From Thermoleophilia bacterium (GTDB lineage Bacteria; Actinomycetota; Thermoleophilia; Miltoncostaeales; Miltoncostaeaceae), in contig JALOLS010000076.1 of the NCBI GenBank assembly GCA_025455865.1, positions 1 to 24,000 of the forward strand: 24,000 nt of DNA, written 5' to 3'. The position numbers were made by a program, and so were the translations under genes. Below the pieces are notes generated by a model, which saw nothing but the letters and a program-made list of their open reading frames with translations, ran no database searches and was not told the origin of the DNA. Positions 1-24,000 of this stretch are shown here, in pieces; the first letter of the stretch is position 1, and the number at the start of each line of letters is the position of its first letter.

Positions 1-575
1 TCGCGCCCGGTCACCGCGCCGGCGGGCAGGTAGCGCAGGCGCGCCAGGGTCCGCTGCACGTCGGCCGTGGTGGCCGGGCCCGGGGTGAGGGTGCCGGTGG
101 GCGCCGCGGGCTCGCCGGGGTCGGCCCCGCCCGGCCGGAGGTCGCCGGGGTCGAAGGCCGCGCCCTCGACCGGCTGCTCGGCGCCGCCCGCGCCCGCCAC
201 CGCGACGCGCACCGACCGCACCCCGGGCACGCCCTCGACCGTGCGCACGACCTGGGTGAGGCGCCCGAGCAGGGCGTCGGTGCTGGCCGCGCCCTGGGTG
301 AAGCGATCCGAGAGCACCACCTCGGCCACGCCGCCGGCGATCGTGAGCCGCCGCAGGGTGACCCCGGTCGGCACCAGCGTGCGCACGTTGACCGCGCGCT
401 CCAGCACGCTCGGGCCGGCCAGGAGCTGGGTCGTGGCGAACCGCGCGGGCGCGACCCCGGCGGGCACGGTGCGCGACACCGGCGCGAGCTGCTCGCCCCG
501 GGTGAAGTAGACCTGCACCGTGGCGGCCTGGGCGGACGCGGCGGCCGAGAGGCCGGCCAGGGCGGCGGCGAGCAC
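1..575 (-). CDS. Partial CDS (3' end runs off the window start): secreted GerMN-domain protein with a C-terminal peptidoglycan-binding (PG_binding_1-like) segment
   Basis: Absent from the ORF track because it has no stop codon in the window. My own translation of the minus strand from nt 521 downward reads TVQVYFTRGEQLAPVSRTVPAGVAPARFATTQLLAGPSVLERAVNVRTLVPTGVTLRRLTIAGGVAEVVLSDRF (GerMN-like), then TTADVQRTLARLRYLPAGAVTGR (PG-binding-like). Upstream, RPRIRLAVLAAALAGLSAAASAQAA looks like a signal peptide. The only canonical in-frame start is GTG at 573-575, so the start is uncertain. Confidence 0.6.
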   Translation of the reverse strand, partial: MLAAALAGLSAAASAQAATVQVYFTRGEQLAPVSRTVPAGVAPARFATTQLLAGPSVLERAVNVRTLVPTGVTLRRLTIAGGVAEVVLSDRFTQGAASTDALLGRLTQVVRTVEGVPGVRSVRVAVAGAGGAEQPVEGAAFDPGDLRPGGADPGEPAAPTGTLTPGPATTADVQRTLARLRYLPAGAVTGR

Positions 576-752
576 GGCGAGGCGGATGCGGGGCCTGGGG
601 GCGATGGCGGGTCCGGGGTCGGGGAGCCTGGCGGGCGGGCGGAGACGATACCCCGGGGGCCGGGCGCCCGGGCGGGGCGGGGTCCGGCTCGAACCCGCCG
701 CCGACCCCGCGAGGAGCCCGCCGCCGCGGGGCGAAGTACCATCGCACCCACC

Positions 753-1937
753 GTGGCGACCACCCCGACCAGGCCCCCGCGGCCGTCCCGCGACCTCGCC
801 GCCCGCCGGGAGGCCCGGCGGACCCAGATCCGCCGGCGGCGCCGGAACGCCCTGCTCGCGATCGGCGCGCTGGTGCTCCTGGTGGGCGGGGCGGCGGTCT
901 GGGTCACGCGCGACGACGGCGGCGGCGGCGGCCCGGCCTCCGCCGGCGGGGGCGGCGGGCAGCCCGCCGCCGAGCCCGCGCCGCCTCCCGAGGTCGGCGT
1001 GATCGCGCCCGAGGTCACCCTCCCGATGCCCCGGCGGCCGGTCCTGCGCGTGCGCGCGCAGGGCGGCGACGGCCTGGAGGTGCGGGTGCGCGCCCAGACC
1101 ACCGACGGCCTGCGCCGCGCCGTCGGCCCGTGGGTCCCGGCCGCCGCGCGGGTGGCCGTGCCGCCCACCGTCCTGCGCATGGGCGCGGGCCGCGGCCCGC
1201 TCAAGGCCTGGGTCGAGGTCCGCGACACCGAGGGCCGGGTGGCCCGGTCGGGCGCCGTGCCGGTGACCGTCCCGCCCGCGCCGGGCAGCCCCCTGCAGGT
1301 CGTGGGCTCGGTCCAGACCCGCCGGCCCTTCGTGGCCCTGGTCTTCGACGACGGGCTGGAGCCCGAGGCCATGCGGCGCATCATCACCATCCTGCGGGCC
1401 CGCAACGCCGGCGGCACCTACTGCTTCAACGGCGCCAACATGGAGCGCTGGGACGCCCGCACGGTGCGCGCCATGCGGGCGGCGGTCATGGACGGCACGC
1501 TCGACCTGTGCAGCCACGGCTGGTCGCACCGGACCTCGACCACGACGCCGTACGAGACCGCCCTCACCGACCTGCGCGACAACGCCGCGATGGACCGGCG
1601 CATCGGCGTCTCGAGCGTCCCGTTCTACCGGCCCCCCTACGGCGCGCTCAGCCCCGGCATCCGCGATGCGGCGGCCGCGCTCGGCTACCGCACCGTGCTG
1701 ATGTGGAACGTCGACCCCTCCGACTACACCCGGCCCTCGGCGTCGGTGCTGACCGAGCGGGTGGTCGGGCCCTCCGGCCGCGGGTCGATCGCGGTCCTGC
1801 ACGCCATCGGCACCACGGCCGACGCGCTGCCCGCCATCCTCGACGGGCTCGAGGCCAAGGGCCTGCGCGCGGTGACCGCGTCGCGCCTCATGGCCGCCGG
1901 GCGCCCGGTGGGCTGGGGCGGCGGCCCGGCCTACTAG
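753..1937 (+). CDS. Polysaccharide deacetylase (NodB homology / CE4 family) with an N-terminal membrane anchor
   Basis: 394-aa ORF with a GTG start and high GC3. It has an N-terminal TM (ALLAIGALVLLVGGAAVWV) and NodB-type motifs (FVALVFDDG, LCSHGWSHR, FYRPPYG, LMWNVDPSDY). Confidence 0.85.
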   Translation: MATTPTRPPRPSRDLAARREARRTQIRRRRRNALLAIGALVLLVGGAAVWVTRDDGGGGGPASAGGGGGQPAAEPAPPPEVGVIAPEVTLPMPRRPVLRVRAQGGDGLEVRVRAQTTDGLRRAVGPWVPAAARVAVPPTVLRMGAGRGPLKAWVEVRDTEGRVARSGAVPVTVPPAPGSPLQVVGSVQTRRPFVALVFDDGLEPEAMRRIITILRARNAGGTYCFNGANMERWDARTVRAMRAAVMDGTLDLCSHGWSHRTSTTTPYETALTDLRDNAAMDRRIGVSSVPFYRPPYGALSPGIRDAAAALGYRTVLMWNVDPSDYTRPSASVLTERVVGPSGRGSIAVLHAIGTTADALPAILDGLEAKGLRAVTASRLMAAGRPVGWGGGPAY

Positions 1938-2009
1938 GGGACTGTCCATGAACCAAGACCCGCCTCCCGGGGAGCGAATCGCCAGCAGATCGGTGACCTC
2001 GGGACGTCG

Positions 2010-2028
2010 CATGTACTGGTGGTACATG
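2010..2028. repeat. Perfect AT-rich inverted repeat CATGTAC-N5-GTACATG between the deacetylase and the LytR_C gene
   Basis: Read directly: c2010 atgtac tggtg gtacatg 2028. It lies 41 nt upstream of the ATG at 2069. It is unusually AT-rich for this genome. Confidence 0.9.
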
Positions 2029-2068
2029 TGATCCCGAGGGTGCCGAGGTGCGCCGCGGCCCCTAGCCC

Positions 2069-2791
2069 ATGTCGCTGCTGACCTTCATCGCGGTCACCGC
2101 GGTGATCGCGGCGGTGTTCGCCGCGATCGGGCTGCTGGTCGTCGCGCTCCTGCGCCGGCGCGACATCCGGCGCCTCAAGGCGCAGCTCGCCCGCCCCGAC
2201 GGCGTCGCCGCGCCGGTCGAGCCCGAGCGCCAGAGCCAGTTGCAGGGCCGGGACGACGCCTCGCAGGGGGACCTGCTGCTGCCCGGCCGCGGCCGGCGGT
2301 GGCTCGAGGCCGCCGGGGTGCTCGCGCTGGTGCTCCTGGTGGCGGGCGCGGGCTGGTGGATCTGGCGGGGCCGCGGGTCCGGGTCGGGCGGCGGGACCGA
2401 CGACCCGCCCCCGGCCACGACGCGGGCGCGCACCGTCGCGCTCCCGCCCGACCGCCAGGTGCTGGTGCCGCCCATCCCGCCGGCGATCGGCAACAAGGCC
2501 GCCTTCACCGTCGCGGTGCTGAACGCGAGCGGCATCCCCGGGGCCGCCCGCGGACGGGTGGCCCCGCTGGTCGAGCAGGCCGGGTACACGCTGGGCGAGG
2601 TGGGCGACGGCAACCGCGACGACGTCCGCCAGTCGGTCGTCATGTGGGCGCGGGGCAAGAAGGACGTGGCCCTGAACGTCGCGCACGACCTCGGGGTGCG
2701 TTACGCCCCGCCGCTCGACGGCGTGACGCCGGCCCAGGTCGGGGGCGCCGACGCGGTGGTGGTGGTGGGTCGCGATCTCGCCCGGGGCTGA
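2069..2791 (+). CDS. LytR_C (LytR cell-envelope-related C-terminal) domain membrane protein
   Basis: 240 aa. Two hydrophobic segments (LTFIAVTAVIAAVFAAIGLLVVALL and AAGVLALVLLVAGAGWWIW). The C-terminal part, FTVAVLNASGIPGAARGRVAPLVEQAGYTLGEVGDGN...VVVVGRDL, is typical of LytR_C. Confidence 0.75.
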   Translation: MSLLTFIAVTAVIAAVFAAIGLLVVALLRRRDIRRLKAQLARPDGVAAPVEPERQSQLQGRDDASQGDLLLPGRGRRWLEAAGVLALVLLVAGAGWWIWRGRGSGSGGGTDDPPPATTRARTVALPPDRQVLVPPIPPAIGNKAAFTVAVLNASGIPGAARGRVAPLVEQAGYTLGEVGDGNRDDVRQSVVMWARGKKDVALNVAHDLGVRYAPPLDGVTPAQVGGADAVVVVGRDLARG

Positions 2792-2822
2792 CGCGCGGCT
2801 CGGGCCGCGCCTCGCGCGGCCG

Positions 2823-3416
2823 ATGATCCGCCCGGTGGCCCGTGACGACCTCCTGCGCCTGGCCGGCACCCCGCTCGTCGTGGCGGCGGTGGGCGGCGGC
2901 CTGCTGCTCCAGGGGGCGCCGGGGGCGGTCGCGCTGGCCGGGGGCGCGATCGCGGGCGTGCTGCCCCTGGCCGCCATGCGCCGCCGGCGCCCCGGGGCGC
3001 CCGACGCCGACGATCCGACCGCGATCGAGGAGATCGACCGCCTGCGCCGGCGCGGCTGGCGGGTGGTCCACGCCGCCCCGACGCCCCAGGGCACGGTGCG
3101 CCACGCGCTCATCGGCCCGGGCGGGGCGCTCGCCGCGGTCACCCACGGCCAGTCCGGGCGGGTCTCGGGCCGCAGCCTCCCCCGGCGCCGCCTGGCCGCC
3201 GTCGAGGCCGACCGGGTGCGGCTGGAGTCGGCGGTCGGGCCGCCGGCGGGCGCGATCGTGGTCGTGGGGCGGGGGTTCATGCCCGGGCCGGAGCGGGTGG
3301 CCGGCGTGGACGTCGTGCCGGTGCGCTCGCTGGCCGACCACCTGGCCGCGCGCGGCGAGGTCATGGGCGCCGACGAGGTCGAGGAGGCGTGGCGGGCGGT
3401 CGCCGGGGCGGGCTGA
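2823..3416 (+). CDS. Membrane protein with a NERD-like (nuclease-related) domain
   Basis: 197 aa with an ATG start. It has an N-terminal hydrophobic region. RRGWRVVHAAPTPQGTVRHALIGPGGALAAVTHGQSGRV resembles the NERD core (hD-H-hhIGPxGhhhh-x-K/H). High GC3. Confidence 0.5.
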   Translation: MIRPVARDDLLRLAGTPLVVAAVGGGLLLQGAPGAVALAGGAIAGVLPLAAMRRRRPGAPDADDPTAIEEIDRLRRRGWRVVHAAPTPQGTVRHALIGPGGALAAVTHGQSGRVSGRSLPRRRLAAVEADRVRLESAVGPPAGAIVVVGRGFMPGPERVAGVDVVPVRSLADHLAARGEVMGADEVEEAWRAVAGAG

Positions 3417-3784
3417 TCCTGGCGGTGGCGGTGGGCGGGGCCCTCGGCGCGCTCGCCCGCGCCCTGCTCGCCCGGCTGGCCGAGCCCGGGGCGCTCCCCT
3501 GGCCCACGCTGGTCGCCAACCTGGCCGGCACCGCGCTCCTCGCCGTCGGGGCGACCCGCCTGGGCGAGCGCCTGGCCCCCCGGCCGCGGGGACGGGCGTT
3601 CCTCACCACCGGGGCCTGCGGGGCCCTCACCACCTTCGCGACCATGCAGGTGGAGGTCATCCGCCTGTGGCGCGACGGCCGCCCCGCGGTCGCCGCCGGC
3701 TACACGCTGCTCTCGATCGGCCTCGGCCTGGTCGTGGTGTGGCTGGCGAGCGGCCTGGTGCGCCGGGCCCGGGTGCTCGGGTGA
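3389..3784 (+). CDS. crcB: Fluoride ion channel CrcB/FluC, copy 1
   Basis: 131 aa with VAVGGALGALARALL, PWPTLVANLAGTALLA and TTGACGALTTFATMQVE (the CrcB GxxGGxTTFSTF-type motif). It overlaps the upstream gene by 28 nt. Alternative in-frame GTG starts at 3425 and 3431 are possible. Confidence 0.85.
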   Translation: MAGGRRGGLILAVAVGGALGALARALLARLAEPGALPWPTLVANLAGTALLAVGATRLGERLAPRPRGRAFLTTGACGALTTFATMQVEVIRLWRDGRPAVAAGYTLLSIGLGLVVVWLASGLVRRARVLG

Positions 3785-4152
3785 GCGGCCTCGTGGCCTG
3801 GGCCCTGGTGGCGCCGGCCGGGGCGGCCGGGGCGGTGCTGCGCCTCGTGGTCGACACCCGGGTCCGCCGGGCCGCGGGCGGCGCGTTCCCGTGGGGGACG
3901 CTGGCGGTGAACGTGAGCGGGTCGCTCCTGCTCGGGCTCCTCACCGGCCTGGGGGTCGCCGGAGGCGGGCTGCTGGTCGCCGGGACGGCCCTGCTCGGCT
4001 CCTACACGACGTTCTCGACCTGGATGCTCGAGACCGGGCGGCTGGCCGAGACCGGCGAGGGGCGCCTGGCCGCGCTGAACGTCGTCGTGCCGATGAGCGC
4101 GGGCCTCGCCGCGGCCGGGCTGGGCTGGGCCCTCGGGGCGGCGCTCGGGTGA
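3781..4152 (+). CDS. crcB: Fluoride ion channel CrcB/FluC, copy 2 (partner of a heterodimeric pair)
   Basis: GTG at 3781 overlaps the crcB1 stop (GTGA). The product is VSGLVAWALVAPAGAAGAVLRL...FPWGTLAVNVSGSLLLGLL...GSYTTFSTWMLE. It appears as the C-terminal part of the long track ORF 2842..4152. Confidence 0.85.
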   Translation: MSGLVAWALVAPAGAAGAVLRLVVDTRVRRAAGGAFPWGTLAVNVSGSLLLGLLTGLGVAGGGLLVAGTALLGSYTTFSTWMLETGRLAETGEGRLAALNVVVPMSAGLAAAGLGWALGAALG

Positions 4153-5114
4153 GCCGCGCGCGCCTGCGCCTGGGGGTGCTCATGGAGGAGGGCGCCGGGG
4201 CGCTCGACCCGCTGCTCGGGCTGCTCGCGGCCGGCGGCGTGCGGTCGGCGGTGGTGCTGCGCGCCGAGCAGGGCTTCTCGCCCGCCGGGCCCATCCGGAC
4301 CGCCGACCTCGAGACCGCCGCGCTCGACCTGCCGCTGCAGGTGGTCGCGGTGGACCGCCCGGAGGTGGTGGGCCCGCTCGTCGGCCCGGCGCGGGCGCTG
4401 GTCCCCCGCGGGCTGGTCACCCGGGAGCCGGCGGTGGCGCTCGGGGCCGGCGACCCGCTCCCCGGCCACGACGACGACGTGCGGCTGAGCCTGCTGGTGC
4501 CCCGGCGGGCCCGTCACCGGGGCGCGCCGGCCGCGGTGGCCGCCATCGACGCCGCGCGGGCGGCCGGCGCCCGGGCCGCGGTGGCCCTGCTCGGCGTCGA
4601 CGGCCTGGACGGGGGACGGCGCACCACCGCGCGGTTCTGGTCGCGCAACGCCTCGCCCCCGGTGTCGGTGGTGGCCGTGGTCCCGGCCGCCGGCGCCCGG
4701 GCCGCGCTCGACGCCCTCGCCGCGGTGGCGGGGGACGTGCTGGTGGAGCGGGTCCGCGCCCTCGGCCCCGCCGACCCGGCGCCCGAGCACCCCGGCCACG
4801 GCCGGCTGACCGCCTACCTCGCGCCGGACCGGGGGCTGCTGGCCGCGCTCCGGGCCGGGGGCGCGGCCGGGGGGACGCTGCTCCGCGCCGTGCGGGGCAG
4901 CGGCCCGGACGGTGCCGTCCGGGCCGACCGCCTGCTCGCCGTGCGGCGGCGGGCCCCGGCGGTCTGCGTGGTCATCGACCGCGCGCCGGCGCTCGCCCGC
5001 GCCCGCCGGGCGGTGGAGTCGCTGGGGGGCGCCGCGGCGGTCACCTGGGAGCCGGTCGAGGTGGTCGAGGCCGGGGCGGCGGCCCCGGTGGCGGCTACGC
5101 GACCGCCTGGATGA
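4149..5114 (+). CDS. DUF190 (UPF0166, PII-like) protein built from three tandem DUF190-like repeats
   Basis: GTG at 4149 overlaps the crcB2 stop (GTGA), giving 321 aa. Three segments of about 100 aa share the DUF190 pattern: RLRLGVLMEE...AVVLRAEQGFSPAG...LPLQVVAVDRPEVV...GLVTREPAV; VRLSLLVPRR...AAVALLGVDGLDGG...PPVSVVAVVPAAGA...VLVERVRAL; GRLTAYLAP...GTLLRAVRGSGPDG...APAVCVVIDRAPAL...AAVTWEPVEVV. Confidence 0.7.
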   Translation: MSRARLRLGVLMEEGAGALDPLLGLLAAGGVRSAVVLRAEQGFSPAGPIRTADLETAALDLPLQVVAVDRPEVVGPLVGPARALVPRGLVTREPAVALGAGDPLPGHDDDVRLSLLVPRRARHRGAPAAVAAIDAARAAGARAAVALLGVDGLDGGRRTTARFWSRNASPPVSVVAVVPAAGARAALDALAAVAGDVLVERVRALGPADPAPEHPGHGRLTAYLAPDRGLLAALRAGGAAGGTLLRAVRGSGPDGAVRADRLLAVRRRAPAVCVVIDRAPALARARRAVESLGGAAAVTWEPVEVVEAGAAAPVAATRPPG

Positions 5115-5217
5115 CCCAGATCAGCCCCGCCACGACGAAGACCAGGATGAGCAGCGTCCAGAGCAGCGTCAGGCGGAAGTCGGGCATCGGGGGGGTCTTG
5201 GGCAGGTTGTCGGCCAC
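5095..5217 (-). CDS. Small (40 aa) single-pass membrane protein, unassigned family
   Basis: This is the tail of the spurious 655-aa ORF. GTG at 5215-5217 is preceded by GAGGAGGAG, 5 nt upstream (minus strand ccccGAGGAGGAGcccgcGTG). The product is MADNLPKTPPMPDFRLTLLWTLLILVFVVAGLIWVIQAVA. There is an alternative ATG at 5185-5187 (30 aa). Confidence 0.45.
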   Translation of the reverse strand: MADNLPKTPPMPDFRLTLLWTLLILVFVVAGLIWVIQAVA

Positions 5218-5319
5218 GCGGGCTCCTCCTCGGGGGTCGGGGGACGGCGGCATTCTGGCCCGCCGCGGCCGGGATCGCCACCCCGGGCACGGCCCCCGAG
5301 CCGGTAGGGTGGCCGCGCC

Positions 5320-6654
5320 GTGCCGGTCCTCCTCCGCCGCATCCGTCCCGCCCAGGCCGTCGCGCTCGGCTTCCTGGCGGCGATCCTGGTCGGCACCCTG
5401 CTGCTCACGATCCCGGTCTGCCGGGCCGGGCCGGGCGGCGCCCCCCTCGACACCGCCCTCTTCACGGCCACCTCCGCGGTCACCGTGACCGGCCTGGCCG
5501 TGGTCGACACCGCCACCTACTGGACCACCGGCGGGCAGGTGGTGATCATGCTGCTGGTCCAGCTCGGGGGGCTCGGCATCATGAGCGCGACGACGCTCCT
5601 GGTGATGCTGGTGGGCCGGCGGATCGGCCTGCGCGCCCGGATGCTCGCCCAGACCGAGACCGCGGTGCAGCAGCCCGGCGAGGTGCGCCGGGTGCTGGTC
5701 GCGGTCGCCCTGCTGACCCTGGTGGTGGAGGCGGTCTGCGCGGTGGGCATCACCATCCGCCTGTGGGCGGGCGGCGACGACCTGGGCACGTCGGCCTGGT
5801 ACGGGATGTTCCACGCGGTGACGGCGTTCAACAACGCCGGGTTCGCCCTGTGGCCGGACAACCTGGTGCAGTTCGCCGGGGACCTCTGGATGAGCGGGAT
5901 CATGTGCGTCGCGATCATCGCCGGCGGCCTCGGCGTGCCGGTGTTCGCCGACCTCGTGCGCCGGCCGCGCACGCCGCGGCGCTGGAGCCTGCACACCAGG
6001 CTCACCCTGATCGTCTCGGCCGTGCTGATCGTGTTCGGGACCGCCGCCGTGATCGCCTTCGAGTGGGGCAACCCGGGCACCCTCGGGGCGCTCTCGCCGG
6101 GGGACCGGCTCATCGCCGGGGCCTTCCAGGGCATCAGCCCGCGCACCGCGGGGTTCAACACCGTGGACTACGCGCAGATGAACGACTCCACCCTGCTGGT
6201 CACCGACTTCCTCATGCTGGTCGGGGCCGGGAGCGTGTCCACCGGCGGGGGCATCAAGGTGACCACCCTCTGCGTGCTCGCCCTGGCCGCGGCGGCCGCC
6301 GTGCGCGGGACCCCCTCGGTCAACGCGCTCGGCCGGCGGATCCCCGACATCGCCCAGCGCCAGGCCCTGGCCATCACGGTCATCGCCACCGGCGCCATCG
6401 CCATCGGGACCTTCGTGCTGGTGGCCGCGTCGGGCGTCGAGGTGGGCGCGGCGCTCTTCGAGACCACCTCGGCCCTGGGGACCGTGGGGCTGTCCACCGG
6501 CATCACCGGGGACCTCGGCATCCACGGGGACGCCGTGCTCATCGCCCTGATGATCCTGGGGCGGGTGGGGCCCCAGGTGCTCGGGGCCGCGCTCGTGATG
6601 CGCGAGCGCGAGCCCAGATATCGCTATCCAGAGGAGCGGCCGATCGTTGGGTAG
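5320..6654 (+). CDS. trkH: TrkH/KtrB-family potassium uptake membrane subunit
   Basis: 444 aa and polytopic. Typical motifs are present: ALFTATSAVTVTGL, LVQLGGLGIMS, FHAVTAFNNAGF, RTAGFNTVD, GGGIKVTT, ETTSALGTVGLSTG. Confidence 0.9.
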   Translation: MPVLLRRIRPAQAVALGFLAAILVGTLLLTIPVCRAGPGGAPLDTALFTATSAVTVTGLAVVDTATYWTTGGQVVIMLLVQLGGLGIMSATTLLVMLVGRRIGLRARMLAQTETAVQQPGEVRRVLVAVALLTLVVEAVCAVGITIRLWAGGDDLGTSAWYGMFHAVTAFNNAGFALWPDNLVQFAGDLWMSGIMCVAIIAGGLGVPVFADLVRRPRTPRRWSLHTRLTLIVSAVLIVFGTAAVIAFEWGNPGTLGALSPGDRLIAGAFQGISPRTAGFNTVDYAQMNDSTLLVTDFLMLVGAGSVSTGGGIKVTTLCVLALAAAAAVRGTPSVNALGRRIPDIAQRQALAITVIATGAIAIGTFVLVAASGVEVGAALFETTSALGTVGLSTGITGDLGIHGDAVLIALMILGRVGPQVLGAALVMREREPRYRYPEERPIVG

Positions 6655-7306
6655 GGGACGCGGCGAGATCCTGGTGGTGGGGCTGGGGCGGTTCGGATCG
6701 GCGCTGGCCGAGACCCTGGCGACCCTGGGGCACGAGGTGATGGGCGTGGACCTGAGCGCCGACCTGGTCCAGCGCTCGGCGGCGGCGGTCTCCCAGACCG
6801 TGCAGGCCGACGCCACCGACGTCGGGGTCATGCGCCAGCTCGGGGCGGATGAGTTCGAGACCGGCGTCGTCGCCATCGGCGACGACATGGAGGCGAGCAT
6901 CCTGGCCTCCTCGGTGCTGCTCGAGCTCGGCATCCAGCGGGTCTGGGCCAAGGCCATCACCGCCCGCCACGGGCAGATCCTGCAGCGGCTCGGGGTGCAC
7001 CGGGTGGTCTTCCCCGAGCACGACATGGGCGTGCGGGTGGGCCACGCGCTCACCGGGCGCACGCTCGACTACATCAGCCTGGACCCGGACTTCGTGCTGG
7101 CCGAGACCACCGTGCCGCGCGAGCTCGACGGCAAGGCGCTGGGCCAGGCCCAGGTCCGCTCCCGGCACGACGTGACCGTCGTCTGCGTGAAGCCGCCCGG
7201 CGGGCGCTTCCAGGCCGCGACCCCCGAGACGGTGGTCAACGAGGGGGACCTGCTCCTCGTGGTGGGCGAGGTGCGCCCGGTCGACGCGTTCTGCCGGCTG
7301 GCGTAG
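6647..7306 (+). CDS. trkA: TrkA/KtrA potassium uptake regulatory subunit (RCK_N + RCK_C)
   Basis: 219 aa. The TTG start at 6647 is preceded by GAGGAG at 6631-6636 and overlaps trkH by 8 nt. It has a Rossmann motif (ILVVGLGRFGSALAETL) and a C-terminal TrkA_C-like segment (LAETTVPRELDGKALGQAQVRSRHDVTVVCVK...GDLLLVVG). Confidence 0.9.
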   Translation: MGRGRGEILVVGLGRFGSALAETLATLGHEVMGVDLSADLVQRSAAAVSQTVQADATDVGVMRQLGADEFETGVVAIGDDMEASILASSVLLELGIQRVWAKAITARHGQILQRLGVHRVVFPEHDMGVRVGHALTGRTLDYISLDPDFVLAETTVPRELDGKALGQAQVRSRHDVTVVCVKPPGGRFQAATPETVVNEGDLLLVVGEVRPVDAFCRLA

Positions 7307-8603
7307 CGGAGGCCCGGCCGAGCTCCCACAGGGCGAGGGCCGCGGTCCAGGCCAGGGTGCGGGCGCCCAGGCGCTCCTCGCCGTCCGGGGACAGGTACTC
7401 ATACGCCCCGTGGCGGGCCACGCCGGCGAGCAGCCGGGCGCGCAGCCCGGCGGCGGCGGCCGGGTCGGCGCGCTCCAGGCCGAGGGCGGCGAGCCAGGTG
7501 ACCGGCGCCCAGACCGGCCCGCGCCAGTAGCGGCGGGGCTCGGCGCCGGGGACGCCGGCCGCGAGCGACCGCACCCCGACCGGCGAGGCCAGGTCGCCGG
7601 TGGTGCACCGGCGCGCGATGCGCCGGATCGCCGCCATCGGCACGGCGGGACGAAGCGCCTGCAGCGCCAGCCCGGCGCCGGGAAGCGCCGCGGGGCGGCC
7701 GGTGACCAGGTCGAGCACCGGGGCGAGGCCCCCCGGGCCGGACCGCCGGGCCACGGCGGCGTCCACCCGGTCCGCGATGGCGCGCTGCTCGGCCGCGAGG
7801 GCCCGGTCCCCCAGGCGCTCGGCCAGGCCGGCCAGGTCGTGGGCGGAGCGGGCGAGGATGCCCGAGAACGCCGGGTCGAGCACGCGGAAGGGTCCGGTCC
7901 GGGCCCGCTCGGGCTCATCGCGATGGGCGCCCAGCCACTCCACCAGGCCCATGTAGGCGCGGTAGTCGGCGTCGGTGGGCCGCTCCGCCCCGGGGATCCG
8001 GTCGGTGTCGCGGCGCACGTAGGCCCGCCCCGGGACCGGGGCGGCGGCGAGCGGCGCGTCCCACTCGGGCGCGTCGTCGCGGCCGGACTCCCACGGGTGC
8101 ACCAGCACCGGCTCGCCGCCGGTGTCCGCGCCGCGCTCCCGGGCGAGCGCCCGGTGCCAGGCCGCGGCCGGCTCCAGCAGGCGCCGCGCCCGCGCCGGGT
8201 CGGGGTGGCGGGCGCTGATGAGCGCCAGGCAGGTGCCGGCCAGCGGGGGCTGGGTGATGCCCGACACCGCCCGGCCGTCCGCGCCGGTGCGCCCCCACCA
8301 CTCCGGGCCGGGCATGTAGCCGTCGCGTGCCGGGGTGTAGGCGATGTGGGGGACCATGCCGCCGGGGAGCGCGGCGCCGAGGAGCGACTCGATCTCGGCG
8401 TAGCCCCGCGCGGGGTCGAGGGTGGCCCAGCCGAGGGCGGTCAGGCACGAGTCCCAGGCCCACTGGTGGGGGTAGGTGTCGGGCGACGGGCAGGTGTGGG
8501 CGCCCTGGTCGCTCGCGGCGAGCACGGCGGCGAGCGCCCGGGCGTCGGGCCGGGGGTCGCTCGTGCGGGCGGGCCGGGCGTCCACGTCCCCGGGATCGGC
8601 CAC
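7236..8603 (-). CDS. GH63-like six-hairpin glycoside hydrolase (mannosylglycerate/glucosylglycerate hydrolase-like)
   Basis: The track ORF is 7236..8684. Motifs: YPHQWAWDSC, ITQPPLAG, HPWESGRDDAPEWD, YWRGPVWAPVTW, AWTAALAL. The start is uncertain. I placed it at GTG 8601-8603, downstream of the PilZ stop. GTG at 8583-8585 is also possible. Confidence 0.65.
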   Translation of the reverse strand: MADPGDVDARPARTSDPRPDARALAAVLAASDQGAHTCPSPDTYPHQWAWDSCLTALGWATLDPARGYAEIESLLGAALPGGMVPHIAYTPARDGYMPGPEWWGRTGADGRAVSGITQPPLAGTCLALISARHPDPARARRLLEPAAAWHRALARERGADTGGEPVLVHPWESGRDDAPEWDAPLAAAPVPGRAYVRRDTDRIPGAERPTDADYRAYMGLVEWLGAHRDEPERARTGPFRVLDPAFSGILARSAHDLAGLAERLGDRALAAEQRAIADRVDAAVARRSGPGGLAPVLDLVTGRPAALPGAGLALQALRPAVPMAAIRRIARRCTTGDLASPVGVRSLAAGVPGAEPRRYWRGPVWAPVTWLAALGLERADPAAAAGLRARLLAGVARHGAYEYLSPDGEERLGARTLAWTAALALWELGRASATPAGRTRRPGAPRPPRGAGPPR

Positions 8604-8640
8604 CGGCGCCCCCGGATGAGGCGGGCGTCCGGGCGGCGGA

Positions 8641-8994
8641 TCAGCCCGCGTCGCGCTCCGCGGCCCGGGCCTCGAGGAAGGCATGGATGGCCTCGCGCCC
8701 CCCGAGCGTGGCGATCTCGGCGAAGCGGGCGGCCAGGTGGGTGCCCCCGCCCTCCCCCGCCTGGGTCCGGACCACCTCGGCGTCGATCGCGTGCCAGCCC
8801 ATCTCGGCGAGCTCGATCTCGATGCGGACCTGGGTCCCGCTCGGGAAGTCGTCCCCGCCCAGCAGCACGCCGCCGGCCGAGAGGTCGAGCGTGGAGGCCT
8901 CGGCGGTCTCCTCGCCGGCCACCACGCGGGCGGGCAGGCTGACCCGGTGGCGGGGGTGCGCCCGGCGCTCGGTGCCCTCCGGCGTCTCGCTCAT
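8641..8994 (-). CDS. PilZ-domain c-di-GMP receptor protein
   Basis: ATG at 8992-8994 overlaps the upstream stop (ATGA). The product is 117 aa. Both halves of the c-di-GMP binding signature are present: RRAHPR (RxxxR) and DLSAGG (DxSxxG). Confidence 0.8.
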   Translation of the reverse strand: MSETPEGTERRAHPRHRVSLPARVVAGEETAEASTLDLSAGGVLLGGDDFPSGTQVRIEIELAEMGWHAIDAEVVRTQAGEGGGTHLAARFAEIATLGGREAIHAFLEARAAERDAG

Positions 8995-9467
8995 GTGGCG
9001 CTCCTGGTGGTGAGGGCGTCGGCGATCTGGGTGAGCTCCCGCAGGGGGACCCGGTAGGCCGCGATGCCGTAGGTCTGGCCCTGCTCCCGCCAGAGGTACA
9101 GGGTGTGGTGGGCGTTGATGCGCACGACCTGACGCCGGCCCAGGCGCATCCGCACCGCGGGGACCCGGGCCTGGCGGGCCTCGGCCAGGGTCGTGCGGAG
9201 CTGCGACGCCGGCGACCGGGTGATGGCCAGATCGCGCGGCCCGGCCACCAGGTGCACCGAGTACCCGGTGCGGTCGACCTGCCACTCGGCCCGTGCGGCG
9301 CGGAAGGCCGCGGGCAGGGACGCGGGAAGGAGCGGCGCGGGGCGCAGCTTCGCCTCGCGGACGGCCCGCAGCGCCTCGGCCGGCGTGGCCGGGGCGGCGA
9401 GGGCGGGCGCGGCGAGCGCCGCGGCCACGACGGCCGCGGCGGCCCGCGCGAGCGCCCGCCCCCTCAC
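8991..9467 (-). CDS. Secreted hypothetical protein (Sec signal peptide)
   Basis: 158 aa starting at GTG 9465-9467. N-terminus MRGRALARAAAAVVAAALAAPALAAPATP. High GC3. Its start lies 10 nt after the cspA stop, and its stop is coupled to the PilZ start. Confidence 0.6.
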   Translation of the reverse strand: MRGRALARAAAAVVAAALAAPALAAPATPAEALRAVREAKLRPAPLLPASLPAAFRAARAEWQVDRTGYSVHLVAGPRDLAITRSPASQLRTTLAEARQARVPAVRMRLGRRQVVRINAHHTLYLWREQGQTYGIAAYRVPLRELTQIADALTTRSAT

Positions 9468-9477
9468 CGTGGTCCGG

Positions 9478-9681
9478 CTAGATCGCGTTCACGTTCACGG
9501 CCTGGGGGCCCTTGGGGCCCTCCTGGGTCTCATAGGAGACCCGCTGGCCGTCCTCCAGGTTGCGGTAGCCGCTCCCCTGGATGGCGGAGAAGTGCACGAA
9601 CAGGTCCCGCGACCCGTCGGCCGGCGTGATGAAGCCGTACCCCTTCTCGGACGAGAACCACTTGACGGTGCCTTCGGGCAT
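9478..9681 (-). CDS. cspA: Cold-shock protein, CspA family (CSD)
   Basis: [67 protein letters not shown] (67 aa) with RNP1 KGYGFI and RNP2 VFVHF-type motifs. There is an AGGAG about 10 nt upstream of the ATG at 9679-9681. Confidence 0.95.
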
Positions 9682-9827
9682 GCTCGTTCTGCTCCTGTGC
9701 GGTGACGTCGCAGGCGGACGCCCGGGGGGGCGCGCCGCAGGCATCGTAGCCCGGAGGCCGATCGGGCGACGCCCATCCTCCTCGGACCCCGGCGCCGCGT
9801 GGGCCGGCGGCGCGATGCGGGGGGTGA

Positions 9828-10868
9828 TCAGCGCAGGCGCACGCGGGTGGAGGACACGAGCCGGCCCCCCATGGTGACGTTGGCCCACACCCGCGCCCGC
9901 GGGGTGCGGCGCACCAGGCTCCGGCCGGCCGACGAGAGGCGGGATCGCACCCGCCCGGTCGCCCCGGGCGCGATCCGGAACCGGCCGGTGGCGTAGGTCA
10001 CCACCCGCGCGCCGGCCACCTGCGCCCCCTGCCGGGCGCCGGGCGCCGACTGCAGCCGCACCAGCCCGACGCAGGGCGCGGCCGGCCCGCAGGTGAGGCC
10101 GAGGGTCGCCACCGGGCCGGCCACCGACACCGCGGGCTGCACCAGCCGCACCGCGGCGGGGCTCACCCCGCCGGGGCCGCCGAGCGCGGGGTCGACCCCC
10201 TGGGTCCCCTCCGGGGCCGGCACCCACTCGCCGCTCACCAGGAGCTGGTAGCCGCCGAGCCCGGCGGGCCCCACCCGCTCCTCGCCGATCCGGGTGAGCG
10301 CCGGGTAGAAGCCCAGGCCGCCCTGCGCGGTGGACGGGTCGTAGTTCCCGGTGTCGTGGGCCGGGATGGGCACGCCCGGGGCCAGCACCGAGAGCGCGAG
10401 GGTGTCGAAGCGCAGCGCCTCGAGGCCCGGCTCGACCACCCGGTCGTTCACGACCGGGAAGGCGACCTGCACGGTGGTCACCGCGTTCGGCGCCGGCGTG
10501 AAGACCGGCGAGAGGCCGACGACCTGGCAGCAGACCGGCGGGGTCGTGCTCAGCGGGTTGCGCAGCGACCGGAACACGACGGCCTGCATGGGGCCGGTGA
10601 CCGGGCCCACCCGCACCCGGACGGCGGTGATCGTGCCGCGCCCGGCCGGCACGTTCAGCCCCTCGGAGAAGTCCCCGAGGCGGCCGATGGCGGTCCAGGT
10701 GCAGGTGGTGACGTTGGTCGGGCTCGCGAAGAACCCGAACGGCAGCAGCGTGCAGTCGACGCGGCTGTTGGCGGGACGGTCCAGGTTGGCCCCGAAGGGG
10801 ATGGCCGCGGCGCCGGCGGGCAGGGCCAGCCCGGCCAGGGCGCTCAGGGCGGCGGCGGCTCGGCGCAT
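9828..10868 (-). CDS. Secreted hypothetical protein, 346 aa, with seven Cys; no domain recognised
   Basis: Signal peptide [22 protein letters not shown]. High GC3 and non-repetitive composition. Cys residues occur at VDCTLL, TTCTW, PVCCQV and [11 protein letters not shown]. Confidence 0.65.
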
Positions 10869-10874
10869 GGGCCG

Positions 10875-10904
10875 ACCCTATTGCGGACGGGCGGGCGCGG
10901 GCAA
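10875..10904 (-). promoter_or_regulatory. Putative sigma-70-type promoter TTGCCC-N18-TAGGGT driving a leaderless transcript of the 9828..10868 gene
   Basis: The minus strand reads TTGCCC (10904-10899), 18 nt, TAGGGT (10880-10875), 6 nt, then ATG (10868-10866). The -10 fits the actinobacterial TAnnnT pattern, and the 6-nt distance puts the TSS at the start codon. Confidence 0.35.
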
Positions 10905-11027
10905 CCCCGCGCGCGCCGGCGGAACCGGCCGCAGGCGCGAGGAGCCTGTCCAAGCACCAGGCCCGGCGCTCGGGAGTGAGAATTCCCTCGGCAGATCCGT
11001 GCCCACGGACACTTCTCTGACAGGCCC

Positions 11028-12197
11028 CTACCCCGCGACCGCCGCCCCCATGACCTCCAGGTCGCTCAGCACGCACCCCGGGTCGGAGGCGTCCAGGTCG
11101 CCGGCCGCCGCCAGCGACCGCGAGCCCAGGCCGCCGCCGCAGTAGTCCAGGAACCGGCACTCGCTGCAGCGCCCGTGCAGGCGCTCCCGCCGGGTCCGCA
11201 GGGCCTCGAGGTCCGCGCCCGGGTCGGTCCAGATCTCCGAGAGCGGCCGGTCGCAGACGTTGCCCATGTACGGCCCGCCCCAGAACTGGTCGGGGCGCAC
11301 GCGGCCCTCCCAGTCCACCGCGGCCAGGCCGCGGCCGGACGCGTTCCCGGCCCCGCCGTTCCAGGAGAGCGCGTCGTGGATGCGCTCGGCCAGGTCGGCG
11401 TCCTCGCGCAGCGCGCGCAGGTAGAGCGCCGCGCCGTCGGAGTAGTTGTCGACGGTCAAGACCTCCACCGGCACGTCGCGCTCGATCAGGTCCTCGGCCC
11501 AGTCGAAGATGCGCTCCAGCGCCGCCCGCTCGGTCTCGCGGTCGAGGGCCACCTCCTGCACCCCGCGGCCGGCCGGGACCAGGTGGTAGAAGCAGGCCCG
11601 GTCGATGCGCTCCTCCTCGACCAGGTCGAAGAGCGCGCCGAGCGACGGGATCGAGGTCGGGGTGAGCGTCACGCGGATCCCCACCCGGACGCCGGCCTCC
11701 TTGAGGAAGCGGATGCCCGCGATGGTGCGCCGGAAGGCCCCCCGGCGGCCGCGGAAGGCGTCGTGGACCGCGCCGATGCCGTCGATGCTCACGCCGACGT
11801 AGCGGACCCCGAGGTCGGCGATCCGCCGGGCCGACTCCTCGCCGATCAGCGTGCCGTTGCTCGAGATGGTCACCGCGAGGCCCCGGTCCCGGGCGTGGCC
11901 CATCAGGTCGAACACGTCGGGCCGGATGAGCGGCTCGCCGCCCGAGAGCAGGAGCGCCGGGCAGCCGAACGCCGCGATGTCCTCGATGAACGCCATGGCC
12001 TGCTCGGTGGTCATCTCCGGGTGGCGATGGGCGTCGGAGTCCGAGTAGCAGTGGCGGCAGGCGAGGTTGCAGCGGCGGGTGCAGTTCCACACCACCACCG
12101 GCCGGCGCTCGGCGCCGGAGCGCAGGCGGCTGCCGCGGCCGTAGCGGAGCGAGTCGGTCTCGGAGGGGCGCCCGAGGAGCGCGGTCACGTTCAGCAC
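11028..12197 (-). CDS. Radical SAM/SPASM protein, NirJ/AhbD-like
   Basis: This is the C-terminal 389 aa of track ORF 11028..13388. The GTG start at 12195-12197 overlaps the upstream gene's stop by 7 nt; GTG at 12186-12188 is an alternative. Motifs: [19 protein letters not shown] (CxxxCxxC), [27 protein letters not shown]...[21 protein letters not shown] cysteines: [15 protein letters not shown]...DPGC. Confidence 0.85.
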
Positions 12198-13276
12198 GGT
12201 TGCTCCGGTCGGAAGATGCAGGTCGGGTCGGCGGCGAGCGGGTCGCCGGTGAGCGCGAAGGCGCGGGCGCGGCTGCCGCCGCACACCCGCCGGAAGCCGC
12301 AGGCGCGGCACTTGCCCCGCAGGGCGTCGGGGTCGCGCAGCGAGCGGAAGAGCTCCGAGTCGCGGTAGAGCGCGACCGGGGACGTCTCGCGCACGTTGCC
12401 GGCGGCGAGGGGAAGGAAGCCGCTCGGGCAGACGTCGCCCGAGTGGGAGATGAACATGAAGCCCTTGGCGTCGTTGGCCAGGCCCACCGGGTCCGGGGTG
12501 GGCGCCCCGCGCTGGGCCATCACCCGCCGGAAGGGGGGCGCCGCGGTGACCTTGATCCGGAAGGGCACGCTCGCGTGCAGGCGCGCCAGGTGCCTGAGCG
12601 CCCGCTCGTGGGCGTGGGGGTCGAGCATGTCGCGCCGGCTCCCGCGCCCGGTCGGGACCAGGAAGAACACGCTCCAGACCGCGGCGTCGACCCCGGCCAC
12701 CAGGTCGGCCATCCGGTCGATGTCGGCCACGTTGCGCCGGGTGATCGTGGTGTTGACCTGCACCGGGAACCCCAGGCCGCGGGCCCGGGTGAGGATGCGC
12801 AGGGTGCGCCGGAACGAGCCCGGGATGCCGCGCAGGCCGTCGTGGGACGCGGCACTGGCCCCGTCCAGCGAGATCGCGACCTGCCCCAGGCCGGCATCCC
12901 GCAGGGTGGCGAGGCGCTCCTCGGTCACCCGGGGCGTCGCGCTCGGGGTGAGCGCCACCCGCAGCCCCCGGGAGCGGGCGCGGCGCACGATGTCCTCCAG
13001 GTCGTCGCGCAGCAGCGGGTCGCCGCCGGTCAGCACCAGGATCGATCCGGCGAACGGCACCAGCGCGTCGACCAGGGCGAGCGACTCGTCGTGGTCGAGC
13101 TGCCCGGGGAGCGGTCGCGGCTGCGCGTCGGCCCGGCAGTGCAGGCAGCGGTAGCCGCAGGCGCGGGTGACCTCCCAGGCGACCACGATGGGCTGGCGGG
13201 CCAGGTCCCAGGCCACCGGGCCGGGCGCGCCCATCGGTCGCGGGTTCGTCGGGACGGGGACGGCCAGGGTCGCCAC
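12191..13276 (-). CDS. Radical SAM/SPASM protein, AhbC/NirJ1-like (resembles the TIGR04053-type family)
   Basis: 361 aa. Motifs: [20 protein letters not shown] (CxxxCxxC, nt about 13136-13159), [19 protein letters not shown]...[37 protein letters not shown]: [19 protein letters not shown]...DPTC. An alternative ATG start lies at 13232-13234. Confidence 0.85.
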
Positions 13277-13310
13277 GGACCGGACGGTCGCACGCCGCGG
13301 CCCTGCTGCT

Positions 13311-13353
13311 CATCCGGGGATCTTCTGGGCCGATATACGGACAAACCCGGATG
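13311..13353. repeat. Inverted repeat CATCCGGG-N27-CCCGGATG in the rSAM/cupredoxin divergent intergenic region
   Basis: Read directly: catccggg at 13311-13318 and cccggatg at 13346-13353. The loop contains the most AT-rich stretch of the region (gatatacggacaaa). Confidence 0.85.
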
Positions 13354-13376
13354 CCCCGGCGGTCTGGCCTGGGTAC

Positions 13377-13406
13377 TTGCCCGCACACCTGATGCGGGCA
13401 TAGGCT
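13377..13406 (+). promoter_or_regulatory. Putative promoter TTGCCC-N18-TAGGCT for the cupredoxin operon, with an embedded 8-bp inverted repeat TGCCCGCA-N7-TGCGGGCA (13378-13400)
   Basis: TTGCCC at 13377-13382, an 18-nt spacer, and TAGGCT at 13401-13406, about 57 nt upstream of the GTG at 13463. The perfect palindrome spans the -35 element and the spacer, which is operator-like. Confidence 0.3.
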
Positions 13407-13462
13407 CAGTCCCGCTGATCGTGCCCCGTCCCACCCGGGACCGATGAAAGGACACCCCCACC

Positions 13463-13807
13463 GTGACCAAGCGCTCGCGCGCCCTCGTGCTCACCGCCGT
13501 CTGCGTCGGCGGCCTCGCCGCCGCCGCCAGCCCGGCGATGGCGCGCACGTACAACATCACCGCCGGCGACCTGTTCTTCCGCGGCGTCCCGAAGACGGTG
13601 CCCGCGGGCACGCACACGTTCGTGATGCGCAACACCGGCCAGGCCCCCCACAACTTCGCGATGGCCGGCAAGCGCTTCGCCCCGGTCCTGAACGGCGGCG
13701 TGGGCCGGATCACCGTCACGCTGAGGAAGGGCAAGAGCTACAACTACCTGTGCACCGTGCCCGGCCACGCGCAGGCCGGCATGAAGGGGACCATCCGCGC
13801 CAGGTAG
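13463..13807 (+). CDS. Secreted cupredoxin (type-1 blue copper protein, plastocyanin/azurin-like)
   Basis: 114 aa. Signal peptide MTKRSRALVLTAVCVGGLAAAASPAMA. Type-1 Cu ligand pattern: H in GQAPHNF, then C-x4-H-x4-M in YLCTVPGHAQAGMKG. Confidence 0.8.
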   Translation: MTKRSRALVLTAVCVGGLAAAASPAMARTYNITAGDLFFRGVPKTVPAGTHTFVMRNTGQAPHNFAMAGKRFAPVLNGGVGRITVTLRKGKSYNYLCTVPGHAQAGMKGTIRAR

Positions 13808-13840
13808 CGCGGGACCGGCCCGGCGGTACCCTGAGCCCTC

Positions 13841-14653
13841 GTGCCGCCGGGCCTCCTCATCCGTCTCGCCGCGCCGGCCGCGGCGATCGCCGTCGTCCTC
13901 GCGGGCTGCGGCGGGTCCGACCAGGCGCCGCCTGAGCGGCCCGCCCCGCCGCCGGACCGGACCGCGCCGGCCCCGCCGCCCGCGCCACGGCCGGCGCCCG
14001 GCCCGGTGCGCCTGGACGATCGCGGCGGGACCGTGAGCTGGACGGCCGGCCTGCCCCGGGCGGTCCGCGGGCGGTCGGCCCCGAGCGTCTCGGCGCCGGC
14101 CTGGGCGTGGATCGAGCCCCGCACCCCCTACTCGCGCCGCCGCGCGGGGCTGATGGTGACCGGGGCCTACCGCGACGCCCAGGGCCGCGGCTGGGTGCGC
14201 GTGCAGCTCGCGATGCGCCCCAACGGCACCGCGGTCTGGGTGCCCCGCCGCAGCGTGCGCCTGAGCGCGACACCGCTGCGGGTCAAGGTGAGCCTGGCCG
14301 CCCGCCGCCTGGAGGTCTGGCGCGGCGGGGAGCGCGTGGGCACCTGGAGCGCGGCCATCGGCCGCCCGGGCACGCCGACGCCGGTCGGGCGCTTCGCGAT
14401 CGAGGACCTCGTCCCCTCGCCCCCGGACCGGCTGGGCGCCTACGGCCGGTACGTGCTGACCCTCACCGCCTACTCCCCCACCCTCACCGACTTCGACGGC
14501 GGCCAGGGCCAGAGCGCCATCCACGGGGCGGCCGACGCCGACGCCCGGCTCGGCCGGGAGGCCAGCTTCGGCTGCGTGGTGGTGGGCGATGAGGTGCTCG
14601 AGTCGCTCTACCGCACGCTGCGGCCCGGCACCCCGGTCGAGATCACCGCGTGA
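13841..14653 (+). CDS. L,D-transpeptidase (YkuD domain) lipoprotein
   Basis: 270 aa. Lipobox VLAGC. Pro-rich linker. YkuD core: RLEVWRGGERVGTWSAAIGRPGTPTPVGRF...SAIHGAADADARLGREASFGCVVV (catalytic H...SxGC). Confidence 0.85.
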   Translation: MPPGLLIRLAAPAAAIAVVLAGCGGSDQAPPERPAPPPDRTAPAPPPAPRPAPGPVRLDDRGGTVSWTAGLPRAVRGRSAPSVSAPAWAWIEPRTPYSRRRAGLMVTGAYRDAQGRGWVRVQLAMRPNGTAVWVPRRSVRLSATPLRVKVSLAARRLEVWRGGERVGTWSAAIGRPGTPTPVGRFAIEDLVPSPPDRLGAYGRYVLTLTAYSPTLTDFDGGQGQSAIHGAADADARLGREASFGCVVVGDEVLESLYRTLRPGTPVEITA

Positions 14654-15699
14654 TCGCGCCGCTGATCGCCGCGGCGCTCGCCGCGGTGCCCGGACCCGCG
14701 CCGGCCGACCTGACCGCCCGCCAGCTCGCCGGGCAGCGGGTGGTCACGCCCTTCGCCGGGACCACGCCGCCGGGGTCCCTGCTCGCCCGGGTGCGCCGGG
14801 GCGAGATCGGCGGGGTCATCCTGTTCGGCGCCAACGTGCGGAGCGTGGCCCAGACCCGCCGGATGGTCCGCCGCCTGCAGGCCGAGCCCCGGCCCCGCGG
14901 CCTGCCGCCCCTCCTGGTCATGGTCGACCAGGAGGGGGGCCTGGTGAAGCGCCTGCCCGGGCCGCCGACGCGCTCGGCCGCCGCGATGGGCCGCACCGGC
15001 CGGCGCGCGCTCGCCGCCGGGGAGGGCCGGGCCACCGGACGCCTGCTGCGGGCCGCCGGCGCCAACGTGAACCTGGCCCCGGTCCTGGACGTGGCCCGCC
15101 CGGGGACCACCATGGACCGCACCGGCCGGGCCTTCGGCGGCCGACCGGCGCTGGTCACCCGCATGGGCGTGGCGTTCGCCCAGGGGCTCGAGGCGACCGG
15201 GGTCGCGGCCACCGCCAAGCACTTCCCCGGCCTCGGCGCCGCCCCGGTGAACACCGACGACGCCGCGGTGCGGATCGGCGTGTCGCTCGCGACGCTCCGC
15301 CGGGTGGACGAGGCCCCCTTCCGGGCGGCCATCCAGCGGCGCGCGGTGCGGCTGGTGATGCTGAGCAGCGCCGTCTACCCGGCGCTCGACCCGGTCCGGC
15401 CGGCCACCCTCTCACCGCGCATCGCGCGCTCCGAGCTGCGCGGGCGCCTGGGCTTCGGCGGGGTCACGATCACCGACGCCCTCGACACCCCCGCCATCGC
15501 CCCCTACGGGAACACCGCCCGGGTGGCGCGCCGCGCGGCCGGCGCCGGTGCGGACCTGCTGCTGTACGCGGGCACCGAGACGACCGCCGGCCAGGCGGTC
15601 GACGCCCTCGCGCGCGCCTACGGGTCCGGCGCCCTGCCGCGGGCGGACTTCCGCGCCGCGGTGGCCCGGGTGCTCGCGCTGCGCCGGTCGATCGGATAG
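14650..15699 (+). CDS. Glycoside hydrolase family 3 N-terminal-domain protein (NagZ-like beta-N-acetylhexosaminidase)
   Basis: 349 aa. GTG at 14650 overlaps the upstream stop (GTGA). Motifs: GGVILFGANV, VMVDQEGGLVKRL, NVNLAPVLDV, AKHFPGLG. Confidence 0.8.
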   Translation: MIAPLIAAALAAVPGPAPADLTARQLAGQRVVTPFAGTTPPGSLLARVRRGEIGGVILFGANVRSVAQTRRMVRRLQAEPRPRGLPPLLVMVDQEGGLVKRLPGPPTRSAAAMGRTGRRALAAGEGRATGRLLRAAGANVNLAPVLDVARPGTTMDRTGRAFGGRPALVTRMGVAFAQGLEATGVAATAKHFPGLGAAPVNTDDAAVRIGVSLATLRRVDEAPFRAAIQRRAVRLVMLSSAVYPALDPVRPATLSPRIARSELRGRLGFGGVTITDALDTPAIAPYGNTARVARRAAGAGADLLLYAGTETTAGQAVDALARAYGSGALPRADFRAAVARVLALRRSIG

Positions 15700-15710
15700 G
15701 GGAGGACGGG

Positions 15711-16124
15711 ATGGGCGAGACGTTCGCGGTGGAGGTCCGGATCGAGGCCCCGGCGGCGGCGGTGTGGGCGGTCATCGGCGATCCGGAGGCCGTGCCGCGC
15801 TGGTACCCGACCTACGTGCGCAGCACCGTCGCCGGCGATGTGCGCACGCTGGAGCGGGCCGACGGGGTGGTGCTGCAGGAGCGCCTGCTGGAGCGCGACG
15901 ACGCCGGGATGAGCTACGCGTACACCGTCACCGGCGGGCTCCCCCTGCGTGAGCACCGCGCGAGCTTCACCGTGGTCCCCGACGGCGACGGCGCCCGGGT
16001 GGTCTGGCGCACCCACGCCGTCCACCGGGACCCCGGGGTGGACATGGAGGCGCGCCTGGCCGACCGCCAGCGCGAGGCGCTCGCCGGCCTCAAGGCCCTG
16101 GTGGAGGGCTCAGCCCAGGGTTGA
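15711..16124 (+). CDS. SRPBCC (START/polyketide cyclase-dehydrase-like) superfamily protein
   Basis: ATG at 15711 is preceded by GGGGAGGA (15699-15706). The product is 137 aa: MGETFAVEVRIEAPAAAVWAVIGDPEAVPRWYP...YAYTVTGGLPLREHRASFTV. Confidence 0.8.
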   Translation: MGETFAVEVRIEAPAAAVWAVIGDPEAVPRWYPTYVRSTVAGDVRTLERADGVVLQERLLERDDAGMSYAYTVTGGLPLREHRASFTVVPDGDGARVVWRTHAVHRDPGVDMEARLADRQREALAGLKALVEGSAQG

Positions 16125-16331
16125 GCGCAGCCACCGCGCGGCGGCCAGGGTCTCGGCCGCCGTGCGCACGGGGCGGGCCGGGGCCGGGGCCCGCCAGCCC
16201 GGGGCGCGGGTCACCGCGTTCCCGCCGATCAGGATCGCCACGCCGGGCAGGGCGCCGGCGAGCGCGGGCACCTGCGCCTCGATGAGATCGAGGTCGGCGC
16301 CGCTCCCGCACGAGACGCCGACCAGCCGCGG
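16110..16331 (-). other. Out-of-frame continuation of the B12-binding Rossmann domain of the GGDEF protein (frameshifted 3' segment)
   Basis: The tail of track ORF 16110..16544 reads PRLVGVSCGSGADLDLIEAQVPALAGALPGVAILIGGNAV...AAETLAAARWL, which is the expected S-x28-GG remainder of a B12-binding domain. It joins LGADT if one C is added to the C3 run at + strand 16330-16332. Confidence 0.65.
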
Positions 16332-17653
16332 GTGTCGGCGCCGAGCACCAGGGGCCGCCAGCCCGCCGCGGCGAGGATCTCGGCGGTGGCGGCGAGGCCC
16401 ACCCGGTGGGCGTTCCCGGTGGCGCAGGCGATCAGCGCGGGCGGGGCCTGGGCGTCCGGGCGGGGCCGGCGTTCGGCCACCAGCCGCTCGGAGAGGCCGG
16501 TCACCAGGTGCTCCTGGCCCACCGAGATGCGCCCGGCCTCCCATCCGTCGCCGACCTCGGTCATCACCGGGACGAGCAGGCGGTCATAGAGCGCCACCGG
16601 CCCGGCGGCGCCCGCCTCGTCGGCCACCGCCCGGAGCGCCGTCTCGTCGGTGGCGAGCGCGGCGCGCAGGTAGCGGTGCCCGAGCGGCCCGATGCCCCCG
16701 CCGCGCCGGGGCGCCCGAGCCGGCGGGCTGCCGGACTCCGCCGCGCGCACCTGATCGCGGCCCCCCTCCTTGGCGGCGTAGAGCGCGGCGTCGGCCGCCG
16801 CCAGCAGGTCGGCGGCGGACCGGCCGGGCACCAGCGAGGCCACGCCGGCCGAGATCGTGACCCGCCCGGCGGGCGGGACCTCGGCCGCGGCGACCGCCGC
16901 GCGGGCGCGCTCGGCCGCGGCGAAGGCGGCCGCGAGATCGGCCTCGGGCAGGATCCAGGCGAACTCCTCGCCCCCGAAGCGGGCCACCACCTCCCCCACC
17001 CGGGCCCGGGCGGCCAGGATGGCGGCCGCCCCGCGCAGCACCGCGTCGCCGCCCAGGTGGCCGAAGCGGTCGTTGACCGCCTTGAAGCGGTCCAGGTCGA
17101 GCAGGGCCAGCGAGAGCGCCCGCCCGTAGCGGCCGGCGCGGGCCACCTCGGCCTCCAGCCGCTCGTCGAAGGCGCGGCGGTTCGGCAGGCCGGTGAGGGC
17201 ATCGGTGGTGGCCCGCTCGCGGCTCGCGATGGCGGCGACGGCCATGGCCGCGGCCTCGGCCAGGTCCGCCAGGGTCGCCTCGGCGCCCGGCGGCGGGGGC
17301 CCGGGGCCGGCGGCCTGGAGCACCCCCCACGCGCCCGCCTCGCCGCGGATGCCGGCCGCGCCCTGCCAGCGCCCGCCGGCCGGCACCAGGCGCACCCCGC
17401 CGGCCGCCGCGACGGCCTGGGCGGCCGGGCCGAGCGCGGTGGCGCCCACCGCCCGGGCGGCGCCGGCCACGGCCTGGGTCACGGGGCGGCCGCCCTCCAC
17501 CCGCACGAGGCTCGCGCGGTCCGCCCCCAGGCGCTCGGCCGCGGTCTGGGCGACCAGCGCCAGCACCCGGGGCGGGGGGGCGCCCTCGACCACGGCGGTG
17601 GCGATCCGGGCGAGGCCCGCCTGGGCGGGCACGGAGGTGGCGTGCCGGTGCAT
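16229..17653 (-). CDS. GAF-like + GGDEF diguanylate cyclase with a C-terminal CarH-type cobalamin-binding module; the reading frame breaks inside the B12 Rossmann domain
   Basis: 474-aa ORF. GGDEF core: LTGLPNRRAF...DLDRFKAVND...RFGGEEFAWIL (GGEEF at nt 16961-16975). Then VGDGWEAGRISVGQEHLV (W-x9-E-H, nt 16508-16543) and ACATGNAHRVGLAATAEILAAAGWRPLVLGADT. The last 33 aa (RGWSASRAG...) look like out-of-frame noise. Confidence 0.8.
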   Translation of the reverse strand: MHRHATSVPAQAGLARIATAVVEGAPPPRVLALVAQTAAERLGADRASLVRVEGGRPVTQAVAGAARAVGATALGPAAQAVAAAGGVRLVPAGGRWQGAAGIRGEAGAWGVLQAAGPGPPPPGAEATLADLAEAAAMAVAAIASRERATTDALTGLPNRRAFDERLEAEVARAGRYGRALSLALLDLDRFKAVNDRFGHLGGDAVLRGAAAILAARARVGEVVARFGGEEFAWILPEADLAAAFAAAERARAAVAAAEVPPAGRVTISAGVASLVPGRSAADLLAAADAALYAAKEGGRDQVRAAESGSPPARAPRRGGGIGPLGHRYLRAALATDETALRAVADEAGAAGPVALYDRLLVPVMTEVGDGWEAGRISVGQEHLVTGLSERLVAERRPRPDAQAPPALIACATGNAHRVGLAATAEILAAAGWRPLVLGADTRGWSASRAGAAPTSISSRRRCPRSPAPCPAWRS

Positions 17654-17685
17654 CAGGGGCCTTCTCGTCCGCTGGCGGCCCCGGC

Positions 17686-17702
17686 TTGACGTCCAGCGTC
17701 AA
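17686..17702. repeat. Perfect palindrome TTGACG-N5-CGTCAA between the anti-sigma stop and the GGDEF gene start
   Basis: Read directly: ttgacg 17686-17691, tccag, cgtcaa 17697-17702. It lies 33 nt upstream of the start codon at 17653 (minus strand). Confidence 0.9.
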
Positions 17703-17709
17703 TCATCGC

Positions 17710-18405
17710 TCAGGGCAGGGGCAGGACGCGGACGACGCTCACCCGCCCGTCGGTGACCTCCAGCACGATCCCCGGCGCCCGGCACACGCTCGCGGTGCAG
17801 GTCGCGCCGGGCAGCAGGCGCACGACGTCGGCCGCGGGGGTCCCCACGCCGATGCCCCGGGCGGTGCGGATGGCCGGGTCCGCGCTCCTCACCTCGGCCA
17901 CCCGGCCGTCGGCGCCGACCCGCACCCCGACGCCCGCGGGGCGGGCGAGGCCGGCGGCGGGCGCCCCCAGCGTGACCGCGCCGATGCCCCGCCCGGGCTC
18001 GACGGTGGGCGGGCCGGTGGCCGGGAGGGGCGCGGCCTCGGGCGCCGCCGCGGCGGCGGGCGGGGACGCGGCGCGGTCGGCGACCCCGGCCTCCCCGGCG
18101 GGGGGCGGCGCGGCCGGCGGGGCGCCGCCGTCGCCGCCGGTCACCGCGACGACCACCAGCACCGTGGCCGCGGCCACCACGGCGACCGGGGCCAGGGTGA
18201 AGGCCAGGCGCCGGCGCCGGCGCGCGGGGCGGACCGTCTCGCGCACCTGCGCGCGCAGCGACGGCGACGGCGCGACCACGGCGGCATCGGCGCGGATGGC
18301 CTCGGCCATCGCGAGCAGCGCGCGCTCCTCCTCATCCTGCGGCCCGTCGCGGCCGTCGACCAGGTCATCGGTGCGGCGGGGGTCCACGGCGTCATCCTCG
18401 CGCAT
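17710..18405 (-). CDS. Putative anti-sigma factor (single-pass membrane protein) cognate to the upstream ECF sigma
   Basis: 231 aa. It overlaps the sigma gene by 14 nt. It has an acidic N-terminal cytoplasmic part, a TM (LAFTLAPVAVVAAATVLVVVAV), a Pro/Ala-rich linker and a small extracytoplasmic domain. Confidence 0.6.
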   Translation of the reverse strand: MREDDAVDPRRTDDLVDGRDGPQDEEERALLAMAEAIRADAAVVAPSPSLRAQVRETVRPARRRRRLAFTLAPVAVVAAATVLVVVAVTGGDGGAPPAAPPPAGEAGVADRAASPPAAAAAPEAAPLPATGPPTVEPGRGIGAVTLGAPAAGLARPAGVGVRVGADGRVAEVRSADPAIRTARGIGVGTPAADVVRLLPGATCTASVCRAPGIVLEVTDGRVSVVRVLPLP

Positions 18406-18940
18406 CGCCCACCTCCCGGCGGAGCTTGGTGAGCGCCCGGTGCAGCAGGCTGGAGCAGGCGGTCGGGCTGATGTCGAGCACCTGCGCGGCCTCGGCGGTG
18501 TCCAGGCCGAGGATCACGCGCAGGGCCACGGCCTCGCGCTCGGCGTCGCTCAGGCGGGCGAGCGCCGCGCGCATGGGCGCCGAGAGGCCGCCGGGCTCGG
18601 CCGGGCCGGGGTCGTGGAGCGGCGTCTCGCTCGCGTAGCGGGTCTCCCGGGCGCGCCGGCGCCCCTCCCGGCGGAAGTGGTCCAGCGCGCGGCTGCGGGC
18701 CACCTGGCAGAGCCAGACCGCCGGGCTCGCCCGCTCGGGGTCATACCGGGACCAGGTGCGCACCGCGGTCTCGAAGGTCGCCGCCGCCAGGTCCTCCGCG
18801 AGCACCGGGTCGCCGACCATGCCGGTCAGGTAGCGCACGACGGTGCCCAGGTGCTGCTCGGCCACCACGGCCAGGTCGGGCCGGGCGGCGCGGGCGCGAC
18901 CGGGCATGGGGAGCCTGAGAGCCATCTCGGCCCCCATCAT
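18392..18940 (-). CDS. ECF (sigma-70 family group 4) RNA polymerase sigma factor
   Basis: 182 aa. Region 2: VVRYLTGMVGDPVLAEDLAAATFETAVRTWSRYDP...AWLCQVARSRALDHFRR. Region 4 HTH: LSDAEREAVALRVILGLDTAEAAQVLDISPTACSSLLHRALTKLR. The start is ambiguous among ATGs at 18940, 18937, 18925 and 18907. Confidence 0.85.
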   Translation of the reverse strand: MMGAEMALRLPMPGRARAARPDLAVVAEQHLGTVVRYLTGMVGDPVLAEDLAAATFETAVRTWSRYDPERASPAVWLCQVARSRALDHFRREGRRRARETRYASETPLHDPGPAEPGGLSAPMRAALARLSDAEREAVALRVILGLDTAEAAQVLDISPTACSSLLHRALTKLRREVGDARG

Positions 18941-19048
18941 CGTCGTTGGCCTGGACGCGTCGCCATCACCCGGTCATCCGCCGCCGCCGGGACGCCCGTC
19001 ACGTGCCCCGTCGCTCGGCTCGGCCCCCGGCGCGCCGATACGCCCATC

Positions 19049-19633
19049 GTGCGCGTGACGCTGAAGAGCCGGGTCCGCCTGGGGCCCGCCGCCGCCGGGT
19101 CCGGCGACCCCGACGTGGCCGCGGTCCGGGCCTACCTGGAGCGGGTGGTCGACGCCCGGGTGGCCGACGTCATGCACCGCTGCCACCTGCCCGCGCCCCG
19201 GGTGGGCGAGATGGTGCGCCAGGGGGTGCTGCGCCTCTCGGTCGGCCTGCGCCGGTGCGAGGCGTGCCGGGCCCCGGTCGCCACCGGGACGCTCTGCCCC
19301 GCCTGCCGCGCGCGCCTGGCCGCGCCGCTGGTGGGGATCGCGGCGCCCGACGCCGAGCCCGAGACCCCGATGAGTCCCGACGAGGCGGCCGCGCAGCGCG
19401 CGATCGCCGTGGTGCGGGCGCTCCGCCACTCGGGCGTGGGCCGGCCCCGCGCGGGCCGCGCGGTGGACGACCCCGACCTCTCCGAGCAGCCCACCGGGCC
19501 GATCCCGGTCATCGCCGTGCGCGCCGAGCCGCCCGCCGACGACCCCGACGCCCCGCCCGACGTGCTCGCCCGATCGCGCATGTGGTCGCGCCTCCGGCGG
19601 TCCGGCGCGGGCCGGCGCGGGCCGGGGATGTGA
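19049..19633 (+). CDS. Hypothetical protein with a CxxC...CxxC zinc ribbon, divergent from the ECF sigma
   Basis: This is the C-terminal about 194 aa of track ORF 17753..19633; the upstream part is antisense to the sigma and anti-sigma genes. GTG at 19049 or 19055. Sequence: AAVRAYLERVVDARVADVMHRCHLPAPRVGEMVRQGVLRLSVGLRRCEACRAPVATGTLCPACRARL. Very high GC3. Confidence 0.5.
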   Translation: MRVTLKSRVRLGPAAAGSGDPDVAAVRAYLERVVDARVADVMHRCHLPAPRVGEMVRQGVLRLSVGLRRCEACRAPVATGTLCPACRARLAAPLVGIAAPDAEPETPMSPDEAAAQRAIAVVRALRHSGVGRPRAGRAVDDPDLSEQPTGPIPVIAVRAEPPADDPDAPPDVLARSRMWSRLRRSGAGRRGPGM

Positions 19634-19764
19634 CGAAAGCGTTTACCGGGGATTCACGCACCGTCAGGAATCCCGCGCTAGCGTCGAAGAGGAAGAGACA
19701 CGACGGGACCGAACACCCCCGGCGCGGCACCCGGCCGCGCAGCAGGAAGGACGAGACGCTGAGC

Positions 19765-20010
19765 ATGAGCCACCATCACCCCGCCCCGCACCGCGACCCC
19801 GAGTCCGAGGGCGTCGTCGCCCACTACAGCCGCGGCGGCTTCGGCCACTACCACCGGCTGGGCTGCCCCGAGGCCCCCCGGCGCGGCCAGGCGGGCATCC
19901 GCGACACCATCCACGGCCCCTGGCGCTATCTGGCCTCCCACTGGTCGCCGTGCCCCCGCTGCCGGCCCCCGGCTCCGGCCGGCGCCGGCCGGCGCCCCGT
20001 CGCCGCCTGA
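19765..20010 (+). CDS. Small (81 aa) His/Cys-rich putative zinc-binding protein
   Basis: ATG at 19765 with AGGAAGGA 12-19 nt upstream. Product: MSHHHPAPHRDPESEGVVAHYSRGGFGHYHRLGCPEAPRRGQAGIRDTIHGPWRYLASHWSPCPRCRPP. Near-uniform GC3. It is the tail of track ORF 18946..20010. Confidence 0.5.
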   Translation: MSHHHPAPHRDPESEGVVAHYSRGGFGHYHRLGCPEAPRRGQAGIRDTIHGPWRYLASHWSPCPRCRPPAPAGAGRRPVAA

Positions 20011-20063
20011 CGGCGCGCCACCACCGGGCCGCTATCGTGGGCGCCGCCCGTCCGGGCGGGCCC

Positions 20064-20136
20064 GCCCTCATCGTCTAGCGGCCTAGGACTCCGCCCTTTC
20101 AAGGCGGCAGCACGGGTTCGAATCCCGTTGAGGGCA
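20064..20136 (+). tRNA. tRNA-Glu (anticodon UUC), 73 nt, CCA not encoded
   Basis: Folded by hand: acceptor GCCCTCA/TGAGGGC, D arm GTCT-AGCGGCCTA-GGAC, anticodon arm CCGCC-CTTTCAA-GGCGG, variable loop CAGC, T arm ACGGG-TTCGAAT-CCCGT, discriminator A. Confidence 0.95.
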
Positions 20137-20221
20137 TGGCGAGCGCCGGTGCCCGCGTCGTCGGCTCACCCGGGAGCCTGCGCCGATGCGCGGGCCGGGT
20201 CGGGCCGACCCAGGGCCGCCC

Positions 20222-21337
20222 TCAGGGCGGGCCGGGCCGGTCGCCCGCAGATGACGACTCCCGCAGGATCTGGCGCCGCAGGATCTCCGCGCCGGTCAGG
20301 GCGAGGGCGGCGAGGAGCAGTACGGCGAACAGGCGCCGGCCTCCGGCGTCGGGCCCCCAGAGCAGGAGCAGCAGGACGACGCCGGCGACCACCGCGTGGA
20401 TCAGCGGCGGGTGGGCCCGGACCGCCGGTGCGACGCCGCGGCGCAGGGCGGTGGCCCAGCGGGTGGGGCCGGCCAGCACGACGCCGGCGAGCAGCACGAG
20501 CCCGAGGACGACGAGCCCGAGGGCGAGATCCCCCAGCAGGCTCGTGCCGATGGCCCACACGGCGGAGCCGGACTCGCGCGTCGAGGCCGTGGTGAGGCTG
20601 TCGACGACGACCTCACCGACGAGGCGGCGCACGACCAGCAGGACGATCCCGATCCCGGTCACGCCGAGCGCCAGGGCGCGCAGGGCCTCACGCCGGAAGC
20701 CCCGTGCCAGTGCCACCGCCAGCACGAGCAGGACGAGCACGGCGAGGAAGGTCAGGACCGAGAGGATCTCGAGCGCCTGGACCGCGGTCTGGGCGGCGGC
20801 GAGCTGGTCGGACTGCACGATCGTGATCTGGCCGGCCTCGGAGTCGGAGGGGGTCACCTCGACGCCGAGCTGCTCGGCCAGGCGCACCACGAGCTCCTGG
20901 AGGTCGAGCACGACGCCGCCGTCGTCGGCCTGGACCGCCCCGTCCTCGTCGCCCTCGAGGATCGCGACGAGGCGCTCGTGGGCCCGGCGGTTGGCCTCCT
21001 CCCAGAGGGCCTGGGTCGCCGGCAGCTGCAGCAGCTCCTCCGCCGCCGTCAGGGCGGCCGAGTACACCAGGCCGGCGGCGGGTCCGGCCAGCGCCTCGAG
21101 CTCCGACGGCAGCGCCTCCTGAAGCTGGGCCTCCACGTCGGTCGCGGAGAAGAGGGCATCGACCAGCTCGACCGCGACCGCCTCACGCACCTCGTCGTTC
21201 TGGAGGAGCTGGGTGGAGGCCTCCACCCAGTTGTCCGTCTCGAGGGCCTGGCGCTTGACCCAGACGCTGAGCGACGAGGCCAGCAGGAGCGCGAGGGCGA
21301 CGCCGAGGACGGTCCACACGATCCAGCGCCGTCCCAT
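20222..21337 (-). CDS. Integral membrane protein, hypothetical (N-terminal TM, soluble acidic middle, about 4 C-terminal TMs)
   Basis: ATG at 21335-21337, 371 aa: MGRRWIVWTVLGVALALLLASSLSVWV...ILSVLTFLAVLVLLVLAVALA...GIGIVLLVV...LALGLVVLGLVLLAGVVLAG...VVAGVVLLLLLW. It is the tail of the 1123-aa track ORF. Confidence 0.65.
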   Translation of the reverse strand: MGRRWIVWTVLGVALALLLASSLSVWVKRQALETDNWVEASTQLLQNDEVREAVAVELVDALFSATDVEAQLQEALPSELEALAGPAAGLVYSAALTAAEELLQLPATQALWEEANRRAHERLVAILEGDEDGAVQADDGGVVLDLQELVVRLAEQLGVEVTPSDSEAGQITIVQSDQLAAAQTAVQALEILSVLTFLAVLVLLVLAVALARGFRREALRALALGVTGIGIVLLVVRRLVGEVVVDSLTTASTRESGSAVWAIGTSLLGDLALGLVVLGLVLLAGVVLAGPTRWATALRRGVAPAVRAHPPLIHAVVAGVVLLLLLWGPDAGGRRLFAVLLLAALALTGAEILRRQILRESSSAGDRPGPP

Positions 21338-21369
21338 GATGCGGGCCGCAGCGCCGTGCGACGCGCCGG

Positions 21370-23067
21370 TCACGCCGGCCCCCCCGGATCGGGCCCGCCG
21401 GGCGCGGAGGCGAGGGGGGCCGCGAACGCGTCCACCGCCGCGCTCACCGTCGGGTACAGGTGCTCGGGGCCGATCGCCGCGAGGACGCCGGCGGCCGCGA
21501 GGCGTTCCTCCATCCGCGTCCGCAGCCGGGCGACGACGAGGGTGATCCCCCCCTGGCGCAGCCCCTCGGCCAGCGCGGAGAGCGCCTCGAGGCCGGTCGC
21601 ATCGACGTGCACGATCGCCTCCGCGTCGAGGACGAGGCAGGCGACCGGATCCCTCGCCCCCCGGATCGCCTCGTGCACGCGTGCGGTGACGTAGCGCGCG
21701 TTGGCGAAGAAGAGCCGGTCGTCGAGGCGGTAGACGACCACGCCCGGGGTCACCCGCGCGGACGGATGCAGCGCGACGTCGGCGTAGCGCCCGAGGCGCT
21801 CGACCCAGCCCAGCACCGCGTCGTGGGGCCGGGCGCTGCGGCGGACCGTGTCGATCACCGAGAGGCCCACCGCGACCACCAGGGCCTCCAGGACGCCGAA
21901 GACGACGACGCACGCCGCCGTGACGGCGGCGATCGCCACCTCGACCGGGTCGACGGCGGCGAGGGCCCTCCACGCCGCCGGTGCGACGAGCCCCAGCGCG
22001 GCGAAGACGATGACCGAGCCCAGCACCGCCTTCGGCAGGTACTGGACCGGCGCGGTGAGGAACAGCAGGATCGCGGCCACCGACCCGGCGGCGACGAGGC
22101 CGGCGATCTGGCTGTGGACCCGCATGTCGTCGCTCACCGCCGTACGCGAGCCGCTCGCACCGACCGGGAATCCCTGCGTGAACCCGGCCGCCGCGCTGGC
22201 AGCACCCATCGCGAGCAGCTCCTGCGAGCCGCGCACGCTCTGGCCGTGCCGGCCGGCGAAGGAGCGGGCGGTGAGGATCTCGTCCGCGAAGCAGACGAGG
22301 AAGATGCCGAGCGCCGCGGGCACGAGCCGCACGGCGTCGGCCAGCCCCGGCCCCGGCACCGCGACGCTCGGCAGCCCGGAGGGGATCGGCCCCACGATCG
22401 CGACCCCGCGCGCGGCGAGGTCGACGGCCCATGAGATGCCGATCGCCACGACGACCACGATCAGCGCCGCCGGCACCCTGGGCACGACCCGCCGGAGGCC
22501 GAGGAGGGCCGCCAGCGACGCCGCGCTGACCGCGAGGGTCGCGCCGCTGACGCCTCCGAGCTCGGTGGCGGCCTCCCACAGCTGGCCGAGGGGCTGGTCG
22601 GCGTCGATGGAGAGGCCGAGGAGCTTCCCGAGCTGCCCGGCGATCAGCACCACCGCGACCCCGTGGATGTAGCCGACCAGCACGGGCCGCGAGAAGTAGT
22701 CCGCGACCCACCCCAGGCGCAGCACCCAGGCGGCCACGAAGCAGATCGCGACGAGGATGGCGAGCATGGCCGCCTGCTCGGCGGCGTCCGCGGAGCCCGC
22801 GGCGGCGACCGGGAGGACGGCCGCGGCGACGAGGGTGGCGATCGAGCCCTCGGGGCCGACGACGAGCTGTCGCGACGACCCGAGCAACGCATAGGCGACG
22901 GCCGGGAGCAGCAGGGCGTAGAGGCCGTTCACCGGCGGCACACCCGCCACCTCGGCATAGGCCATCCCCGAGGGGACCGAGAGGGCCGCGACCGTCACCC
23001 CCGCCACGACGTCCCGCCGGGCGCGCGGGAGGCGGTAGCCCGGGAGCAGCGCCGCGACGGGGAGCAC
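21370..23067 (-). CDS. SulP-family anion transporter with a C-terminal STAS domain
   Basis: 565 aa. Motifs: DVVAGVTVAALSVPSGMAYAEVAGVPPVNGLYALLLPAVAYALLGSSRQLVVGP (SulP signature region). STAS: VVVYRLDDRLFFANARYV...LVLDAEAIVHVDATGLEAL. Confidence 0.9.
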   Translation of the reverse strand: MLPVAALLPGYRLPRARRDVVAGVTVAALSVPSGMAYAEVAGVPPVNGLYALLLPAVAYALLGSSRQLVVGPEGSIATLVAAAVLPVAAAGSADAAEQAAMLAILVAICFVAAWVLRLGWVADYFSRPVLVGYIHGVAVVLIAGQLGKLLGLSIDADQPLGQLWEAATELGGVSGATLAVSAASLAALLGLRRVVPRVPAALIVVVVAIGISWAVDLAARGVAIVGPIPSGLPSVAVPGPGLADAVRLVPAALGIFLVCFADEILTARSFAGRHGQSVRGSQELLAMGAASAAAGFTQGFPVGASGSRTAVSDDMRVHSQIAGLVAAGSVAAILLFLTAPVQYLPKAVLGSVIVFAALGLVAPAAWRALAAVDPVEVAIAAVTAACVVVFGVLEALVVAVGLSVIDTVRRSARPHDAVLGWVERLGRYADVALHPSARVTPGVVVYRLDDRLFFANARYVTARVHEAIRGARDPVACLVLDAEAIVHVDATGLEALSALAEGLRQGGITLVVARLRTRMEERLAAAGVLAAIGPEHLYPTVSAAVDAFAAPLASAPGGPDPGGPA

Positions 23068-23543
23068 ACGGGTCAGGAGCGGCCCCCGCCGCGCCGGCAG
23101 GAACGGCGCCGGGCGCCCGTCGCCGGCCGCCGCGGGCGTGGGGCGGCCCTCGCCGCCGTCCCCTCGGATGGCCGGGCCCAGGACCGCCCTCCTCCTCGAC
23201 GTGCCTCGAACGACACGCTATGGGCGTCCGGAGCGGTCGAGAAGGCGGAGCGACGACGTTCATCCGGGATGATTCCCGCGGCGGTGGGGACCTGGGCGGA
23301 AGGCCCACGCTCTTCATGAACACCTGTCTGGGTGACCGCGGCCCCGACCCCGCGCAACTGCCCGTGGAGACCGTCGGGCGAGCGGGAGCAGGCCATCCTC
23401 GCCGCGAGGGAGCGGACCAACCTGGGCCCGGCCCGCCCGGCCGGCCGGCCTGGTCGGGCATCGGCGGTCGACCATCTGCAAGGCCCTTCGCCGTCACGGG
23501 GCCTCCCGCCGCCGGCGCGGCCCGGCCTGGATACCTGCACCTT

Positions 23544-23592
23544 CCGCCTGCCCTCCAGGCGGCAGCGCGGGTTCCGCATGCCGTTGAGGGCA
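23544..23592 (+). pseudogene. Decayed copy of the 3' two-thirds of tRNA-Glu (anticodon stem to discriminator); either an att-like direct repeat or a tRNA pseudogene
   Basis: Manual alignment of 20091-20136 against 23544-23592. Identical blocks are CCGCC, GGCGGCAGC, CGGGTTC and CCGTTGAGGGCA. The anticodon loop (9 nt, TGCCCTCCA) and T loop (TTCCGCAT) are destroyed. It has the same orientation as the intact tRNA. Confidence 0.55.
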
Positions 23593-23693
23593 CTGGCCGC
23601 GTCCCGCTCAGCCCTGGCGTGGCGGGAGGGCGGCTGGAGCGGGCTCACTCTGCCCGCACAGCCCGCTCGCCCCTCGCCCCGGTCAAGCTCGCC

Positions 23694-24000
23694 TCACGCC
23701 GGCGCGGCGTGGCGGATGGTGAAGCTCGAGGCCTCGGTGATCGTGCCCTGCCAGTGGGTCCCGATCCTGTGGGTGTGTCCGCCGCTCCCGAGCGACGACG
23801 CGTACGTCGTGGAGGTTCCGACGGTCGTCGTCCAGACCGCGTCGTCGGATCCGGGGAGCCAGCCGGCGATGAGATAGACGTCCTGGTCACCCTGCCGCTC
23901 GGCGGCGTGGCCCATCCGCCAGCCGTCACGGTAGAGGCTGGGTTCATCGGGGGCCGCCACGGGGAACGTCGTCCCCTCTACCCGCCACGTCGCGGTCGAG
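23694..24000 (-). CDS. Partial CDS (5' end beyond the window): hypothetical protein, C-terminal about 100 aa
   Basis: The track ORF 23694..23960 extends in frame to the window edge: STATWRVEGTTFPVAAPDEPSLYRDGWRMGHAAERQGDQDVYLIAGWLPGSDDAVWTTTVGTSTTYASSLGSGGHTHRIGTHWQGTITEASSFTIRHAAPA. It is non-repetitive and not Arg/Pro-biased. Third-position A/T codons (gat, gaa, tat, gga, cgt, ggt) are more frequent than in neighbouring genes. Confidence 0.45.
   Translation of the reverse strand, partial: STATWRVEGTTFPVAAPDEPSLYRDGWRMGHAAERQGDQDVYLIAGWLPGSDDAVWTTTVGTSTTYASSLGSGGHTHRIGTHWQGTITEASSFTIRHAAPA

What the first reader, a model, noticed from the sequence alone, without database searches (positions are those of the whole stretch)
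16110..17653. Diguanylate cyclase fused to a CarH-type (Wx9EH) cobalamin photoreceptor module, with the B12 Rossmann fold disrupted by a frameshift and about 13 missing residues
**Seen in the sequence.** One minus-strand gene encodes three parts:
- a GAF-like N-terminus;
- a GGDEF domain with intact GGEEF (aa 227-231), with RVGE in place of an RxxD I-site;
- VGDGWEAGRISVGQEHLV, an exact W-x9-E-H, followed by ALIACATGNAHRVGLAATAEILAAAGWRPLVLGADT (His-loop NxHxxG).

**Established knowledge.**
- Wx9EH in a helical bundle, preceding a B12 Rossmann domain with a lower-axial His, is the signature of AdoCbl light sensors of the CarH/LitR/AerR type.
- That signature is not found in B12 enzymes.
- Canonical B12 spacing is DxHxxG-x41-SxL-x26-28-GG.

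**The break.**
- After LGADT (nt about 16331) the frame decays to RGWSASRAG... and stops at 16229.
- Another frame continues PRLVGVSCGSG...VAILIGGNAV to a stop at 16110.
- The junction is a C3 run (minus strand gacACCCGCgg). One extra C would fuse the frames.
- Even when fused, the HxxG-to-Ser distance is 28 rather than 41. This is consistent with loss of the helix that normally follows LGxDxP, for example a deletion of about 38 nt.
- The S-x28-GG spacing downstream is intact.

**Inference.** This is, or was, a B12/light-gated c-di-GMP synthase. I do not know of a characterised example of this architecture. The sensor half is either recently inactivated or mis-assembled.
Basis: partly seen in the sequence, partly recalled or inferred. 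Interest (0 to 1): 0.8.

Follow-up and report, generated by a model that had tools for sequence, protein, structure and literature searches.

The report
B12 light-sensor diguanylate cyclase, 40-nt deletion
The gene encodes a c-di-GMP synthase fused to a CarH-type vitamin-B12 light-sensor module, a protein design already described and biochemically tested in 2024, and this copy is broken by a 40-base deletion that two near-identical assemblies of the same population lack.

Summary

**The gene.** Window 16229-17653(-) encodes a GAF-like N-terminus, a GGDEF domain (GGEEF at residues 227-231, RVGE at the I-site position) and a B12-binding_2 helical bundle with W371-x9-E381-H382. The first third of a B12 Rossmann domain (His416) follows. 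The rest of that domain continues in another frame down to 16110.

**The break.** It is one 40-nt deletion, not a C-run slip. Two assemblies of the same population (99.4-99.9% DNA identity) carry an intact 525-527 aa gene with ...GADTPADALAETARALGARLVGVS... and the canonical G-x41-S spacing. The lost residues are exactly Rossmann helix alpha2 in a confident model of that orthologue. Without reads I cannot say whether the deletion is a real allele or an assembly error.

**The sensor type.** The cobalamin domain matches light-responsive domains far better than B12 enzymes: CtMerR E 8e-18 and CarH E 2e-12, against methionine synthase at about 1e-3.

**Novelty.** AbDPcob, a cyclase-cobalamin-bilin fusion, is activated more than 10-fold by green light (Nat Commun 2024). 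Cyclase and GAF fusions to signature-bearing cobalamin domains have also been catalogued (FEBS J 2024). This protein lacks the bilin domain. I call it a new member of a known kind. Function is inferred, not tested.

The parts
16229..17653 (-). Truncated ORF as it stands in this assembly (474 aa): GAF-like, then GGDEF, then helical bundle, then the first third of the B12 Rossmann fold, then 33 out-of-frame residues.
   Evidence: Identical to P0001 / MCU0308391.1.
17219..17626 (-). N-terminal GAF-like domain (about residues 10-145). It ends in a long helix that leads into the GGDEF domain.
   Evidence: Pfam GAF E 0.069, below the cut-off but covering profile positions 4-133 of 133. BLASTP E 2e-6 to the Pfam-confirmed GAF domain of P0018. 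The AF2 model shows an alpha/beta fold followed by helix 124-149. Foldseek aligns 317 columns to the GAF-GGDEF protein Dcsbis, 4zmu.
16751..17212 (-). GGDEF diguanylate cyclase domain (residues 148-301). GGEEF lies at 16961-16975. RVGE lies at 16991-17002, at the I-site position.
   Evidence: PF00990 E 7.5e-42. TIGR00254 E 6e-42 on the orthologue. Motifs. Foldseek TM 0.8-0.9 to solved GGDEF domains.
16484..16678 (-). B12-binding_2 four-helix bundle (residues 326-390). It carries W371-x9-E381-H382 at 16508-16543.
   Evidence: PF02607 E 1.2e-12. Alignment to TtCarH W131/E141/H142 and to CtMerR. The orthologue model has helices 320-331, 335-346, 350-370 and 376-392.
16331..16444 (-). First part of the B12 Rossmann domain (beta1, His loop, alpha1, beta2; residues 404-441). 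His416 (16406-16408) is the predicted lower axial ligand. The part ends at LGADT.
16329..16331 (-). Junction of the 40-nt deletion. The position is ambiguous by 1 nt because of a single shared C.
   Evidence: DNA alignment of the window against L005 and L006. It is the only indel in 10.2 kb against L006.
16229..16330 (-). Out-of-frame tail (RGWSASRAG...AWRS, then stop) created by the deletion.
16110..16329 (-). Displaced remainder of the B12 Rossmann domain (beta3 to the C-terminus: RLVGVSCGSG...ILIGGNAV...stop). It is identical in DNA to the intact alleles.
   Evidence: PF02310 profile positions 52-102, E 1.9e-4. No DNA differences from L005 or L006 downstream of the deletion.
17710..18940 (-). 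Context only: an ECF sigma factor (18392-18940) and an overlapping 231-aa single-pass membrane protein (17710-18405). Both are codirectional and lie 56 nt upstream of the cyclase gene. Co-transcription is not shown.
   Evidence: Pfam Sigma70_r2 and r4_2. TIGR02937. The pairing is absent next to the homologues P0002 and P0130.

Best explanation
**What the locus is.** It is the gene for a soluble signalling enzyme of an uncultured Thermoleophilia population. The architecture is a GAF-like domain, a GGDEF diguanylate cyclase and a CarH-type cobalamin-binding domain (four-helix bundle plus Rossmann fold). The protein ends there, with no bilin-binding domain.

**How the intact form probably works (inferred).**
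- The cobalamin domain binds adenosylcobalamin. His416 would be the lower axial ligand, and W371/E381/H382 would cap the adenosyl group.
- Green or UV light cleaves the Co-C bond.
- The resulting change in conformation or oligomeric state of the cobalamin domain alters pairing of the GGDEF domains, and so alters c-di-GMP synthesis.
- This is the behaviour shown experimentally for the cyclase-cobalamin fusion AbDPcob.
- The GAF-like domain may feed in a second signal.

**What is wrong with this copy (shown).**
- A 40-nt deletion removes Rossmann helix alpha2 (13 residues) and shifts the frame.
- The product loses beta3-beta5, including the SxL and GG motifs. It should not hold B12.
- At best it would be a light-blind cyclase.

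**What is unresolved.** The deletion is either a real minority allele or an assembly/sequencing artefact. I put it at roughly 55:45 in favour of real.
For: **Domains**
- Pfam assignments.
- The intact orthologue P0122 passes the curated cut-offs of all three families: GGDEF 138 bits, B12-binding 50.9 bits against a cut-off of 32.1, and B12-binding_2 48.1 bits.
- The window version with the frames fused scores only 24.8 bits for B12-binding.

**The lesion**
- The 40-nt deletion is seen against L005 and L006.
- L006 is 99.92% identical over 10,221 bp with no other gap.

**Photoreceptor-type cobalamin domain**
- PDB sequence search ranks light-responsive domains first: CtMerR 8jbs E 8e-18, CarH 5c8a E 2e-12, SasPcob E 2e-10, AbPcob 8j2y E 2e-8.
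- Methyltransferase corrinoid proteins and methionine synthase score only 1e-5 to 7e-3.
- In NCBIfam, among cobalamin-binding families the CarH equivalog is best (E 6e-16), against MtbC at 3e-6.
- All four signature elements of the published light-CBD signature (GxxW, EH, GxxH, GxxxP; PMC11796333) are present in P0122, P0002 and P0130.

**Cyclase competence**
- GGEEF and the DLDRFKAVNDRFGHLGGD stretch are intact.

**Structure**
- The AF2 model of P0122 has pLDDT 92.2. Helix 441-451 corresponds to the deleted residues 441-453.

**Precedent**
- AbDPcob binds AdoCbl and shows a more than 10-fold light activation of cyclase activity.
Against: - No experiment exists on this protein or its orthologues. 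B12 binding, photolysis and the direction of regulation (light-on or light-off) are all inferred.
- TtCarH H132, which forms the bis-His light state (my own knowledge of Jost et al. 2015), is Glu here, in the sequence W-E-A-G.
- The cobalamin domain is closer to MerR-type domains than to the AbDPcob domain. The AbDPcob mechanism may therefore not transfer.
- No B12 riboswitch, cobalamin gene or carotenoid gene lies in the 24-kb window.
- The subfamily is very small, so conservation evidence is thin. Only 4 clusters at 50% identity have the order GGDEF then CBD among the 150 closest representatives, and one of them (P0195) has lost W and EH.
Confidence: 0.7

Rival explanations
1. The frame break is an assembly or sequencing artefact. 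The organism carries the intact gene of about 527 aa, and nothing is inactivated.
For: - The window comes from a metagenome-assembled genome with 78% GC.
- Two independent assemblies of the same population are intact.
- The 221 nt downstream of the junction are identical to the intact alleles.
- A perfect 7-nt inverted repeat (CGCCGAC / GTCGGCG) brackets the deleted segment. It could favour polymerase jumping during library preparation.
Against: - It is the only indel in 10.2 kb against L006, so the assembly is not generally indel-prone.
- No direct repeat longer than 1 nt lies at the breakpoints that could mislead a k-mer assembler.
- The hairpin is no more stable than shuffled sequence (z = +1.2).
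- Sister assembly L005 shows other indel differences (6 nt and 171 nt), so indel polymorphism may be real in this population.
Confidence: 0.45
2. The cobalamin domain is a chemical sensor of B12 availability or redox state, or a mere dimerisation scaffold. It would not be a light sensor, and cyclase output would depend on cofactor loading, not photons.
For: - AbDPcob is more active in the apo form than in the AdoCbl-bound dark form, so cofactor loading alone changes activity.
- Some cyclase-linked cobalamin domains (HaAI-2E) lack the light signature.
- P0195 has lost W and EH.
- The habitat and light exposure of the organism are unknown.
Against: - The full W-x9-EH, GxxH and GxxxP signature is retained in P0122, P0002 and P0130.
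- All four signature-bearing proteins tested in PMC11796333 were photoactive.
- The closest solved relatives are all photoreceptors.
Confidence: 0.2
3. The protein belongs to the photocobilin family (AbDPcob type) and senses both green light, through B12, and red light, through biliverdin.
For: - The order cyclase then cobalamin domain is the same as in AbDPcob.
- There is a significant sequence match to AbPcob 8j2y (E 2.4e-8).
Against: - The match covers only residues 36-207 of the 352-residue AbPcob chain.
- The intact orthologue ends 37 residues after the Rossmann GG motif at 488-489, so there is no globin-like biliverdin domain.
- The cobalamin domain is closer to CtMerR and CarH than to the photocobilins.
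Confidence: 0.03

Closest known systems
AbDPcob (HAS09818, Acidimicrobiaceae bacterium), a photocobilin-diguanylate cyclase fusion (Zhang et al., Nat Commun 2024, PMC10979010)
   Same: - A GGDEF cyclase lies N-terminal to a signature-bearing AdoCbl-binding domain, joined by a flexible linker.
- It comes from an actinobacterial MAG.
- The expected mode of action is the same: light-driven change in the cobalamin domain controls cyclase activity.
   Different: - AbDPcob has a C-terminal globin-like biliverdin-binding domain, which is absent here.
- This protein has a GAF-like N-terminal domain.
- The cobalamin domains are only distantly related (E 2e-8), which suggests an independent fusion.
CarH (Thermus thermophilus, PDB 5C8A/5C8D) and CtMerR (PDB 8JBS), which are MerR-family AdoCbl photoreceptor repressors
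   Same: - A four-helix bundle plus Rossmann cobalamin domain.
- W-x9-EH, GxxH and GxxxP are present.
- These are the best sequence matches among solved structures. Among cobalamin-binding families in NCBIfam, CarH is the best match.
   Different: - The output is an enzyme (GGDEF) N-terminal to the sensor, not an N-terminal MerR DNA-binding domain.
- TtCarH H132 is Glu here.
IsPadC and related bacteriophytochrome-GGDEF light-regulated cyclases (PDB 5LLW, 6ET7)
   Same: - A light-sensor module is coupled through helices to a GGDEF output.
- They are among the top Foldseek matches to the model.
   Different: - The chromophore and sensor fold are unrelated (biliverdin in a PAS-GAF-PHY module).
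- The sensor is N-terminal in those proteins.
HaAI-2E (WP_052573826), an AI-2E transporter, cobalamin domain and cyclase fusion (PMC11796333)
   Same: A cobalamin-binding domain is fused to a diguanylate cyclase.
   Different: - HaAI-2E lacks the light signature and has Arg in place of the cobalt-ligating His.
- The domain order is reversed.
GAF-GGDEF-HD-GYP proteins of Thermoleophilia (for example P0016, P0018, P0026)
   Same: - They are the closest relatives of the N-terminal GAF-like plus GGDEF half, at 40-44% identity over 56-65% of the query.
   Different: Their C-terminal module is an HD-GYP phosphodiesterase. Here that position holds a cobalamin domain.

Membership tests
CarH-type light-responsive cobalamin-binding domain | B12-binding_2 four-helix bundle directly N-terminal to a B12-binding Rossmann domain | tested here: met
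   - Intact orthologue P0122: PF02607 48.1 bits and PF02310 50.9 bits, both above the curated cut-offs.
- The AF2 model shows four helices followed by a five-stranded Rossmann fold.
- In the window itself the Rossmann half is split between two frames and scores below the cut-off, at 24.8 bits when fused.
CarH-type light-responsive cobalamin-binding domain | W-x9-E-H in the helical bundle (TtCarH W131, E141, H142; GxxW and EH of the SignatureFinder signature) | tested here: met
   - GDGW371EAGRISVGQE381H382.
- It aligns column for column with TtCarH and CtMerR.
CarH-type light-responsive cobalamin-binding domain | Lower axial His in a GxxH loop (TtCarH H177) | tested here: met
   GNAH416RVG aligns with TtCarH GERHEIG.
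CarH-type light-responsive cobalamin-binding domain | GxxxP loop after beta2, and canonical HxxG-x41-SxL-x26-28-GG spacing | tested here: not met
   - In the window the deletion starts inside the Pro codon. The spacing is 28 residues even if the frames are fused.
- The feature is met in the intact orthologue P0122: GADTP at 436-440, with gaps of 41 and 26.
CarH-type light-responsive cobalamin-binding domain | Binds AdoCbl and undergoes Co-C photolysis | not testable with these tools
   This needs purified protein, UV-visible spectroscopy and 530-nm illumination.
GGDEF diguanylate cyclase | PF00990 / TIGR00254 domain above the curated cut-off | tested here: met
   - 143 bits against a cut-off of 23.8.
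- TIGR00254: 143 bits against a cut-off of 37.4.
GGDEF diguanylate cyclase | Intact GG(D/E)EF active-site loop, and the metal- and GTP-binding D-x-D...N-D stretch | tested here: met
   - GGEEF at 227-231.
- LDLDRFKAVNDRFGHLGGD read directly from the sequence.
- Assignment of residue roles rests on my own knowledge of PleD and WspR.
GGDEF diguanylate cyclase | RxxD inhibitory I-site five residues upstream of GGDEF (a feature of many family members, not all) | tested here: not met
   - RVGE in the window and P0122.
- RAGE in P0002 and P0130.
Photocobilin (cobalamin domain plus globin-like biliverdin domain) | Globin-like biliverdin-binding domain adjoining the cobalamin domain | tested here: not met
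   - The orthologue ends 37 residues after the GG motif.
- The match to AbPcob 8j2y covers only residues 36-207 of 352.
- Pfam finds no further domain.
GAF domain (N-terminus) | Pfam GAF or GAF_2 above the cut-off, or equivalent evidence of homology | tested here: inconclusive
   - PF01590 E 0.069, 14.1 bits against a cut-off of 22.4, though it covers the full profile length.
- BLASTP E 2e-6 to a Pfam-confirmed GAF domain.
- The model has an alpha/beta fold.
- A Foldseek alignment of 317 columns to GAF-GGDEF protein 4zmu.

The most novel reading that the evidence does not exclude
Two things would both have to hold.
- The intact orthologues form an independently evolved, bilin-free GAF-cyclase-cobalamin photoreceptor: a green-light/AdoCbl-gated c-di-GMP synthase in uncultured Thermoleophilia that also integrates a second signal through the GAF-like domain.
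- The window's 40-nt deletion is a real allele segregating in the population. It would convert the enzyme into a light-blind cyclase, which would be a natural loss-of-photoregulation polymorphism.
Probability: 0.3. Interest if true: 0.45.

Novelty: new member of a known kind. Interest (0 to 1): 0.3.

Why it matters
- **New example of a small class.** If the intact orthologue behaves as predicted, it adds a compact, bilin-free, green-light-only diguanylate cyclase to the very short list of B12-based enzyme photoreceptors. That could interest optogenetics.
- **Independent fusions.** It would show that cobalamin light sensors were fused to c-di-GMP enzymes more than once in Actinomycetota.
- **The deletion, if real.** It would be a natural experiment in losing photoregulation.
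- **Annotation.** The database entry for this protein (474 aa, 'diguanylate cyclase') is truncated. It also serves as the representative of its sequence cluster, hiding the full architecture.

Tried and rejected
- **Homopolymer slip at the C3 run.** Rejected. The DNA alignment shows one 40-nt deletion.
- **Repeat-mediated deletion.** Only 1 nt of microhomology lies at the breakpoints. A 7-nt inverted repeat flanks the deletion, but the hairpin is no more stable than shuffled sequence (z = +1.2).
- **Independent assemblies carrying either allele.** Two scans of metagenome contigs found nothing, so the collection does not hold this population: a gapped pattern covering both alleles and a 30-mer common to both. 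The exact 474-aa product is not indexed on any contig.
- **Word-indexed homologue search with the cobalamin module alone.** It returned only 6 hits and missed even P0002. The exhaustive HMMER search was needed.
- **Fusions in GTDB species representatives.**
  - 76 cobalamin-domain relatives were found, none above 42% identity.
  - Where a GGDEF-coding stretch lies 0.5-1 kb away on the same strand (L019, L031, L036, L051, L057, L063), no stop-free frame spans both matches, and in five of the six the matches start in different frames.
  - These are therefore neighbouring genes, not fusions.
- **Promoter and terminator scan of 15600-19200.** No sites were found, which is uninformative at 78% GC.
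- **Rfam scan of the window.** No cobalamin riboswitch; only a tRNA.
- **Foldseek of the full-length model against the PDB.** GGDEF proteins dominate the top 50, so it adds nothing on the cobalamin domain.
- **Photocobilin membership.** Rejected because the biliverdin domain is absent.
Full report
**Observation.** The minus-strand ORF 16229..17653 encodes 474 aa. It is identical to NCBI protein MCU0308391.1, 'MAG: diguanylate cyclase [Thermoleophilia bacterium]', on a 24.9-kb contig.

Pfam finds these domains:
- GGDEF at residues 148-301, E 7.5e-42.
- B12-binding_2 at residues 326-390, E 1.2e-12.
- A sub-threshold GAF match over residues 29-139, E 0.069.

The frame that runs from the break to the stop at 16110 matches the second half of the B12-binding Rossmann profile (PF02310 positions 52-102, E 1.9e-4).

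- GGEEF at 227-231.
- RVGE at 218-221, in the RxxD position.
- W371-x9-E381-H382.
- NAH416RVG.
- A G-to-S spacing of 28 residues instead of 41 when the frames are joined.

**What the break is.** The 90%-identity cluster of this protein has two other members.
- P0122 is 525 aa, from NCBI assembly GCA_025491015.1 (locus L005).
- P0121 is a 257-aa contig-end fragment from JGI metagenome 3300037461 (locus L006).
- Both read ...LGADTPADALAETARALGARLVGVSCGSG...

The DNA alignment shows that the window lacks one contiguous block of 40 nt, CCGGCCGACGCGCTCGCCGAGACCGCCCGGGCCCTCGGGG. This removes 13 codons plus one base. The lesion is therefore not a slip in the C run.

Comparison with the other two assemblies:
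- L006 is syntenic with the window and 99.92% identical over 10,221 bp: eight substitutions and no other gap.
- L005 is 99.4% identical. It has indels of its own: 6 nt in-frame in the GGDEF domain, and 171 nt in-frame in the neighbouring SRPBCC gene between imperfect 25-nt direct repeats.
- The 221 nt downstream of the window's deletion are identical to both intact alleles.

The effect on the domain is clear:
- In P0122 the spacing is the canonical HxxG-x41-SxL-x26-GG, and PF02310 rises to 50.9 bits, above its cut-off of 32.1.
- The frame-fused window version scores 24.8 bits.
- An AlphaFold2 model of P0122 (mean pLDDT 92.2) places the lost residues 441-453 exactly on Rossmann helix alpha2 (helix 441-451).
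- The frameshift then removes beta3-beta5 from the product.

**Real allele or artefact.** I cannot decide this without reads.
- For a real allele: it is the only indel against L006; the breakpoints share only 1 nt, so nothing obvious would mislead an assembler; and the population shows other indel differences.
- For an artefact: the source is a MAG with 78% GC; two sibling assemblies are intact; and a perfect 7-nt inverted repeat brackets the deleted block. The predicted hairpin is no more stable than shuffled sequence, however (z = +1.2).
- Attempts to find either allele in further assemblies failed.

**What kind of cobalamin domain.** Searching the sequences of solved structures with the intact module ranks experimentally light-responsive domains first:
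- CtMerR 8jbs, E 8e-18.
- TtCarH 5c8a, E 2e-12.
- SasPcob 8j2w, E 2e-10.
- AbPcob 8j2y (deposited as 'GGDEF domain-containing protein'), E 2e-8.
- Corrinoid methyltransferase proteins and methionine synthase follow at 1e-5 to 7e-3.

In NCBIfam the cobalamin part is closest to the CarH equivalog (E 6e-16), against MtbC at 3e-6. The published light-CBD signature (GxxW, EH, GxxH, GxxxP, corresponding to TtCarH W131, E141, H142 and H177; PMC11796333) is complete in P0122, P0002 and P0130. One difference from TtCarH is that the residue after the Trp (H132 in CarH) is Glu here.

**The cyclase and the N-terminus.**
- The GGDEF domain has an intact GGEEF and the usual DxD...ND stretch, so it should be catalytically competent.
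- The I-site is RxxE rather than RxxD, also in P0002 and P0130.
- The N-terminal 145 residues align with the Pfam-confirmed GAF domain of a Thermoleophilia GAF-GGDEF-HD-GYP protein (BLASTP E 2e-6). They model as an alpha/beta fold followed by a long helix.
- Foldseek aligns the N-terminal half with the GAF-GGDEF protein Dcsbis.
- 'GAF-like' is reasonable but remains below Pfam's threshold.

**Distribution.** An exhaustive HMMER search of 1.84 billion cluster representatives with P0121 gave 8,698 hits at E <= 1e-3 but only four below 1e-30.

Eight of the best 150 representatives contain a GGDEF domain:
- Four have the order X, GGDEF, CBD: the window cluster, P0002, P0130 and P0195. P0195 has lost W and EH.
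- Four have the order CBD then GGDEF: P0208, P0225, P0266 and P0269. All four keep the signature.

P0002 (523 aa, 48% identical to the frame-fused window protein over its whole length; 53% over the best local alignment) occurs on four contigs from different samples and is intact. Its N-terminus differs from the window protein, and its neighbours are unrelated. The same is true of P0130's neighbours.

In GTDB species representatives I found 76 cobalamin-domain relatives, none above 42% identity. Where a GGDEF-coding stretch lies close by on the same strand, no stop-free frame spans both matches, and in five of the six loci the two matches start in different frames. Those are neighbouring genes, not fusions.

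**Genomic context.**
- Upstream and codirectional lie an ECF sigma factor (18392-18940) and an overlapping 231-aa single-pass membrane protein (17710-18405). The membrane protein ends 56 nt before the cyclase start.
- Downstream and convergent is an SRPBCC gene, whose stop overlaps the intact cyclase stop by 15 nt. A GH3 glycosidase and a YkuD transpeptidase follow.
- The window holds no cobalamin riboswitch, no B12 genes and no carotenoid genes.
- The sigma pairing recalls LitR-LitS of Streptomyces (my own knowledge). It is not conserved next to the homologues, so I treat it as context only.

**What is already known.**
- Zhang et al. (Nat Commun 2024, PMC10979010) characterised AbDPcob, a cyclase-CBD-biliverdin-domain protein from an Acidimicrobiaceae MAG. 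It binds AdoCbl and is photoconverted at 530 nm. Its kcat rises more than 10-fold on illumination, and the AdoCbl-bound dark form is less active than the apo form.
- Yu et al. (FEBS J 2024, PMC11796333) defined the light-CBD signature and found it in 1,561 of 128,000 cobalamin-domain sequences. They reported fusions to HTH, DGC, BBD, GAF and MEDS domains.
- The protein here is not a photocobilin. It ends 37 residues after the Rossmann GG motif, and it matches only residues 36-207 of the 352-residue AbPcob chain.
- Its cobalamin domain is closer to the MerR-type domains than to the photocobilin ones, which suggests an independent fusion.

**Mechanism.**
- Shown: the domain architecture, the motif complement, the deletion and its structural target.
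- Inferred: the intact protein binds AdoCbl with His416 below the corrin and W371/E381/H382 over the adenosyl group. Light cleaves the Co-C bond. The resulting change in the cobalamin domain's conformation or oligomeric state alters productive GGDEF dimerisation and so c-di-GMP output. The GAF-like domain may add a second input.
- The sign of regulation is unknown. By analogy with AbDPcob it would be light-on.
- The window's product cannot form the Rossmann fold. It should be B12-blind, and whether it is active, constitutive or unstable is unknown.

**Verdict.** The reading of the sequence was accurate and careful. The gene is a new member of a known, recently characterised kind of photoreceptor enzyme. 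The disruption is private to this assembly. Interest is modest (0.3).

Noticed in passing
L005:7200-7230, corresponding to window about 17110-17130: Sister assembly L005 (GCA_025491015.1) has its own 6-nt in-frame deletion inside the GGDEF domain (RYGRALSL becomes RYGLSL) at a GGGCGGGC repeat.
   Followed up: partly
window 15863-16058 (SRPBCC gene 15711-16124, + strand): L005 lacks 171 nt (57 codons) of the SRPBCC / Polyketide_cyc2 gene. The deletion lies between two imperfect 25-nt direct repeats (20 of 25 identical) at 15863-15887 and 16034-16058. Its product is 80 aa, against 137 aa in the window and L006. This is either a repeat-mediated deletion or an assembly collapse.
   Followed up: partly
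window 17710-18940 (-): An ECF sigma factor and an overlapping 231-aa single-pass membrane protein with no family match (a possible anti-sigma factor) lie directly upstream of the cyclase gene and point the same way. The pairing is not conserved next to the homologues P0002 and P0130.
   Followed up: partly
window 8641-8994 (-): A stand-alone PilZ-domain protein (117 aa, E 6e-13), a potential c-di-GMP receptor, lies about 7 kb from the cyclase gene.
   Followed up: no
window 11028-13807: Two adjacent radical-SAM genes (11028-12197 with a SPASM domain; 12191-13276) sit next to a small cupredoxin gene (13463-13807, + strand). This looks like a peptide-maturation cluster.
   Followed up: no
window 20064-20136 (+): tRNA-Glu (anticodon TTC). 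It is the only Rfam or ARAGORN hit in the window.
   Followed up: yes
window 16110-16124: The stop of the intact cyclase-cobalamin frame (16110) and the stop of the convergent SRPBCC gene (16124) overlap by 15 nt.
   Followed up: no
L019, L031, L036, L057, L063 (CBD match at about 4001-4540, GGDEF match about 0.5 kb downstream); L051 (GGDEF upstream of the CBD match): In several unrelated phyla (Chloroflexota, Bacillota, Planctomycetota, Deltaproteobacteria, Myxococcota) a stand-alone signature-type cobalamin-domain gene lies next to a separate GGDEF gene on the same strand. This may be a split version of the fusion. It is consistent with the reported activation of a cyclase in trans by stand-alone photocobilins.
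   Followed up: partly
protein clusters: The truncated 474-aa product is the representative of its cluster in both the 90% and the 50% identity collections. Searches therefore see a GGDEF plus B12-binding_2 protein without the Rossmann domain.
   Followed up: yes
whole window: The window has 78% G+C. Long spurious ORFs occur in all six frames, so ORF lists alone are unreliable here.
   Followed up: yes
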